A stretch of 64,000 nt of DNA from Deltaproteobacteria bacterium HGW-Deltaproteobacteria-19 (GTDB taxonomy: Bacteria > Desulfobacterota > Syntrophia > Syntrophales > PHBD01), in contig PHBD01000009.1 of the NCBI GenBank assembly GCA_002841865.1, forward strand, positions 55,911-119,910. The letters are read 5' to 3'. Below are positions 1 through 64,000 of this stretch, one piece after another. The notes beneath the pieces are model-generated. The model did no database searches, was not told the origin of the DNA, and saw only the letters and a list, made by a program, of their open reading frames with translations. Positions within the stretch are counted from its first letter, which is position 1; each line of letters starts with the position of its first letter. Both the position numbers and the translations under genes were made by a program.

Positions 1-77
1 TATCTCGGCTAATCCAGAACTATCTAGATTCCGGCCGGAAACCATGGAGTACCGGGTATGCAGAATACAGAGAGAAG

Positions 78-812
78 ATGATTTCGGAATACCTGAGCAA
101 CGAAGACCTGATTAGCCGATTTCGTTCAAATGGGTTCCTGCCTGAGGAATATGGGAATCGTCTCGATGAGAGGGTGGTCGAATTCCCCTGGGTTCTGTCC
201 CGCCTGGACTTCTCTGAGTCGGTGCTGCTGGATGCCGGATCCGCGTTGAACTTTCCCTGTTTGACAACCCACCGGGCATTAATCCAGAAGCAAATCGTTA
301 TTTATACCCTGTCGCCGGAGGAGGTCATCCGCGATGCTCGCATATCATATGTATATGGTGATTTGCGGCGAACACTTTTCCGGGACGAGTGCTTCGATGA
401 GATTGTTAGTATCTCGACCCTGGAGCACATCGGCATGGACAATACTTTGCTGTATTCAGGTGATTCGCGATTCAACGAGAAGCGTCCGGAGGATTATCTG
501 CTGGCGGTGCAGGAATTCCGGCGGCTTTTGAAACCGGGTGGCCGTCTTTTCATCACCGTGCCATATGGAGTCTACGAGAATCACGGCTGGTTGCAGCAGT
601 TCGACCGGGCGATGGTGGAGAGGGTGCGTCGGGTTTTTGATGGCAGCAGAGCGGAGGTCACCTATTACCGCTACAACGAGGACGGCTGGAACGTCTCCAC
701 AGCAGAGGCCTGCGCGGACTGCCGGTATTTCGATATCCACCGAAAGTCCGGTTACGACCCGGATTACGCCGCGGCGGCCCGGGCCGTCGCCTGCCTGGAA
801 CTGGTGAAATAG
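78..812 (+). CDS. class I SAM-dependent methyltransferase
   Basis: 244-aa ORF. 'VLLDAGSALNF' (motif I-like) and 'LKPGGRLFITVP' fit Methyltransf_11-type enzymes. First gene of the co-directional glycan locus. Confidence 0.7.
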   Translation: MISEYLSNEDLISRFRSNGFLPEEYGNRLDERVVEFPWVLSRLDFSESVLLDAGSALNFPCLTTHRALIQKQIVIYTLSPEEVIRDARISYVYGDLRRTLFRDECFDEIVSISTLEHIGMDNTLLYSGDSRFNEKRPEDYLLAVQEFRRLLKPGGRLFITVPYGVYENHGWLQQFDRAMVERVRRVFDGSRAEVTYYRYNEDGWNVSTAEACADCRYFDIHRKSGYDPDYAAAARAVACLELVK

Positions 813-818
813 GTCATC

Positions 819-1949
819 ATGCAGGGTCCTCTTCATCTCGTCGTTGACGGCATCATCTACCAGTCCCAGTCCACGGGAGGGATCTCCCGGCTGTTCACGG
901 AGATCCTGCCCCGCATGTGTACCCAGGACGAATCCGTTGACATGACCCTGTTCGTTGTGGGGAACAGCAGCCAGGCGCTGCCGGTGCATCCGCGGATCCA
1001 CCCGTTGCAGATCCCCGATCCGCAGCCGTTTCTCCGTCCGTCCTTCCTTTGGCGCTCCCTGGAGGAGCCCGCGCGGAAGGCCATGCTTCGGCTCCGGCTG
1101 GGCACCGGCCGCGGAAAGATCTGGCACTCCACGTACTTCTCGGAACCGGGACGCTGGGAGGGGAGGAAGGTCTTCACCGTTGCGGACATGATCCACGAGA
1201 GATATCCGGAGCTGTTCGGAGGGCCCGGCGGGGATGCCTTCCGGGCCTTGCGGAAACGCTGCGTTCTCTCGGCCGACGCCGTCCTCTGCATCTCCGAGGC
1301 GACCCGGAACGACGTCCGGGAGATCTACGACTGGGACTCCGACCGGCTCCACGTGGTTCACCTGGCCTGCAGTGATTTCTTCCGCCTCCTTGGAGAAGAC
1401 GAGTCGGCTGACGGCCGTCCCGGGGAGAAACACTTTCTCCTCTACGTAGGTTCCCGAGCTCACTACAAGAACTTCGACAGACTCCTCCGGGCCTACAGCC
1501 ATTGGCCGATGAGGCGGGACGTGACGCTCCTCGTCGTCGGACCTCCCTGGACGCCCGGCGAGGCCGAATCATTGCGGGTGCTGGGCATCTCCGATCATGT
1601 GCGCCTGCTCACAGATGTCGATGATGATGCCCTGTGCAGGCTCTACAACCGGGCCGGCGCTTTTCTCTACCCGTCCCTTTACGAGGGCTTCGGCATTCCC
1701 CTGCTGGAGGCCATGGCCTGCGGGTGTCCCGTGGTGGCTTCCCGGATCGCAACGACGGTGGAAGTAGCGGGAGAATGTCCCATCTATTTCGAACCTCTCG
1801 ACGGGGATTCCCTGCTGTCCGCCCTGGATCAGGTGATGAACGAAGGGCGGACCTCTCCCCGCACCCGTACCGGCCTCGCCCATGCCGGAGGGTATTCCTG
1901 GGACCGGACGGCCGCGGAAACGCTGCGCGTTTATCGGGGCCTCCAATGA
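819..1949 (+). CDS. glycosyltransferase family 4 (GT-B fold)
   Basis: 376-aa ORF. C-terminal 'YPSLYEGFGIPLLEAMACGCPVVAS' is the canonical E-x7-E region of retaining GT4 enzymes. Confidence 0.85.
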   Translation: MQGPLHLVVDGIIYQSQSTGGISRLFTEILPRMCTQDESVDMTLFVVGNSSQALPVHPRIHPLQIPDPQPFLRPSFLWRSLEEPARKAMLRLRLGTGRGKIWHSTYFSEPGRWEGRKVFTVADMIHERYPELFGGPGGDAFRALRKRCVLSADAVLCISEATRNDVREIYDWDSDRLHVVHLACSDFFRLLGEDESADGRPGEKHFLLYVGSRAHYKNFDRLLRAYSHWPMRRDVTLLVVGPPWTPGEAESLRVLGISDHVRLLTDVDDDALCRLYNRAGAFLYPSLYEGFGIPLLEAMACGCPVVASRIATTVEVAGECPIYFEPLDGDSLLSALDQVMNEGRTSPRTRTGLAHAGGYSWDRTAAETLRVYRGLQ

Positions 1950-1983
1950 CGGCCGGACAGCGACGCCCCATGGGTTCTCCGCA

Positions 1984-2961
1984 ATGAAAAAAGCATTGAT
2001 CACCGGCATCACCGGACAGGATGGGGCCTACCTGTCCCGGTTCCTGCTGGACAAAGGGTATCAGGTCCATGGCCTGGTGACCGATTACGACCGCTCGCAG
2101 CTGGCCAATCTGAAGCAGGTCGGCGTTCTGGACAGCGTCTCGCTTGTGTCCGGTGACCTCATGGACTTGGCACAGTTAAAGGGTCTGCTGGAGGAACTTC
2201 GGCCGGATGAGATGTATCACCTGGCGGCCCAGAGTTCCGTTGCCCAGTCTTTTCAGACCCCTGTCGATACGGTTACGTTCAACATCCAGAGCACCCAGCA
2301 TCTGCTGGAGTCGATCCGCACCCTGGCCCTTCCTGCCCGGTTCTATCAGGCCTCCTCCAGCGAGATGTATGGCCGGGTCAAAACCCTGCCGGTCGTCGAA
2401 GAATCGGTCTTCCATCCCGTCAGCCCTTACGCCATCTCCAAGGCGGCGGGCCACTGGCTGGCCGTCAATTACCGGGAGGCCTACGGGCTCTTCTGCTGCT
2501 GCGGCATCCTCTTCAACCATGAATCGGTGCTTCGGCCCCCCAACTACGTGACCAAGAAGATCGTTTCCGCGGCGGTCCGTATTTCGCGGGGCTCCCGCGA
2601 AAAGCTGACTCTCGGAAACGTGGAGATCCGCCGGGACTGGGGTTATGCTCCGGAGTACGTAAAAACCATGTGGCTCATGCTCCAGCAGGACGAGCCGGAC
2701 GAATACGTCATTGCCACGAGCGAGGCCCACAGCCTGCGAAGCTTTGCCGCCGCCGCCTTTTCCTGCCTCGAACTGGACTGGGAGGAGCACACCATTATTG
2801 ACCGAACCCTCCTCCGGCCGTCGGACATCGACCTGATCTATGGCAATCCCGCCAAGGCCAGGAACAGGTTGGGCTGGGAATACGACATGACCTTCGATCA
2901 ACTCGTCCGGCGGCTTGTGGAAGAGGAAATGGCCCACCAGGAAGAGATTCAGTCGGGTTGA
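1984..2961 (+). CDS. gmd: GDP-mannose 4,6-dehydratase
   Basis: 'MKKALITGITGQDGAYLSRFLLDKGYQVHG' Rossmann N-terminus and the 'GILFNHES' motif are typical of Gmd. Start placed at ATG 1984, in frame with the ORF that opens at 1882. Confidence 0.85.
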   Translation: MKKALITGITGQDGAYLSRFLLDKGYQVHGLVTDYDRSQLANLKQVGVLDSVSLVSGDLMDLAQLKGLLEELRPDEMYHLAAQSSVAQSFQTPVDTVTFNIQSTQHLLESIRTLALPARFYQASSSEMYGRVKTLPVVEESVFHPVSPYAISKAAGHWLAVNYREAYGLFCCCGILFNHESVLRPPNYVTKKIVSAAVRISRGSREKLTLGNVEIRRDWGYAPEYVKTMWLMLQQDEPDEYVIATSEAHSLRSFAAAAFSCLELDWEEHTIIDRTLLRPSDIDLIYGNPAKARNRLGWEYDMTFDQLVRRLVEEEMAHQEEIQSG

Positions 2962-4181
2962 TGCCGACCGCCATGGGAGAAATCGCTTTAACGCCCCTCG
3001 TTCAGGTCCTGCCCCCGCCTCCCCCGGGCCGGTCGGGCTGGCCATGGACGGAGGGATGCCCGGCCCTTCCGCCGTGTCTGCCGGACGGTTCTCCCTGGCC
3101 CCGGATCAGCGTTGTGACACCCTCCTTCAACCAGGCCGCCTTCCTGGAAGAGACGATCCGCTCGGTCCTCCTGCAAGGGTATCCGAACCTGGAACACATC
3201 ATCGTCGACGGGGGCAGCACTGACGGCAGCATTGACATCATCCGCCGGTACGGGCCGTGGCTGGCCTGCTGGATCAGCGAGTCCGATGCGGGCCAGACCG
3301 ATGCGATCCGGAAGGGAGTGCGGCAGTCGTCCGGCGAGATCCTGGCGTGGCTGAACTCGGACGACCTGTATTGCCCGGATGCCTTGCGGACCGCCGGGTC
3401 TTTTCTGGCTGCGAATCCGGGGACGGGGCTCCTTTACGGCGACTGCGAGATGATCGACGAAGAAGGGTGCGTGACGGGCCGCTTCTCCGTCCGGCAGGGA
3501 GACCTGGCCGCGCTGCTCGGCGAGAACTACATTGCCCAGCCCAGCGCCTTCTGCCGCCGTGATGCCTGGGAGGCCGTCGGGGGGCCCGATCCTGCCCTTC
3601 AGTACGTAATGGACTACGACCTCTGGATCCGGCAGCTCCTGAACGGTGTCCGGGCCTCCTATCTGCCGTCGGTTCTCTCCCGTTTTCGTTACCATGCCGT
3701 GTCTAAGTCTGGCGTTCTTTCCGTGGAATTCGGCTACGAGCTCCTGGACGTCCTGGACAGGATTTCCGCCTCCTGCCAGGACCCGTCGGTCCGCCGGGCG
3801 CTGCTGGAAGCCTACTCCCGGGCGTTCCGGACGATCCTTTCCCTTCACGAGCAGACGTCCTCCGATGAGCATCGCCTCCGCGAGGATTGGCTCCGGGTCT
3901 TGAAACGCTGGTCCGATCACCTGGAGGATCGCCGGGAAGAGTACCGGCCCTTCGGCCCGCTGCTGGCAGACGGGTATTACGCCATCGGGAAGCATTACTG
4001 CCTGCTGGGGCGTATGGAGGAGGGAAGATCCTGTCTCCGGAAAGCCAGGGAAGTCGGTGGAAAGGCCTTCAACCGGGTCCTGCCGGCGCGGCTTGCCGCA
4101 TCCCTGGGTGCTCGTTCCTTCCGCTGGTATCATGAAGGCTGCATGGCTTTTTCCCGGGTCCTGACGACTGGCAAGTCCTGA
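2961..4181 (+). CDS. glycosyltransferase family 2
   Basis: 'ISVVTPSFNQAAFLEETIRSVLLQGYPNLEHIIVDGGSTDGS' is a GT-A N-terminus, followed by the DxD-like 'NSDD'. Start ambiguous (TTG 2958, ATG 2961 or ATG 2973) and overlaps the gmd stop. Confidence 0.8.
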   Translation: MPTAMGEIALTPLVQVLPPPPPGRSGWPWTEGCPALPPCLPDGSPWPRISVVTPSFNQAAFLEETIRSVLLQGYPNLEHIIVDGGSTDGSIDIIRRYGPWLACWISESDAGQTDAIRKGVRQSSGEILAWLNSDDLYCPDALRTAGSFLAANPGTGLLYGDCEMIDEEGCVTGRFSVRQGDLAALLGENYIAQPSAFCRRDAWEAVGGPDPALQYVMDYDLWIRQLLNGVRASYLPSVLSRFRYHAVSKSGVLSVEFGYELLDVLDRISASCQDPSVRRALLEAYSRAFRTILSLHEQTSSDEHRLREDWLRVLKRWSDHLEDRREEYRPFGPLLADGYYAIGKHYCLLGRMEEGRSCLRKAREVGGKAFNRVLPARLAASLGARSFRWYHEGCMAFSRVLTTGKS

Positions 4182-5437
4182 TGGGCAAGCGCGTTCTCCT
4201 CTGTGCCGAGTGGTATGCCCCCAGCGTCGGTGGCGTTCAGAAAGTGGTCCGGGAACTCGGCGAAGGACTGGTGCGGCGCGGCCATGATGTAACGGTGGCG
4301 ACAACGAGCATCGACGGCCGCCCGGGTACATTGCCGGGCGGGGTTGCTGTCCGGGGCTTCGATGTCTCCGGCAACCTGGTGGAGGGGATCCGGGGGGATG
4401 CGGAGGCATACCGGCGGTTCGTTCTCGACGGCGGATTCGACGCGATGCTCGTCTATGCCGCCCAGCAGTGGACATTCGATGCCCTCTGGCCGATTCACGA
4501 CCGGATCCGGGCCCGCAAAGTCCATGTCCCCTGCGGGTATTCCTGCCTCTACGAACCGGGTTACAACGAATACTACCGCCGGATGCCGGAGGTCCTGCGG
4601 GAGTTCGACCACCTGGTGTTCAACGCCACGGATTATCGGGATATCCAGTTTGCCAGGGAAAACGGTCTGGAGCGGTTTTCCGTCCTTCCGAACGGGGCCA
4701 GCGAGAGGGAATTCGCCGTCAGCCCCGTTCCGGACCTGCGGCAGCGGCTCGGCATCGCTCCCGAAGCCTTCGTTCTCCTCTCCGTGGGTTCGCCGCCTTT
4801 TGCCAAGGGGCATGCCGAGGTGGCCCAGGCCTATGCCCGGGCCTCTTTTCCCTTTCCCACGTGTCTCGTTCTCGACGGCCGCTACGAGCGGCGGTACCAT
4901 CCCCCGGCCCAGAACCGGAGAGACCGGGTCCGGCTGCACCTGCGGGGCGTCCTGAAAAGGATCCTTCTCGGACGGGAAAACCCGGCGCAACAGCTCCTGC
5001 TGGCCTGTCAGTCCATCCGCCGGCAACGGGGGAAACAGGTGGTATTCACCGACCTCCCCCGGGAGGAAATGGTTGCCGCTTTCTTCGCGGCGGACCTGTT
5101 CGTCTTCGCGTCCCGGGTCGAATATTCCCCCCTGGTCCTCTTCGAGGCCGCCGCTGCGGGACTGCCGTTTCTCACGGTACCCGCCGGCAACGCCGACGAG
5201 ATCGCAAAATGGACCGGGGCCGGGGAGATCGTCCCCGCAGAACGGGACCGGGTTGGAAACACGCGGGTCTCCGTGGACGTCCTCTCACGGGCCATGGCCG
5301 GCCTGGCGACGGACAGGGAGAGGCTTGAAACGCTCGGACGGCAGGGACGGGAAACCTGGCGGCGTAACTACACGTGGGAAACAATCGTCGGGCGCTATGA
5401 AGAAATCCTGTGTCCCGCCGATCCGGGGAGGCATTAA
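4181..5437 (+). CDS. glycosyltransferase family 4
   Basis: 418-aa ORF. N-terminal 'VLLCAEWYAPSVGGVQKVVRELGEGLVRRGHDVTV' and C-terminal 'ASRVEYSPLVLFEAAAAGLPFLT' fit GT-B/GT4. The ATG overlaps the upstream stop by 1 nt. Confidence 0.75.
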   Translation: MGKRVLLCAEWYAPSVGGVQKVVRELGEGLVRRGHDVTVATTSIDGRPGTLPGGVAVRGFDVSGNLVEGIRGDAEAYRRFVLDGGFDAMLVYAAQQWTFDALWPIHDRIRARKVHVPCGYSCLYEPGYNEYYRRMPEVLREFDHLVFNATDYRDIQFARENGLERFSVLPNGASEREFAVSPVPDLRQRLGIAPEAFVLLSVGSPPFAKGHAEVAQAYARASFPFPTCLVLDGRYERRYHPPAQNRRDRVRLHLRGVLKRILLGRENPAQQLLLACQSIRRQRGKQVVFTDLPREEMVAAFFAADLFVFASRVEYSPLVLFEAAAAGLPFLTVPAGNADEIAKWTGAGEIVPAERDRVGNTRVSVDVLSRAMAGLATDRERLETLGRQGRETWRRNYTWETIVGRYEEILCPADPGRH

Positions 5438-5446
5438 GAGGAAACC

Positions 5447-6169
5447 ATGAAGATTCTTGTCATGTGCGGGGGGCGCGGCCGGCGCCTGGGGAAGCTTACG
5501 GACCGGGTTCCCAAGCCCCTGGTCTGCCTCAACGGGAAGACCATCCTGGAGCTCAAGATCGAGGAATACCTGCGGCAGGGCTGCCGGGATTTCATCTTCT
5601 GTACCGGATACCGCGGGGATCTCATCCGGGAGGCGGTCCGGCGGTATGAGGACCGGATCGACGCCGTCTTCTCCGATGCCGGGGAGGAGTCGGGCATCCT
5701 GGAGCGCCTCTGCCAGGCCCGGGAGCTGTTCGACGATCAGGTCTTCATGACCTATGGAGACACCTTCACGAACCTGTCTCTGACCAGACTGTTCGCTTTC
5801 CACGAGGAGGGCGGCCATGAAGCCACGCTGGTGACTGCCTCCATCCAGAACCCCTTCGGGCTTGTGGAGTTTGACGGCCGCAACCGGGTGACCAGCTTCC
5901 GGGAGAAGCCGGTCCTCAAGTACTACATCGGTCATGCGGTGATCCGGAAATCGGCCCTCCGGTTCGTGCCCGACGAGATCCGGCGCATGAGAGACGGGGA
6001 GGGCCTGGTGGCCTTTTTCAAGATCCTGATGGCCATGGAAAAGCTCGGGGCTTATGAACACACGGGACTGGAGATCAGTTTCAACACCCCCGACGAGCTG
6101 AAAATGGCGGAAGAGAAACTCTGTCAATTCTATACGATGTCCGAGGTGGAGGATGGTCTGGAAGGATAA
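5447..6169 (+). CDS. sugar-1-phosphate nucleotidyltransferase (RfbF/RmlA-like)
   Basis: 'MKILVMCGGRGRRLGKLTDRVPKPLV' is the G-x-G-x-R-L nucleotidyltransferase signature. 240 aa. Confidence 0.8.
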   Translation: MKILVMCGGRGRRLGKLTDRVPKPLVCLNGKTILELKIEEYLRQGCRDFIFCTGYRGDLIREAVRRYEDRIDAVFSDAGEESGILERLCQARELFDDQVFMTYGDTFTNLSLTRLFAFHEEGGHEATLVTASIQNPFGLVEFDGRNRVTSFREKPVLKYYIGHAVIRKSALRFVPDEIRRMRDGEGLVAFFKILMAMEKLGAYEHTGLEISFNTPDELKMAEEKLCQFYTMSEVEDGLEG

Positions 6170-7133
6170 GCGGGTTCTGGTGACGGGGGGGGCCGGGTTC
6201 ATCGGCTCCCATTTGACGAAGCGGCTGGTCCGGCTGGGAGCCCGGGTCTCGGTCCTGGTAAAATACCGGAGCATCATCGACAATGTCCGCTTGAGCCCGG
6301 TCTGGGACGACATCCACGTTCTCGAGGGGGATCTCAGGAACATCGATTCCCTCAGGCAGTTCCGCGATCAGTCGTATGACACGGTCTTTCACCTCGCGGC
6401 TTACAACCACGTTGGGGACAGCTTCCTGCACGTGAACGAGGCCCTCCTGTCCAATGCTGTAGCAACGGCCAACCTGCTGGAGTTCGCCCCCGAATTCGGA
6501 CGGTTCGTCTACATCTCCTCCTCGGAAGTCTATGGCTACCAGACGGCGGTTCCCTTCTCAGAGGGATTCACGCCGTTTCCCATCTCGCCGTACGCCATCG
6601 GCAAATATGCGGGGGAGCTCTATGCCCGGATGAAGCGGCACGTCACAAACCAGCCCATCGTCTGCGTGCGGCCCTTCAATACGTTCGGTCCCTACCAGAG
6701 CGAACGGGCCGTGATCCCCGAGCTGATCGTCCGCTGCTTGCGGGGGCTCCCCGTGGAGACCACGGAGGGCATCCAGACGCGGGAGTTCAACTATGTGGAC
6801 AACATCATCGACGCCTTTGTGATGGTTGCCGGCATGTCGGCCCCTCCCGCGGACCAGGTCGTCAACATCGGCTCCAACCGGGAGATCGCCATCCGGGATC
6901 TGGTCCGCCGGATCCATGAGGCAACGGGCTCGAAGTCGGAGCTCCGGATCGGCCATCTCCCGAACCGCCCCACGGAGATCTGGCGCATGTGCGCGGACAA
7001 CGAGCGGGCCGTAGAGTTGCTCGGCTGGACGCCCCAGGTAACCTTCGAAGAGGGGCTGGAGCGCACGGTTGCCTGGCATCGGCGGTATCTGGACGTGTTC
7101 CATCAGCCCCGGTCCGCCCTCAACGAGCTGTGA
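6153..7133 (+). CDS. NAD-dependent epimerase/dehydratase (extended SDR)
   Basis: 'VLVTGGAGFIGSHL' Rossmann motif and 'SPYAIGKYAGE' (YxxxK). Overlaps the upstream gene by 17 nt. Confidence 0.8.
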   Translation: MVWKDKRVLVTGGAGFIGSHLTKRLVRLGARVSVLVKYRSIIDNVRLSPVWDDIHVLEGDLRNIDSLRQFRDQSYDTVFHLAAYNHVGDSFLHVNEALLSNAVATANLLEFAPEFGRFVYISSSEVYGYQTAVPFSEGFTPFPISPYAIGKYAGELYARMKRHVTNQPIVCVRPFNTFGPYQSERAVIPELIVRCLRGLPVETTEGIQTREFNYVDNIIDAFVMVAGMSAPPADQVVNIGSNREIAIRDLVRRIHEATGSKSELRIGHLPNRPTEIWRMCADNERAVELLGWTPQVTFEEGLERTVAWHRRYLDVFHQPRSALNEL

Positions 7134-7149
7134 TGCGGGGGCACCCTTC

Positions 7150-8013
7150 ATGAGGCTCGGGATCACCGGAGCACAGGGATTCATCGGCGGATTCCTCTGC
7201 CGTTTCCTGTCCGGAGAGGGACACGACATGATCCCCCTGGACGGCTTCACCCGCCGCTCTGCGAAGGAAAAAACCCGGGACGATTTTCCCCGCCGGCTGG
7301 ACTGGGTTCTCCATTTCGGCGCCTCCACGTCGATTCCCAGGAGCTTCGAGGATCCTTTCGCCGTATACGCCAACAACACGGAATCCACACTCCTCGCCCT
7401 GGAGATCGCCGGGCTCTCCCGGGCTCCCTTTCTCTTCATGAGTTCCTACGTCTACGGCCGGCCGCAGTACCTCCCCATCGACGAGTCCCACCCTGTCGAG
7501 GCCCTGAATCCCTATATGGGGAGCAAGATCGCCGGCGAGCTGATCAGCCGGCATCTGGGCGGCCTGACTGGCATCCCCGTCGTCGTCCTTCGCGGCTTTC
7601 TGATTTATGGGGACAGCCGGTCGCCGGGACGCCTGATCCCGGATCTGCTGGAGTCGGCGAGAAACGGTGCGCCGTTTGTGCTCAAGGACCCGACGCCTCG
7701 GAGGGACTACCTGTACATCCGTGATTTCGCCGCTCTGGTCCGGGCGATCCTTTCCACGGAGCCCGTGCCGGCGGGAACATACAACGTCGGCGGTGGCGAG
7801 ACCCACAGAAACCTGGATGTGGCCGAGCTCCTCCGGCGGCTTTCCCCGACGCCTTTCGCATTGGAGACCGCTGACATGCCGAGAAGAAACGACGTCGATG
7901 ACATCTCCGTGGACATCCGCCTTGTGAAACGGACATTCGCCTGGGAGCCCCGTTATACCCTCGAGGAGGGACTCCGGGAGCTTCTGTCTGCCGATCGGCA
8001 GAGGGTGCCCTGA
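7150..8013 (+). CDS. NAD-dependent epimerase/dehydratase (extended SDR)
   Basis: 'LGITGAQGFIGGFL' and 'NPYMGSKIAGE' (YxxxK). Start placed at the internal ATG 7150 of the ORF opening at 7069. Confidence 0.75.
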   Translation: MRLGITGAQGFIGGFLCRFLSGEGHDMIPLDGFTRRSAKEKTRDDFPRRLDWVLHFGASTSIPRSFEDPFAVYANNTESTLLALEIAGLSRAPFLFMSSYVYGRPQYLPIDESHPVEALNPYMGSKIAGELISRHLGGLTGIPVVVLRGFLIYGDSRSPGRLIPDLLESARNGAPFVLKDPTPRRDYLYIRDFAALVRAILSTEPVPAGTYNVGGGETHRNLDVAELLRRLSPTPFALETADMPRRNDVDDISVDIRLVKRTFAWEPRYTLEEGLRELLSADRQRVP

Positions 8014-8738
8014 TGGCGGGAAGAGTCGTGAATAGATTCCGGGCCCTGTTGGGCCGTTCCCCGGGAGAAGCCCTGGTGAACGCCACGTGCAGCGAGTTCG
8101 AGGTGAATAAATGGGTCCTGTCGGAATTCGTCCTGCAAGACCTGGTTCCTGTCGTCGGGATTCACCCGTTTCCCCTCGACGAACTGCTGCTGATGGCAGG
8201 CGCCGTGTGCCGCTTCCGTCCCCGGCATGTCTTCGAATGGGGGACGAACATCGGAGCGTCGGCGAGGATTTTCTTCGAGACGGCGCGGCGTTTCTGCCTG
8301 GAGACGGAGATCCATTCCATCGACCTGCCGGACGACGCGGATCACGTGGAGCACCCCCGCAAGCGGCGGGGAATCCTGGTCCGTGGCCGGAAAAGCGTCC
8401 GGCTCTACCAGGGGGACGGCCTGGAGGTCTCCCTTCGCCTCTCACGGGACCTGGACCCGTCGATACCTCTTCTCTTTTTCCTCGACGGGGATCACGCCTA
8501 CGAATCGGTTTTCAGCGAGTTGACGGGCATCATGGAGAAACGGCCCGGTGCGGCCATTCTTGTCCATGACACATTTTATCAGTCTCCCGACTCCGGTTAC
8601 AACACCGGTCCGTGGCGGGCTGTCGAAGACGCCCTCCGGGCTTTTCCACGATGCTATGCCCGCCTTTCGACGCAGACCGGCCTGCCTGGCATGACCCTGC
8701 TCATTCCGGATGCCGCCGGATCGGTCGGGAGGGAATAG
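8013..8738 (+). CDS. putative class I methyltransferase (Methyltransf_24/CmcI-like)
   Basis: 241-aa ORF. 'FEWGTNIGASARIF' and 'LLFFLDGDHAYESV' resemble this methyltransferase fold. The ATG overlaps the upstream stop. Confidence 0.5.
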   Translation: MAGRVVNRFRALLGRSPGEALVNATCSEFEVNKWVLSEFVLQDLVPVVGIHPFPLDELLLMAGAVCRFRPRHVFEWGTNIGASARIFFETARRFCLETEIHSIDLPDDADHVEHPRKRRGILVRGRKSVRLYQGDGLEVSLRLSRDLDPSIPLLFFLDGDHAYESVFSELTGIMEKRPGAAILVHDTFYQSPDSGYNTGPWRAVEDALRAFPRCYARLSTQTGLPGMTLLIPDAAGSVGRE

Positions 8739-8744
8739 CCGGTC

Positions 8745-9626
8745 ATGGTGATCGCGCGCCTGAACGGCGGACTGGGCAACCAGTTGTTCCAGTACGCGGC
8801 GGGCCGGATGCTGGCCGATTACCACCGGACGGAGCTGAAGCTGGACCTCTCGGCCTTTCATGCCGGTCAAGGGCGCACTTATCGTCTGAATCACTTCCGG
8901 ATCCGGGAAAGCGTTGCCGGAGACGATGAAATCGACGCCCTCTGCGGACCACCCCGGACTTCATTCCGGGGGATTGCCTTCCGTCTCCTGCAGAAAATGA
9001 AACCGTATCACCGGCGTTCCATCTTCCAGGAAAGATGTGTCGGCCGCTACGATCCGGACATCCTCAGAACCCCGAAGAGTGTCTACCTCCGAGGCTACTG
9101 GCAGAGCGAAAAGTACTTTCTGCCCGTTGCCGACGCCATCCGGGGAGATATCGTCGGGACGGAGACCCAGGACGCCCGCAGCCGGGACCTGAAGGCGGAA
9201 ATCCTCCGGACCTCCTCCGTGAGCGTCCATGTGCGTCGGGGTGACTACGTGACGGACCCTGCGGCGCGCGAGATCCACAGTCTCTGCGACGATGATTATT
9301 ACCGGCGCTGTGTGCGGTTCCTGGAGGGCAGGGTGGAGGATCTCCGCTGTTTCGTCTTTTCCGACGAGCCCGACTGGGTGCGGCGGAACCTGGACCTGGG
9401 GAGGCCGGCCGTAGTGGTCGATCACAACGGCGGGGAGAAGGACTATGAAGACCTGCTTCTCATGTGCCGGTGCCGTTACCACATCATCGCGAACAGCAGT
9501 TTTAGCTGGTGGGGCGCCTGGCTGTGCGATTTCCAGGACAAAATTGTCCTGGCGCCGCGGAACTGGTTCCGGTCGGGCGCCCTGGATGAGACCGACATCG
9601 TTCCGGATTCCTGGATCAGGATGTAG
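8745..9626 (+). CDS. alpha-1,2-fucosyltransferase (GT11)
   Basis: 'IARLNGGLGNQLFQYAAGR' and 'VHVRRGDY' are the conserved GT11 motifs. 293 aa. Confidence 0.85.
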   Translation: MVIARLNGGLGNQLFQYAAGRMLADYHRTELKLDLSAFHAGQGRTYRLNHFRIRESVAGDDEIDALCGPPRTSFRGIAFRLLQKMKPYHRRSIFQERCVGRYDPDILRTPKSVYLRGYWQSEKYFLPVADAIRGDIVGTETQDARSRDLKAEILRTSSVSVHVRRGDYVTDPAAREIHSLCDDDYYRRCVRFLEGRVEDLRCFVFSDEPDWVRRNLDLGRPAVVVDHNGGEKDYEDLLLMCRCRYHIIANSSFSWWGAWLCDFQDKIVLAPRNWFRSGALDETDIVPDSWIRM

Positions 9627-9678
9627 CAGGGCGGACGGTTTTTCGACTCAGTGGATGAAACAACAAGACAGGAAAGAA

Positions 9679-10602
9679 ATGAAGGCGCTCGTACTGGGTG
9701 GAAACGGCTTTATCGGATCGCATCTTACAGACCGGCTGCTGGCGGAAGGCCACGACGTACGGGTGTTTGACAAGTACGAAGAGCGCTGCCGCCCCCCCCT
9801 GCGCGGGGTGGATTATCACCTCGGCGATTTCGGCAACCGCGGCCTCCTGGCGGAGGCTCTCCGCGGCCGGGAGGTGGTTTACCACCTGGTCTGGAATACC
9901 GTGCCGAAGACCTCCAACGACGACGCCTTCTTTGACGTCTCCTCCAACCTGGCGGACACCCTGTTCCTTCTCGATGAGTGTATCCGAAGAGAGATCGGCC
10001 GGATCGTCTTCATCTCCTCGGGGGGGACCGTGTACGGGAATCCCCGGAGCCTGCCCGTTTCCGAGGAGAGCCCCACCGAGCCCCTTTGCTCGTACGGCAT
10101 CACGAAGCTGGCGGTGGAGAAATACCTGGCCCTGTACCGCCATCTGCACGGGCTGGAATACGTGATTCTCCGGCCCTCCAATCCCTACGGCATCCGGCAG
10201 AATCCGCTCGGAGCCCAGGGGGCCGTCTCTGTTTTCCTCTGGCGGTTGGCCCGCGGGGAATCCCTGGATATCTGGGGAGACGGCAGCGTCGTCCGGGACT
10301 ATGTGTTCATCGAGGACCTGGTGGATGGCATCTACCGGGCCTCCGTCTCCCGGACGCCGTCCGGGATTTTCAATCTCGGCAGTGGCCGGGGGATTTCCCT
10401 CAATCAATTGCTTTCGGTGATCCGCACCGTTACCGGGAGGGAGGCGGCCGTCCGCTACAGCGGGGGAAGACGGTTCGACGTGCCGGAGATCTATCTCGAC
10501 ATTGAAAGGGCGAGGCGCGAACTGGGATGGGAGCCGGCGACCTCCCTGGAGGATGGCATCGGGCAGACCTGGAGACAGATCCTGGAGGCCTGCCGGCCGT
10601 GA
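9679..10602 (+). CDS. NAD-dependent epimerase/dehydratase (extended SDR)
   Basis: 'MKALVLGGNGFIGSHL' and 'CSYGITKLAVE' (YxxxK). Start at ATG 9679, preceded by 'aggaaag', in frame with the ORF opening at 9445. Confidence 0.8.
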   Translation: MKALVLGGNGFIGSHLTDRLLAEGHDVRVFDKYEERCRPPLRGVDYHLGDFGNRGLLAEALRGREVVYHLVWNTVPKTSNDDAFFDVSSNLADTLFLLDECIRREIGRIVFISSGGTVYGNPRSLPVSEESPTEPLCSYGITKLAVEKYLALYRHLHGLEYVILRPSNPYGIRQNPLGAQGAVSVFLWRLARGESLDIWGDGSVVRDYVFIEDLVDGIYRASVSRTPSGIFNLGSGRGISLNQLLSVIRTVTGREAAVRYSGGRRFDVPEIYLDIERARRELGWEPATSLEDGIGQTWRQILEACRP

Positions 10603-11615
10603 CTCTCCCGAAGGTCACGGTCCTGATGCCGGTCCATAACGGTCTCCCCTACCTGGAGCGGGCCGTGGAAAGCATCCTGCGCCAGACCCATGCAGAGTTC
10701 GAGCTTCTCGTCATTGACGACGCATCCACCGACGAAAGCGGTGCCGTCCTGTCCGCTATGCGTGATCCGAGGATCCGGCTCGTCCGGCACGAGAGGAACA
10801 TGGATCTGGTGGCGACGCTCAACGAAGGGCTGGACTTGGCGCAGGGGGAGTATGTCGCCCGGATGGACCAGGACGACATCAGCCTGCCGGAGCGCCTGGA
10901 GAAGCAGGTGGCGTTCCTGGAGCGACATGGGGACGTGGGCATCGTGGCGGCGGGAGCAAGGCTGATCGACGGTTCGGACCGCCCCGGCGCCGTCCTGCCG
11001 CTCCTGGCGGGGCACGACCTCCTCCGCTGGTCTTTCTGTTTCGGCTGTCCGATCGCTCATGCGGGCGTGATGATGCGCCGCTCCCTGATCCTGGAGCTGG
11101 GAGCCTATCGCGAAGAGGCCTTCCGCTGCGAGGACTATGACCTCTGGACCCGGGCGGCGGGAAAAACCAGGCTGGCGATGATCCCGGAGGTGCTGCTGCA
11201 CCTGCGCCGGCATGCCTCGAGCATGACCCGCATCTGGCCGGAGGACAACGTCCGGAATGCCCTGCGCGTCGCGTCGGCCCATATCCAGACGATCCTGGGC
11301 GAGGAGCCGCCGCCGGGGGTGCTCCGGACCCTCTGGCTTCAGGAGGTCAGGGACCCCGCCGATGCGACGGCGGCAGCGAACTGGGTCGGCCGCCTCTGTG
11401 ACGCAATGCTGTCCGATCCTTCCCTGGCTTTCGTGGAAAGAAGGGGAATCCGCCTCGACGCCGCGGCGAGGCTGTTCATGCTTTTCGCAAACGGAATTTC
11501 GCATCCGGCCTTGTGGCCGGCACTGGGCCGGTCCCTGAAGATGGACCCGCTGGTGGTCGCCCGGCAGGCGTGGTCGGTGACGCAGCGGCATTTCCCCGGA
11601 ATGGCGATTTCATGA
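10599..11615 (+). CDS. glycosyltransferase family 2
   Basis: 'VTVLMPVHNGLPYLERAVESILRQTHAEFELLVIDDASTDES' plus 'ARMDQDD' (DxD). GTG start overlaps the upstream TGA (GTGA). Confidence 0.8.
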   Translation: MTLPKVTVLMPVHNGLPYLERAVESILRQTHAEFELLVIDDASTDESGAVLSAMRDPRIRLVRHERNMDLVATLNEGLDLAQGEYVARMDQDDISLPERLEKQVAFLERHGDVGIVAAGARLIDGSDRPGAVLPLLAGHDLLRWSFCFGCPIAHAGVMMRRSLILELGAYREEAFRCEDYDLWTRAAGKTRLAMIPEVLLHLRRHASSMTRIWPEDNVRNALRVASAHIQTILGEEPPPGVLRTLWLQEVRDPADATAAANWVGRLCDAMLSDPSLAFVERRGIRLDAAARLFMLFANGISHPALWPALGRSLKMDPLVVARQAWSVTQRHFPGMAIS

Positions 11616-12784
11616 AACGGAAGATCCTGGTCTGGCCGTCCACCTATCCCACGGAGGCGTCCTTCGTCAGCGGCATTTTCACCAAGGAGCAGGCCGAGGT
11701 CCTCTCCAGGCGCTACGACGTGGCGGTGGCCCTGGCGCGGGTCCCCAGCTGGAGGAAGATGCTCAAGGGGCAGGACCGGCCCCGAACAATGGAGGGAACC
11801 CATAACGGTCTGCCCATGTTTCGCCAGGAGGCCATCGCACCGCCGCGGTCTTTTCTCCTGCGTGTGATGTTCTATCGAATGCTGGCGGAAAAGCTCTTCG
11901 TCCGGGTGATGGACCGCTGGGGAAGGCCGGATCTCATCCACGCCTACATGGTCTATCCCGCCGGATGGACGGCTGTCCGCATCGCCGGCCGGCACGGCAT
12001 CCCCGTCATTCTGACCGAATACACGGGGCCGTTCTCGGTGCACCTGGAAACGCGCCTGCAGCGGCGCCTGGTCCGGGAGACCCTCGATTCCTGCCATCAC
12101 CTCGTGACCGCCAGCCCGGGGCTGGCGAGGGAGATCGAATCGTTCCGGCCGGTGAGGAACGTCTCTCCCCTCGGGATCATGGTGAAGTCCGCGTTCTTCG
12201 TTCCCCCGGCCGATACCCGGTCTCCCGGTCCGCGAACCCGGTTTTTGACGGTTGCACTCCTCGACCCGGCCAAGGGGATCCACAACCTTGTGGAGGCCCT
12301 TCATTTGTTGGAGCAGAGGGGCTTGAAGGATTGCGAGCTCTGGATCGGCGGGAACGGCCCGGCCCGGTCCTCGCTGGAGGCGCAGGCGAGGCGCCTGGGG
12401 GTGGAAAGCCGCTGCCGCTTCCTGGGGATGCTCAAACCGGACGAGGTCCGCAGCTGGATGCAGCAGTGCGATGTCTTTGTCCTGCCCAGTCTCGTGGAGA
12501 CGTTCGGCGTCGTCATCGGGGAGGCCATGGCCTGCGGGAAACCGGTGATCGCAACCCGGTGCACCGGTCCGGAGTTCATCATTACCGAGGAAAACGGCCT
12601 GCTGGTCGAGATCAACGACAGCGGCGACCTCGCCGCGGCCATGGAAAAGGTCATGACGGGAGGCGTCCGTTTCGATGCGGCGGCCATCCGCAGGAGCGTC
12701 ACGGACCGCTTCGGTGAGGAGGTTTACCTGGAAAACCTTTCGCGGATTTATGAATCCGTGCTGGCCGAGAAAGGCGGCTGCTGA
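11612..12784 (+). CDS. glycosyltransferase family 4
   Basis: 'VLPSLVETFGVVIGEAMACGKPVIATR' is the E-x7-E region. ATG 11612 overlaps the upstream stop. Confidence 0.8.
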   Translation: MKRKILVWPSTYPTEASFVSGIFTKEQAEVLSRRYDVAVALARVPSWRKMLKGQDRPRTMEGTHNGLPMFRQEAIAPPRSFLLRVMFYRMLAEKLFVRVMDRWGRPDLIHAYMVYPAGWTAVRIAGRHGIPVILTEYTGPFSVHLETRLQRRLVRETLDSCHHLVTASPGLAREIESFRPVRNVSPLGIMVKSAFFVPPADTRSPGPRTRFLTVALLDPAKGIHNLVEALHLLEQRGLKDCELWIGGNGPARSSLEAQARRLGVESRCRFLGMLKPDEVRSWMQQCDVFVLPSLVETFGVVIGEAMACGKPVIATRCTGPEFIITEENGLLVEINDSGDLAAAMEKVMTGGVRFDAAAIRRSVTDRFGEEVYLENLSRIYESVLAEKGGC

Positions 12785-12791
12785 GCCGGAT

Positions 12792-14603
12792 ATGTGCGGT
12801 ATCGCCGGAATCATAAACAAGGATCCCGTCCCCACCGGGACGGAGACGCTGCGGGCCATGATGGAGGCCATGGGCCATCGCGGTCCCGACGATGAGGGGA
12901 TCTATTCGTCCGGGCAGTTGAGTCTGGGCCACCGGCGCCTGTCCATCATCGACCTGTCCCCCGCCGGGCACCAGCCGATGCGCTTCCGGGACCTGGTGAT
13001 CATTTACAACGGCGAAATCTACAACTACCTGGAGCTGCGGCAGGAACTGGAGAGTCTGGGGCACCGGTTCGAGACCGGGACGGACACGGAGGTGATCCTT
13101 CACGCCTTCGACGCCTGGGGGGATCAATGTCTGCATCGTTTCACGGGAATGTGGGCCTTCGCGATTCTCGACGAGGCAAAGGGGGAGGTCTTCCTCGCCC
13201 GGGACCGCTTCGGCATCAAGCCCCTTTATTACCGGGACGACGGGAAGCGTTTCCTTTTCGCCTCGGAGATCAAGGCGATCCTGGCCGGCGGCGTATCCGC
13301 CCGGGTGAATGAGCAGCGCCTCGTCGAATACCTCGTGGTTGGAATCACCGACCATACGGAGGAGACCTGTTTCGAGGGTGTCAGCCAGGTCCTGCCCGGA
13401 TGCTGGATGCGCATCGACCTACCGTCCGGACGGATCAGGGGACAGCGGTATTACTATCCGACGGCCCGCGCGGTCTCGCCGCCTCCGACCGGCGACGATT
13501 TCGCCGCTGCCCTGAAGCGTTCCGTCCGCCTGCACCTGCGCAGCGACGTCCCCGTCGGAACATGCCTTTCCGGCGGACTCGACTCTTCCGTCGTGGCAGC
13601 CCTGGCGGCGGCCATGAACCGGGAGAACGGCAACAACCGCTTCGACGCGGTCACGGCCCGGTCGGAAAACCCGGAGACCGACGAAACCCCCTATGCCCGG
13701 CAGGTGGCTGAACACTGCGGCCTCCGGTGGCACATTGCCGCTCCCGATTACGACGATTTCACCGGGCACATTGAAACATGCCTTTGGTTCCAGGAGGAGC
13801 CGGTCGGCAGTCCCTCCGTTTTCATGCAGTACTGGGTGATGAAAAAGGCGAAGGAGGCAGGCCTGAAGGTCATGCTGGACGGCCAGGGAGGCGACGAACT
13901 CCTCCTGGGGTACGAGCGGTACTACATCGCGTACTTCCTGGAGCTTTTCCGGACAGGCCGCCTGCGGGACCTCTTTCGGGAATATGTCCTGGCCGTCCGG
14001 AATTCCCGTATGAGCTTCTGGTGGTTTCTCGCGTCCGTCGGTTACTTTTCCTGTTTCCCCCTGCGCCGGTCAGTACTGCGCCGGCGGGCAAGCTTCCTGA
14101 AGCCGGAAGCGCTGGCCCGATCCTATCCCCTGATCCGCAGCCTGTCCCGGGATTTTTTCCGGCCCCGGGATCTGCAGGTCACGGAGATCATGGGGCGGCA
14201 GCTTTCCCATCTGCTTCGCTACGAGGACCGGAACTCCATGGCCTTTTCCATCGAGGCCAGGGTTCCCTTCATCGAGGCCGACTGCGTCTACACGGCCTTG
14301 GACCTGCCGGCTGCCGAGAAGATCCGGGGGGGGTACACGAAGTACCCGTTGAGAAAGCTGGCGGAGGAAATCCTGCCCGGGGAAATCGCCTGGCGGCGCA
14401 ACAAGATCGGTTTCGAGGCGCCGGCCGATTTGTGGCTGAAGCGCCATCAGGCAGTCATGCACGCTGAGATCGATCGCTCATGCGTGCTCAACAGGATTTG
14501 CAATCGGATTCCCGACCTCGGAACTTTGAATACCGAGATGCAATGGCGTCTTTATAACATCGCCATCTGGGAGAGGATGTTCGATGTCTCATCACAGGAC
14601 TGA
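12792..14603 (+). CDS. asparagine synthase (glutamine-hydrolysing) family amidotransferase, glycan-locus paralog
   Basis: 'MCGIAGI' places the Ntn Cys nucleophile at residue 2. 'LSGGLDSS' is a PP-loop. About 600 aa. Confidence 0.9.
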   Translation: MCGIAGIINKDPVPTGTETLRAMMEAMGHRGPDDEGIYSSGQLSLGHRRLSIIDLSPAGHQPMRFRDLVIIYNGEIYNYLELRQELESLGHRFETGTDTEVILHAFDAWGDQCLHRFTGMWAFAILDEAKGEVFLARDRFGIKPLYYRDDGKRFLFASEIKAILAGGVSARVNEQRLVEYLVVGITDHTEETCFEGVSQVLPGCWMRIDLPSGRIRGQRYYYPTARAVSPPPTGDDFAAALKRSVRLHLRSDVPVGTCLSGGLDSSVVAALAAAMNRENGNNRFDAVTARSENPETDETPYARQVAEHCGLRWHIAAPDYDDFTGHIETCLWFQEEPVGSPSVFMQYWVMKKAKEAGLKVMLDGQGGDELLLGYERYYIAYFLELFRTGRLRDLFREYVLAVRNSRMSFWWFLASVGYFSCFPLRRSVLRRRASFLKPEALARSYPLIRSLSRDFFRPRDLQVTEIMGRQLSHLLRYEDRNSMAFSIEARVPFIEADCVYTALDLPAAEKIRGGYTKYPLRKLAEEILPGEIAWRRNKIGFEAPADLWLKRHQAVMHAEIDRSCVLNRICNRIPDLGTLNTEMQWRLYNIAIWERMFDVSSQD

Positions 14604-14671
14604 TCCGCGGCTCTTTCAATTCGCCCGCAGCCCGTTCATTACAGGCACCGTAAAATGATCGCACGGATGGA

Positions 14672-15973
14672 ATGAGGATGACCGATCCGTTGAAACGTAT
14701 ACGTGTCTATGCAGCACAGACGTTTTTTTCCTTTGAATTCGTGTTCCTCTTATTTCTCTTTGCGGGGTGCTACAAGGCTCGTCCTTGGCTGCAGTGGGTT
14801 CCTGTCGATTTGACGGCATTCTTCTTTGCCGTGAGTGTTGCTGTGGGGGCGTTCATCCTGGCGAGAAAAAAGGTTCGTTTTTCCCGGGATGCTCTCATTG
14901 TGGTCGGCATGGGTGGTTTCCTGTTTCTCTATGCCGTCGTGAGTTTGACATGGTCTCCAGGTGTGCTCTATGCCGGGAAGAAAGCTCTTTATCTCTGCAC
15001 CCTTACGTATTGGCCACTGGTTGCTGCTGCCTTGATTGTCGCTGACAGCGCTGAGCGGGTTCGATATATCCTGGGAGGCCTTTTCTTCTTTGCCCTGTGG
15101 TTTGCCGTGGAATCTCTCTTCTCGTTTTTCCAATCTTCAGACCAGAGGCTTTGGGCGATCGGCGTTGCTGTTGAAGGAGCCGACTACATATCAATCGGAA
15201 GGATCATCAGCCTGGGTGCAATCTCCATCTATGGCTACTATATGCTGCATGCCGGCTCGGGGCTCTCCCTGTTCTTGTCACTGGCCCTTCTTTGTTGTTT
15301 CGTTTTCGTATTGATGATTCTGGGAGGCCGCGGACCTCTTCTGGGAATGATCCTTTCTTTTGCCCTGGTCCCGATTGCAGGATGGAAGAAGGGCTCTCCG
15401 TTCCATCTATGGAACAGGAAGCATGTCTTCCTGATGGTTCTTGTGATTCTGGCTGCCGCTATCCTGGCTGGATATATGATAACTCACAGTTCACTCATGC
15501 CGACCATCAGGAGGACGTATTACCTGTTTGCCGGCATAGGGGAGAGTCCGCTGCTTCGGCTGGATTATTATTGGAGAGCGTTAAGACTATGGGCGGAGAC
15601 GCCAATCCTGGGACATGGCATCGGCAGTTGGCCCTTGCTGGTCGGTCTTGGGGACATCAAAGAGTATCCTCACAACATCATTCTGGAGTTGCTGGTGGAA
15701 CTGGGCCTGGTGGGCTTTCTTCTGTTTCTGGCCATTCCCTTGAAAGCGCTTTATCGAAGCGTGTCTTTGAAGGCAATTCAAAAAGCCCCGATACTTTTGA
15801 TTTTACTGATGATCTTTGCCGATCTGTTTGTGAACGCCCTTTGCTCGGGTGACCTTGCGGATAACAGGCTTCTGTTTGCTGCCGCGGGCATGCTCGTGAT
15901 GAGAGGTGGCCACTACACGGATCCAGCCGGTGCTCCAGGATCGAATGGTGAGACGGCCTCACGCATGAGATGA
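14672..15973 (+). CDS. O-antigen polymerase/ligase family membrane protein (Wzy_C domain)
   Basis: 433-aa polytopic membrane protein. 'YPHNIILELLVELGLVGFLLFL' is typical of the Wzy_C family. Visibly lower G+C than its neighbours. Confidence 0.75.
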   Translation: MRMTDPLKRIRVYAAQTFFSFEFVFLLFLFAGCYKARPWLQWVPVDLTAFFFAVSVAVGAFILARKKVRFSRDALIVVGMGGFLFLYAVVSLTWSPGVLYAGKKALYLCTLTYWPLVAAALIVADSAERVRYILGGLFFFALWFAVESLFSFFQSSDQRLWAIGVAVEGADYISIGRIISLGAISIYGYYMLHAGSGLSLFLSLALLCCFVFVLMILGGRGPLLGMILSFALVPIAGWKKGSPFHLWNRKHVFLMVLVILAAAILAGYMITHSSLMPTIRRTYYLFAGIGESPLLRLDYYWRALRLWAETPILGHGIGSWPLLVGLGDIKEYPHNIILELLVELGLVGFLLFLAIPLKALYRSVSLKAIQKAPILLILLMIFADLFVNALCSGDLADNRLLFAAAGMLVMRGGHYTDPAGAPGSNGETASRMR

Positions 15974-17415
15974 GGAACAATCAAGTGAAGCTGTCCGACT
16001 TTGTCCATCATGTTTTCACGGTTGGCTTGGGAAGTGTTGGTGCTTTTTTATTAAATATTGCTGTAATTCCGCTTATCACCCGCCTCTATGCACCAGAGGC
16101 TTATGCGGGATGGGCCCTTGTGATGAGTACCGCTATTCTCTTCAGCTCCATTGCAACATTGCGTTTTGAGCTTGCCCTGGTTCTTCCCAAGTCTGACGAG
16201 GAGGCCTCGAATCTCTTCGTTATCTGTCTGGCCGTTTCGTTGTTCGTTGCGGCGGCCTCCGGTCTGTTGCTGCCTTTGCTCCAGGATGAGTTGATTGGCA
16301 GAGGGTTCCGCCAAGAACTGAAACATTGGTTGTTGTACATATCCTATCTTGTCGCAGTGACGGGATTTTACCAGGCATGCATGCACTGGTGCGTGAGAAT
16401 GAAGGAATTTCAATGGTACGCGATGATGCAGGTGCTTTTGCCTCTGGTGGTGTGCCTGGTGCAAATCGTAATGGCTATGACTGGCCGGCAGGACTCCTCG
16501 GGCCTGATCATCGGGACTTTGGCCGGCCAGTCTGTGGTGATAATTCTCATGCTTGCATTAATATTGGGTAAATACGGACGCACTATTGCCCGCGGTGTCT
16601 CAATGGAGGAAATGTTGCGTTTGTTTTCTCGTTACCGTGTCTATCTGACCCACATGACGCCTTACACCCTGATAGGGACGTTTCGCGAGCGGGTTCCGTA
16701 TTTTCTGCTTGCCGGTTTTTCCAGCAAGGAAATCGTTGGTTTTTACGGATTGTCTTCACGGGTGATCAATGTGCCCAACAGCCTTCTCAGCAGCGCCATA
16801 CGGCCTGTCTTTTTCCAGAGCGGGGCATCCGCGGGCTTGGAAGCTCTGGAGGGTAGATTGAAGACACTTCTAGATACAATCATCATTTGTGCCATCCCCT
16901 TCTGGGTACTCTTCCTGTTTCACGCCGAGACCCTGTTTGCGTTATTTTTCGGTGAGGCATGGCGTGGGGCCGGTATCTACGCCGCCATTCTTTCGGTTCC
17001 CATCATTCCGAGATTGCTCGGCAATTGGATGGATCGGTCATTTGACGTTCTCGGCCGTCAGCGCCTCCTGTTCAAGCTGGATTTTGCCTCATCCGTTGTC
17101 GTCATCGGGTTGTTCACGCTGGTGATGGTCGTGCTGGAGAACGTTCTTCTGGCGATCGTTCTGCAATCATTTCTTTTGACAATTTACCACTTCTATCTCC
17201 TCCATGTCATTTTCAGCGAGGCTGATTTCAAGAAACTGACACTGAAGGGTCTGCTGAAGCTCATTGCCGGTTTGGTGGCTGTCTCGGGAGCACTCAGTTT
17301 CATCTGCGTGATGTTGCTCAATCCATTTGCCGCGATTGTTGTGAACGGTACGGTCATCATTCTCTGTATGGCCGTTCACGTATCCTGCTCCGGCTTGTTT
17401 GCAGAAGGGGTTTAG
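15970..17415 (+). CDS. oligosaccharide flippase (Wzx/MOP superfamily)
   Basis: 481-aa polytopic membrane protein with Wzx-like N-terminus and size. ATGA overlap with the upstream gene. Lower G+C. Confidence 0.75.
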   Translation: MRNNQVKLSDFVHHVFTVGLGSVGAFLLNIAVIPLITRLYAPEAYAGWALVMSTAILFSSIATLRFELALVLPKSDEEASNLFVICLAVSLFVAAASGLLLPLLQDELIGRGFRQELKHWLLYISYLVAVTGFYQACMHWCVRMKEFQWYAMMQVLLPLVVCLVQIVMAMTGRQDSSGLIIGTLAGQSVVIILMLALILGKYGRTIARGVSMEEMLRLFSRYRVYLTHMTPYTLIGTFRERVPYFLLAGFSSKEIVGFYGLSSRVINVPNSLLSSAIRPVFFQSGASAGLEALEGRLKTLLDTIIICAIPFWVLFLFHAETLFALFFGEAWRGAGIYAAILSVPIIPRLLGNWMDRSFDVLGRQRLLFKLDFASSVVVIGLFTLVMVVLENVLLAIVLQSFLLTIYHFYLLHVIFSEADFKKLTLKGLLKLIAGLVAVSGALSFICVMLLNPFAAIVVNGTVIILCMAVHVSCSGLFAEGV

Positions 17416-18034
17416 CGTGATCGTCATTGTCGATTATGGAGTGGGGAATCTCGGGTCGCTTCGGAACATGCTGAAGAAGATCGGCCAGGAGGCGCTGATT
17501 TCCCAGGATCCGCAGGCTGTGGGGAAGGCTGACAAGATCATCCTGCCGGGGGTGGGGTCCTTCGATCATGCGATCAATAACCTTCGCTCGACGGGGCTTG
17601 TCCCCGTTCTGAGCGAATGCGTGCTGAACCGCAAAATTCCCATCCTCGGAGTCTGTCTGGGCATGCAGCTCATGACCGGCGGGAGCCAGGAGGGTGAACT
17701 CCCGGGGCTCGGCTGGGTGGATGCGGAGACCGTGCGCTTCCGGTTTGACGAATCCCTTCGGCATCTGAAAGTGCCGCACATGGGGTGGAATACGATCCGG
17801 GTGCGGGGAGCGAGCCCGCTTTTCGAGGCGATGGCGGAGGGAAGCCGGTTCTATTTCGTCCATTCCTACCATGTGCGATGCCGGGCAGAGTCGGATGTAC
17901 TGGCCACGACGGATTATGGAGGCGACTTCGTATCCGCGTTCGCGCGGGAGAACATCGCCGGGGTACAGTTCCACCCGGAGAAAAGCCACCGGTTCGGCAT
18001 GCGGCTCCTGCAGAATTTCGTGGAAAAATGCTGA
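17399..18034 (+). CDS. hisH: imidazole glycerol phosphate synthase HisH-like glutamine amidotransferase (WbuY/HisH2 type)
   Basis: 'VIVIVDYGVGNLGSLRNML', 'ILPGVGSF', 'GVCLGMQL' (Cys nucleophile) and 'GVQFHPEKS'. The start could instead be GTG 17417. Confidence 0.85.
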   Translation: MQKGFSVIVIVDYGVGNLGSLRNMLKKIGQEALISQDPQAVGKADKIILPGVGSFDHAINNLRSTGLVPVLSECVLNRKIPILGVCLGMQLMTGGSQEGELPGLGWVDAETVRFRFDESLRHLKVPHMGWNTIRVRGASPLFEAMAEGSRFYFVHSYHVRCRAESDVLATTDYGGDFVSAFARENIAGVQFHPEKSHRFGMRLLQNFVEKC

Positions 18035-18807
18035 TTACCCGAGTGATTCCATGCCTGCTGCTCAAGGGCCGGGGCCTGGTAAAGACCGTTCGGTTCAAGG
18101 ACCCGACGTACGTCGGAGACCCCATCAACGCCATCAAGATCTTCAATGAAAAAGAAGTGGACGAGCTCATCTTTCTCGACATCACGGCCACGTTGGAGAA
18201 ACGACCCCCGCCGTATCAGGTCATCTCTGAGATCGCCAGCGAGTGCTTCATGCCCCTGGCGTACGGAGGGGGAATCCGGAGCCTCCCGGAAATCGAGAAG
18301 ATATTCAGCCTGGGGGTCGAAAAAGTCTGCCTCAATGCCGCGGCGGTCGAGGATCCCGACCTGATCCGGGATGCGGCGAAGGCCTTCGGGAACCAGAGCA
18401 TCGTTGTTTCCGTGGACGTGAAAAAGAGCCTGTTCGGAAAGTACGAGATATTCACCCACGGGGGGCGCCGGAGCGCGCGGAAAGAAATCCTGTCCCACGT
18501 CCGCCGGATGGAGGAGTTGGGGGCAGGGGAGCTTCTGCTCACCTCGATCGATCGGGACGGCACCCGGCAGGGATACGACCTGGACCTGATCGGGCGGGTG
18601 GCGGATGCGGTCGGGATTCCGGTGATCGCCTGCGGGGGTGCCGGCGGCCTTAATGACATAACGGCGGCCGTGAAGAGCGGAGCCGCGGCGGCGGCGGCGG
18701 GAAGCCTGTTCGTGTTTCACGGCCGCCACAGGGCGGTTCTGATCAGCTACCCGTCCAGGGAAGAACTGGACGCGGCCTTCCCGGCCGCTCCGGACAGGGA
18801 GACATAA
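18028..18807 (+). CDS. hisF: HisF-like cyclase subunit (WbuZ/HisF2, acetamidino-modification type)
   Basis: 'MLITRVIPCLLLKGRGLVKTVRF', 'DELIFLDI', 'ELLLTSIDRDGT' and 'VIACGGAG' fit the HisF fold. ATG 18028 overlaps the hisH stop. Confidence 0.85.
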   Translation: MLITRVIPCLLLKGRGLVKTVRFKDPTYVGDPINAIKIFNEKEVDELIFLDITATLEKRPPPYQVISEIASECFMPLAYGGGIRSLPEIEKIFSLGVEKVCLNAAAVEDPDLIRDAAKAFGNQSIVVSVDVKKSLFGKYEIFTHGGRRSARKEILSHVRRMEELGAGELLLTSIDRDGTRQGYDLDLIGRVADAVGIPVIACGGAGGLNDITAAVKSGAAAAAAGSLFVFHGRHRAVLISYPSREELDAAFPAAPDRET

Positions 18808-19935
18808 ATGGAAAGATCCTATCAGATCTGCACGCGCTGCATCATGGACACGTCGGACCCCGAGATTTCATTCGACGGGCAGGGGCGCTGCAACCATTGC
18901 CGGAATTACGAGGTCCGCGTGGCCTCGGAGGTGTTCCGGGGAGAGGAAGGGAAACACCGGCTCGAGGCCATGGTCGAGCGGATCCGGGCCCAGGGGAGCG
19001 GCCGCGACTATGACTGCGTCATCGGGGTGAGCGGAGGGGTGGACAGCACGATGGTGGCCTACACGGTCCGGAAACTGGGACTGAGGCCCCTGGCCGTCCA
19101 TTTCGACAATGGGTGGAACAGTGAGTTGGCGGTGGACAACATCAAGAAAACGCTCGACCGCCTGGGAATCGATCTGCAGACGCACGTCGTGGACTGGGAG
19201 GAATTCAGGGATCTCCAGCTTTCCTTCCTGAAGGCTTCCGTGGCGAACTGCGAGATTCCCACCGATCACGCCATCACGGCCCTCCTGTTCAACACGGCGG
19301 CGCAACACGGCATCCGGTACATTTTCGGGGGCGGGAACGTCGCCACGGAGGGGATCCTCCCGTTCAGCTGGGGATACTACAACCAGGACCGGAAGCACCT
19401 GGAAGCGGTGCACCGGCGCTTCGGCACGATCCCCCTGAAGACCACGCCCAGGATCAGCCTTTCCAGGTTCATCTACCTCGTCTTTGTCCGTGGCATCCGG
19501 CTCATTCCCATCCTGAACTACGTCGACTACAACAAGACGGAGGCCATGAAGCTCATTCAAGAGGAGCTCTGCTGGCGCTACTATGGGGGAAAGCATTACG
19601 AATCCATTTTCACCCGCTTTTTCCAAGGCTACATCCTGCCCGTCAAGTTCGGGTTCGACAAGCGGCGGGCGCACCTGTCCACCCTGGTCTGTTCAGGTGA
19701 GATGAGCCGGGAGGACGCGCTTCGGGAAATGGAAAAGAATCCCTACGGGAACGAGAGCCTCCTCCGGGAGGATCGCGAATTTGTCATCAAGAAATTCGGC
19801 CTGACCGAGGAGACCTTCGAGGGGCTGATGCACCTGCCCATCCGGTCCTACCGGGATTATCCGAATCATTCCTTCTTCCTGCACACCCTCAGGGACTTGC
19901 GGTCCCGCTTCAAGAAAGTGGCCACGGCCGCCTGA
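18808..19935 (+). CDS. N-acetyl sugar amidotransferase (WbpG/WbuX/PseA-like PP-loop enzyme)
   Basis: N-terminal zinc ribbon 'CTRCIMDTSDPEISFDGQGRCNHC' followed by the PP-loop 'GVSGGVDS'. Lies immediately after hisH/hisF, as in known O-antigen loci. Confidence 0.85.
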   Translation: MERSYQICTRCIMDTSDPEISFDGQGRCNHCRNYEVRVASEVFRGEEGKHRLEAMVERIRAQGSGRDYDCVIGVSGGVDSTMVAYTVRKLGLRPLAVHFDNGWNSELAVDNIKKTLDRLGIDLQTHVVDWEEFRDLQLSFLKASVANCEIPTDHAITALLFNTAAQHGIRYIFGGGNVATEGILPFSWGYYNQDRKHLEAVHRRFGTIPLKTTPRISLSRFIYLVFVRGIRLIPILNYVDYNKTEAMKLIQEELCWRYYGGKHYESIFTRFFQGYILPVKFGFDKRRAHLSTLVCSGEMSREDALREMEKNPYGNESLLREDREFVIKKFGLTEETFEGLMHLPIRSYRDYPNHSFFLHTLRDLRSRFKKVATAA

Positions 19936-19943
19936 GGCTCCCC

Positions 19944-21092
19944 ATGACCATGAACGTGCACGTCTATCCCACCCCGTTCCGGAACGAGAGCCGGATTCTC
20001 AAGATCACGCAGAGCCTGAAGGAGGCCGCCGCGTTCGACCGGATCCGGATCATGGCCGTATGGGAGGAGGGGCTTGCGGAAGAAGAGGACCTGGACGAGA
20101 CGCGAAGGGTAGTCCGCATCCGGAGGCGGATCGGGGAAGGGAGAAACGGCACGTTCTGGAAGGCCGTCCGGACCGCCGAATGGTCCTGGCGGGTGCGGCG
20201 CTTCCTCCGCGAAGAAGGCATCGATTGCATCAATGCCCATAGCCTGTCGGTTTTACCGCTCTGCGTGCATCTGAAGCGGTCCAAAGGGGCGAGACTGATC
20301 TACGACACCCACGAGCTGGAAACGGAAACGGCCGGTTCGACCGGCATCCGCAGGGTCCTGGCGCGCCGGGTCGAACGCCGCCTGATCCGCGAGGCGGATG
20401 CGGTCATTGCCGTCAACGAATCCATTGCCTCGTGGTACCGGCGGACCTACGGGCTGAATCGGGTCTGGGTCGTAAAGAACGTCCCCTATCGTCCGGATTC
20501 CGCCCCCAAGAAGACAACGATGCTGCGCGACGCCTGCGGCGTCGGCGAAAATGAAATTCTTTTCCTGTACCAGGGCGCCATGGTGAAAGACCGGGGAATC
20601 CGCCGCCTGCTGGACGTATTCTCCAGGCTTGACGGAAGCAGGCACCTCGTCTGCATGGGATTCGGGGAAGACGTCGATCTGGTGAGGAACTTCGCCCGGA
20701 AGTATCCGAACATCCATTACCATCCCGCTGTTCCGCCGTCCGAGGTTTTCCGCTACACATGCGGCGCCGACGTGGGGGTTCACCTGATCGAAAACACATG
20801 CCTCAATCACTATTACTGCCTCCCCAACAAGATCTGGGAATATCTGAATGCGGCGCTCCCGGTCGTCGTCAGCGACCTCCCGGAGATGGCGCGGGTGGTG
20901 GATGGATGCGGGTGCGGCTGGAAGTGTGGTCCCTCCGATGATGAAGCGTTGAATCTCATCGGGGGGATCACCATGCAGGACGTGCGCGGGAAGAGGGAGC
21001 GGGCCCTTCAGGCCCGGGACGGATTCGGCTGGCATAAGGAAGAAAGGGAATTGCTCGATGCCTATCGGACTCTTGGCTTCATCCGTCATTGA
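19944..21092 (+). CDS. glycosyltransferase family 4
   Basis: 382-aa ORF of GT-B layout; 'LPNKIWEYLNAALPVVVSDLPEM' is a C-terminal nucleotide-sugar region. Occupies the position of wbpH in the P. aeruginosa O5 locus. Confidence 0.7.
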   Translation: MTMNVHVYPTPFRNESRILKITQSLKEAAAFDRIRIMAVWEEGLAEEEDLDETRRVVRIRRRIGEGRNGTFWKAVRTAEWSWRVRRFLREEGIDCINAHSLSVLPLCVHLKRSKGARLIYDTHELETETAGSTGIRRVLARRVERRLIREADAVIAVNESIASWYRRTYGLNRVWVVKNVPYRPDSAPKKTTMLRDACGVGENEILFLYQGAMVKDRGIRRLLDVFSRLDGSRHLVCMGFGEDVDLVRNFARKYPNIHYHPAVPPSEVFRYTCGADVGVHLIENTCLNHYYCLPNKIWEYLNAALPVVVSDLPEMARVVDGCGCGWKCGPSDDEALNLIGGITMQDVRGKRERALQARDGFGWHKEERELLDAYRTLGFIRH

Positions 21093-21129
21093 GGGCCGGG
21101 AACGGACCCGACCGGAGGCGGACTGACCG

Positions 21130-22428
21130 ATGCTTCGGATCTGGGACCGGTTTTCCGGCCGCATGAGGCGAAAATCCTTCTTCGCCAATACCGTGACAAT
21201 GATGGGCGGGACTGCCGTTGCGCAAGGGATCACCTTTCTCGGAACCCTGATCCTCGCCCGGTTTTATCTCCCTTCCCATTTCGGCGTGTTCTCCATGTTT
21301 ACCGGTCTGGTTTCGCTGATCAGCGTCTGGTCGTCCCTCCGGTATGAAATCGCCGTGACACTTCCGGAAAGGGACGAGGATGCGGCGGCCCTTGTCCAGT
21401 TCTCCATTCTGATCGTCTGTTTCGTCAGCCTCCTGATCCTTGTCCTGGTGATCGCAGCCGGCCACCAGGTTCTCACGAAGCTGCGCATGGAGGACCTGCT
21501 TCCCTGGCTTTTCCTGCTTCCGCTGTGCATCCTGCTGGTTGGCTCCTACAACACTTTGTACAACTGGTGCCTGAGAAGTCAGCGTTTCCCCGGCATTGTC
21601 CTTGCCCGGACGGCGAAATCCCTGTCCACGGTTCTGGGGCAGTTGATCGCATATCCGCTTGTGACCCTGCCCGGTGGCGGCCTGATCTGCGGCTATGCGA
21701 TCGGTCTCATGGGCGGCCTGGGTCCCATTTTGAAACGATCCAGGGCGGCCTTCACAGGCGGCATCCTGTGGTCGCGCATGCTTCCCGTCGCGTCCCGGTA
21801 CTCCGATTTTCCGAAAAAGGCCGGCGTCGGCGCTTTTCTCGACACGGCATCCCTGCAGATTCCGCTGATCGCGCTCCCCGTCATTTTCTCGTCTCATGTG
21901 GGCGGATCCTTTGCCATTGCCGACCGGCTGTTCCGGGGTGCGGTGGACTTCTTCAGCGCGACGCTGGGGCAGGTGTTCTACCAGCGGGTCGCAGGCCTCC
22001 GGAGAGCCCATGAAGAGACGACGTCGCTGCTCCTGAAGACCTGGAAACTTCTCTTTGTTTTCTTCATCGGCCCCAGCCTGCTGATGCTGCTTTTCGGCAG
22101 GGAGGTCTTTGTCCTGCTTCTGGGGCCGGGATGGGCCGATGCGGGGGAATATGCCGCAATCCTTTCCATCGGATTCATCGGGCAGCTTGTTGTCTCCCCG
22201 ACGAGTCTCGGCCTCATGGCATTCGAGAAACTCAACCTCCTGCTCGGCTGGCAGGTATTGTCCTTCCTGGCGATGATCACCGCCCTGCTTTTGGGGTTTT
22301 TCTACTGGCGACAGGATATTAAGTCTTTCCTGTGGTTCTGGTCCTGCAAGGAAGCAATGCTGTATCTGCTTTACGGGGGGATTCTGTACCATATCCACCA
22401 GGGGCACAAGGAGTCCCTGGCGGTGTAA
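21130..22428 (+). CDS. oligosaccharide flippase (Wzx/MOP superfamily), second copy
   Basis: 432-aa polytopic membrane protein. 'NTVTMMGGTAVAQGITFLGTLILARFY' is a typical polysaccharide-biosynthesis-protein N-terminus. Confidence 0.75.
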   Translation: MLRIWDRFSGRMRRKSFFANTVTMMGGTAVAQGITFLGTLILARFYLPSHFGVFSMFTGLVSLISVWSSLRYEIAVTLPERDEDAAALVQFSILIVCFVSLLILVLVIAAGHQVLTKLRMEDLLPWLFLLPLCILLVGSYNTLYNWCLRSQRFPGIVLARTAKSLSTVLGQLIAYPLVTLPGGGLICGYAIGLMGGLGPILKRSRAAFTGGILWSRMLPVASRYSDFPKKAGVGAFLDTASLQIPLIALPVIFSSHVGGSFAIADRLFRGAVDFFSATLGQVFYQRVAGLRRAHEETTSLLLKTWKLLFVFFIGPSLLMLLFGREVFVLLLGPGWADAGEYAAILSIGFIGQLVVSPTSLGLMAFEKLNLLLGWQVLSFLAMITALLLGFFYWRQDIKSFLWFWSCKEAMLYLLYGGILYHIHQGHKESLAV

Positions 22429-22452
22429 ACATCCATCGAAAAGGAGCCTGTC

Positions 22453-23436
22453 ATGATTCAAGTTGCCCAGATCGGCGTTGGATACTGGGGTCCCAACCTG
22501 CTTCGCAACCTGATCGCGAACCGGCGCTGCCGGGTGAAGACGGTGGCGGAACTCTCGGCTGAGCGCCGCAATTACGTCCAGTCCCTGTACCCCGCCGTCC
22601 GGGTGACGGAGCGGGTGGAGGACGTCCTCGCCGATCCGGATGTGGATGCGGTGATCGTCGCGACACCCGTGGCAAGCCATTACGATCTTGCCCTGGCGGC
22701 CCTGGACGCGGGGAAGCACATCCTGGTGGAAAAACCCCTGGCCCGGAGCGTGGCGGAGGTGGCGGCCATCGGCCGCCTGGCGGAGCAGCGGAAGCGGGTC
22801 GCCATGGTCGGCCATACCTTCCTCTACAATGCAGCCGTCCGATACGTGAAGAAGCTGATCGACGACCGGGAGATCGGCGACATCCGCTACATCTACAGCC
22901 AGCGCCTGAACCTGGGAAGGATCCGCTCCGACGTGGACGCCCTCTGGAACTTCGCCCCCCACGATGTCAGCATTATCCAGTACTGGCTGGGAGACCCCGA
23001 ACCGGTGTCGGTGGTGAAGCGGGGGGTCGACTTCATCCAGCCGGGAATCGCCGACGTGGTCTTCATGAACATTCACTATCCCGGGAAGATCATGGCCAAT
23101 ATCCACGTGAGCTGGCTGGATCCCGGCAAGGTGCGGTGCATGACCGTCGTCGGCTCCCGGAAGATGGTCGTGTACGACGACGTGGCGGACAACAAGATCA
23201 CCGTCTACGACAAGGGGATTGACCGCAAGGCCGTCCTGGGGGAGAACATGGACTATGACGGCCCCTCCTATCCGACCTTCAGCCTCCGGTCCGGCGACAT
23301 CCTGATCCCGAGGATTGACTTCCAGGAGCCCCTGAAGGTGGAGATCGACCATTTTCTCGACTGCATCGAAAAAGGAACGCCTTGCCTGACCGGCATCGAC
23401 CACGCCCGAAAGGTCGTGGAGATCCTCTCGGCGTGA
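22453..23436 (+). CDS. Gfo/Idh/MocA family oxidoreductase (WbpB-like sugar dehydrogenase candidate)
   Basis: 'IQVAQIGVGYWGPNLLRNL' Rossmann N-terminus and the 'ILVEKPLA' EKP motif. Confidence 0.85.
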   Translation: MIQVAQIGVGYWGPNLLRNLIANRRCRVKTVAELSAERRNYVQSLYPAVRVTERVEDVLADPDVDAVIVATPVASHYDLALAALDAGKHILVEKPLARSVAEVAAIGRLAEQRKRVAMVGHTFLYNAAVRYVKKLIDDREIGDIRYIYSQRLNLGRIRSDVDALWNFAPHDVSIIQYWLGDPEPVSVVKRGVDFIQPGIADVVFMNIHYPGKIMANIHVSWLDPGKVRCMTVVGSRKMVVYDDVADNKITVYDKGIDRKAVLGENMDYDGPSYPTFSLRSGDILIPRIDFQEPLKVEIDHFLDCIEKGTPCLTGIDHARKVVEILSA

Positions 23437-23460
23437 CGGTGGGTTGACAGGGGGATAAGA

Positions 23461-24702
23461 TTGAAGATTGTTTACCTCCATCAGTACTTCGTGACGCCCG
23501 ACATGCCCGGGGGAACCCGCTCGTACGAGATCGGACGCCGGCTGGTCGAGGCGGGCCATGAGGTCCACATGATCACCTCCGATCAGTCGGGGCGCTTCGA
23601 TGCGTCTGAAGGGTGGCGCATTACGGAGGAAGCGGGCATCCGCGTTCACTGGACGACGGTTCCATATGGAAACGAGATGCCGTACGGGGAGAGGATCAAG
23701 GCTTTTTTCCTCTTTGCCTGGCGGTCGGCCAGGGAGGCGGCGCGCGTGGGAGGGGATCTGGTCTTTGCCACGAGTACGCCCCTGACGATTGCGCTTCCCG
23801 CCGTGTATGCGGCGAAGCGCTGCGGCATCCCGATGGTTTTCGAGGTTCGCGACCTGTGGCCGGCCGTTCCCATAGCCCTGGGAGCGTTGAAAAATCCGCT
23901 GAGCCGCTGGCTGGCCCGGCGGCTGGAGCGATTTGCATACGGAAACGCTTCCCATGTGGTCGCGCTGGCCCCTGGGATGAGGGATGCCGTTGTGGAGACG
24001 GGCTATCCTCCCGAGCGGGTGTCCGTGATTCCCAACGGGGCCGATCTTGACCTGTTCGACGTACCGCCGGAGGAGGGAAAGCGCCTGCGGAGCCTCCATC
24101 CGTGGCTGCAGGACAGGCCGCTGGTCCTCTTCGCCGGGACGCTGGGCATGGCGAACGGCGTCGATTACCTGGTGCGGCTGGCATCTGCCGTGCGCATGCT
24201 CGATCCGGAAATACGCTTCCTGGTAATCGGCGGAGGGAAAGAGGTGGAGCGGGTCCGTGGCATGGCCCGGGAACAGGGCGTGCTGGAGAACAATTTCTTC
24301 ATGATGAATGCCATCCCCAAGCGGGAGGTTCCCGCCTGGCTGTCCGCATCGGATCTTGTCACCGCCCTCTTTACGGGTCCGAAGATTGTCTGGAAAGACG
24401 CGGTTCAGAACAAGTTTTTCGACGCCATGGCGGCGGGAAGACCCATCGTGAACAACTTCGATGGGTGGCAGTCCCGGATTGCCGAGGAGCACGGTGCAGG
24501 GCTCATCCTTCCGCCCGATGATCTCCCCGCAGCCGCCCGCCTGCTGACCGGCGCCATCCATAACCCGGAGTGGATGGAAGAGGCCCGGATCGCCGCCAGG
24601 CGGCTGGGGAGAGAGATGTTTTCCCGGGAGAGGCTTGCCAGGGAGCTTGAGCAGGTTCTGACGTCCGTCCGGAACAATCACAAGGCAGGGAAAAAATTCT
24701 GA
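23461..24702 (+). CDS. glycosyltransferase family 4, WbuB-like
   Basis: 'KIVYLHQYFVTPDMPGGTRSYEIGRRLVEAGHEVHMITS' is the characteristic WbuB-type N-terminus. TTG start per the ORF track. Confidence 0.8.
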   Translation: MKIVYLHQYFVTPDMPGGTRSYEIGRRLVEAGHEVHMITSDQSGRFDASEGWRITEEAGIRVHWTTVPYGNEMPYGERIKAFFLFAWRSAREAARVGGDLVFATSTPLTIALPAVYAAKRCGIPMVFEVRDLWPAVPIALGALKNPLSRWLARRLERFAYGNASHVVALAPGMRDAVVETGYPPERVSVIPNGADLDLFDVPPEEGKRLRSLHPWLQDRPLVLFAGTLGMANGVDYLVRLASAVRMLDPEIRFLVIGGGKEVERVRGMAREQGVLENNFFMMNAIPKREVPAWLSASDLVTALFTGPKIVWKDAVQNKFFDAMAAGRPIVNNFDGWQSRIAEEHGAGLILPPDDLPAAARLLTGAIHNPEWMEEARIAARRLGREMFSRERLARELEQVLTSVRNNHKAGKKF

Positions 24703-25325
24703 TGCAACCGGGGGCGGGGCATTTCTGCAAACGAGTGATGGATCTTGCTGTCGGCGGGTGTGTGTTCGTTCTGGCGATTCCGGTCATGGCACTGGTCGCC
24801 CTTGTGATCCGCCTGACTCTCGGCCGGCCGGTCTTTTTCCGTCAAATCCGTCCGGGGCTGAACGGGAGGCCCTTCGGTCTACACAAGTTCCGCACCATGA
24901 CGGATGCGAGGAACGGGGAGGGCCGCCTCCTGCCGGACGAGGCGCGCTTGACGGCGTTCGGCCGGTTTCTGAGATCAACATCTCTTGACGAACTCCCCGA
25001 ACTCTGGAATGTGCTGCGGGGTGACATGAGTCTGGTGGGCCCGAGGCCTCTCCTGATGGCCTATCTGGAGCGATACGACTCCGAGCAGATGCGCCGGCAC
25101 CACGTGAAGCCCGGCCTGACCGGCTGGGCGCAGGTGAACGGAAGGAACGCACTGACGTGGGAGGATAAATTCCGGCTGGACGTCTGGTACGTGGACAACC
25201 GCAACCTGGTGCTGGACCTGAAGATTCTCTTCATGACGCTGGGAATCGTTCTCAGGCGGGAAGGCATCAGTCAGGAAGGGCACTGTACGGCGGAGGAATT
25301 CAGGGGGAACAGGCATGAAGACTGA
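24702..25325 (+). CDS. initiating phosphoglycosyl transferase (bacterial sugar transferase, PglC-like small form)
   Basis: One N-terminal TM helix, then 'RPGLNGRPFGLHKFRTM' and 'DELPELWNVLRGDMSLVGPRP', the signature of the bacterial sugar transferase family. 207 aa. Confidence 0.9.
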   Translation: MQPGAGHFCKRVMDLAVGGCVFVLAIPVMALVALVIRLTLGRPVFFRQIRPGLNGRPFGLHKFRTMTDARNGEGRLLPDEARLTAFGRFLRSTSLDELPELWNVLRGDMSLVGPRPLLMAYLERYDSEQMRRHHVKPGLTGWAQVNGRNALTWEDKFRLDVWYVDNRNLVLDLKILFMTLGIVLRREGISQEGHCTAEEFRGNRHED

Positions 25326-25755
25326 AAATGACCGCTTTGCCGACTGGCAGTATCCGGAGATCGAGGAGGGGAAGCCCACGAAATACCAATGGCTGGTCCG
25401 GCATGTATCCGGGCTGCACCTTGGATACCGGACAGATATAGGGGCCTTCACCTTCATCAACGCGGCCCGCGGCGTCATCATCGGAGACGAGGTCCAGATC
25501 GGATCGCACTGCTCCATCTATTCCATCTCCACGATCGACGACAAGGCCGGTGAAGTCCGCCTGGACCGAAACTGCCGGATCGGGAGCCATACGGTCATCA
25601 TGCCCGGCGTCCGCATCGGGGAAAACGCCGTCATTGCAGCTTGCAGTTACGTCAATCGGGACATTCCGGCCAACGTCGTTGCCGGAGGGGTTCCGGCAAA
25701 GGTGCTGCGGCAGTTGCCGCCGTGCGGGAAAGAGGGGGAAAATGGGATTGGCTGA
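25315..25755 (+). CDS. hexapeptide-repeat acetyltransferase (PglD/WbpD-like)
   Basis: 146 aa with left-handed beta-helix hexapeptide repeats ('IGDEVQIGSHCSI', 'IGSHTVIMPGVRIGENAVIAACSYV'). Confidence 0.8.
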   Translation: MKTENDRFADWQYPEIEEGKPTKYQWLVRHVSGLHLGYRTDIGAFTFINAARGVIIGDEVQIGSHCSIYSISTIDDKAGEVRLDRNCRIGSHTVIMPGVRIGENAVIAACSYVNRDIPANVVAGGVPAKVLRQLPPCGKEGENGIG

Positions 25756-26962
25756 TCGTCTTGCGGTGGAGGGCGGACCCGTGGTCCGGCATGCTCCATA
25801 CCCGCCCTGGCCTGTTTATGATGATGATGAAGTAGAGGCCGCGGCCTCGGTTCTCCGTTCCGGGCGCGTCAACTACTGGACCGGCGAGGAGGGGCGGATC
25901 TTCGAGAAGGAGTTTGCCTCGTATGTGGGCGCCGGGTATGCGGTGGCCATGGCAAACGGGACGGTTGCGCTGGAAAGCGCGTTTCGGGCCCTGGGAATCG
26001 GCGACGGTGATGAAGTCGTCGTGACACCCCGGACGTTCATCGCTTCGGCCAGCGCGTTCATCCTCCTGGGAGCGGTCCCCATGTTCGCCGATGTGGATCC
26101 GGACAGCCAGAACATCACAGCAGATTCGATCGCCCGTATCCTCACCCCCCGTACGAAAGCGGTCGTTGCCGTGCATCACGCCGGGTGGCCCTGCGAGATG
26201 ACCCCGATCATGGATATGGCGCGAGAACGAGGCCTCCGGGTGATCGAGGACAGCGCCCATGCCCACGGTGCTCTGTATCATGGCAGGAAAACGGGGACTT
26301 TCGGGGACGTGGCCGCCTTTTCCTTCTGTCAGGACAAGATCATGACGACAGCCGGGGAGGGGGGCATGGTCACCACCGGCAGTGAAGAGATCTGGTCGAA
26401 GGTCTGGTCGTTCAAGGACCATGGGAAATCTTACGGCCCCGCCCATGACAAGAATCATCCTCCCGGTTTCCGGTGGCTTCACGATTCCTTCGGCTCCAAT
26501 TACCGAATGACCGAATTGCAGGCCGCAATCGGCCGGATCCAGCTGAAAAAACTGGAGGGATGGCTCGGGAAAAGAGAGCGCAACGCCCATTATCTCATGG
26601 ACCGCCTTGCCCATGTTCCGGGCCTGCGCGTCGTGGTCCCCCCTCCTCATGTCCGTCATGCCTATTACAAGTATTATGTGTTTTTGATTCCCGGGATGCT
26701 GAAGGACTCCTGGGGACAGGAGCGCATCATTGCCTCGGTGGAGGCCGAGGGCGTGCCCTGCTTCAGCGGAACCTGCGGTGAAATCTACATGGAAAAGGCC
26801 TTTGTCAAAACGGGCCTGGCTCCCCGGGACAGGCTTCCCGTGGCGATGCAGCTGGCGGAGACGAGCCTGATGTTTCCCGTCCATCCGACATTGGAAGAGG
26901 GTGATCTCCAGGATACGGTCACGGCCGTGGAGAAGGTGATGCGCCATGCGGTCAGGGCATAG
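25742..26962 (+). CDS. DegT/DnrJ/EryC1/StrS family sugar aminotransferase (PglE/WbpE-like)
   Basis: 'FEKEFASYVGAGYAVAMANGTVALE' and 'SFCQDKIMTTAGEGGMV' (PLP-Lys region). Start at ATG 25742, in frame with the ORF opening at 25550. Confidence 0.9.
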   Translation: MGLADRLAVEGGPVVRHAPYPPWPVYDDDEVEAAASVLRSGRVNYWTGEEGRIFEKEFASYVGAGYAVAMANGTVALESAFRALGIGDGDEVVVTPRTFIASASAFILLGAVPMFADVDPDSQNITADSIARILTPRTKAVVAVHHAGWPCEMTPIMDMARERGLRVIEDSAHAHGALYHGRKTGTFGDVAAFSFCQDKIMTTAGEGGMVTTGSEEIWSKVWSFKDHGKSYGPAHDKNHPPGFRWLHDSFGSNYRMTELQAAIGRIQLKKLEGWLGKRERNAHYLMDRLAHVPGLRVVVPPPHVRHAYYKYYVFLIPGMLKDSWGQERIIASVEAEGVPCFSGTCGEIYMEKAFVKTGLAPRDRLPVAMQLAETSLMFPVHPTLEEGDLQDTVTAVEKVMRHAVRA

Positions 26963-26977
26963 CGACAGGGGATTGCA

Positions 26978-28258
26978 ATGAACGACAGGAACCCGGTGCA
27001 GACCTCTGTCACGGAACGCGGGACGAAAATGACGAATGCGCTGCAGTGGACGGTGCTGGTGCTGTTGGCCGTCTACGTGTTCATCAATCCCTTTCCGAAG
27101 AAGACGGCCATCGAGCTCATCGCGTTCTACTCATCCGCGTTTCTTGTCACCGTCCTGTCGCTGACCGGCAGGATGAAACTGAACTTCAGGACGCCCCTGA
27201 CGATTCCATTTCTCCTGTTCGCCTTCTGGGGATTCCTGGGGCTATTTTTCGCCCTGGACGTGAAGAACAGCATCCATGACTATTATGCCCACCTCCTGTC
27301 TTTCCTCGTCGTTTTCTTCCTGATCGTCAATGTCTTTGACACAAGGAGGAAACTGCGCCTCCTGATCCGCCTGACCGTTCTGTCGGGCATTCTCTTTTCC
27401 TCCGGCCTTCTCGTCTATTACTACGGTATCGCCGGCTATCCCCTGACGGAACGGCTGGGCATGTACATCCCGTACCTGGAGTTCAATCCCGGATTCCTGA
27501 CCTATACAACCCTTTTCACCGTGTTCCTGTCTCTTGGACTCATGAGGCTGAAAAGTGACGGCTCGTACTGGTACCTGTACCTGTTCGGCGTGGTTGTCTC
27601 GGCGGCGGCATCGGTTTTGAGCGGGGCCCGGGCGGCCTTCATCGGCGCGATCGCTCCGGCGTGGGTGTTCCTACCCCGGTTGAGGAAAAACCTTCTTCCG
27701 CTCTTTGTCATCGTTCTCGCCGGCATGCTCATGTTTTCCTTTGTCCCCAGCGTGAGGGACCGCATGTCCCTCAAGTCCCTGGCCGGCGAGTCCAGGGTCA
27801 AGATCGCCATGATCTCGATCGAGCTGCTCAAGGACTATCCCGTCTTCGGGATCGGCTACGGGATGCAGACATATGGAAACCGGGAGTATGTGGATCTGTC
27901 GAAGTACAACGCCAGGCTCCCGGAGAAATACCGGCAGCATCATGAGGGCGGCATCTTCTGGGGGGCGACACACAATTCGTACATGGACGTCGCCGTCCGC
28001 ACCGGCCTGGTGGGCCTGGCCCTGTGGCTGTTTGTTCTCTTTGCGGCGTTTCGAATGAGCATCGGGCTGATGATGAAAGGCAGGGATGGGGAAACCCGGC
28101 ACCTGGGAACCATCCTGGCGGCGGCGTTGACGTGCATTGCGGTCCTTGACCTTTTCATGGACTCGGCCTTCGGGCCGCAGCTTACGATTCATTATGTCCT
28201 GTTTGGAATGATCGCTGTTCTGTGGCAATGCCATGTCCGGGAGGGGGAACGTTCCTGA
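26978..28258 (+). CDS. O-antigen ligase/polymerase family membrane protein (Wzy_C domain), second copy
   Basis: 426-aa polytopic protein. 'ATHNSYMDVAVRTGLVGLALWLFVL' is the Wzy_C-type loop and helix. Lower G+C. Confidence 0.75.
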   Translation: MNDRNPVQTSVTERGTKMTNALQWTVLVLLAVYVFINPFPKKTAIELIAFYSSAFLVTVLSLTGRMKLNFRTPLTIPFLLFAFWGFLGLFFALDVKNSIHDYYAHLLSFLVVFFLIVNVFDTRRKLRLLIRLTVLSGILFSSGLLVYYYGIAGYPLTERLGMYIPYLEFNPGFLTYTTLFTVFLSLGLMRLKSDGSYWYLYLFGVVVSAAASVLSGARAAFIGAIAPAWVFLPRLRKNLLPLFVIVLAGMLMFSFVPSVRDRMSLKSLAGESRVKIAMISIELLKDYPVFGIGYGMQTYGNREYVDLSKYNARLPEKYRQHHEGGIFWGATHNSYMDVAVRTGLVGLALWLFVLFAAFRMSIGLMMKGRDGETRHLGTILAAALTCIAVLDLFMDSAFGPQLTIHYVLFGMIAVLWQCHVREGERS

Positions 28259-28351
28259 AGGCCGGACCAATCGTCAACAATCGACAGAATGGATCGTAAT
28301 ATCGGCATCTAAAACCATTACAACCACCGGTCGTCCCGATCGGCAGGATTT

Positions 28352-30253
28352 ATGCGAAAACAATTCAAAAACCCCCGATTTTATCTGAAACTGGCCGTCG
28401 ACAGCGTTCTTTTTGCTGTGGCGCATCTCATCGCCTACCTGTTCCGGTTTGAATTTTTCATCGATCAAACCAGGCTGTGGCAGATCACGATGGTGCTCCC
28501 CTGGCTGATCCCGTTGAAAATCATCGTTTTTTATCGGCTTGGCCTCTATCACGGCATGTGGCGCTATACCAGCATCCGGGATTTCTGGCTTCTCGCGATC
28601 GGGACGACCATGACAACGCTCATTCCCATCGCGGCTGTCTTCCTCCTGTACCGGGACGCGAACTTTTCCCGGGCGGTTTTCCTGATGGACGGGGGGCTGA
28701 CGTTCATGCTGGCGGGTCTGCACCGTCTCCTTGTCCGGTCCTATTACATGACCCAGGCCCGGACCGGAAACGGCCGCGCGGAGCCTGCTGCTGCGAGGCC
28801 TCCCCGGAATGTCCTGATTGTTGGAGCCGGTGACGCGGGGGAGAAGATCCTGCGGGAGATCAATGAAAACGAACAGATTCATTACCGGGTCGTCGGGTTC
28901 GTCGACGATGATCCTCTCAAGCAGGGGCGCTCCATCCATGGGGTTACGATCCTGGGAAAGGTGGCGACGATTCCTTCCCTGGCAGTCCGTCATGACGTCG
29001 AGGAGATCCTCATCGCCGCCCCGTCAGCCACGGGGGATCAGATGCGGCGGATCGTGGAGATCTGCAAGGGCTGCCATGTGACCTACAAAACCCTCCCGGG
29101 CATCGGGGAGATCATCGACGGGCGGGTCAGCGTCAAGATTCTGCGGGACATCAGCTATGAGGACCTGCTGGGCCGGCCCCCGGTCCATCTGGACGTGACG
29201 GGTATCCGGAGTTACCTGGCAGGCCGGACGATCCTTGTCACCGGATGCGGCGGCTCAATCGGTTCCGAGCTCTGCCGCCAGCTGGTCCGGTTCGAGCCGG
29301 GACTGATTGTCCTTGTGGACGCTTCGGAGGCGAACCTCTTCCAGATCCAGATGGAGATGGAGAACGAACTGGACTTCCGGCGGTATGAGCCGGTCCTGGG
29401 GCAGGTGCAGGACGAGGCGCTCATGAGGTCCGTTTTCGAAACGTATAAGCCCCGGGTCGTCTTTCACGCTGCCGCCTACAAGCACGTTCCCATGCTGGAG
29501 CGGAACCCCTGGGAGGCCGTCTTCAACAACATCCAGGGCAGCCGGACGGTGATGGAAACGGCCGCCGCCTTCGGTGTGGAGCGGTTCGTCCTGGTCTCCA
29601 CCGACAAGGCCGTCCGCCCCACCAACGTCATGGGGGCCAGCAAGCGGATCACGGAGCTGATCCTCCAGTCCCTCCAGGGCTCGGAGACCCGGTTCCTTTC
29701 GGTTCGTTTCGGCAACGTCGTGGGATCCTCAGGATCGGTCATCCCACTCTTCCGCCGCCAGATCGAGCATGGCGGACCGGTCACGGTGACCGACCCCGAG
29801 GTGACTCGCTTCTTCATGACGATCCCCGAGGCGGCCCAGCTGATCATCCAGGCCGGTGCCATGGGGGAGGGGGGGGAGATCTACATCCTGAAGATGGGCA
29901 CTCCCGTGCGGATCATCGATATGGCCCGGGACCTGATCCGCCTCTCGGGGCGGGAGCCGGACCGGGACGTCCGGATCGTCTTCACGGGCCTCCGGGAGGG
30001 AGAGAAGCTCCACGAGGAGTTGATTACGGAAGGGGAAGGGATCGTACCGACCGGCCACGACAAGATCCTGGTCCTGCGGGCCGATCCCGATCCGGAGCGG
30101 GAATCGGACCCGGGGGCGTTCCGCCGTCGGTTGTACAGAGAAATCGAGCGGCTCTGCGACGCCGCTTCCCGTCACGATGCCCCGGAGATCAAGCGTCTTC
30201 TCCACGACATCGTCCCCGAGTACGCTCCCCAGGACTCAAGGAGCGTTCTTTGA
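28352..30253 (+). CDS. membrane-bound UDP-sugar 4,6-dehydratase (CapD/WbpM/PglF family)
   Basis: 633 aa. N-terminal TM helices, then two Rossmann motifs ('VLIVGAGDAGEKI', 'ILVTGCGGSIGSEL') and a C-terminal SDR catalytic domain. Confidence 0.9.
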   Translation: MRKQFKNPRFYLKLAVDSVLFAVAHLIAYLFRFEFFIDQTRLWQITMVLPWLIPLKIIVFYRLGLYHGMWRYTSIRDFWLLAIGTTMTTLIPIAAVFLLYRDANFSRAVFLMDGGLTFMLAGLHRLLVRSYYMTQARTGNGRAEPAAARPPRNVLIVGAGDAGEKILREINENEQIHYRVVGFVDDDPLKQGRSIHGVTILGKVATIPSLAVRHDVEEILIAAPSATGDQMRRIVEICKGCHVTYKTLPGIGEIIDGRVSVKILRDISYEDLLGRPPVHLDVTGIRSYLAGRTILVTGCGGSIGSELCRQLVRFEPGLIVLVDASEANLFQIQMEMENELDFRRYEPVLGQVQDEALMRSVFETYKPRVVFHAAAYKHVPMLERNPWEAVFNNIQGSRTVMETAAAFGVERFVLVSTDKAVRPTNVMGASKRITELILQSLQGSETRFLSVRFGNVVGSSGSVIPLFRRQIEHGGPVTVTDPEVTRFFMTIPEAAQLIIQAGAMGEGGEIYILKMGTPVRIIDMARDLIRLSGREPDRDVRIVFTGLREGEKLHEELITEGEGIVPTGHDKILVLRADPDPERESDPGAFRRRLYREIERLCDAASRHDAPEIKRLLHDIVPEYAPQDSRSVL

Positions 30254-31386
30254 AGGATTGTTTCTCTGCTACCGTCATCGGTGCCGGTGTGGTCGGTCTC
30301 GCCGTCGGAGAGCGGCTTGCCCTGGACTACCGGGATGTCCTGCTGCTGGAGCGCCATGAATCCTGCGGCCGGGAGACCAGCAGCCGGAACAGCGAGGTCA
30401 TCCACGCCGGCATCTACTACCCGACGGGTTTCGTGAAAGCCGCCCTCTGTCTGGAGGGAAAGCGCCTGCTTTATGAGGCATGTGCAGAGTGGGGGGTGCC
30501 GCACCGGCGGGTGGGAAAAATGATCGTCGCCGGCGGCGACGAGGACGGCCAGGAGCTCCATCGGCTGTGCACCCAGGCGGAGCGAAACGGCGTCATGGAT
30601 CTCCATTTTCTCACGCCCCGGAAGATCCGCCGGTTGGAGCCCGATGTAAAGGCCCGGGAGGCCCTGTTTTCGCCTTCCACGGGCATCGTCGACTCACACC
30701 GGTTCATGCAGGCGCTCCTGTCGCGCCTGCAGACGGCGGGAGCCACCGTGGCGTTCCGGTCGAATGTGACGGCGGTCCGGCCGGACGAAGACGGTTTTGA
30801 CGTGGAGATCAATGACGGTGAATACCGGTTCCGGACAAAGGCCCTGGTCAACTCCGCGGGACTGGCATCCGACCGGCTGGCTTCCATGGCCGGAATCGAC
30901 GTGGACGCTGCGGGGTATCGCCTCAAGTACTGCAAGGGGTCCTACTTTTCCGCCTCTTCCGCACCCCATTTGAAACACCTGGTTTACCCCGCGCCGGACC
31001 GCGGAAAGGAAGGACTCGGTATTCACGCCACGGTGGATCTGGCGGGCAGGGTCCGCTTCGGGCCCGATGTCGAGTACGTCGACCGGATTGACTATACCGT
31101 CGACGAGAGGCGGCGCGACCATTTCCACGAGGCCGTCCGGCGTTACCTGCCCGGGATTCCGGTGGAGGACCTCCAGCCGGATATGTGTGGCATCCGGCCC
31201 AAGTTGCAGGGGCCCGGCGAGGCATACCGCGATTTCGTCATCCGCGAAGAGAGCGATCGAGGGCTCCCCGGCCTGGTGAACCTGGTGGGCATCGAGTCCC
31301 CGGGCCTGACGGCCTCCCTGGCCATCGGCCGCCGCGTCGCCGCCCTGGTGGAACCGTTCCTGGACGCATTCCGGGCCAAGGTTTAG
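30250..31386 (+). CDS. FAD-dependent oxidoreductase (DAO/L-2-hydroxyglutarate oxidase-like)
   Basis: 'TVIGAGVVGLAVGERLA' dinucleotide-binding motif at the N-terminus. TTG start overlaps the upstream stop. Confidence 0.7.
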   Translation: MKDCFSATVIGAGVVGLAVGERLALDYRDVLLLERHESCGRETSSRNSEVIHAGIYYPTGFVKAALCLEGKRLLYEACAEWGVPHRRVGKMIVAGGDEDGQELHRLCTQAERNGVMDLHFLTPRKIRRLEPDVKAREALFSPSTGIVDSHRFMQALLSRLQTAGATVAFRSNVTAVRPDEDGFDVEINDGEYRFRTKALVNSAGLASDRLASMAGIDVDAAGYRLKYCKGSYFSASSAPHLKHLVYPAPDRGKEGLGIHATVDLAGRVRFGPDVEYVDRIDYTVDERRRDHFHEAVRRYLPGIPVEDLQPDMCGIRPKLQGPGEAYRDFVIREESDRGLPGLVNLVGIESPGLTASLAIGRRVAALVEPFLDAFRAKV

Positions 31387-31460
31387 GCCGGCCGCACCCC
31401 CGCGGCTGGAAGGTTGTCCCGTCTCTCATAACCCCTGAAATGAGGTCATGACACTTCGAC

Positions 31461-32570
31461 ATGCAGATCCGCGAACGGCACGAAATCCCCGGCACACCCC
31501 TTCGCATTATCGTCATCCAGTTGGGCGACATTGGGGATATTGTGTGGACCTGGCCGGCACTTGCCGCGATCAAGGGAAGGTTTCCCGCAGCGGAGATCTC
31601 CCTGCTGACGAGAAAGGGACGGGGGGGGCTCCTGGAGGCGAACCCGCTCCTCCGGGAGATCATCGAAGTGGTTCAGCCTCAAGGAGGCGGTCTTGCGGCC
31701 CTGTCCGCTCATGCCGGTTTCCTGGTGAGTCTCCGGCGCCGTCGCTTTGACCTGGCGGTCGACCTGCGGGGGGACGAACGGGGAGCCTTGCTGGCCTGGA
31801 GCACCGGGGCTCCGATGCGGATTGCCCTTGCCTACGGCCGCAACGATGTCCCCTTCTGGCGGAACCGGATGTTTACGCACCTGGCGGCTGCGCCGCTGCC
31901 CGGGAAAGGACCGTACCGGGGACCTGCGGAGCAGTCTCTGGACGTCCTGCGCCCCTTCGGGATTGAAATCGAAGGAGATCTGCCGCCCCTTCCCGTCCCG
32001 CCGGTCATTGCGGAGCGGGTGGACCGCCTCTTCGGGGAGGAGCGGATGGATACGGAGGTTCCCTGGGTGACCATCAGTCCTTACTCTCGATGGGCTTACA
32101 AGGAATGGGGCCAGGAGAAGTGGATCGACGTGATTCGGTGGTTTTGGGAGCGTTGGGGTGCGGCGTCGGCCATCGTCGGTTCCGCCGAGGATCGGAGCAA
32201 GGCGGATGAGCTGGTTCAGGGCTGCGGGGAGTACGTCCGCAACCTGGCGGGAAAGACATCCCTCGCTGAACTGGCGGGAGTCATTGCGCGGAGCGTTCTG
32301 CACGCGGGCGTCGACACCGGCGGTCCCCACCTGGCCGCAGCCTTGGGCCTGCCGACCGTAACGATCTACGGCCCGTCGTTCGGGGAGGCATGGGCGCACC
32401 CGGGTCCGCGGCATCGGGTCGTCTTCCCGGACCGGGACTGCGTTCCCTGCCGATTGATCGGCTGCAACAATTCGCACCGCAGTGAATGCCTGGAGGAGCT
32501 TGGACCCGAAAAAGTGAAGCTTGTCCTGGAGGATTTGCTGACCGGACTGGGATGGATTCCCCGCCCCTGA
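31461..32570 (+). CDS. glycosyltransferase family 9 (heptosyltransferase-like)
   Basis: 'LRIIVIQLGDIGDIVWTWPALAAIKGRFP' is a typical GT9 N-terminus; 'VDTGGPHLAAALGLPTVTIYG' is the C-terminal motif. Confidence 0.75.
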   Translation: MQIRERHEIPGTPLRIIVIQLGDIGDIVWTWPALAAIKGRFPAAEISLLTRKGRGGLLEANPLLREIIEVVQPQGGGLAALSAHAGFLVSLRRRRFDLAVDLRGDERGALLAWSTGAPMRIALAYGRNDVPFWRNRMFTHLAAAPLPGKGPYRGPAEQSLDVLRPFGIEIEGDLPPLPVPPVIAERVDRLFGEERMDTEVPWVTISPYSRWAYKEWGQEKWIDVIRWFWERWGAASAIVGSAEDRSKADELVQGCGEYVRNLAGKTSLAELAGVIARSVLHAGVDTGGPHLAAALGLPTVTIYGPSFGEAWAHPGPRHRVVFPDRDCVPCRLIGCNNSHRSECLEELGPEKVKLVLEDLLTGLGWIPRP

Positions 32571-32599
32571 GCGGGCGATTGGAAAAGAAACAGGATTGA

Positions 32600-32631
32600 G
32601 CCTCTGCCGGGATCCGGCGGGGGCTTTTTTT
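32600..32631 (+). terminator. rho-independent terminator closing the glycan locus
   Basis: 11-bp stem GCCTCTGCCGG / CCGGCGGGGGC (two G-U pairs), loop GAT, followed by T7. Confidence 0.8.
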
Positions 32632-33052
32632 ATGGCTTCGACTTATTCAGGTTTTCCTCGATTTTCTCGTGGATCATCCGGGTTCCCAGGGTATCGCCGA
32701 TCAGTCCCACCAGGACCGAGACGGAGGTTCGGTCCCGGGATGCATAATCGATCATGATCATGACCTCGTCACCGCCGACCTTGCCCTTAATCGAGCCGGA
32801 GGCGATGCCTCGGTCCGGGACAACGTCCGTGGCCCGGAGCTCGGCCATGGTTTTTTCGGCGGCCTTCCAGACCCGATCGTACGAGTATGGGTAGTCGGCG
32901 CCCAGTTTCCCGTCGATCACGACAAACCGGCCGGAGCGGATGCCGACGATCCGGTCCTTCACCTCAACGGTTGAGGCGGTGTAGCAGCCGACCTCGATCA
33001 GAGCAACGAGTGCGGCACAGCAGAAAAGGATTGTCCGGCGCAATGAATCCAT
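32630..33052 (-). CDS. small putative lipoprotein of unknown function
   Basis: 140-aa ORF. Hydrophobic signal 'ILFCCAALVALIEVGC' ends in Cys. No recognisable catalytic motifs. Confidence 0.6.
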   Translation of the reverse strand: MDSLRRTILFCCAALVALIEVGCYTASTVEVKDRIVGIRSGRFVVIDGKLGADYPYSYDRVWKAAEKTMAELRATDVVPDRGIASGSIKGKVGGDEVMIMIDYASRDRTSVSVLVGLIGDTLGTRMIHEKIEENLNKSKP

Positions 33053-33224
33053 TTTGATCTCCGTTGTTCCCGAAGCGGTGAATAAATCACGGGTTGCGGT
33101 TACGCATCCCCATTGAAGAAGCGTTTCGAATCGGGCCGCATGCGCCCTGAACCGGTTGTTATCCTATCGAATGGCGGCAGGACTGTCAATTCTCGATGAG
33201 TGGAGATTGTCGCGGAGCGGATCG

Positions 33225-34076
33225 TCAGTGGAGGTTGAGGGCCATGGCGGCGGCGCCCGCGACAGCATAGAGCAGAAGCAGGACGGTCAGCCCCGCGAGG
33301 ACGGCCCCCAGCGCGCGATGGAACGCCGTTTCGGGTCCCCGGTCCCGGTGGCCCGTCAGGAAGGCGGCGCCGATCCCGGCCAGGAGCCCGCCGCCGTGGG
33401 CCCAGTTGTTGATGCCCGGCAGGAGGAGTCCGAAAATGGCGAGTCCCACGATCCATCCCATGGCCTGCCGGGAGATCATCTCCCCCAGGAACCCGCCCCG
33501 GCTCCTGCCGTAATAAAGGATCGCCCCGATGAGGCCGCAAAGGCCGGCGGAGGCTCCGATGGTGAACGGGACACCCGCCACGAGGGACAGGAGAAATCCG
33601 CCGATGCCGCTCGCCAGGTAGATGATCCAGAACCGCCAGAACCCGAACTGGCGCCACACGAACGGTCCCAGCTGGGTCAGCGCGGCCATGTTGAAGAAGA
33701 TGTGGAGGAGTCCGCCATGAAGGAATGAGGCCGTGAAAAGAGTCCACCAGCGCCCGTACCCAAGGATCGGTACCGTCCCGGTGGCCCCCAGGTAGAACAG
33801 GCTGGTCTCGGAGGGGGACAAAAACGAAAGCGGGTTCAGGGAGAATCCCAGGGAGGACGGATTCAGCAGGAGCGACAACAGGTACAGCGCCACATTGGAA
33901 AACAGTACGATCCGAATGGGATCCAGGGCTCCCGATCCGAGACGGCCCAACATGGCTGCAACCCGGCGCGTGCCGGGCCGCGACAGGCCGCAGTGCGGAC
34001 AGACCGGCTCGTCACGGCTGATGAGGCGGCGGCATTGGGGGCAGAGAATCGCCTTTTTCTCGTCATCCTTCATCAT
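33225..34076 (-). CDS. rhomboid family intramembrane serine protease
   Basis: N-terminal zinc ribbon 'CPQCRRLISRDEPVCPHCG'. 'HGGLLHIFFNM' and 'GASAGLCGLIGA' (GxSG catalytic Ser) lie in a polytopic core. Confidence 0.85.
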   Translation of the reverse strand: MMKDDEKKAILCPQCRRLISRDEPVCPHCGLSRPGTRRVAAMLGRLGSGALDPIRIVLFSNVALYLLSLLLNPSSLGFSLNPLSFLSPSETSLFYLGATGTVPILGYGRWWTLFTASFLHGGLLHIFFNMAALTQLGPFVWRQFGFWRFWIIYLASGIGGFLLSLVAGVPFTIGASAGLCGLIGAILYYGRSRGGFLGEMISRQAMGWIVGLAIFGLLLPGINNWAHGGGLLAGIGAAFLTGHRDRGPETAFHRALGAVLAGLTVLLLLYAVAGAAAMALNLH

Positions 34077-34083
34077 CGGACCC

Positions 34084-35262
34084 TCACAGCGGCTGGAAGA
34101 TGAATTTCATCACCACCGGAATGGCGACGAAGGTACCCACGGACGTGGTCAGGTTCACAACGGCCACCAGGATCAGAAGCCGGGTGATCTTGTTGCGGAA
34201 GAATCCCCGGAAGGAGGTGATGTCGTCCTTCAGGTCCAGGAAGTCCCGCACCTGCGGCTTCCGCAGGGTTGCCTCCACGAGTCCCGCTACCCAGCCCGTG
34301 GCGATGAGGGGATGAAGCGTCGCGATCGGGGCGGAGAGGGCGGAGGCCAGGATCGTCAGGGGGTGGGAGAGCATCAGCAGGGCGCCGGCGCTGGCGCATG
34401 CGGCGGTGATGCCGGACCACCAGAGGATCATGGTGAGGCTGGTCCGGGCTCCGGACATGAAAAAGCCGCCGACGAACAGGGCCAGGATGGCCAGGGGAAA
34501 CAGCCAGCCGGCCCAGAGGGCCAGACGGCCTTTTGGGGGAATCCGTTCCAGTTCGGCCAGGTCCACCGGCTGGTCGATGTTCTTCATGATGCCCGGGACA
34601 TGACCGGCCCCGACAACGGCGACGATGCGCTCCCCCTCGGCGTCGCGGATCCGGGAAGCCAGGTAGCGGTCCCGTTCGTCGATCAGGATGGTCTTCACCT
34701 GCGGGAGTTTCTCGCCGATGGCCTGGAGCGCCACCTCCAGCATGTCCCGCTCCTTGAGCTTCTCGATCTCTTCCTCGGTGATGTCTTCCGTATAAAAGAG
34801 AGATGCGAGGACCTCCGTCAGCAGGTTTGCCTTTTTCCAGAATCCAATGCTGCGCCAGATCCGCGTGAGGGTGATGCGCACCTCCCGATCCGCCAGGACG
34901 ACCCGGGCCCCCACCTCTTCCGCCATCGCGATGGCCCGGATCATCTCCTCGCCGGGCTGGATGTTGAAGCGCTGGGCAATCTTCTTCTGGAAGGACGCCA
35001 GGAGAAGCTGCGAAAGAAGCAGGGACGTCCGTTTCTCCCGGATGACCCGGACGATGTCCGTTTCCTGCCATTTGTCCTTCTGCTTCAGGGCGTCGTACCG
35101 GGGCTGGCAAAGCTCAACGCAGACCGTGTCCGGCTTCGCCTCCGCCAGGACCTGCTCCACCAGTTCGGCGCTTTCTCGGGACACGTGGGCCGTCCCGACG
35201 AGGAGGATTTCCCTCCCGCGGTGCTGCAGGCGGTGGACATGGGGGTGTTCGAGAGGATTCAT
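34084..35262 (-). CDS. TraB/GumN family protein
   Basis: 'REILLVGTAHVSRESAELV' is the TraB family N-terminal signature. C-terminal TM helices. 392 aa. Confidence 0.8.
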   Translation of the reverse strand: MNPLEHPHVHRLQHRGREILLVGTAHVSRESAELVEQVLAEAKPDTVCVELCQPRYDALKQKDKWQETDIVRVIREKRTSLLLSQLLLASFQKKIAQRFNIQPGEEMIRAIAMAEEVGARVVLADREVRITLTRIWRSIGFWKKANLLTEVLASLFYTEDITEEEIEKLKERDMLEVALQAIGEKLPQVKTILIDERDRYLASRIRDAEGERIVAVVGAGHVPGIMKNIDQPVDLAELERIPPKGRLALWAGWLFPLAILALFVGGFFMSGARTSLTMILWWSGITAACASAGALLMLSHPLTILASALSAPIATLHPLIATGWVAGLVEATLRKPQVRDFLDLKDDITSFRGFFRNKITRLLILVAVVNLTTSVGTFVAIPVVMKFIFQPL

Positions 35263-35671
35263 GGCTTTCCGGTCGTTTATTGCTGGAAACCGCGAGGGAT
35301 CCCAAAGGCGACTGTCAATACCAGCAATCTCCCGGGATGTAAAGGGGCTTGCATCGCAATGACCTGGAAAGGGAAAGAGGTCGGATCCATTTTCTTAACA
35401 CAGCGTCCGGGGCGCGGGGGCTGTCATGGGGCTTCCGCCGTCGCGGAAGCTTTTCCGCGGGAAGGTGTTCAGAATCAGCGACGGTGCCGGAGAGGAAAAG
35501 CTTCCCGAATGCTCCTCTGGAAACCCCCGGCCGCGCCCCCGCGAACATTTGGGAGAAGGGGTGCCCGAAAAACAGGGGGCAGCTTTGAAATCCGTCCCTT
35601 GGGCATCCGGTGGCCTTGTGTTTCCGTACGAATCCTGACATGAGGGAAAAACTGGAAGGGAGAGCGCCGGC

Positions 35672-36886
35672 ATGGAAAGATGCAGGAGAACTGGAGAGCG
35701 GATCCGGATGACCATCGATTCCGTGGCTTTTGGCGGAGACGGGGTCGGACGTTCCGACGGCCTGGTCACCTTCGTCCCGTTCACCGTGGACGGCGACGAG
35801 GTCATGGCGGAAGTGACGGAACGGCGGGGCCGCTATGCCCGGGCGGTCCTCCGGCAGGTGCTTTCCCCGTCGGACCACCGGGTCGAGCCGGAATGCCCGT
35901 ACTACGGCCGCTGCGGAGGCTGTTCCCTCCAGCATGTCCGATACGGCCACCAGTTGGCCCTCAAGGAGCGCCACGTTGCAGACTCCTTCGTGCGGATCGG
36001 CCGTTTTTCAAACCTGCCCCTTCGCCCCGTGATCCCCTCCCCGCGGGCCTTCTCTTACCGAGGCCGGGCGGAGGTGCACGTACAGTACGGAGGTGGGAGC
36101 GAAGCGAAAGCGGGCTTCATGGAAAGAGGCAGCCATGTCCTGCTGGACGTGGAGCGCTGTATCCTGATGGCGGACAGTATGAATGACGCATTGTCGCAAC
36201 TTCGCCGCTCCCTGGTGAAGCGGAAGAAGGGACCCGTTCGCCGGGAGGAACGGCTGCTCTGGTCCGTTCCCGACCAGGGGGCTCTGTCCGGGGATGCGAG
36301 TCCGATGCCGGGGCTGGGCCGCATTCTCCGTGTCATTAAGGAAACGGCCCTGTACGTCCCGGCGCGGGGATTCTTCCAGGCCAATGAATCCCTGGTGGAC
36401 ACGCTGGTGGACGTCGTCCTGGAACTGGCTTCCCCGTCAGCGGGCGATGCGATTCTGGACGCCTATTGCGGCTCGGGACTCTTCTCCCGGTTCATGGCGC
36501 CCCGGGCCGGTTCCGTCTTCGGCATCGAACAGGATCGGTCGGCCGTCTCCTGTGCCAGGGAAAACCTGCTGCGGGCCGGCTTTCACGATGCTCAGTTCCA
36601 TGATGGAGACGTGGTGGAAGGATTGCTGGATGCCCAGAGCCGCCGGCTTCGAATCGACGTGGCGGTCCTGGATCCACCCCGGACCGGTTGCGGCCGCGAG
36701 GTCCTGGACGCCCTTGTGGAGCTGGCTCCGCGGCGGATCGTCTACGTTTCCTGCGACCCGGCGACCCAGGCCCGGGACGCCCGTTCCCTGGCAGATCGCG
36801 GATATGTCCTTGCGGTGCTTCAGCCACTGGACATGTTTCCCCAGACGTCGCACATCGAGGTGGTGGCGCTTCTCGAAAAGACCTGA
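35672..36886 (+). CDS. rlmD: 23S rRNA (uracil-C5)-methyltransferase, RlmD/RumA family
   Basis: TRAM-like N-terminus ('DSVAFGGDGVGRSDGLVTFVPFTVDGDEV') and the Cys cluster 'CPYYGRCGGCSLQH'. SAM site 'ILDAYCGSGLFS' and C-terminal 'YVSCDPATQARD'. Confidence 0.85.
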   Translation: MERCRRTGERIRMTIDSVAFGGDGVGRSDGLVTFVPFTVDGDEVMAEVTERRGRYARAVLRQVLSPSDHRVEPECPYYGRCGGCSLQHVRYGHQLALKERHVADSFVRIGRFSNLPLRPVIPSPRAFSYRGRAEVHVQYGGGSEAKAGFMERGSHVLLDVERCILMADSMNDALSQLRRSLVKRKKGPVRREERLLWSVPDQGALSGDASPMPGLGRILRVIKETALYVPARGFFQANESLVDTLVDVVLELASPSAGDAILDAYCGSGLFSRFMAPRAGSVFGIEQDRSAVSCARENLLRAGFHDAQFHDGDVVEGLLDAQSRRLRIDVAVLDPPRTGCGREVLDALVELAPRRIVYVSCDPATQARDARSLADRGYVLAVLQPLDMFPQTSHIEVVALLEKT

Positions 36887-36911
36887 CGGGATTTTCTCGG
36901 GAGTGGGCGGG

Positions 36912-37661
36912 TCAAAGAGAGATGTGCATGTCGTCCCGGGTGGCGACGGTCTCGGGGAAAATGCGTCGGGCCGCGGCCTCCGCTTCTTCCCGTTCCCGGA
37001 AGGTCGGGTACGTCCGGGCTTCGAAGTGGACCAGGGCCAGTCTTTGGACGCCGGCCTCCCGGGCGATCCGGGCTGCCGTCTCCGGGTTCAGATGGGGCCA
37101 GTCCTCGCTTCCCTGCCCACTCCGGAAAGCGCATTCGGCGATGAGCAGATCGGCGCCGCGCGCCAGGGACAGGGCGTTTGCGCAGTAGCCGGTGTCAGGG
37201 CAGTAGGTTACGATCCGCCCATCTGCCTCGACGCGGAAGCCGAGCGTGATCCCCGCGTGACGCAGGGGCAGGGCCACAAGCGGAAAGGGGATCCGGGCCA
37301 GATCGCCCGGAAGCTCCAGGACATCCACCGGGTAAGGAAGCTCCGCCAGGGGGATTGTGAAGGGTGCATTGACAAGAACGTCCAGGGTTTTCCGGGTCCC
37401 CTCAGGACCGGCGATGATCAGGCCTTTGGGAAATTGGAACTTGTTGAGGGTGTGCAGACCGGCCACGTGGTCCAGGTGAAAATGGCTGAGGAGGAGGACC
37501 GTGGCGTTATCCGGGTCCGTAGCGAGGTAACGGTCGGCCTTCCCGATGCCATATCCCGCGTCGAGCAGAATTTCCCTCCGGTCCGTGCGGATCAGGGTGC
37601 AGATCGTGTTCCCCGTTTCCGTGTCGTACCAGCCGTTCGTTCCCAGGAAATGGACGTCCAT
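36912..37661 (-). CDS. MBL-fold metallo-hydrolase (RNase Z/BN-like)
   Basis: 'LLSHFHLDHVAGL' is the HxHxDH motif. Start placed at the internal ATG ('MDVHFLGTNGW') to avoid overlap with the upstream gene. Confidence 0.8.
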   Translation of the reverse strand: MDVHFLGTNGWYDTETGNTICTLIRTDRREILLDAGYGIGKADRYLATDPDNATVLLLSHFHLDHVAGLHTLNKFQFPKGLIIAGPEGTRKTLDVLVNAPFTIPLAELPYPVDVLELPGDLARIPFPLVALPLRHAGITLGFRVEADGRIVTYCPDTGYCANALSLARGADLLIAECAFRSGQGSEDWPHLNPETAARIAREAGVQRLALVHFEARTYPTFREREEAEAAARRIFPETVATRDDMHISL

Positions 37662-37671
37662 GCGGTTGTTG

Positions 37672-37974
37672 TCACGAATCTCCCAGGATCGCCTTCCTGG
37701 CTTCCTGGAGCACATCGAAGCGGAAGGCCGGATATCCCGGGATTGTCTGGTTCAGGTATTTGTGCAGGTACTGGGTGTCGAAGAGAATCATCCGCTCATA
37801 CTCGGCAACTTTCCCGATCGGTTCGAGTTGGCGGTGGACCGCTTCGTGATAGAACGCTTCGATGCGACCGGTGTAGTCGTCCACCAGTTTTCGGAGGGAC
37901 GCCTCATCCATGTCCCCAAGCTTCCCGCGGGCCTTCAGATCATTGACCCACTGCTCCGCCGTTTCCTTGAACAT
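37672..37974 (-). CDS. hypothetical protein
   Basis: 100-aa ORF with balanced, non-Arg/Pro-rich composition, tightly spaced upstream of the MBL hydrolase. No motif recognised. Confidence 0.55.
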   Translation of the reverse strand: MFKETAEQWVNDLKARGKLGDMDEASLRKLVDDYTGRIEAFYHEAVHRQLEPIGKVAEYERMILFDTQYLHKYLNQTIPGYPAFRFDVLQEARKAILGDS

Positions 37975-38007
37975 GTTCCTCCTTTCCCGATCCCGACGAC
38001 CCGCCGT

Positions 38008-38217
38008 TCAATCAGAAACGGGGGATCGTTGCGCTCCCTTCTTCCGTTCGGCTTCGCCAGGAGTTTCAAGAAAGGGAAGCGGCATCTGCCTCCAGAGCAA
38101 AAGGCAGCGCCGGCAGCGCGGCCTTTTCAATGCCCGGGCCTGACAGGCCTCGATGGCGATGAAGTATCCGTGGCTGTCGCACCACCGGCCGGTTTCAGAG
38201 GTTTGCAGTCGTTCCAC
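38008..38217 (-). CDS. hypothetical small Cys-containing protein (weak call)
   Basis: 69-aa ORF with five Cys residues, including a CxxC pair (RPRCRRC). Codon bias is only partly gene-like. No homology recognised. Confidence 0.3.
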   Translation of the reverse strand: MERLQTSETGRWCDSHGYFIAIEACQARALKRPRCRRCLLLWRQMPLPFLETPGEAERKKGAQRSPVSD

Positions 38218-38273
38218 GCTTGCTCCGCTTCGGCATCCTGGCCCGATCGATGTTCTTTTCTTTATCGAAAATG

Positions 38274-38295
38274 TTTTTCAACAGCCTGTCTGAAA
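38274..38295. repeat. 22-nt direct repeat, copy 1 (TTTTTCAACAGCCTGTCTGAAA)
   Basis: Identical to 38413-38434. Contains the mini-palindrome ACAG-C-CTGT. Confidence 0.8.
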
Positions 38296-38412
38296 TACGA
38301 GTCCAAGGCTGTTCAAAAATGCCCGCATGCAAGGCCCCCGAAGTCCCGAGACGTGAGGCGTACTTCTGGTACGTCGATTGGCGAGGGACGAGGGAAACGC
38401 CGCAGACGGGCT

Positions 38413-38434
38413 TTTTTCAACAGCCTGTCTGAAA
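38413..38434. repeat. 22-nt direct repeat, copy 2
   Basis: Identical to 38274-38295. Flanked by the complementary runs GGGCTTTTTT and AAAAAAAGCCCC. Confidence 0.8.
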
Positions 38435-38471
38435 AAAAGCCCCGCTAGGTTCATGTCTGTTCCAGGCGGGG
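38432..38471 (-). terminator. rho-independent terminator of the desulforedoxin-fusion gene
   Basis: On the minus strand: stem CCCCGC / GCGGGG, a rather large loop of about 20 nt, then T7. Confidence 0.5.
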
Positions 38472-38508
38472 ACTTTCTTTGTGTGATCGCTTCCGCAGTA
38501 ATGAATGA

Positions 38509-38859
38509 TTACTTCTTGCCTTTGGCGACTGCTTTTTTTGCCGGTGCCTTTGGCGCCGCTGCCGCTTTTTTTGCGGCGGGTTTTTTTGCGGCAGGCTTGG
38601 CAGCAGGCTTGGCAGCAGCCTTCTTGGCTACGGCCTTCTTGGGGGCGGCCTTCTTCGCGGCGGGTGCGGCTTTGGCAGCGGTGGCCTTGGCAGCGGGCTT
38701 CGGAGCCGCTTTTTTCGCGACGACGGCTTTTGCCTTGTTCATGGGTTTTCCCTGGCAGCATAGAATCTCGCCCACGCCGGTTCTGCCATACTCATCCACC
38801 ACAACGACCAATCCGCAAACCTCGCAACGAAATTTATCTCCCTTTTTTGCCTTTGCCAT
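38509..38859 (-). CDS. desulforedoxin-domain protein with Lys/Ala/Pro-rich histone-H1-like C-terminal tail
   Basis: The N-terminal 'KGDKFRCEVCGLVVVVDEYGRTGVGEILCCQGKPM' parallels desulforedoxin '[31 protein letters not shown]' (CxxC...CC). It is followed by about 75 aa of AKKAAPKPAAK-type repeats. Confidence 0.8.
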   Translation of the reverse strand: MAKAKKGDKFRCEVCGLVVVVDEYGRTGVGEILCCQGKPMNKAKAVVAKKAAPKPAAKATAAKAAPAAKKAAPKKAVAKKAAAKPAAKPAAKKPAAKKAAAAPKAPAKKAVAKGKK

Positions 38860-38951
38860 GCGTTTATCCCTCCTTCATGGATATGGAGTTGCCCTTCCTG
38901 ACAGGGTTTCCGCGATCACTGCCTTTCTCTATACGGAAAACGGCGAGATTT

Positions 38952-39830
38952 TCAAGATGTTTTCAACCCCAGACACTGATGAATCATCATCCCGATCTCA
39001 TCAGGCCTCTCCATGGGAATCAGGTGTCCCGCTCCCTCGACCAGGCGATAGGCGCCGCGCGGGAAGTGGCTTGCGGCTTTTTTCAGATCGATGAAGGAGC
39101 GATTTTCACTCTTCTCTCCCTCGATCACAAGAACCGGACAGGACACCTTTTCCAGGAACGGCCAGGGATTCAGGCGGTTTCCCCCCATGAACAGCGCCGC
39201 TTCCCGCCTGGGTGAGCAGGCCAGTTGCAGGCCGCCCGCGTCGGTTTCAAGAAAGCCGTACCGGATGTAGAGGTCCAGCATTTCCTCGTCCCAGGCCTCG
39301 AAAATTTTTCTGGAGCGAAGGTATTCCTTCACCTCCGCCGCGTCATGCCAGCCGTTCCGCCGTTTGATGGATTTGGAAGCCAGCGGGTGGTCTTCCACCC
39401 GCAAGTTCATCTCGTAGATCCCCTCGGGGAGAAAGATCGGCTCGATCAGGACGAGGCCCCGGGGAGCGAGACCGAACTTGGCGGCCGCAATGGTCATGAT
39501 GGTGGCGCCCATGGAATGGCCGACCAGGTATGGCCTGTCCAGGTGAAGCTGCCGGCAGAAAGTGGCCAGATCCTCGGCCAGGGTTTCCCAGGGGAGCCCC
39601 CCTTCGTCGGGATCCGCCGGGCGATGGTCGCAGAAATAGGGGGCCAGAACGCGGCAGGCCGGGGCAAGCCCCCGGGCGATGGGGTGCCACAGCCAGGGAA
39701 GGAAGCCCGTGGCGTGGAGCATGACCACGTCGGGCTCGCCCCCTTCATAGTAGAGATAATCCAGCCCGGCCCCCTCAACGGTTGTCCTGCGGACTTCCGG
39801 GAAAGGGTCTCGGTCTGCTCTTCCCGTCAT
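38952..39830 (-). CDS. alpha/beta hydrolase
   Basis: Nucleophile elbow 'VGHSMGA', and 'VVMLHATGF' in the oxyanion region. 292 aa. Confidence 0.8.
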   Translation of the reverse strand: MTGRADRDPFPEVRRTTVEGAGLDYLYYEGGEPDVVMLHATGFLPWLWHPIARGLAPACRVLAPYFCDHRPADPDEGGLPWETLAEDLATFCRQLHLDRPYLVGHSMGATIMTIAAAKFGLAPRGLVLIEPIFLPEGIYEMNLRVEDHPLASKSIKRRNGWHDAAEVKEYLRSRKIFEAWDEEMLDLYIRYGFLETDAGGLQLACSPRREAALFMGGNRLNPWPFLEKVSCPVLVIEGEKSENRSFIDLKKAASHFPRGAYRLVEGAGHLIPMERPDEIGMMIHQCLGLKTS

Positions 39831-40505
39831 GACCCGTTCACCCAGGTGACGATTTCCCCCATATCCGCCCGTTCCCGCGGAAACCGGTTCAGCGGTGCTT
39901 CATCGTCGGGTTGGCCGAGGACCACGCCCACGACGATCCGCTGCTCCTTCCGCACGGGAAGGAGTTTCCGGATCATGTCCGGATAGCTGACGGCGCAGGC
40001 CAGGATGCAGCTTCCCAGGTCCCGATCCCTGGCCAGGAGGCAGATCGTCTGGAGAAGCAGCCCGCAGTCCAGCATGGCGTATCCCTCCGGCAGGCTGCGG
40101 TCGGTGCACAGGATCAGAAGGACCGGGGCATCGAAAAGGGAAAACATGCGCACAGCGTAATCAAGACGCGCCTGCTTGTCCTCCCGCGGGATGGACTGTG
40201 CCTCCAGCACGACCCGGCCGGTGCCCGTGTAACGCCTCTTCAGGGCCTCCGGCCATTCCTGGGGCATCGGCGCTTCCGGTACGGCGGGAACACCCTTCAG
40301 GATTCAGGAAATTTTCACGATTCCCGGATCGGAAGGCCTCCAGTGCCTCGCCGGTGACCACGAAGATCTCCCAGGGCTGGGTGTTCCCCCAGGATGGGGC
40401 GTAGCAGGCGTCCTGCAGGATTTCCCCGATCAGCTCCCGGGGAACCGCTTCCCTGCGAAACTGGCGAATGCTCCGTCTTTCCCGGACGGCGGTGCGTAGT
40501 TCCAT
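39827..40505 (-). pseudogene. nitroreductase family gene split by a frameshift
   Basis: The N-terminal part (40505->40161, 'RRSIRQFRREAVPRELIGEILQDACYAPSWGNTQPWEIFVV') and the C-terminal part (40267->39827) are in different frames. Read upstream of its ATG, the C-terminal frame gives '..KGVPAVPEAPMPQEW', continuous with 'RENFLNPEG' of the N-terminal frame. Confidence 0.7.
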
Positions 40506-40516
40506 CGTGCTTCCTC

Positions 40517-41944
40517 CTACTTCGTTTTCTTTTTTTTCAGGGTGATGAAGAAGTTGCTGTCTCCACGGCGAAAGAGGATCAGCAGTGAGTCTTCCTCCTT
40601 CACGCCCGCCGTTGCCTGAAGGTAATCCTTCATTGACCGGATCTCCGTCCGGTTCACCCGGAGAATAATATCCTGCGGCTGAATTCCCGCCTCCTCGGCA
40701 GGGCTGCCATCGGTTACCCGGGTCACGATGACTCCGGCCTTCTCGGCCATTCCGAAGTGACGTGCCATTTCCGGGGTGATCTCCTGGACGGTCATTCCGA
40801 ACTGCTCGCTTCCCTTGCCGATGCGGGCGATTTCCCGGGCATCCTTGCGCTCGCCGACCGTCGCTTCGACGGTCCGTTCCCGGCCGTCCCGGACGATCTT
40901 GAGGGCCACTTTCCGGCCCACCTGGAGGGTCGCCACGTGACGAAGGAGATCATGGGTGTTGCGGACGGCCTTTCCGCCGACCTCGACGATTAAGTCGCCC
41001 GTCTTGATGCCCGCCCGGTCCGCCGGCTCGCCCGGGAAGACGTCTCCCACCAGGGCTCCCTGTTTCCCGGTGATTTTCAGGCTGGCGGCCATCTCATCCG
41101 TCAGATCCTGAACGGAGACGCCGAGCCAGCCGCGGGTGACCTTGCCCTTCGTCTTCAGGTCGTTGTAGATTTCCTTCGCCATGTTGACGGGGACGGCAAA
41201 GCCGATTCCCTGCCCCTGGGCGACAATGGCCGTATTGATCCCCACGACTTCGCCCTTCAGGTTGAACAGCGGGCCGCCGGAGTTGCCCGGATTGATGGAG
41301 GCGTCCGTCTGGATAAACTCATCGTAGGGACCCGCGCCGATGGAGCGCGCCTTGGCGCTGACAATCCCCGCCGTCACGGTTTGTTCGAGTCCGAAGGGGT
41401 TTCCAATGGCGAGGACCCAGTCGCCGACTCTGAGTTTGTCGGAATCGCCCAGGACGGCCGTCGGCAGATCACCGTCCGGCTTGATCTTGATGAGGGCGAT
41501 GTCCGTGTTGGCGTCCCGGCCGACGATCTCCGCCGGGTACTCCTTCCCGCCGGCCAGCTTCACCAGGATCTTGTCCGCTCCGGCGATCACGTGGTTGTTG
41601 GTGAAGATGTAACCGTCCCGGGAGATAATGAAGCCAGAGCCGAGTCCCCGCTGGCGGTATTCCCGGTTCGGCTGATCGCCGAAGAAACGGCGGTAGAAGT
41701 CGTCTCCGAAAAAGGGGTTCTGGGGCATGGCGCCGAACGAGCCGGCGCGCCCACTTTTCACGGTTTTCGTTGTGCTGATGTTGACCACGGCCGGGCTGAG
41801 CCGCTCCGCCAGATCGGCGAAGCCGCCGGACACCACACTGGCGGCTGCCGGAGCCGCATCGACCGTTGCGGCCGGAATGCCGGGGGCGAAGAGAATCGTT
41901 CCGGCCAGGAACAGGCAGTACAGGAAACTTCTTTTGATGCGCAT
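40517..41944 (-). CDS. periplasmic serine endoprotease, HtrA/DegP/DegQ family (two PDZ domains)
   Basis: Signal peptide 'MRIKRSFLYCLFLAGTILFAPG', 'TNNHV' (His), 'DIALIK' (Asp) and 'GNSGGPL' (Ser). Two C-terminal PDZ-like segments. Start at the internal ATG 41944. Confidence 0.9.
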   Translation of the reverse strand: MRIKRSFLYCLFLAGTILFAPGIPAATVDAAPAAASVVSGGFADLAERLSPAVVNISTTKTVKSGRAGSFGAMPQNPFFGDDFYRRFFGDQPNREYRQRGLGSGFIISRDGYIFTNNHVIAGADKILVKLAGGKEYPAEIVGRDANTDIALIKIKPDGDLPTAVLGDSDKLRVGDWVLAIGNPFGLEQTVTAGIVSAKARSIGAGPYDEFIQTDASINPGNSGGPLFNLKGEVVGINTAIVAQGQGIGFAVPVNMAKEIYNDLKTKGKVTRGWLGVSVQDLTDEMAASLKITGKQGALVGDVFPGEPADRAGIKTGDLIVEVGGKAVRNTHDLLRHVATLQVGRKVALKIVRDGRERTVEATVGERKDAREIARIGKGSEQFGMTVQEITPEMARHFGMAEKAGVIVTRVTDGSPAEEAGIQPQDIILRVNRTEIRSMKDYLQATAGVKEEDSLLILFRRGDSNFFITLKKKKTK

Positions 41945-42030
41945 GTCAAGCCTCCCTGGAGTGTTGTTTTTCTTCCGCGGCCGGTTCGGCCGTGACGGCT
42001 CCATTTCATATCATATTCCGGTCCGGAACC

Positions 42031-42055
42031 AAAAAAAAACAGCCCCCGCGGGGGA
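42031..42055 (-). terminator. rho-independent terminator after the rubrerythrin-like gene
   Basis: On the minus strand: AGCCCCCGCGGGGGCT GC-rich hairpin followed by a T9 run. Confidence 0.7.
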
Positions 42056-42110
42056 TCCAGCCGATCCGATTCCCCGTGGAGGCCTCGTTCCTTATTGTCG
42101 ACAGTTTCCG

Positions 42111-42578
42111 TTATCCCCCTGCGGTCTGCGGAAAGGCCGTATTGGTGTAAAGGTACTCGACCTTTTCCTTGTGTTTAAGCTCCTCCCTGGCCATCCGGAG
42201 GAGCATGTCCTTCACGGCTCCACCGGGATGAATGGCCGCCAGTTCCTGATAGAGGTTGTGGGCCGCCAGTTCTTTTGCCGCCGCCACGAGGTAGACGTCC
42301 CGCGTGGTCATCCCTTTGCGGATCTCCGGTCGCTCCGTGTGTTCGACCACCCTGTAGTCGGTGATCCGGCTCGCATCCGCCATGAGTTCGTAGAAGCCTC
42401 CCTCCCGGTAGCGCATCAGGTAGGCCTTGTGTCCCTTCTCTTCTTCCGCGAGAAACAGCAAGGTATCCTTCGCTTCCGTGTCCTCCACGAGTTCGTGAAG
42501 CTGCACATAGAACCGGTAAGCCTCCTCTTCGTTTTGGATGGCTCTCTCCAGAACGGCATCCATTGCTTTGTTTGTCAT
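42111..42578 (-). CDS. ferritin-like diiron protein (rubrerythrin family, no rubredoxin domain)
   Basis: Two ExxH motifs ('AEEEKGH', 'REELKHKE') in a four-helix-bundle-sized 155-aa protein. AGGAGG RBS. Confidence 0.75.
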   Translation of the reverse strand: MTNKAMDAVLERAIQNEEEAYRFYVQLHELVEDTEAKDTLLFLAEEEKGHKAYLMRYREGGFYELMADASRITDYRVVEHTERPEIRKGMTTRDVYLVAAAKELAAHNLYQELAAIHPGGAVKDMLLRMAREELKHKEKVEYLYTNTAFPQTAGG

Positions 42579-42649
42579 CGCGCGCCGGTTCCTCCTTCAT
42601 TACAAGCTGCCATCCCTACCATGCCCCGCTCCCGGTGGGGTTAGACACC

Positions 42650-42859
42650 TCACGACCCTCCATAGCCGACGCTTATCTTCTCCCCTTCCACGATGACGGG
42701 CACCTTGCGAACTCCTCCCGCCAGCACCAGCATGTCACGGAGTGCGTTGGGATCGGACTTTACGTCCAGGTAAACCGCCCGGTTTCCGAAGGCCTCCCTG
42801 GCCCGGTCCGTATACGGTCAACCAGCCTTGCCGAAGATGCGTACGGGCTGTCCTGCCAT
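42650..42859 (-). CDS. glutaredoxin/NrdH-like thioredoxin-fold protein with in-frame TGA (candidate selenocysteine) at the active site
   Basis: Own translation of the minus strand: MAGQPVRIFGKAG[TGA]PYTDRAREAFGNRAVYLDVKSDPNALRDMLVLAGGVRKVPVIVEGEKISVGYGGS*. The TGA (42818-42820) sits where the first Cys of CPYC lies. A hairpin lies 3' of it. Not in the ORF track. Confidence 0.65.
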
Positions 42860-42878
42860 CGTGCCGTTCCTTTCTTCC

Positions 42879-43364
42879 TCAGTATTCGGAGAGGTGGGAA
42901 AGCCCCCGCTCGCCCACGAGGATGATCCGTGTGTGATTTAGCCGCGATGCCAGGACCTTGCCGATGGATTTCATGACTTTGAAGCCCATCGGGCAGTCCT
43001 CTTCCATCAGTTCTCTCAGTTTCGGCGCGTCGATGGCGATGAAGGCTGATTCGTCGATGCAAAGGGCTCCCAGGGTATAGATGAACGGGTCCACTGCGGC
43101 GGACCAACCCATGGACTCTCCCTTGGTGATAATATCCAGCGTCACCTGGAGCGGCGGCTTGTGGGGCCCCACGTAGCTGTCCAGGACCAGGATGATCTTG
43201 CCCTTGGTTACGAGAAAGAGATATGCCGCCGGGTCCCCTTTCTTGTACATCTGCGCACCTGCCGGGTAGGCCTGTTCTTCTGCGATCGTTGCAAGTTTTT
43301 CCAGTTCCGCATCGGTGAACTCTGAGAAGAAATCAAACTGTTTCAACTGGCCGGCTGAAATCAT
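42879..43364 (-). CDS. stand-alone cyclic nucleotide-binding domain protein
   Basis: 'FDFFSEFTDAELEKLATIAEEQAYPAGAQMYKKGDPAAYLFLVTKGKI' has the typical cNMP-binding beta-barrel layout. 161 aa. Confidence 0.75.
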   Translation of the reverse strand: MISAGQLKQFDFFSEFTDAELEKLATIAEEQAYPAGAQMYKKGDPAAYLFLVTKGKIILVLDSYVGPHKPPLQVTLDIITKGESMGWSAAVDPFIYTLGALCIDESAFIAIDAPKLRELMEEDCPMGFKVMKSIGKVLASRLNHTRIILVGERGLSHLSEY

Positions 43365-43543
43365 CGCATGGTCCTCCTTTCATCGGATTCAATTCGAGCA
43401 TAGCAATGTTTTTTTTCGAATGCCATTCCTTTCGTAGAATCTCTCCGGTCCCCTGCTATTGTCGCCTGATTGCCGATGTGTTAAAAGCGTTCACCGTCCT
43501 TGGGGTTGGACCCGAGGCCGGTTGAGCCCGCACGGAGCAGCCC

Positions 43544-44893
43544 ATGTCCCCGATGAATCTCTGGATGGTCTGGATGGTCCTTCTGACGTCCCTTCCCGTC
43601 CCTGCCGGTCCTCCGATCCAGGACATTCAGCACCTGAAACAGGATCACGCCGCCTATCTGCAGGCTGCTTCCGCGGATGTGGCCCTCCTCCCGCCGGAAG
43701 AGCAGCTTCGTCAGGATCAGCGTTACAACGCCCGCTTCTTTTCACCCTGGCATCGCACGAGCCCCCGTTACACAAGGGAAGAGGTGGAGGAGGAATTCCG
43801 CGAGGGATTCGGAAAGACCGGGTTCGGGGAAAACAGGCGGCCCCACGATCCGGCCTGGGTGCGGCAGGTGTACGCGAATGCGCAGCTGGAGGGCTATCCC
43901 AATTCGGGCCGGAGGGCCATCACCGTCGTCAATGCCCACATGCGAACCATTCCCACCCGGAAACCCCACTTCCGCTTCTGCGGCCCTGTAGCCTGCGACT
44001 ATCCTTTCGACCGGTTCCAGCAGACCCTGGTTGCCGCCAACACGCCCCTCTGGGTATCCCATGCAAGTGCCGACGGCGCCTGGCTCCTGGCGGAGACTGG
44101 ATTCACCTACGGCTGGATTCCCGCCCGGGAGGCCGCCTGGGTGGACGACGCGTTCGTGCGGCGATGGGAAGCGGGACGCTACGCAGCCGTGATGCATGAC
44201 GGGACACCTTTTTATTCCATCAATGGCCGCTTCCTCTTCAAGGCGGACCTGGGCATGATGTTCCCGGAGGAGGGACCGATCGGCGGTCCGCATCTCGTCC
44301 TGGCGGCCGTTGCAGACGAGGAGGGTCGGGCCGTGATCCGGCAGGTTGTGCTTCCGGAGGAAGCGGCCGCGGTCAAGCCCCTGCCTCTGACCCGGAAGAA
44401 CCTGGCCCGGGCGGCCAATGTCCTGGTCGGACAGCACTACGGCTGGGGCGGGATGTACGAAAACCGGGACTGCTCCGCCATGATCCGGGACCTCTTCGCC
44501 CCTTTCGGGATCTGGCTCCCCCGGAACTCGAAGGACCAGGCCCGGGAGGGGGGACGCTGGATCGACCTGTCCATGCTGAAGGCGGTCGAGAAGGAGCGGG
44601 TGATCCGGCGGGACGGCGTACCGTACCTGACACTGCTGTACATGAAGGGGCACATCATGCTCTACATGGGTGTGCATGACGACGCTGTGCTGGTATTCCA
44701 CAATTTCTGGAGCGTCCGGACGAAAGGAAAGGCGAAATCGCAACGAAGGCAGATCGTCGGCCAGGCGGCCATCACCACGCTACGGCCCGGCGGAGTCCGC
44801 CATGGTAAGGGGAAGGATGGATACCTGCGGGGTCTTCTCGGCATGACCTTCCTGACCGCTCCGGAGTCGATGACGGGAAAACGGGGGGAATGA
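43544..44893 (+). CDS. NlpC/P60 (C40) family cell-wall peptidase with N-terminal accessory domains
   Basis: Signal peptide, then 'GQHYGWGGMYENRDCSAMIRDLF' (catalytic Cys) and a later 'GHIMLYMG' (His). Confidence 0.8.
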   Translation: MSPMNLWMVWMVLLTSLPVPAGPPIQDIQHLKQDHAAYLQAASADVALLPPEEQLRQDQRYNARFFSPWHRTSPRYTREEVEEEFREGFGKTGFGENRRPHDPAWVRQVYANAQLEGYPNSGRRAITVVNAHMRTIPTRKPHFRFCGPVACDYPFDRFQQTLVAANTPLWVSHASADGAWLLAETGFTYGWIPAREAAWVDDAFVRRWEAGRYAAVMHDGTPFYSINGRFLFKADLGMMFPEEGPIGGPHLVLAAVADEEGRAVIRQVVLPEEAAAVKPLPLTRKNLARAANVLVGQHYGWGGMYENRDCSAMIRDLFAPFGIWLPRNSKDQAREGGRWIDLSMLKAVEKERVIRRDGVPYLTLLYMKGHIMLYMGVHDDAVLVFHNFWSVRTKGKAKSQRRQIVGQAAITTLRPGGVRHGKGKDGYLRGLLGMTFLTAPESMTGKRGE

Positions 44894-45810
44894 TGAAACA
44901 ACGCGCGCCATCAGGGAGAAAAAAGCCACCGGTTCCTTTGCCGTCGGGTACTGATTCTTCGGTCTTGATCAAGTACCGCCTCACCATCGAGTACGATGGC
45001 ACCGGCTACCGGGGCTGGCAGATCCAGGAGAATGCCCGGACGGTCCAGGGAACTCTGCTTGCGGCGGCCCGGGAGCTCTTCGGCGGGCCGGTGGAAATCC
45101 AGGGATCCGGTCGGACCGACGCCGGGGTTCATGCCCTCGGGCAGGCAGCCCATCTTGTCGCTTCCCGCAGGATGCCCCCGGACAGGCTTCGCCAGGGACT
45201 CAACGATCTCCTGCCTTCGGGGATCTGCATCCTCCGGGCGGAGGAGACGGACCCGCATTTCCATGCCCGGAGGGACGCCGTCTCCCGGAGCTACCTCTAT
45301 ATCCTCTCACGGGAGCGGACCGCCTTCGGCAAACGCTACGTCTGGTGGATCCGGGACCGCCTGGATACGAGGGTGATGCAATCCGCTGCCCGGGTTTTTG
45401 AGGGCTTTCACGATTTTTCCTCCTTCGCCGACCGCCGGATGGACGGGAAGACGTCCTCCCGGGTCAAGGTGGAGAGTGTGGAGTTTCAGGAGCAGGGAGA
45501 CCTGATTCTATTCCGGGTCCGGGGTTCCCATTTCCTCTGGAAGATGGTGCGGCGCATCGTGGGGACCCTGGTGGAGGTGGGGCGGGGAAAACTGAGCGAA
45601 GCGGATCTGAAAAGGATGCTGGAGGAACGATCGGATCTCCCGGCGAGGCTGACAGCTCCTCCTTCGGGCCTCTTCCTGGAGGAGGTCCTCTACGCCGGTG
45701 AGCGTTCAACCCGGGAGGGGGAGCCCTCCCCGCCGCTTCCGGTCACACTGGGGGCCATTCCTCGCGGGACGCGGGGAAGGTCCCGACGTGCACCGGGAAA
45801 GCCCCGCTGA
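44890..45810 (+). CDS. truA: tRNA pseudouridine(38-40) synthase
   Basis: 'YRLTIEYDGTGYRGWQIQ', 'GSGRTDAGVHALGQ' (catalytic Asp) and 'GSHFLWKMVRRIVG'. N- and C-terminal extensions make the start uncertain. Confidence 0.85.
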   Translation: MMKQRAPSGRKKPPVPLPSGTDSSVLIKYRLTIEYDGTGYRGWQIQENARTVQGTLLAAARELFGGPVEIQGSGRTDAGVHALGQAAHLVASRRMPPDRLRQGLNDLLPSGICILRAEETDPHFHARRDAVSRSYLYILSRERTAFGKRYVWWIRDRLDTRVMQSAARVFEGFHDFSSFADRRMDGKTSSRVKVESVEFQEQGDLILFRVRGSHFLWKMVRRIVGTLVEVGRGKLSEADLKRMLEERSDLPARLTAPPSGLFLEEVLYAGERSTREGEPSPPLPVTLGAIPRGTRGRSRRAPGKPR

Positions 45811-45905
45811 TTCAAGACGGGAGATGACGCAAGCGAAGCGCCGGAGGCGGAGCGGATTACAGCCGACCCCTTGTCCCTGGCAGCGGGACCGAATGGAGGT
45901 GTCCC

Positions 45906-46265
45906 ATGGCTTCCTTCCTGGCGGACGGAGTGATCCTCCTTCACGGGGCCTTTGTCCTGTTCGCCGTCTTCGGCGGTCTGCTTGCTCTTCGTCGGCCCTG
46001 GTGGCGATGGATCCACCTGCCGGCCGCCGCCTGGGCCGCCCTGGTGGAGTTGGCGGGTTGGACCTGTCCCCTGACCTTCCTCGAAGATTTCCTCCGGGGA
46101 GTGGGAACCGGGCAACCATCGCCGGACTTCATCGACCGCGTCGTCGGTGGGCTGATCTATCCGTCGGGTCTGACCCGCCGGCACCAGATCCTGCTCGGGT
46201 TTGCCGTGGTGGGGTTCAATCTGGCCGTCTATGGGTGGGTAGCCTGGAGAAGAAGAAAACGTTGA
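45906..46265 (+). CDS. DUF2784-like small membrane protein
   Basis: 119 aa. 'LLHGAFVLFAVFGGLL...WIHLPAAAWAALVELAGWTCPLTFLE' matches my recollection of the DUF2784 pattern. Confidence 0.6.
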   Translation: MASFLADGVILLHGAFVLFAVFGGLLALRRPWWRWIHLPAAAWAALVELAGWTCPLTFLEDFLRGVGTGQPSPDFIDRVVGGLIYPSGLTRRHQILLGFAVVGFNLAVYGWVAWRRRKR

Positions 46266-46327
46266 GCGTCCGCACAACCCGGACTCCTTCGTCGGGCGAG
46301 CGCGGAATGCAGCCAGGCAAACAAGGC

Positions 46328-46365
46328 GTCGATCCCCGAAGAGCTTTGGGCTTCCGGGGATCGAC
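46328..46365. terminator. strong hairpin between convergent genes (no clear U-tract)
   Basis: GTCGATCCCCGAAG-(9 nt)-CTTCCGGGGATCGAC, a 14-15 bp near-perfect inverted repeat. Confidence 0.5.
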
Positions 46366-46377
46366 CGGCGAAATCCG

Positions 46378-46713
46378 TCATCCCCCTTCCCATCCCTTGA
46401 AACCGCTCAGGGTCGCAGATGCCGGCCCCGGGTGATAGTAAACCTCGTAGGACTCCTTCGCACCGGCGAGGATCTCGATCCGCTGCCGGATCTCCGTCCG
46501 GATTGCCGAATTCATCCACTTGTTCCAATCATCCAGGTTCTGCCAACTGCTGATGACGAGGAATTCATCCGGCTCGTCCAGGCGCTGCAGGGTTTCCCCG
46601 GTGATGTAACCGGTCTGCACCGTAGCCCTGGAACGGAGTTCCTTGATAAGGTTCATGATTTCGTCCCGCATCGCCGGGGGCACTTTCCGCTTGATGAGAA
46701 CTTTCAGGGACAT
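46378..46713 (-). CDS. antibiotic-biosynthesis-monooxygenase (ABM) domain protein
   Basis: Start at the internal ATG 46713, preceded by AGGAGG. 'FLVISSWQNLDDWNKWMNS' is typical of the ABM ferredoxin-like fold. About 111 aa. Confidence 0.7.
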   Translation of the reverse strand: MSLKVLIKRKVPPAMRDEIMNLIKELRSRATVQTGYITGETLQRLDEPDEFLVISSWQNLDDWNKWMNSAIRTEIRQRIEILAGAKESYEVYYHPGPASATLSGFKGWEGG

Positions 46714-46849
46714 GGCTGGCCTCCTTCTGCCGGCTTCGGCATTCGGGCGCCCCTCCGGGCTCCGGTTCCGAAGCGTTATGGGGGTGTCTTGTCCCTGACG
46801 CGCAACCGCCCCGATACAATCCACCGCAAGCGGACCGGGACGGAAGCCG

Positions 46850-47014
46850 TCAGCTCTTTCTGCTGGTCTTGGCGGTGAAGAGGGATATCATCTGCTTGAC
46901 CTTCCTGCCCTTGCACTTGGGGCAGGCGACCTTGGCCTTCCCGTGTTCCGAGATGCTCATGTTCAGGGTGAACTTTTTCCCGCAGTCCTGACATTGGTAA
47001 TCGTATGTCGGCAT
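46850..47014 (-). CDS. FmdB-family zinc-ribbon protein (CxxC-CxxC)
   Basis: Own translation: MPTYDYQCQDCGKKFTLNMSISEHGKAKVACPKCKGRKVKQMISLFTAKTSRKS*. GGAGG RBS. Below the ORF-track size cutoff. Confidence 0.8.
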   Translation of the reverse strand: MPTYDYQCQDCGKKFTLNMSISEHGKAKVACPKCKGRKVKQMISLFTAKTSRKS

Positions 47015-47300
47015 GTCTCAACCTCCTTTCCGCTGTCATTGTCATTCTTTATATCCCGAAGATGGAAACCGAAGCCCGTCGAGTCGATTCCACCCGGGGA
47101 AATTGTCTCTGGATTCACTTTGATGATACCCCATTGGGCGAGTGGATTCAAGAGGGATTCAAGGTTGTTACAAAGTGCCGTGGGGAACCGGAGCGTACTC
47201 AAGGGGGTAACATCCAGGGACGTCCGGCGCTGCAACCGTTTTGCGCCGGGGGGCGGTATTCCGGAACATCTTTCCGCAGGGGCTGCCGTTCTATTTCCCT

Positions 47301-47326
47301 CAGTTATGTCACAATTGACATAACTG
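47301..47326. promoter_or_regulatory. perfect 11-bp-arm palindrome, candidate operator
   Basis: CAGTTATGTCA-caat-TGACATAACTG lies in the AT-richer divergent intergenic region, about 290 bp from each flanking start codon. Confidence 0.5.
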
Positions 47327-47614
47327 TAGGGAGTAAAAAGAGAAATTAGGCTTTACCGACCCTTTCGAGCGTGATAAATTTACGTATCTTTACAAAGGGG
47401 CTCGTTTGTTTCAGGCACCCTGTCTACTTATCCCCGGATGACCCGTTTCGCGTTTCGAGATCTGTGTCCCGGGGAAAATAATCGTCCGAAGGCTAGCGGC
47501 ACGGTCTCAGTGGCAATTCTTTCAACCAAATCCCGGGACCGGCGAACTTCGGGGTCGCGGCCTGTCCGGGACGGTGTTTTTAAGAACGAATACGACAAAG
47601 GAGGTAGTGTGCAT

Positions 47615-48748
47615 ATGAGGAAGCAAAGCGTCTTCATCCGTGGAACCCTGCTCCTGGCGTTCCTGGCAATCCCTGCGCTGATGGGCGGCTGCGTCTACAC
47701 CGGCGGATCGGCCATGGACACCCACAAGAAGGGCATGAGTTCCATCACGGAAGAGGAGTACTTCGTCACCAAGAAACCCGTGGACAAGGCGTTCATTGGG
47801 GCGGCCTGGTCCCGGCAGTTCGGTCCCATCGAGGACCCGGCGACGGAGAACATCCGCACCAAAAAGGAGCGCTCCCTGAGTGGTATTCAGCAGGACTTCG
47901 CCTATAACCTGGGCATCGGCCTGGGCGGGCAGCTCGCAGCCGGCCCGCAGGCCGAGGTCGGGGCCGGAGGGGGTAGCGCCGAGCGGGCCAAGCTGTCGGG
48001 CCTCGAGATCATCTCGCCCGTGACGCTGGCCGACATTCCCTTCGAACCGAAACTGTCCTACGTGACAGAGGCCCTCCGGCTTGCCAACTTCCGGATCAGC
48101 GATGAAAAAAGCAACAAGGCGGGAATCAACGTCGGCGCCGGAACGGTGGTCGGCAGCGGAACCGCCACGGCGGAAGTCGGAACAGGAGCCCGACGGGGTA
48201 CGGAGGGTGACGGTCTGGTGGTGGCCTACAAGCTCCACATGATCGATCCGAAAAGCTACGTGAAGCAGGACTCCGGAAGCGTTCCCCTTGTCCTGGACGG
48301 CGTCGTCGATTTCCCCAAGGCCCACATGATTGCGAAGACACGCCTTCAACTGATCGATCCGGGAACCGGCCGCTCCCTGCCCCGGAATATTCTGTGGGCC
48401 TGTCCGAGGGCCGACGCCAAGAGCCGCGACATGGTGGCTGCCTGGGTCGTTGAGTTGAGGTCCACGGACCCGAAGCGGCGAACCATGAACGTCGCCTTCC
48501 CGGCCTGGCCGGCCATTGAAGAGTGCCAGAACTTCACCGGCGTCATCCACTCCTTTATCGACCCTCTGACGGACAAGATCAACCGGCAGAAAATCAGCAT
48601 CATGCTGATCGACGCGGAAGTAACGGACAATCTGAAGCCAAAGAAGTGGGAGGCCCGTGTTTCCCTTATCGACGAGGCGTTCAACATCAAGATGGTCAAA
48701 CCGGCGGATCTGGAGGCGCCGCGGCAGTCTTCCGGGCAGACCAACTAA
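47615..48748 (+). CDS. lipoprotein of unknown function
   Basis: AAGGAGG RBS. Signal 'LLLAFLAIPALMGGC' (lipobox LMGGC). Gly-rich central segments. No family recognised. Confidence 0.7.
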   Translation: MRKQSVFIRGTLLLAFLAIPALMGGCVYTGGSAMDTHKKGMSSITEEEYFVTKKPVDKAFIGAAWSRQFGPIEDPATENIRTKKERSLSGIQQDFAYNLGIGLGGQLAAGPQAEVGAGGGSAERAKLSGLEIISPVTLADIPFEPKLSYVTEALRLANFRISDEKSNKAGINVGAGTVVGSGTATAEVGTGARRGTEGDGLVVAYKLHMIDPKSYVKQDSGSVPLVLDGVVDFPKAHMIAKTRLQLIDPGTGRSLPRNILWACPRADAKSRDMVAAWVVELRSTDPKRRTMNVAFPAWPAIEECQNFTGVIHSFIDPLTDKINRQKISIMLIDAEVTDNLKPKKWEARVSLIDEAFNIKMVKPADLEAPRQSSGQTN

Positions 48749-48773
48749 TTCACGACATCCAAGGAGTGAAACC

Positions 48774-51272
48774 ATGAAGCGACACCCCTCGTTACGGTTG
48801 ATCCTATGGGTCCTGGCGGTGCTGGTACTGACCGGCTTCGAGGCCTGGGCCAAGAAGCCGGAAGTGATCCGGCACGACGCCCAGTACCTGGACCGCCAGG
48901 TCTCTCTGAGCATCGAATGGCAGTCCTCCGAGCCGGTCGTTTCGGTCCGAGTGGCTGCTGGAAAGGAAGTCAAGAATATCAAGGTCGACGCCTATGACAA
49001 CAAGAGGAACCCGCAGGGCTATTCCGGGGAGGTGAGCGTCGCCCTCCAGGCTGATCCTCTTATCAACCAGGAATCGGTTCCCTACACCATCCAGCTCGTC
49101 GACGATGTCGGACAGAGAAGCACCCTGGTGACGGGCAAGGTGGCCGTCCCCTCCACTTTCGGCAGGCCTTACGGGGACGATGCCTGGGGACGGGAGCGGG
49201 TGGCAGGCGCGGGAATGCCCGCGGCCCAGCAGCCCGATATGATCGACAAGCTCCGTCAGGTGGCGCAGGTACTCGATGCACCACCGTTCCTCGACGATAT
49301 CGTCGTGACCAATCCCAACACGGGGATTGTCACGTTCGCTTCAAAGGCGACGGACAACCTGGGGCTCAGGGAAATCACATTCCGCATCTTCGACTCCACG
49401 AACAAGCAGGTCGATACCCAGCAGATCTCCGCCACAGGAAAGCTCTGGCAGGGAACCTCGCGGGACTTCAACCTGCCTCCGGGGAACTACAAGGTAATCG
49501 GCCAGGCCATCGACTCCGGCGGCAGTACGTCCTCGGAGCGGACCGCCTTCTTCACGATTGGGACGCCTCGGGCTGCCGGGCCCCAGCCGCCGCAGACCCC
49601 CGTGGATGTTGCCACGGCGCTGACGATTACGATCCTTCCCGCCGAGGTCCTGGCGAAGGGTGCCCAGTGGCAGATCCCCGGCGGCACCTGGCTGAACAGT
49701 GCCGACAGCGTCAAGACGGGCCTCAAGACGGGCTGGTATGACGTGACATTCAAGGACGTGGCCGGATGGAAGAAGCCCGAGACCCTGAAGGTGAGCGTAG
49801 AGGCCGGAAAGACGGCAACGGGGACGGGCACTTATTCCCTCGACACGAGCTTCTCGAAGACATGGACGACGAATGCCGATTTCGAGTCGGGAACGATGGT
49901 CGGCGTCGAGGACAAGACCATTCCCGACCAGCTCCAGCTCAGCAAAAGCATCTCCACACTCCCCTTCATCTGGGTGCCCAATTCCAACGAAGGGACCATC
50001 TCCAAGGTGGATTCCAAGACGGGCAATGAACTGGGCCGCTATCGGACCGGTCCCGGCACCAACGGTAGCCCCTCGCGGACGACCGTCGACCTGAAGGGCA
50101 ATTGCTGGGTCGGCAACCGCGGAACGGGAACGGTCGTCAAGGTCGGTCTCAACGAAAACGGCCAGTGCGTGGATCGGAACAAGAACGGCACGATCGAGAC
50201 CTCCACGGGCGCCACGCCCCTGGCCTGGGGCGCGGATGAGTGTGTCCTATACGAGGTGGTCGTGATTCCCGGCAAGGAGGGTACATACAGTCCGGGCGAA
50301 TACAAGGGTACCTACGACGGGAACCCCGGTCCCCGGGGCATCGGGATCGATGCGAACAACAACCTCTGGGCCGGAACCTACGGCACGCACAAGTACTACA
50401 ACGTAGATGGCGCGACCGGAAGAATACTGAAGACATATGACGTCCCGGGCCACAATCCCTACGGTGCCGTCGTCGATCCCCGCGGCATTGTCTGGTCCGC
50501 CGACCTGGCGAACAGCTACGTCGGACGGCTCGATCCGGCCACCGGCGCGTTCAGCAAAATCAAGACGGGCCAAACCTACGGCATGGGGATGGACAAGAAC
50601 AACCATCTGTTCATTGCCGGCTGGTGCTCCAATACCCTGACCCGGGTCAACACGACCACCGGCACGATCGAGTGGCAGAAGCCGACGGGCGACAGCTGTT
50701 CCCGCGGCGTTGCTCTGACCAACGACGGAGACGTGTGGGTGGCCAACTCGAGCTCCAACAATGTCTCCCGCTGGTCCAATGACGGCATGAAGAAGGCCAC
50801 CATCTCCGGCTTCAACCATCCCACGGGGGTGGCTACGGATTCCGACGGCAAGGTCTGGGTGGTCGATTACGGTGATGCCTTCATCAAGCGGATCGACCCG
50901 GCGACGAACCGGGTGGATCTAGAGAAGTCGGTGGCCGGTCCCCACTACGGCTACAGCGACATGACGGGCATCGTAGCCCGTTCCGTCACCACCATGATCG
51001 GCACCTGGACGGCCGCTTACGACGCCAAGTCCGATGCAGCCAAATGGAAGGCCGTTGTCTGGACGAGTACCGAGCCGGCCGGAACGTCCCTGAAGGTGAA
51101 GGTCCGCAGTTCCAAGGATGGGAAGGCCTGGTCGACTTGGGAGGACGCCGCGAAGGGTGTGGATCTCAAGGCCACACCGGCGGGCCGATACCTCCAGGTG
51201 GAGGCGACGCTCCAGATCCAGTCGGGAACGGCCTCGCCGGTCCTGAGCGACCTGACCGTACAGGGGATGTAA
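48774..51272 (+). CDS. secreted multi-domain protein: Ig-like domains plus beta-propeller (Vgb/NHL-like blades)
   Basis: Signal 'LILWVLAVLVLTGFEAWA'. At least six repeats of the type 'GDVWVANSSSNNVSRW' and 'GKVWVVDYGDAFIKRIDPATN'. About 832 aa from ATG 48774 (AAGGAG RBS). Confidence 0.75.
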   Translation: MKRHPSLRLILWVLAVLVLTGFEAWAKKPEVIRHDAQYLDRQVSLSIEWQSSEPVVSVRVAAGKEVKNIKVDAYDNKRNPQGYSGEVSVALQADPLINQESVPYTIQLVDDVGQRSTLVTGKVAVPSTFGRPYGDDAWGRERVAGAGMPAAQQPDMIDKLRQVAQVLDAPPFLDDIVVTNPNTGIVTFASKATDNLGLREITFRIFDSTNKQVDTQQISATGKLWQGTSRDFNLPPGNYKVIGQAIDSGGSTSSERTAFFTIGTPRAAGPQPPQTPVDVATALTITILPAEVLAKGAQWQIPGGTWLNSADSVKTGLKTGWYDVTFKDVAGWKKPETLKVSVEAGKTATGTGTYSLDTSFSKTWTTNADFESGTMVGVEDKTIPDQLQLSKSISTLPFIWVPNSNEGTISKVDSKTGNELGRYRTGPGTNGSPSRTTVDLKGNCWVGNRGTGTVVKVGLNENGQCVDRNKNGTIETSTGATPLAWGADECVLYEVVVIPGKEGTYSPGEYKGTYDGNPGPRGIGIDANNNLWAGTYGTHKYYNVDGATGRILKTYDVPGHNPYGAVVDPRGIVWSADLANSYVGRLDPATGAFSKIKTGQTYGMGMDKNNHLFIAGWCSNTLTRVNTTTGTIEWQKPTGDSCSRGVALTNDGDVWVANSSSNNVSRWSNDGMKKATISGFNHPTGVATDSDGKVWVVDYGDAFIKRIDPATNRVDLEKSVAGPHYGYSDMTGIVARSVTTMIGTWTAAYDAKSDAAKWKAVVWTSTEPAGTSLKVKVRSSKDGKAWSTWEDAAKGVDLKATPAGRYLQVEATLQIQSGTASPVLSDLTVQGM

Positions 51273-51360
51273 GGCGAACAATGGATTGATCGTCCAGTCC
51301 GGGCGGCCGGTGCCGCCGGGACTGGACCTCTCCGGAACGATACGATAAGGAGGAGGCACA

Positions 51361-51714
51361 ATGAAACGATTCTTCTATCCGGGACTGATGCTGGCGTTCC
51401 TGCTGGCCGCCGGGCCGGCCCTGGCCCAGGGGCTCTCAGCCGGCAAGTATGTCATGAACAGCGGGACCATGCAGGTGACGATGGAAGTCAATACCCTGCC
51501 GGACGGGAAGTACTTCATCAATGCCAACGGGAGTGGCGGCGGGAAGAACTGCCGCATCGGGGACCTGGGGGAACTGAGGGGCGGCAGCCTCGTCCTGGGT
51601 GTCTGCGAAATGGGAATCCGCATCGGCGGGGACGGCTTCGATCTCCAGGACGCCAGGGGATGCGCCCAATGCGATCCGGGAGCTTCCGTGTCCGGGCATT
51701 ACGTGAAGAAATAA
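51361..51714 (+). CDS. small secreted protein of unknown function
   Basis: 117 aa. Signal 'LMLAFLLAAGPALAQG'. AGGAGG RBS. Confidence 0.65.
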   Translation: MKRFFYPGLMLAFLLAAGPALAQGLSAGKYVMNSGTMQVTMEVNTLPDGKYFINANGSGGGKNCRIGDLGELRGGSLVLGVCEMGIRIGGDGFDLQDARGCAQCDPGASVSGHYVKK

Positions 51715-51748
51715 CCGAACATTCTGAAGAAGCGGAGGTGGCCGATTC

Positions 51749-52708
51749 ATGAAGAAAATCCTGTTAGCCTTCTGTCTGTCTTTCCTGGTTGCCATCTTCC
51801 TCGTTCCGGCGGACCTGGTCGCCCAGGATTCCGGAAGAGGAGAAATCAACTGGGTGAAGGGATACATCAGTGCGACCGGACACGGCGCCGCCACCCGGGG
51901 AAGCCTGGCCCAGTCCCGGCCCCTGGCGAGGCGTGCCGCTGTCAGTGACGCCCAGCGAAACCTGCTGGAGGTCATGAAAGGGGTAAAGATCGACTCGTCC
52001 ACTACGGTCGAGAATTTCGTCGTTTCCTCTGACGTCATCCGGGCCCATGTTAACGGGGTTGTCAAGGGTGCCCACATCGTGAAGGGATCGGAGAAATACG
52101 AGCCCCAGCCCGATGGGTCGCTTCTCGCGTCGCTGGAGATGAGGGTGTGCATCACCGGAAACTGCGGGGCCTCCCGCTCCTCCCTGGTTCAGGCCCTGGG
52201 GGTCGACCGGATCAAGCCGCCGGCGTACGTGCCGCCGCCGGCCCCGCCTCTTCCTATTCCACCCCCTCCTCCCCCTGCGGCACAGGCCCCGCCGACAACT
52301 GTCCCGCCGGCAACTGCCCCGCCGCCGAAACCTGTCTATACTTGTGACCTGACGAAGCCCATAACGGGTCTGGTCATCAATCTCGAGGGACTTTCATTCG
52401 AACGGGTGCTGCTCCCGGTGGTCGTCATGGAGGACGGGCAGACCGGCCTGTTCACCGTTTATTCAGCCAAGAACGTGAAGCCGGCGGTGGTCCGCACCTT
52501 CGGCGTCGTCCGTTATGCCGACTCGGTGGACCATGCCCTGAAGGGAAATCCGCAGATCGGCGCCAATGTCCTTGTTATCCCGGCATCGGCGATCACGAAG
52601 GAAAACATGATCGTCATCAAGAGCAATGATCGCCGCGTCATCTTCGAGACGACCTGCCACGGCAACGACTACCTGGCGGATGCCAAGGTCGTGATTGCCA
52701 ACCAGTGA
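51749..52708 (+). CDS. secreted LPP20/FlgP-like domain protein with Pro-rich linker
   Basis: Signal peptide. 'GYISATGHGAA...ARRAAVSDAQRNLLEVMKGVKI' resembles the LPP20 family. Linker 'PPPAPPLPIPPPPPPAAQAPPTTVPPATAPPPKP', then a C-terminal domain of unknown family. Confidence 0.65.
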   Translation: MKKILLAFCLSFLVAIFLVPADLVAQDSGRGEINWVKGYISATGHGAATRGSLAQSRPLARRAAVSDAQRNLLEVMKGVKIDSSTTVENFVVSSDVIRAHVNGVVKGAHIVKGSEKYEPQPDGSLLASLEMRVCITGNCGASRSSLVQALGVDRIKPPAYVPPPAPPLPIPPPPPPAAQAPPTTVPPATAPPPKPVYTCDLTKPITGLVINLEGLSFERVLLPVVVMEDGQTGLFTVYSAKNVKPAVVRTFGVVRYADSVDHALKGNPQIGANVLVIPASAITKENMIVIKSNDRRVIFETTCHGNDYLADAKVVIANQ

Positions 52709-52728
52709 TACTTTCGGATGTTATATAC

Positions 52729-52759
52729 GGAGGGGCTCCCGGTGGAGCCCCTCCGTTTT
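52729..52759 (+). terminator. rho-independent terminator
   Basis: Perfect 11-bp stem GGAGGGGCTCC / GGAGCCCCTCC, loop CGGT, followed by GTTTTG. Confidence 0.85.
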
Positions 52760-52865
52760 GCCTGCAATCCCGGCCGGATCAGCGACATTTCCCCTCCTGA
52801 ATCCCCTTTTCGACACAATATATAGTGGTATCTCGCCCTGATAACCCTTCTAATAGTATTTCCCC

Positions 52866-52894
52866 TTTACAAGCGGGATTGCTTTTGTTAGATT
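52866..52894 (+). promoter_or_regulatory. candidate sigma-70-type promoter of smc
   Basis: TTTACA-17 nt-TAGATT ends about 38 nt upstream of the smc ATG. Sequence resemblance only. Confidence 0.35.
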
Positions 52895-52931
52895 CCGCCC
52901 ATCGGGAATCCTCCCGGACTGTGGAATTGTT

Positions 52932-55900
52932 ATGAGACTTCAACGGCTCGAAATAACGGGTTTTAAATCTTTCCGGGATCGCATTGTCCTTGATTTCTCG
53001 GAGGGCATCAGCGGCGTTGTCGGGCCCAACGGGTGCGGCAAGAGCAACGTCGTCGACGCCGTCCGGTGGGTCATGGGTGAGCAGCGGGTGAAAGCCCTCC
53101 GGGGCAGGAAGATGGACGACGTGATCTTCAACGGGAGCGAGGAGTCCGCCCCGGTGGGCCTGGCGGAAGTCACCATGGTCCTGGCCGACGACGGCCGCAG
53201 TTTTCCCGAGCCCTACGAAGCCATGACGGAGGTCAGCATCACCCGGCGGATCATCCGCGACGGCGACAGCGAATATTTCATCAACAAGGTTCCCTGCCGC
53301 CTTCTGGATGTCCGGGAGTTCTTCCTGGGGACCGGAGTAGGCGTCCGGGGTTATTCCATGGTGGAGCAGGGGAGCGTCTCGAGCCTCGTGGAGGCCAGGC
53401 CGGAGGAGCGGCGGCAGTTCATCGAGGAGGCGGCGGGCATCTCCAAGTTCAAGAGCCGCAAGGAGTCGGCCATCCGGAAGATGGAGACGACCCGGCAGAA
53501 TCTCACCCGCATGAACGACATCATCCGGGAGGTGAAGACGCAGCTGAACGCCATCTCCCGTCAGGCAAAACGGGCCGAGCAGTACAAGGCCCTGCGGAAG
53601 GAGATCCGGGAGGGCGAAATCGTCCAGATGCTGCAGGCCTATGCGGATCAGACGGCCCGGAACACGACCCTGGAAGAGACCCGCAACGCCGCCCGGGAGA
53701 AGGAGGAGGAACTCCGGGGAAAGCTCGGTGTGTCGGAAGCGGCCTGGGAAGCAGCCAAGACGGAGGCCGTGGCCCGGGAAGGAGATCTGAATCGACTGCA
53801 GGAGACCCTCTACGAGCTCCGGAACGTCATCTCGTCCAGGGAACAGTCGATCGCCTTCCAGCGCCAGCAGACGGAGGAGCTGACCCGGCAGCGGGAGCGG
53901 GAGACCGAAGAGATCGGACAGCTCTCCGGCCGGGTGGAGGAGTTCCGGCGCGAAACCGCTGCGGGAGAGGTCCTCGAACAGGAACTGTCGGACGAGATTC
54001 TCACGGCTGAGGCGGACCTGCGGGATCTCCAGGAAGCGCTGGAGGAATACCGTCAGCAGGATCGGTCGGCCCACCGCGAACTGGAGGAAAGGAAAGTCCA
54101 GTTCATAGAACTGATCAAGGAAAAAACGACCGCCAGGAACCGGCTGACGGCCCTGCAGAAGAACCGCGAGGACCTGGAACGCCGGGAGGCCCGGGACGGC
54201 CGGGAGCTGGATGAACAGACCCGCCGCAAGGAGCAGCTCCGGGAGACCCTGGCGGGGCTTGCCACCGGGCTGGCCGAGGACGAAGGGAACCTGGACGACC
54301 TGATCATCCGGAGGGGGGATGCCTCCGACGAATTGAAACGCACCCGTCTGGAACTGGAGGAGACGGACGAGCTCATCACGGAGCGCAAACAGGAATTGGG
54401 GCGGCGATCTTCCCGTCTCCAGTCGCTCCGGGAGTTTTACGAGGGGTACGAGTGGTGCGGCGAAGGGACGCGCGCTCTCCTGGGGAACAAGCAGGAGAAG
54501 GCGCCGGAAGGCCTTCCCCGGGAGTCCTTCCTCGGCCTCGTGGCGGATCATATCGATGTTCCCAGGGACTACGAGGCGGCCGTGGAGGCCGTGCTGGGCG
54601 ATAAGCTTCAGTATATCCTCGTGAAGAACCAGTTCGACGGCGTCAAGGCCATCGATTACCTCAAGAGCGGCGCCTTCGGGCGGTGCAGCTTTGTCCCCGT
54701 CGAGGTCCGAAACTATGCAGACGGCGGAAGCGCGACGCCGGTCCACCTCCAGGAGACCGTGCGACTCCTCGATGTTGTCCATGTCCGCGAAGATTTTCAT
54801 GACGTGGCCTCCTGCCTGCTGGGGGATGTCCGGGTCATCCCCGACCTGTACCGCGGTGTGTCCCTGTGGAGGCAGAACGGGTTCCGCGGCACCTTCGTCA
54901 CCCGGGACGGGGATCTCATCAGCCCGCACGGGGTCGTGACGGGGGGCGTCGCCTCGGGCGGGGAACGGAGTCCCCTGCAGAACAAGCGGGAGATGACGGA
55001 ACTGGAGGCTGAGGTCCAGTCCCTGGAAGATGCAATCTCCGAAGCGGTGGACCGGAAGAAGGAATTCGCCTCGCTGATCGCCCAGTGGGAAGAGGAACTC
55101 GTCCGACTGCGGGGCGAGGTTCACCGGATGGAGATCCAGATCAACGGCCGTCGGAAGGACTTGGAGCGCTACGAGGACGAGTCCCGGCGCATCGACCAGC
55201 GGCTCCGGGTCCTGGGGTTCGAGCGGGAGCGCCTCCAGGCGGAGGAGCAGGAACTCGTCCGGCAGGTGGAAGAGGTGCAGGTCGATCTGGCTTCCTGGGA
55301 AGCGCGCGAGAAGTCCATGAGCGACGAGATGGCGGGCATCCAGAGCCGATGGGACGGGATCCGGGCCGACCTCGAGGACCGGGAATCCCTCCTGACGAAT
55401 CGGAAAGTAGGCATGGCCGCCCTCCAGCAGCGCCGGGAGGCCAATGAGCGGACGCTGGAGCGGCTGCACCGCTCCCTCGATCAGACCGTCCGGGATCTCG
55501 AAGCCCGGCAGGCAGGCATCGAGACGGCCGTCCGGAAGCTGGCGGAATACGCCGCCCGGATCGAGGAAGACAAGGCCGTCCTGACCGCGTCTTATCAGGA
55601 AATGGAGGCCTTGGAGGCGGACCTCGGCGCCCGGAAGGAAATCCACCGGAAGCATGAGGAGGACCTGCGCACCCTGGAGGAAGGCATGCGGATCCTCAAG
55701 GGGCAACTCGAGGAGGCGGCGCGGGGGACGAGCGACTGCGAGCTGGCATGCCGCGAGATCGCCTTCCAGATGGAATCTCTCAAGCAGAATCTGCAGGCCC
55801 GGGACCAGGACGAAGTGGCCCGCCTGCTCGAATCGTTCCGGCCGATCGAGGAGGAAGCCCTCCGGGAGCTCCAGGAGAAGCTGGAGCGGAACCGACGAAC

Positions 55901-56504
55901 CCTGGAGGGTTTCGGGGAGGTGAACCTGCTGGCCGACGAGGAATACGCCCAGCTGAAGGAGCGTTTCGATTTCCTGACCGCCCAGGCGGAGGACCTCCAG
56001 AAGTCGCTGGACATCCTCCAGCAGACCATCACCCGGATCAACCGCATTTCCCGGCAGCGATTCGCCGAGACCTTCGAGGCCGTGAACGCCTGTTTCCGGA
56101 GCGTTTTCTCCCGCCTCTTCCCCGGAGGCCGGGGGGAGCTCCGCCTTACCGACGAGACGGACATGCTCGAGACGGGAGTGGACATCGATATCCAGGTCCC
56201 GGGCAAGCGGACCCAGAACATCACCTTGCTCTCGGGCGGGGAAAAATCCCTCGCCGCCATCGGGCTGATCTTCGCCATCATCCTGCACCGGCCGTCCCCT
56301 TTCGTGATCCTGGACGAAGTGGACGCCGCCCTCGACGACGCCAACATCTCCCTCTTCAACCGCCTGGTCCAGGAGATCGCCGCCTCGTCGCAGATCATCA
56401 TGGTGACTCACAACAAGCGGAGCATGGAGATAGCCGGGAGCCTCTACGGTGTGACCATGCAGAAGCAGGGGATATCCACCGTCGTCTCCGTGAATCTCCA
56501 GTAG
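52932..56504 (+). CDS. smc: chromosome segregation protein SMC
   Basis: 'MRLQRLEITGFKSFRD...VVGPNGCGKSNVVDAVRWVMGEQ' Walker A, long coiled coils and a hinge. C-terminal 'LLSGGEKSLAAIGLIFAI' signature and 'FVILDEVDAALD' Walker B. Confidence 0.95.
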   Translation: MRLQRLEITGFKSFRDRIVLDFSEGISGVVGPNGCGKSNVVDAVRWVMGEQRVKALRGRKMDDVIFNGSEESAPVGLAEVTMVLADDGRSFPEPYEAMTEVSITRRIIRDGDSEYFINKVPCRLLDVREFFLGTGVGVRGYSMVEQGSVSSLVEARPEERRQFIEEAAGISKFKSRKESAIRKMETTRQNLTRMNDIIREVKTQLNAISRQAKRAEQYKALRKEIREGEIVQMLQAYADQTARNTTLEETRNAAREKEEELRGKLGVSEAAWEAAKTEAVAREGDLNRLQETLYELRNVISSREQSIAFQRQQTEELTRQRERETEEIGQLSGRVEEFRRETAAGEVLEQELSDEILTAEADLRDLQEALEEYRQQDRSAHRELEERKVQFIELIKEKTTARNRLTALQKNREDLERREARDGRELDEQTRRKEQLRETLAGLATGLAEDEGNLDDLIIRRGDASDELKRTRLELEETDELITERKQELGRRSSRLQSLREFYEGYEWCGEGTRALLGNKQEKAPEGLPRESFLGLVADHIDVPRDYEAAVEAVLGDKLQYILVKNQFDGVKAIDYLKSGAFGRCSFVPVEVRNYADGGSATPVHLQETVRLLDVVHVREDFHDVASCLLGDVRVIPDLYRGVSLWRQNGFRGTFVTRDGDLISPHGVVTGGVASGGERSPLQNKREMTELEAEVQSLEDAISEAVDRKKEFASLIAQWEEELVRLRGEVHRMEIQINGRRKDLERYEDESRRIDQRLRVLGFERERLQAEEQELVRQVEEVQVDLASWEAREKSMSDEMAGIQSRWDGIRADLEDRESLLTNRKVGMAALQQRREANERTLERLHRSLDQTVRDLEARQAGIETAVRKLAEYAARIEEDKAVLTASYQEMEALEADLGARKEIHRKHEEDLRTLEEGMRILKGQLEEAARGTSDCELACREIAFQMESLKQNLQARDQDEVARLLESFRPIEEEALRELQEKLERNRRTLEGFGEVNLLADEEYAQLKERFDFLTAQAEDLQKSLDILQQTITRINRISRQRFAETFEAVNACFRSVFSRLFPGGRGELRLTDETDMLETGVDIDIQVPGKRTQNITLLSGGEKSLAAIGLIFAIILHRPSPFVILDEVDAALDDANISLFNRLVQEIAASSQIIMVTHNKRSMEIAGSLYGVTMQKQGISTVVSVNLQ

Positions 56505-64000: not shown

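Follow-up and report, generated by a model that had tools for sequence, protein, structure and literature searches.

A predicted desulforedoxin-like core joined to a polycationic tail in an unnamed protein family from several anaerobic phyla

The gene and its flanking signals

The window (the whole 64-kb stretch of DNA analyzed here, from an uncultured, syntrophic bacterium) carries on its minus strand a complete gene for a basic protein in which a short core with two cysteine pairs is followed by a tail composed almost entirely of Lys, Ala and Pro (Table 1). The reading frame is the one picked out by an earlier note made from the letters of this stretch, and strand and protein sequence are as quoted there. 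The product has the look of an abundant, small protein. Two plus-strand ORFs that overlap the gene (38378-39094 and 38505-39215) were set aside as antisense shadows of the GC-rich repeat.

Table 1. Features of the gene and its flanks, in positions of the window
Feature	Position	Strand	Basis
Coding sequence, complete; 116 aa plus stop, ATG start, 11.6 kDa, pI 10.4	38509..38859	-	ORF list
Predicted desulforedoxin-fold metal-binding core, residues 1-42 (MAKAKKGD..CxxCG..V.VDE...CC..PM)	38734..38859	-	PF06397, PDB profile match, AF2/Foldseek
C12-x2-C15 codons, predicted metal ligands (pair 1), followed by invariant G16	38815..38826	-	Aligned to desulforedoxin Cys9/Cys12
Adjacent C34-C35 codons, predicted ligand pair 2, desulforedoxin hallmark	38755..38760	-	Aligned to desulforedoxin Cys28/Cys29
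Polycationic Lys/Ala/Pro tail, residues 43-116, predicted disordered, four KPAA units	38512..38733	-	Composition, AF2
Tandem DNA units, periods 12 and 15, in the tail-coding region	38591..38696		TRF
Shine-Dalgarno sequence AAGGAGG, 9 nt 5′ of the ATG	38869..38875	-	Read from sequence; invariant in 5 orthologous loci
Putative promoter-like TTGAAA-16 nt-TATAGA, overlapping the stop codon with which the hydrolase gene upstream ends	38928..38955	-	Upstream alignment, by eye
Intrinsic-terminator-like hairpin (CCCCGC...GCGGGG stem), then U7 run, 29 nt past the stop	38432..38480	-	RNA fold

The 92 nt upstream of the gene are 94% identical over five species, which is above the level at the gene's own synonymous sites. 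We considered a structured or riboswitch-like 5′ leader and rejected it: RNAalifold found no compensatory pairs, and the only Rfam match, to GcvB and on the opposite strand, stayed below threshold (21.5 vs 42 bits). Promoter and translation signals are a likelier reason for the conservation than such a leader. A consensus scanner did not call the promoter-like element, and the terminator-like hairpin was missed as well, apparently through its internal loops; the minus strand of 38395-38512 folds with a predicted energy of -38 kcal/mol (z = -2.66 relative to shuffled sequences). Judged by these signals, the gene seems to stand as a unit of its own, with a strong ribosome-binding site behind its promoter-like element and an intrinsic terminator at its end. 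Such a layout would be expected if the product is a small structural protein made in abundance.

One way to account for such a protein would be as an artifact, in which a desulforedoxin-like (Dx-like) ORF runs on into low-complexity, GC-rich DNA through an assembly or annotation error. Repetitive DNA does encode the tail, and some MAG copies (L036 and P0023) contain visible tail frameshifts. Nevertheless, the comparative data rule the artifact out. The identical 116-aa protein is carried by eight contigs, and the four locations that were inspected come from four different sources, making these independent assemblies. The earlier note had proposed looking for orthologs in which the tail is missing or out of frame, and for differences in its length: the orthologs (L009-L012) keep the tail and align in frame with the window gene throughout, and all indels between them are multiples of three and fall in the tail region (a 15-nt insertion in L009, and a 3-nt and a 12-nt difference in L012), so that the tail varies modestly. 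The dN/dS ratio is 0.08-0.23 for the core and 0-0.11 for the tail, at dS values of up to 0.75. In addition, the architecture is kept in dozens of species, as described below, and the terminator lies directly behind the stop codon. The fusion gene is a real, conserved architecture under purifying selection.

The core and the tail

Residues 4-42 match the Pfam family Desulfoferrod_N (PF06397) at 31.4 bits (gathering cutoff 23), spanning profile positions 1-35 of 36, in agreement with the earlier placement of a desulforedoxin domain at about residues 6-40, for which an HMM search had been suggested as the check. The same model matches 20 of 23 family members (E ≤ 0.01). Used alone, the window protein finds Desulfovibrio gigas desulforedoxin as its best PDB sequence match (E = 0.013), and a profile of the family matches desulforedoxin (1cfw) with E = 2.7e-6 and 1dfx with E = 3.7e-4. 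Both the CxxC and the adjacent CC are invariant in the family, in an alignment of 23 sequences as well as in one of 67 diverse relatives. The domain had also been described as aligning nearly position for position with Dx. That holds for the two cysteine pairs; the spacing between them, however, is CxxC-x18-CC and not the CXXC-X15-CC canonical for Dx domains (PMC3116461), because of a 3-residue loop insertion that both the HMM and the structural alignments absorb. Most of the family members inspected have spacings of X17-X19.

In the full-length AF2 model, the tail has no secondary structure (pLDDT about 50) and the mean pLDDT is 56, which made it unfit for fold comparison; we therefore used a model of the core only, predicted from the 67-sequence alignment with a pLDDT of 85. 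Its best Foldseek match in the PDB is 1dxg_A (TM 0.86, rmsd 1.5 Å, 45% identity), in a comparison that is not fully independent, as 1DXG predates the training of AF2 and was seen by it. Ranks 2-6 are five Dfx N-terminal domains (rmsd 1.7-1.8 Å), and a clear gap separates these from later matches. Taken together, the profile matches and the predicted model show that residues 1-42 have the desulforedoxin fold, with C12, C15, C34 and C35 as its four cysteine ligands. Two related NCBIfam models remain below cutoff in the window protein: TIGR00319 (20.7 vs 36.05 bits) and TIGR00320 (desulfoferrodoxin/2Fe-SOR; 17.2 vs 146.9 bits, over residues 8-50, the Dx part only). A Pfam scan of the protein at E ≤ 1 returned PF06397 and a weak HC2 match, with no SOR domain and no DksA-type family; residues 43-116 are low-complexity tail.

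The tail had been called histone-H1-like, and by composition this is right: its 75 residues (42-116) comprise 35 Ala, 25 Lys, 9 Pro, 4 Val, 1 Thr and 1 Gly, with no Asp or Glu and a net charge of +25, and it is the sole stretch of such composition in any frame of the 64-kb window. The resemblance to H1 is compositional only, because models of H1-like proteins stay under their cutoffs: Pfam HC2 (PF07382) scores 16.4 vs 40 bits, NF038053 (hist_H1_lk_Burk) 32 vs 80, and NF038052 (Hc2) 15.7 vs 135 in the window protein. The short tandem units reported in the tail DNA are also real; TRF finds 2.7 copies of period 12 (38591-38622), 3.7 copies of period 15 (38608-38663) and 1.9 copies of period 15 (38668-38696). 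Across 49 bacterial species-level loci, the sequence and length of the tail vary and its composition is kept (median 36% Lys, 33% Ala, 9% Pro and no acidic residues, with net charges of +13 to +33). Judged by dN/dS, the tail is constrained as strongly as the core.

Family spread and gene neighborhoods

A profile search with E ≤ 1e-3 collected 365 cluster representatives, and a species-level genome scan found the fusion in 49 bacterial genomes, mostly of Syntrophales, with tails of 29-88 aa. In MAGs of Chloroflexota and Nitrospiraceae, the basic tail lies N-terminal of the core, and the form found in Bathyarchaeia is a core of ~45 aa with only a short basic end. Among 263 family proteins that bear the motif, the tail is C-terminal in 153, N-terminal in 52, on both sides in 13 and on neither in 43, many of the latter being fragments or proteins with shorter basic ends. 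Because the fusion is under purifying selection and other phyla place the tail N-terminal of the core, the selected unit is the core plus a polycation.

The desulforedoxin fold has long been known solely as an isolated curiosity and as center I of superoxide reductase. As judged by sequence, this family shows that the fold has a separate, widespread lineage. In Desulfobacterota (Syntrophales), Chloroflexota and Nitrospirota it is almost always joined to polycationic tails, which may sit at either end of the core. Every curated name in the family is "hypothetical protein", and our literature search found no description of a desulforedoxin fused to a histone-like or lysine-rich tail; none of the desulforedoxin papers found covers the family. 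The earlier note had not recognized the architecture as a described one, and to that extent it stands; the protein is not a one-off, however, but belongs to a large family and has precedents at the sequence level (see below). It fits the literature found as a probable undescribed variant that joins two known modules, in an unnamed family spread over several anaerobic phyla. As to a cultured host, protein searches (128 matches) and the species-level genome scan returned MAGs and metagenome contigs only and no isolate such as Syntrophus aciditrophicus SB, and in the acyl-proteome paper on S. aciditrophicus histones appear in the reference list only.

Most relatives have two to three additional cysteines in the loop between the ligand pairs, giving six to seven within about 25 residues, and the ancestral metal chemistry of the family may, given these, differ from that of Dx. 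Such cysteine density would suit a metal buffer or chaperone, metallothionein-like or a donor of Fe or Zn, in which the tail is incidental (e.g., serving solubility or turnover), and the immediate upstream neighbor of one paralog (L059) is a heavy-metal P-type ATPase that has HMBD domains. We consider this very unlikely. Beyond the four Dx ligands there are no further cysteines in the window protein or in 28 of the 167 family members inspected first, so high-capacity metal storage is not a conserved property, and a tail that is constrained equally to the core and recurs on either terminus is a poor fit to an incidental appendage.

Genes for redox and iron proteins recur next to the family in separate lineages. 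In the clade of the window, the upstream genes include a nitroreductase and a rubrerythrin-like gene; in the Syntrophus clade, a bona fide TrxB is divergently adjacent; 16 tallied loci (15 from the species-level scan plus L076) have a ferritin/bacterioferritin-like gene as their immediate downstream neighbor; two Bathyarchaeia loci have a rubrerythrin upstream; and in Chloroflexota the downstream genes include those for a thioredoxin-domain protein and a nitroreductase. Contexts at other loci are neutral, and upstream neighbors vary: a GGDEF gene is inserted in L080-L082, and the Nitrospiraceae gene stands isolated between housekeeping genes. The recurrence of TrxB, ferritin-like, rubrerythrin and nitroreductase neighbors hints at a redox or iron link and is suggestive, no more, given that redox and iron genes are common in anaerobes and that several of the associations represent a single evolutionary event in one clade. 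We also considered that the gene might share an operon with the nitroreductase and the alpha/beta-hydrolase upstream of it (NCBIfam gave the hydrolase no specific identity), an order that recurs in many Syntrophales loci. This was rejected because the intervening gap varies between 18 nt and over 250 nt, the GGDEF gene intervenes in some loci and other clades have other neighbors, and because the gene has its own terminator and promoter-like site; we treat the arrangement as inherited gene order rather than functional coupling.

The earlier note proposed either a redox-sensitive nucleoid protein or, second, a way of localizing an electron carrier to DNA. Under the second proposal, taken here to include a protein with a protective redox role, the tail would park a redox-active Fe(Cys)4 center on DNA, either to pass electrons to or from partners such as ferritin-like proteins, rubrerythrin, nitroreductase and the thioredoxin system, or to scavenge oxidants by the chromosome following a Dps-like logic. 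Consistent with this, bacterioferritin/Dps-like genes are among the recurring neighbors, domains of the Dx fold are known only from electron-transfer and ROS-defense proteins (Dx and Dfx/2Fe-SOR, in the PDB matches and in the SORGOdb classes), and the HTH-Dx-SOR proteins are an earlier case of a Dx center joined to a DNA-binding module (PMC3116461). We nevertheless regard it as unlikely: TIGR00320 falls far below cutoff and Pfam adds no further domain, so that the protein has no catalytic domain; the neighbors change between clades, with no single conserved partner; and the sequence does not decide between Fe and Zn in the core. To our knowledge, moreover, the physiological role of Dx itself has not been established, and the analogy with it therefore carries little weight.

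Candidate role and known systems

We favor, as somewhat likelier to be right than wrong, a small cytoplasmic metalloprotein that binds polyanions non-specifically and is most probably a nucleoid-associated DNA-binding protein. The core would bind a single metal ion, either Zn or, as in Dx, Fe, and would form a tight homodimer like that of Dx, so that each particle presents two polycationic tails, which could then coat or bridge DNA. A domain this small probably needs its metal site to fold, and for this reason oxidation, loss of the metal or iron starvation might loosen the clasp and alter DNA binding; for strict anaerobes, the outcome would be a redox- or iron-responsive chromatin protein. 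This reading draws on the Dx-fold core with its invariant cysteines, on the disordered yet selected tail and its occurrence on either terminus, on the gene's own expression signals amid changing upstream neighbors, on the redox and iron genes that recur beside it in separate lineages, and on the experimental finding that KPAA-repeat and H1-like tails bind DNA in AlgP and PhaF (PMC9239181) and in DdbA (PMC3643593). Against it, DNA binding, the identity of the metal and dimerization are all carried over from analogy, and the ligand loop is longer than in Dx, with extra cysteines in most relatives.

A further point against the nucleoid reading is that the same type of tail takes AlgP to polyphosphate granules (PMC9239181), which makes ligands other than DNA candidates as well. 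The tails could instead bind polyphosphate or PHA granules, RNA or ribosomes, or anionic membranes, with the core just a knot for dimerization or oligomerization. The KPAA-repeat tail of AlgP is needed for the spacing of polyphosphate granules and the homologous tail of PhaF organizes PHA granules (PMC9239181); the window tail has KPAA units of its own, and its placement before or after the core, depending on the family member, agrees with a generic tether that works by charge. We think this rather unlikely, if a little less so than the electron carrier. Even for AlgP and PhaF, DNA is still the presumed ligand of the tail, and contact with the granule is ascribed to another domain (PMC9239181); here the sole domain besides the tail is a metal knot of 42 residues, for which no affinity to granules is known, and polyphosphate kinase, PHA or ribosomal genes do not recur beside the gene at the loci examined.

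The most specific form of the nucleoid reading is one we hold to be doubtful, slightly more so than either of these alternatives: a redox-active Fe(Cys)4 Dx dimer would clasp two H1-like tails in a manner sensitive to oxygen or iron, the cell's redox or iron state thereby directly switching nucleoid compaction or DNA protection, and the protein would be the founding example of a hitherto unrecognized, multi-phylum class of chromatin proteins in strict anaerobes. If true, this would be the first clear physiological role of the desulforedoxin fold outside superoxide reductase. Should the protein be a nucleoid protein at all, the metal knot would be a new type of structured core among the few bacterial domains that bear H1-like tails, and through its metal site the packaging or protection of DNA would have a built-in route to control by redox state or iron. 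Methanogens of anaerobic digesters and sediments have key partners in Syntrophales, yet we know of no study of Syntrophales chromatin proteins. In any case, a family now annotated only as "hypothetical protein" could receive a name and a model.

The closest relatives of the core are Dx of D. gigas (1DXG/1CFW) and the center-I domain of Dfx (2Fe-SOR; 1DFX, 2JI1), with which the window protein has in common the small predicted fold, four ligands including an adjacent Cys-Cys, and the flanking motifs GD-x-[YF]-x-C, CG and [PD]M. It differs from them in a loop that is 3 residues longer (x18 vs x15), a basic N-terminus (MAKAKKG), the 75-residue polycationic tail and the absence of a SOR domain; its family, in addition, has its own VDE motif and mostly the 2-3 extra loop cysteines that the window protein itself does not have. 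The family profile ranks its own members (down to 4.5e-7 among the 150 matches listed) above Dx (E = 2.7e-6, in a far smaller PDB search).

For the tail, the nearest comparison is AlgP/PhaF of Pseudomonas, whose H1-like KPAA/AAKP repeat tails show DNA binding in vitro and set the position of structures in the cell (PMC9239181). In both cases, a disordered, acid-free Lys/Ala/Pro tail with KPAA units is set on a small structured or oligomerizing domain, but the structured parts of AlgP/PhaF are alpha-helical with no metal center and their tails are 2-3 times longer (the AlgP repeat region has 154 aa); with H1-like HMMs below cutoff, homology is not demonstrable beyond composition. The mycobacterial HU protein HupB/MDP1, with its Lys/Ala/Pro C-terminal tail, resembles the arrangement proposed here in its logic of a dimeric structured core plus a basic tail, and its "eukaryotic-like" basic tail is reported to be indispensable for nucleoid function (PMC5676037). 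The HU-fold core binds DNA itself, however, whereas the core of the window protein is a predicted metal knot with no known DNA affinity.

Two further systems combine a metal domain with a DNA-binding part. DdbA (SCO2075) of Streptomyces, which condenses DNA in vitro and is nucleoid-associated, joins an H1-like domain to a DksA-like Cys4 zinc finger (PMC3643593). Like the window protein it unites a lysine-rich, H1-like segment with a four-cysteine metal domain, but its H1-like part is N-terminal, and its metal domain is of the DksA type (a binder of the RNA-polymerase secondary channel), unrelated to the Dx fold. The HTH-Dx-SOR class of SORGOdb, comprising 19 proteins, places a Dx center and a DNA-binding module in one polypeptide (PMC3116461); there the module is a folded helix-turn-helix and the proteins also carry a catalytic SOR domain, whereas in the window protein the candidate DNA binder is a disordered polycation and there is no catalytic domain. 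Sequence-level precedents thus exist for a Dx domain joined to a DNA-binding module, in HTH-Dx-SOR, and for an H1-like segment joined to a Cys4 metal finger, in DdbA.

Core and tail of the Dx-tail protein

Nearly the full length of the Pfam model PF06397 (Desulfoferrod_N) matches residues 4-42 of the Dx-tail protein, scoring 31.4 bits where the gathering threshold is 23; the stricter NCBIfam model TIGR00319 scores 20.7, below its cutoff of 36.05. The best sequence match in the PDB is desulforedoxin (Dx) from Desulfovibrio gigas (E=0.013 with the single sequence), and a profile built from 13 family-core sequences finds desulforedoxin at E=2.7e-6, with desulfoferrodoxins next. Given 67 diverse family cores as input, AlphaFold2 predicts residues 1-45 confidently (mean pLDDT 85). 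A Foldseek search of the PDB with this model matched D. gigas Dx (1DXG) with a target-normalised TM of 0.86, an rmsd of 1.5 Å and 45% identity; desulforedoxin and five desulfoferrodoxin chains, matched in their N-terminal domains, made up the six best hits, and below them the score dropped sharply. Across the 67 cores the ligand cysteines C12, C15, C34 and C35 are invariant, as are G16 and M40, and G7 and V21 are nearly so. The earlier note's assignment of a Dx domain is thus borne out by the profile score, the four ligands and the predicted fold, but the ligand pairs of the window protein are 18 residues apart rather than the canonical 15 (SORGOdb paper, PMC3116461). The three extra residues are placed in the loop between the pairs, which bears a CxC pair in most relatives that the window protein has lost. 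Profile, ligands and modelled fold together place the core in the desulforedoxin-domain superfamily as a divergent member, albeit one with non-canonical spacing.

The tail (residues 42-116) consists of 35 Ala, 25 Lys, 9 Pro, 4 Val, 1 Thr and 1 Gly, with no acidic residue, giving it a net charge of +25 and the whole protein a pI of 10.4. AlphaFold2 predicts it to be disordered. It contains four KPAA units, and the short tandem units that the earlier note saw in its DNA are present as 12- and 15-nt units; no similar Lys/Ala/Pro stretch occurs in the other reading frames of the 64-kb window. Histone-H1-like models scored the tail well below threshold (HC2, 16.4 versus 40 bits; NF038053, 32 versus 80 bits), and judged by these scores the matches reflect composition only. 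The proposed H1-like character therefore stands as a compositional likeness, that of a Lys/Ala/Pro-rich, acid-free sequence.

It is extremely improbable that the fusion is an artefact, such that orthologs would lack the tail or have it out of frame, because the identical 116-aa protein is encoded on eight contigs (among them contigs of NCBI, ENA, JGI and Logan assemblies), every tail indel among orthologs in four related species is a multiple of three (15, 12 and 3 nt), and pairwise dN/dS is low in the tail (0-0.11; the core has 0.08-0.23, and dS reaches 0.75). Constraint on the tail is at least as strong as on the metal domain. Tail lengths do differ among species, as had been anticipated, but only modestly. 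In the family proteins P0023, P0028 and P0144 and at locus L036 (5001-5339), the tail switches midway to Gly/Glu/Arg-rich or otherwise unrelated sequence; this is a frameshift signature in repetitive tail DNA, whether from sequencing or assembly error or from real slippage.

Family members and their distribution

All 22 proteins found by a word-index protein search have the same architecture, and a scan with a single genome for each species gave 67 loci. The 49 usable bacterial loci of that scan encode proteins of 69-128 aa with tails of 29-88 aa (median 63), whose median composition is 36% K, 33% A, 9% P and 0% D+E and whose net charge is +13 to +33; the host MAGs are mostly Syntrophales, Syntrophaceae, Smithellaceae or unclassified "delta proteobacteria". 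The four-cysteine, Dx-fold core and the acid-free, disordered polycationic tail are conserved together. When 1.84 billion cluster representatives were searched exhaustively with an HMM of the core, 365 proteins matched at E<=1e-3. In a sample of 263 motif-bearing family proteins, biased toward C-tail forms through a second search, the basic tail is C-terminal in 153, N-terminal in 52, at both ends in 13 and at neither in 43, many of these last being fragments, frameshifted copies or short archaeal-type forms. The N-terminal-side segment is Lys/Ala/Pro/Thr-rich in many members (e.g. P0055, P0078, P0097, P0099 and P0102), and N-terminal-tail members include MBI4330704.1 (Chloroflexota MAG) and NLI30338.1 (Nitrospiraceae MAG). 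This joining of the same core to a polycation at either terminus is the strongest sequence-level argument that the two form a functional unit. Curated NCBI names are "hypothetical protein" throughout; a few automatic JGI labels, such as "ribonuclease E" or "TatB", simply reflect the low-complexity tail.

Fourteen loci in Bathyarchaeia (L050, L052, L053, L055, L056, L060, L062, L065, L066, L068 and L070-L073) encode a core of ~45 aa that has seven cysteines (CxxC...CxCxxC...CC) and no more than a short end of the KPKAKK type, so that an archaeal lineage and syntrophic bacteria have the small protein in common, possibly through gene transfer among anaerobes that live together. The additional cysteines suggest that a second metal site or a cluster is present.

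Some Syntrophales genomes carry two paralogs (L015 and L059 in MAG DAOTMG01; P0012 and P0242 in Syntrophaceae PtaU1.Bin231). In DAOTMG01 one has a long tail, and the other, L059, whose gene comes directly after one for a heavy-metal P-type ATPase, is cysteine-richer with a short Arg/Lys tail, resembling the archaeal type. P0044 and P0050 represent a different sub-architecture within the family: their two Dx-like cores are arranged in tandem, the N-terminal segment is basic, and the linkers and C-termini are acidic. The ortholog L009 lies on a 3.9-kb contig labelled Phycisphaerales bacterium Planc_01 (LVBB01000089.1), which was probably mis-binned into a planctomycete MAG, since its core is 95% identical to, and its genes (HtrA, nitroreductase, hydrolase) fully syntenic with, Syntrophaceae loci.

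Gene signals and neighbourhood

Features of the Dx-tail gene and its surroundings in the window
Feature	Position	Strand	Remarks
100-aa ORF	37672-37974	-	downstream of Dx-tail gene
Predicted RNA hairpin, G+C-rich, then seven U	38432-38480	-	29 nt past Dx-tail stop codon; -38 kcal/mol, z=-2.66
Dx-tail ORF	38509-38859	-	ATG start, 116 residues
Leader/spacer to preceding alpha/beta-hydrolase gene	38860-38951	-	92 nt
Ribosome-binding site AAGGAGG	38869-38875	-	directly upstream of Dx-tail gene
Nitroreductase gene	39827-40505	-	split into two ORFs
7-nt tandem duplication	40296-40309	-	TCCTGAA TCCTGAA, in nitroreductase gene

With its ribosome-binding site, promoter-like element and 3′ hairpin plus U run, the Dx-tail gene looks like a self-contained transcription unit. 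The promoter-like element (TTGAAA-16-TATAGA, within the leader) was read by eye, and a consensus scanner made no call there. The leader is 94% identical among five related species, better conserved than synonymous sites of the flanking genes; candidate causes are a promoter, an operator or translational control, and neither an Rfam family nor covarying structure was found in it.

The Dx-tail gene of the window clade, like that of many other Syntrophales, comes after a nitroreductase gene and an alpha/beta-hydrolase gene in the same orientation. The window's duplication splits the nitroreductase gene into two ORFs, of 114 and 146 aa, that overlap. The gene is intact (223 aa) in the otherwise near-identical contigs L001, L002 and L004, and over 11.3 kb the 7-nt insertion is the sole difference between L002 and the window; either the population varies here (or the gene is a pseudogene) or the assembly is in error. 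The 100-aa ORF, which matches no Pfam or NCBIfam model, is conserved (88-90% identity) and syntenic within the window clade alone.

In the Syntrophus clade the Dx-tail gene lies divergently beside a thioredoxin-disulfide reductase gene (TIGR01292, 372 bits versus cutoff 343) and is followed by a transglutaminase-like gene. In a further large clade, of 16 loci, a ferritin/bacterioferritin-like gene (140 aa) comes next, then in most loci a PNPOx-like flavoprotein gene and in nearly all a MarR regulator gene, a block resembling a small operon for iron or oxidative stress (co-oriented 3′ of the Dx-tail gene in L014, L017, L026-L028, L030-L034, L036, L039, L063 and L076). A rubrerythrin gene is just upstream in two Bathyarchaeia loci, and a rubrerythrin-like gene lies 3.7 kb upstream in the window; the Chloroflexota copy is followed 1 nt past its stop by a thioredoxin-domain protein gene and then a nitroreductase. 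The Nitrospiraceae copy and several Bathyarchaeia loci have unrelated housekeeping neighbours, and no single partner gene is conserved among the lineages compared. The recurrence of thiol-redox, iron-storage and peroxide-defence neighbours in separate lineages is suggestive, yet these are common genes in anaerobes. Such neighbours could suit an electron carrier parked on DNA or a protective redox protein, which we consider rather unlikely. That the Dx-tail protein is a metal buffer or chaperone seems improbable.

Proposed role and known systems

In the crystal-structure literature on 1DXG, desulforedoxin is described as an obligate homodimer, each chain of which carries a single Fe(Cys)4. By analogy, we favor with moderate confidence a model in which the Dx-tail protein would be a dimer clasped by metal, with two +25 tails that would coat or bridge DNA non-specifically. 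The small Dx-like fold is probably metal-dependent, and oxidation or metal loss would therefore modulate DNA binding. Tails of the KPAA and H1-like kinds bind DNA in vitro, and in AlgP and PhaF such tails organise granules, probably via nucleoid tethering (PMC9239181); that our protein instead binds polyphosphate or PHA granules, or RNA, is an alternative to which we give a small share of our confidence. HupB depends on its basic tail (PMC5676037), and DdbA, with an H1-like domain and a Cys4 zinc-finger domain, condenses DNA (PMC3643593). The tail of the Dx-tail protein may work like these bacterial H1-like tails, with no H1-like family assignable by homology. By analogy of function, the protein is a concrete candidate for a nucleoid protein of syntrophic anaerobes that depends on metal or redox state, and no long-standing question depends on it.

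As the earlier note suspected, a Dx-like core joined to an H1-like polycation was not found in the searchable literature and annotations: two known modules occur here in a new, conserved, multi-phylum architecture that is widespread in public metagenome data. Compared with Dx domains, the family core has a longer loop, a VDE motif and, in most members, additional cysteines, and it constitutes a lineage of its own; the protein is not a desulfoferrodoxin, because it has no superoxide reductase (SOR) domain. The closest architectural precedents are DdbA, which pairs an H1-like domain with a Cys4 finger, and the HTH-Dx-SOR class, which pairs a Dx centre with a DNA-binding domain (PMC3116461); each combination differs from that of the Dx-tail protein.

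What the first reader, a model, noticed from the sequence alone, without database searches (positions are those of the whole stretch)
42650..42859. Unannotated glutaredoxin-like gene with TGA at the active-site Cys position: candidate selenoprotein
The ORF track has nothing between the cNMP-binding gene and the rubrerythrin-like gene. The minus strand there reads ATG (42859) ... 13 codons ... TGA (42820-42818) ... 55 codons ... TGA. The product is MAGQPVRIFGKAG-U-PYTDRAREAFGNRAVYLDVKSDPNALRDMLVLAGGVRKVPVIVEGEKISVGYGGS. This has the layout of small Grx/NrdH/YruB-type thioredoxin-fold proteins: beta1, then the CPYC active site, then a cis-Pro 'VPVI', then a terminal 'GYGG'. The TGA replaces the first Cys, giving U-P-Y-T; UxxT/S motifs are common in thioredoxin-fold selenoproteins. 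Coding character continues unchanged past the TGA. Eleven nt 3' of the UGA a hairpin can form: CC-GGGCC-[AGGGA]-GGCCU-(UC bulge)-GG. Its G-rich apical loop lies about 19-22 nt from the UGA, which fits a bacterial SECIS element. A GAAAGGAA RBS precedes the ATG.
Basis: partly seen in the sequence, partly recalled or inferred. Interest (0 to 1): 0.8.

Follow-up and report, generated by a model that had tools for sequence, protein, structure and literature searches.

The report
Known two-selenocysteine glutaredoxin-like gene

Summary
On the minus strand an ORF starts at ATG 42859 and has an in-frame TGA at 42820-42818, in the position of the first Cys of the glutaredoxin CPYC motif. The second TGA (42652-42650) is not the stop. 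It is followed by GGT GTC TAA, so the product is 72 aa and ends S-U-G-V-stop at 42641. With U written as C, the product matches NCBIfam NF041114 "UXX-star selenoprotein family 1" end to end (100.8 bits, cutoff 72). A 2026 review lists this family as a two-Sec protein with a UxxT motif. Among 83 distinct homologous genes from several phyla, codon 14 is TGA in 75 and TGC/TGT in 8. Codon 70 is TGA in all 83, followed by Gly and Val codons that vary at synonymous sites, then a stop. Each UGA is followed by a hairpin with compensatory changes and a GGU-type loop at about the spacing of the E. coli fdhF SECIS. The second hairpin lies beyond the true stop. Selenocysteine machinery could not be checked, since none lies in the window. 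Function is uncharacterised; I infer a redox pair formed by Sec14 and the flexible tail Sec70. Verdict: an ordinary member of a known family, of low novelty.

The parts
42641..42859 (-). Complete coding sequence of the UXX-star family 1 selenoprotein. It encodes 72 aa: MAGQPVRIFGKAG-U-PYTDRAREAFGNRAVYLDVKSDPNALRDMLVLAGGVRKVPVIVEGEKISVGYGGS-U-GV. The start is ATG 42859-42857 and the stop is TAA 42643-42641.
   Evidence: Sequence and translation. NF041114 scores 100.8 bits against a cutoff of 72 and covers profile positions 1-70 of 70. The same architecture is found in 83 distinct homologous genes.
42867..42874 (-). Shine-Dalgarno-like GAAAGGAA, 7 nt upstream of the ATG.
   Evidence: Read directly from the sequence. 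The start is conserved in close relatives as M-[AS]-[GE]-Q-P-V-R.
42818..42820 (-). First Sec codon (UGA, codon 14), at the position of the first Cys of the glutaredoxin CPYC motif. The motif here is U-P-Y-T.
   Evidence: TGA in 75, TGC in 5 and TGT in 3 of 83 distinct homologs. It aligns with the Cys of CPYC in solved glutaredoxins.
42786..42806 (-). SECIS element 1, inside the coding region. The upper stem is 42804-42800 paired with 42794-42790, the apical loop is AGGGA at 42799-42795, and an optional CC/GG extension lies across a UC bulge.
   Evidence: Upper helix is 96.2% paired in 69 Sec-form sequences. The pair at positions 21-27 (U of the UGA = 1), made of two synonymous third positions, is CG in 50, UA in 17, UG in 2 and never unpaired. 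Slid controls pair at 48% or less. The loop is AGGUC in 52/75 sequences, and the Arg21 codon is AGG in 63/75. All five pairs are standard pairs in 61/75 Sec forms but in only 3/8 Cys forms.
42650..42652 (-). Second Sec codon (UGA, codon 70).
   Evidence: TGA in 83/83 homologs. It is followed by GGN (79/83, all four synonymous codons), GTN (76/83), and then a stop in all 83 (TGA 52, TAA 24, TAG 7). Adding C-G-V raises the NF041114 score from 91.8 to 100.8 bits and completes the profile.
42624..42640 (-). SECIS element 2, lying entirely 3' of the true stop codon. It reads CCCCAC[CGGGA]GCGGGG: the stem is 42640-42635 paired with 42629-42624 and contains one A.C mismatch, and the loop is 42634-42630.
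   Evidence: In 78 sequences the helix is 92.9% paired. All 6 pairs show compensatory changes. The covariation score is 0.685 against 0.304 in shuffles (0/500 reach it), and slid controls pair at 45% or less. The first loop nucleotide is at position 21 from the U of UGA in 52/78 sequences, and 67/78 loops contain GU. There is no U-tract, so it is not terminator-like.
42879..43364 (-). Upstream gene, probably co-transcribed: a 161-aa protein with a cyclic-nucleotide-binding domain.
   Evidence: Pfam PF00027, E = 1.4e-7. The intergenic gap is 19 nt. A homolog sits immediately upstream, on the same strand, in 15 of 68 loci that have enough flank.
42111..42578 (-). Downstream gene, probably co-transcribed: a 155-aa rubrerythrin/ferritin-like di-iron family protein without a rubredoxin domain.
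   Evidence: Pfam PF02915, E = 6.6e-13. A homolog lies immediately downstream in 12 of 66 loci. The only terminator-like site of the unit follows this gene, at 42055-42043.

Best explanation
This is a member of the already described UXX-star selenoprotein family 1 (NCBIfam NF041114). The product is a 72-residue minimal glutaredoxin-fold protein made by recoding two UGA codons as selenocysteine.

Shown:
- Sec14 occupies the nucleophilic position of the CPYC motif. The motif is U-P-Y-T, with Thr where the resolving Cys would be.
- Sec70 sits three residues from the C-terminus (S-U-G-V-stop), in a tail that replaces the C-terminal helix of ordinary glutaredoxins.
- Each UGA has its own hairpin about 13-20 nt downstream with a G-rich loop. 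The first hairpin is inside the coding sequence. The second lies wholly beyond the real stop codon, in the 62-nt spacer before the next gene.

Inferred from the known bacterial mechanism:
- Each hairpin is a SelB-binding SECIS that brings Sec-tRNA(Sec) to the UGA held at the right distance.

Inferred mechanism of the protein:
- The flexible tail Sec70 swings onto Sec14 and the two form a reversible selenenyl-selenide. The tail thus supplies the resolving residue that the UxxT motif lacks, much as the GCUG tail works in mammalian thioredoxin reductase.
- In this lineage the protein probably works in an oxidative-stress unit. It is probably co-transcribed with a cNMP-binding-domain protein and a rubrerythrin-family di-iron protein, just upstream of a DegP/HtrA protease gene.
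For: Identity:
- NF041114 scores 100.8 bits (cutoff 72) end to end.
- Pfam Glutaredoxin matches.
- NCBI names database homologs 'UXX-star selenoprotein family 1' (P0068, P0110).
- The review table lists the family with 2 Sec and a UxxT motif.

Sec14:
- There is a Sec/Cys pair: 75 TGA against 8 TGY.
- SECIS1 shows covariation at synonymous sites.
- The hairpin is weaker in the Cys forms: all five pairs are standard in 3/8 Cys forms against 61/75 Sec forms.

Sec70:
- The codon is TGA in 83/83 homologs. The next two codons are under amino-acid-level selection, and a stop follows in frame.
- None of the best 120 database homologs has Cys there. Of these, 74 were mistranslated as Trp at both sites and 44 were truncated at this TGA.
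- All 6 pairs of SECIS2 show compensatory changes.
- Loop position and sequence match the E. coli fdhF SECIS, whose sequence I verified.

Code:
- TGA is the normal stop in this genome, ending 32 of 50 called genes.

Fold and tail:
- The AF2 model of a 60%-identical homolog has mean pLDDT 83.5 and a beta-alpha-beta-alpha-beta-beta layout. It has no C-terminal helix, and residues 69-72 have pLDDT below 50.
- The best PDB matches are glutaredoxins, with TMq 0.64-0.74.

Operon:
- The gaps are 19 nt and 62 nt, and the only terminator-like site follows the rubrerythrin-family gene.
- The synteny recurs in 12-15 loci.
Against: - No selA, selB, selD or tRNA-Sec lies in the 64-kb window, so Sec decoding in this organism is assumed, not shown.
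- No Cys homolog was found for position 70. The classical Sec/Cys criterion is therefore met only for position 14.
- The window's two loops read GGGA rather than the usual GGU, and its SECIS2 stem has an A.C mismatch. Its closest relatives have GGGU or GGGC in the SECIS2 loop and a G-C pair at that position.
- Single-sequence folding is not significant (z = -1.57 and +1.22).
- The diselenide mechanism is inference only. No coordinates were available to measure the 14-70 distance, and the modelled homolog carried Trp at both sites.
- Gene neighbourhood is conserved in only about one fifth of loci and is diverse elsewhere. The oxidative-stress link is therefore weak.
Confidence: 0.9

Rival explanations
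1. Same gene and the same two selenocysteines, but the selenols do not cycle as a redox pair. Instead they act as soft-metal or metalloid ligands (Hg, As, Cu and the like), or carry another unknown substrate. This is the role the literature tentatively suggests for UXX-star proteins.
For: [quoted passage not shown] Position 70 is never Cys, which fits a need for selenium chemistry itself. ArsR-type regulators are neighbours in 2 loci.
Against: The full glutaredoxin catalytic scaffold is kept: the cis-Pro VPV motif, Lys at -3 of the active site, Arg at -3 of the Pro, and the GG motif. The recurrent neighbours are a rubrerythrin-family protein and thioredoxins, not metal transporters or mer/ars genes.
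Confidence: 0.25
2. One reading: a 69-residue selenoprotein with a single Sec at codon 14, in which the TGA at 42652-42650 is the genuine stop codon.
For: TGA is the commonest stop in this genome, ending 32 of 50 genes. Public pipelines call the Cys14 forms as 68-aa proteins ending there. No Cys is ever found at position 70.
Against: The codon is TGA in 83/83 homologs across phyla. The two following codons are Gly and Val with free third positions. A stop follows at exactly +3 codons in all 83. A covarying GGU-loop hairpin sits at SECIS distance from this UGA, including in the Cys14 forms, which have no other UGA to serve. The curated profile covers U-x-x, and including those residues adds 9 bits.
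Confidence: 0.04
3. A decaying glutaredoxin pseudogene with a nonsense mutation, or a gene read under a code in which TGA means Trp or Gly.
For: Many public gene calls translate both TGAs as Trp: 74 of the best 120 database homologs.
Against: The sequence 3' of the TGA is under strong purifying selection in 83 homologs from Syntrophaceae, Nitrospirota, Spirochaetota, Thermodesulfobacteriota and Firmicutes. The substitute residue at codon 14 is Cys, not Trp or Gly. TGA terminates 32 of 50 genes in the window. The Trp forms are mostly on contigs of about 1 kb or less and look like code-4 miscalls.
Confidence: 0.01

Closest known systems
UXX-star selenoprotein family 1 (NCBIfam NF041114, subfamily NF041212; for example WP_258313609.1 and the Pelotomaculum propionicicum proteins). 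The 2026 AEM review PMC13188914 also lists it as 'Distant Grx-like protein 1'.
   Same: Everything testable matches: length, glutaredoxin fold, the U-P-x-T motif, the C-terminal U-x-x-stop, two Sec, and an end-to-end HMM match above the curated cutoff.
   Different: Nothing of substance. In the window and its closest relatives the SECIS1 loop reads AGGGA rather than AGGUC. The window's SECIS2 loop reads CGGGA, where its closest relatives have CGGGU or CGGGC. The window's second hairpin also has one A.C mismatch.
Selenoprotein glutaredoxin of Clostridium oremlandii (cGrx1; UxxC; Kim et al. 2011, cited in PMC13188914; PDB 7c10/7c12 as Cys forms)
   Same: Glutaredoxin fold with Sec in the first position of the active-site motif. 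It is among the best structural matches (TMq 0.70-0.71).
   Different: That protein has one Sec, a resolving Cys (UxxC) and the normal C-terminal helix. The present protein has UxxT, no helix, and a second Sec in a C-terminal tail.
C-terminal -Gly-Cys-Sec-Gly tail of mammalian thioredoxin reductase, and its expression in E. coli with an fdhF SECIS placed after the stop codon (recalled from the literature, not checked here)
   Same: A Sec close to the C-terminus on a flexible arm that shuttles to a redox centre. The SECIS has to lie beyond the stop codon because too little coding sequence remains.
   Different: TrxR is a large flavoenzyme whose tail forms a Cys-Sec selenenylsulfide. Here the partner would be another Sec on a 72-aa glutaredoxin core, and the post-stop SECIS is natural, not engineered.
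E. coli fdhF SECIS
   Same: A hairpin whose apical loop starts about 21 nt from the U of UGA and carries AGGUC(U). The family consensus loops are A22-G-G-U-C for SECIS1 and A21-G-G-U for SECIS2.
   Different: The stems are shorter, and no conserved bulged U was identified. The window's own loops lack the U.
Classical glutaredoxins, NrdH and YruB-type glutaredoxin-like proteins
   Same: The thioredoxin/glutaredoxin fold, the cis-Pro VP motif, the GG motif, and the position of the nucleophile.
   Different: Scores are far below the curated cutoffs: GRX_bact 22.4 against 90, YruB 27.1 against 88.55, NrdH 13.2 against 131. There is no second active-site Cys and no C-terminal helix.

Membership tests
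[quoted passage not shown] | Score above the curated equivalog cutoff over the whole profile | tested here: met
   100.8 bits against a cutoff of 72, residues 6-72 on profile positions 1-70 of 70. Families 2 and 3 and the HUGP fusion fall below their cutoffs.
[quoted passage not shown] | C-terminal U-x-x-stop | tested here: met
   TGA GGT GTC TAA at 42652-42641. The same layout occurs in 83/83 homologs.
[quoted passage not shown] | N-terminal U/C-P-x-T motif at the glutaredoxin active-site position (the review lists UxxT with 2 Sec) | tested here: met
   U-P-Y-T at codons 14-17. Pro and Thr are invariant in 58 aligned sequences. The review table is quoted.
[quoted passage not shown] | Glutaredoxin/thioredoxin fold | tested here: met
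   Pfam PF00462 scores 27.6 bits against a cutoff of 22.9. The PDB profile search finds glutaredoxins. The AF2 model of homolog P0004 gives glutaredoxins as top Foldseek hits.
Bacterial SelB-dependent selenoprotein gene | The in-frame UGA aligns with Cys in homologs (Sec/Cys pair) | tested here: met
   Codon 14: TGA in 75, TGC/TGT in 8.
Bacterial SelB-dependent selenoprotein gene | Sec/Cys pair for the second UGA (codon 70) | tested here: not met
   No Cys at this position in 83 loci or in the best 120 database proteins. Support for Sec70 rests instead on codon conservation after the UGA and on SECIS2.
Bacterial SelB-dependent selenoprotein gene | SECIS hairpin with a G-containing apical loop about 16-37 nt from the UGA, conserved as a structure | tested here: met
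   SECIS1 is 96.2% paired with 2 covarying pairs. SECIS2 is 92.9% paired with 6 of 6 covarying pairs. Loop positions are 22 and about 21. Caveat: the window's loops are GGGA and lack the U.
Bacterial SelB-dependent selenoprotein gene | selA, selB, selD and tRNA-Sec present in the genome | not testable with these tools
   None in the 64-kb window: ARAGORN found 0 tRNAs, Rfam gave no hit, and Pfam annotation of about 50 ORFs found none. The rest of the genome is not available.
Bacterial SelB-dependent selenoprotein gene | Selenium actually incorporated into the polypeptide | not testable with these tools
   This needs 75Se labelling or mass spectrometry.
Classical dithiol/monothiol glutaredoxin (GRX_bact TIGR02181 and similar) | CxxC or CxxS active site, C-terminal helix after the GG motif, score above the family cutoff | tested here: not met
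   The motif is UPYT. The model has no helix after beta4. Scores are 22.4 bits against 90, 21.8 against 87.25, and for YruB 27.1 against 88.55.

The most novel reading that the evidence does not exclude
The two selenocysteines may form an intramolecular diselenide, which would make this a natural very-low-potential diselenide oxidoreductase on a minimal 72-residue glutaredoxin core. In this lineage it could be the dedicated electron donor of the adjacent rubredoxin-less rubrerythrin-family protein, under control of the cNMP-binding-domain protein. That would be a new selenium-dependent peroxide-defence module of strict anaerobes. A related point: in most relatives the true stop is also UGA, only 9 nt after the Sec UGA. 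The family would then be a natural test case for how SECIS spacing alone separates a Sec UGA from a stop UGA.
Probability: 0.15. Interest if true: 0.55.

Novelty: already known. Interest (0 to 1): 0.2.

Why it matters
For annotation: ordinary gene callers miss this gene, truncate it, or translate it with the wrong code. In public databases 74 of the best 120 homologs carry Trp at both Sec sites, and others are called 'glutaredoxin 3' and cut at the second UGA. The correct product here is a 72-residue, two-Sec protein ending at 42641.

For biology: the family is catalogued but has no experimentally known function. This locus adds a moderately recurrent context, with a cNMP-binding protein upstream and a rubrerythrin-family protein downstream, that could guide a first experiment.

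It also shows cleanly that a bacterial SECIS can sit entirely in untranslated RNA beyond the stop codon.

None of this changes what is already known about the family.

Tried and rejected
Only comparative analysis resolved them.
- A lower helix for SECIS1 (columns 11-13 with 33-35) is only 70.5% paired and shows no double changes. I dropped it.
- Rfam has no model that hits the window.
- The first protein search with a single sequence returned one hit, because the database holds mostly truncated or mistranslated forms. The profile search fixed that.
I modelled a Trp-form database homolog instead. The tool returns no coordinates, so the Sec14-Sec70 distance could not be measured.
- I looked for other selenoprotein genes or sel genes in the window. 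I annotated about 50 ORFs and re-read the unassigned gaps allowing TGA read-through. I found only ordinary genes.
- The same-frame ORFs at 22453-23436 and 23461-24702, separated by a TGA, are two separate enzymes (a GFO/IDH/MocA oxidoreductase and a glycosyltransferase), not a selenoprotein.
- A search for a universal gene partner across 66 upstream and 61 downstream neighbours found none.
- Haft & Tolstoy 2025 (mSystems), which the review cites for related UXX-star families, is not held in the library. The review credits family 1 to Zhang & Gladyshev 2008, but that paper's main text does not contain 'distant Grx'. BSepDB does not mention the family in its text.

Full report
OBSERVATION

- ATG at 42859.
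- Thirteen sense codons.
- TGA at 42820-42818.
- Fifty-five sense codons.
- TGA at 42652-42650.

GAAAGGAA lies 7 nt before the ATG. The ORF starts 19 nt after the stop of the upstream gene.

The frame stays open for exactly two more codons and then meets a different stop, at 42643-42641.

WHAT IT IS

With U written as C, the 69-residue version matches two libraries:
- Pfam Glutaredoxin, E = 3.3e-6.
- NCBIfam NF041114 'UXX-star selenoprotein family 1', 91.8 bits against a cutoff of 72. The match covers profile positions 1-67 of 70.

The three unmatched profile positions are the family's U-x-x. When C-G-V is added, the score rises to 100.8 bits and the match runs from position 1 to 70 of 70. The sister models (families 2 and 3, the HUGP fusion) and the classical glutaredoxin, YruB and NrdH models all stay far below their cutoffs.

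[quoted passage not shown] NCBI already names database homologs from Pelotomaculum propionicicum this way. The gene is therefore a member of a known, curated family whose members have two selenocysteines.

COMPARATIVE EVIDENCE FOR THE CODING SEQUENCE

- Five genome loci carry both TGAs in the same places. They come from two Syntrophaceae MAGs (about 82% identical protein), a Nitrospirota, a Spirochaetota and a Thermodesulfobacteriota MAG.
- A metagenome scan found more than 468 relatives, of which 80 were fetched.
- Over 83 distinct genes, codon 14 is TGA in 75, TGC in 5 and TGT in 3. This is a classical Sec/Cys pair.
- Codon 70 is TGA in all 83.
- The next codon is GGN in 79, and all four synonymous codons are used (26/25/18/10).
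- The codon after that is GTN in 76, and Ile or Leu otherwise.
- A stop follows in all 83 (TGA 52, TAA 24, TAG 7).

Free third positions, fixed first and second positions, and an invariant reading-frame end show that the two codons after the second UGA are translated.

TGA is nevertheless the ordinary stop in this genome, ending 32 of 50 called genes. The code is therefore not reassigned.

Of the best 120 database homologs, 74 carry Trp at both sites, which points to code-4 miscalls, mostly on contigs of about 1 kb or less. Another 44 are Cys14 forms cut off at the second TGA. None has Cys at position 70.

THE TWO SECIS ELEMENTS

Numbering here takes the U of each UGA as position 1.

SECIS1 lies in the coding region.
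- The family consensus is G19-C-C [A22-G-G-U-C] G-G-C29.
- The five-pair upper helix is 96.2% paired in 69 Sec-form sequences. It pairs at 48% or less when the 3' partner is slid.
- The most telling pair joins the third position of the Ala20 codon to the third position of the codon for residue 22 (Ser in most homologs, Glu in the window). It is C-G in 50 sequences, U-A in 17, U-G in 2, and never unpaired.
- Arg21 is encoded by AGG in 63 of 75 Sec forms. This supplies the loop GG.
- All five pairs are standard pairs in 61/75 Sec forms but in only 3/8 Cys forms. Two of those three are one nearly identical sequence that looks like a recent conversion.

SECIS2 begins 1-3 nt after the true stop codon in most homologs.
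- Its six-pair helix is 92.9% paired in 78 sequences.
- All six pairs show compensatory changes.
- The covariation score is 0.685 against 0.304 in shuffles, and 0 of 500 shuffles reach it. Slid controls pair at 45% or less.
- The loop starts at position 21 in 52/78 sequences, and 67/78 loops contain GU.

For comparison, the E. coli fdhF SECIS has the loop A21-G22-G23-U24-C25-U26. I recalled its sequence from memory and then verified it in 5419 of 5426 E. coli genomes. Both family elements therefore match the best-studied bacterial SECIS in loop sequence and in spacing.

In the window itself:
- SECIS1 occupies 42806-42786, with loop AGGGA and a core energy of -8.0 kcal/mol.
- SECIS2 occupies 42640-42624 and reads CCCCAC[CGGGA]GCGGGG, with one A.C mismatch.
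- In the SECIS2 loop the closest relatives have GGGU or GGGC, and they have a G-C pair where the window has the mismatch.
- The hairpin after the gene has no U-tract, and the scan does not call it terminator-like.

FOLD

I therefore modelled a 60%-identical database homolog, P0004, which carries Trp at both sites, using 57 relatives as the alignment.
- Mean pLDDT is 83.5.
- The topology is beta1-alpha1-beta2-alpha2-beta3-beta4.
- There is no C-terminal helix, and the last four residues have pLDDT below 50.
- Foldseek against the PDB returns glutaredoxins first: A. fulgidus Grx-1 (3ic4), the Clostridium oremlandii glutaredoxins (4tr0, 7c10) and E. coli Grx3 (3grx). TMq is 0.64-0.74.
- A profile search of PDB sequences aligns position 14 with the first Cys of CPYC.

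Besides the two Sec positions, the invariant or near-invariant residues include:
- the Lys three residues before the active site,
- Pro15 and Thr17,
- Arg51 with the cis-Pro motif V-P-V,
- the G-Y-G-G segment just before Sec70.

HOW IT PROBABLY WORKS

Shown:
- There are two recoded UGAs, each with its own structured element at SECIS distance.
- The fold is a glutaredoxin fold.
- Sec sits at the nucleophile position.
- Thr sits at the position of the resolving Cys.
- A second Sec lies in an unstructured C-terminal tail directly after the GG motif.

Inferred from the established bacterial mechanism:
- SelB bound to each hairpin delivers Sec-tRNA(Sec) to the UGA held at the proper distance.
- In the many relatives whose true stop is also UGA, that codon lies only about 12 nt before the loop. 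This is presumably too close for recoding.

Inferred for the protein:
- In glutaredoxins the GG loop borders the active site. A Sec two residues beyond it, on a flexible tail, can plausibly reach Sec14.
- I propose a reversible Sec14-Sec70 selenenyl-selenide that replaces the CxxC disulfide, in analogy to the tail of mammalian thioredoxin reductase.
- Position 14 tolerates Cys while position 70 never does. This suggests that the tail residue is the one needing selenium chemistry.

The main rival at this level is a role as a soft-metal or metalloid ligand, which the review mentions as a possibility. I rate it at about 0.25.

CONTEXT

- On the minus strand the order is: cNMP-binding-domain protein (43364-42879), this gene, a 155-aa rubrerythrin-family protein without a rubredoxin domain (42578-42111), a terminator-like hairpin with a T-run (42055-42043), and then DegP/HtrA (42004-40517).
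- The cNMP-domain gene is immediately upstream in 15 of 68 loci with enough flank. The rubrerythrin-family gene is immediately downstream in 12 of 66.
- Elsewhere the neighbours are diverse. They include thioredoxins, sigma factors, metallo-beta-lactamase-fold RNases, UvrB and ArsR regulators.
- The oxidative-stress association therefore holds for one lineage, not for the family.

WHAT COULD NOT BE SHOWN

- The window contains no tRNA-Sec, selA, selB or selD and no second selenoprotein gene. Whether this organism decodes Sec rests on the gene itself and on its relatives.
- Selenium incorporation, the Se-Se bond and the physiological partner all need experiments.

VERDICT

The gene end was misplaced, and the second selenocysteine with its post-stop SECIS was missed. 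The gene is a textbook member of an already curated family (NF041114). Novelty is low. The practical value is correct annotation (72 aa, two Sec, 42859-41 on the minus strand, ending at TAA 42641) and a context hint for a family that has no experimental function.

Noticed in passing
window 39827-40505 (minus strand), break near 40302: The nitroreductase gene downstream of HtrA is split into two overlapping ORFs in different frames. The intact 223-aa homolog in L001 aligns with residues 1-68 in one frame and residues 66-224 in another. This is either a frameshift pseudogene or an assembly error.
   Followed up: partly
database proteins P0003-P0120: Among the best 120 public homologs, 74 are translated with Trp at both Sec positions (GWPYT...GGSWGV), apparently through genetic code 4, mostly on contigs of about 1 kb or less. 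Another 44 are Cys14 forms truncated at the second TGA, and JGI labels several of those 'glutaredoxin 3'. One (P0093) has Leu at codon 14.
   Followed up: partly
L086:606-860 and L087 (the Cys14 form, P0001): This Cys14 form still carries an intact SECIS1 hairpin with an AGGUC loop. The other Cys forms have mostly lost the hairpin. It looks like a recent Sec-to-Cys conversion.
   Followed up: no
window 42799-42795 and 42634-42630; L001, L002, L006 and L007 at the same positions: In the window and its closest (Syntrophaceae-like) relatives the SECIS1 loop reads AGGGA instead of the family's usual AGGUC. The window's SECIS2 loop also lacks the U (CGGGA), while the relatives have CGGGU or CGGGC. 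This may reflect a lineage-specific SelB preference.
   Followed up: no
loci L002-L005 and many others, 9 nt after the second Sec codon: In 52 of 83 homologs the true stop after U-x-x is itself TGA. Two UGAs 9 nt apart are then read differently, one as Sec and one as stop. In the window the stop is TAA.
   Followed up: no
window 42882-43364 and 42114-42578: The cNMP-domain protein and the rubrerythrin-family protein give weak hits to two encapsulin-related models: the family 2B encapsulin shell protein (27.5 bits against a cutoff of 400) and the encapsulin-associated ferritin-like protein (21.9 bits against 125). Both are far below cutoff and probably reflect shared domains only.
   Followed up: no
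window 42043-42055 (minus strand): A GC-rich hairpin (TCCCCCGCGGGGG) followed by a run of T lies right after the rubrerythrin-family gene. It is the only terminator-like site between the cNMP-domain gene and HtrA.
   Followed up: partly
window about 80-32570: A long plus-strand cluster for polysaccharide or O-antigen synthesis. It includes GDP-mannose dehydratase-type epimerases, many glycosyltransferases, two Wzy-type ligases, flippases, asparagine synthase, a DegT aminotransferase and a sugar transferase.
   Followed up: no
window 57093-61667 and 52932-56504: A 1524-aa RHS/YD-repeat protein (14 RHS repeats) lies downstream of an SMC chromosome-segregation gene. An FtsY/SRP-receptor-type GTPase is at 62708-63643.
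   Followed up: no
window 46850-47014 (minus strand): A 54-aa FmdB-family CxxC-CxxC zinc-ribbon protein (TIGR02605, 60.5 bits against a cutoff of 31.3) lies in a stretch that otherwise has no long ORF.
   Followed up: no
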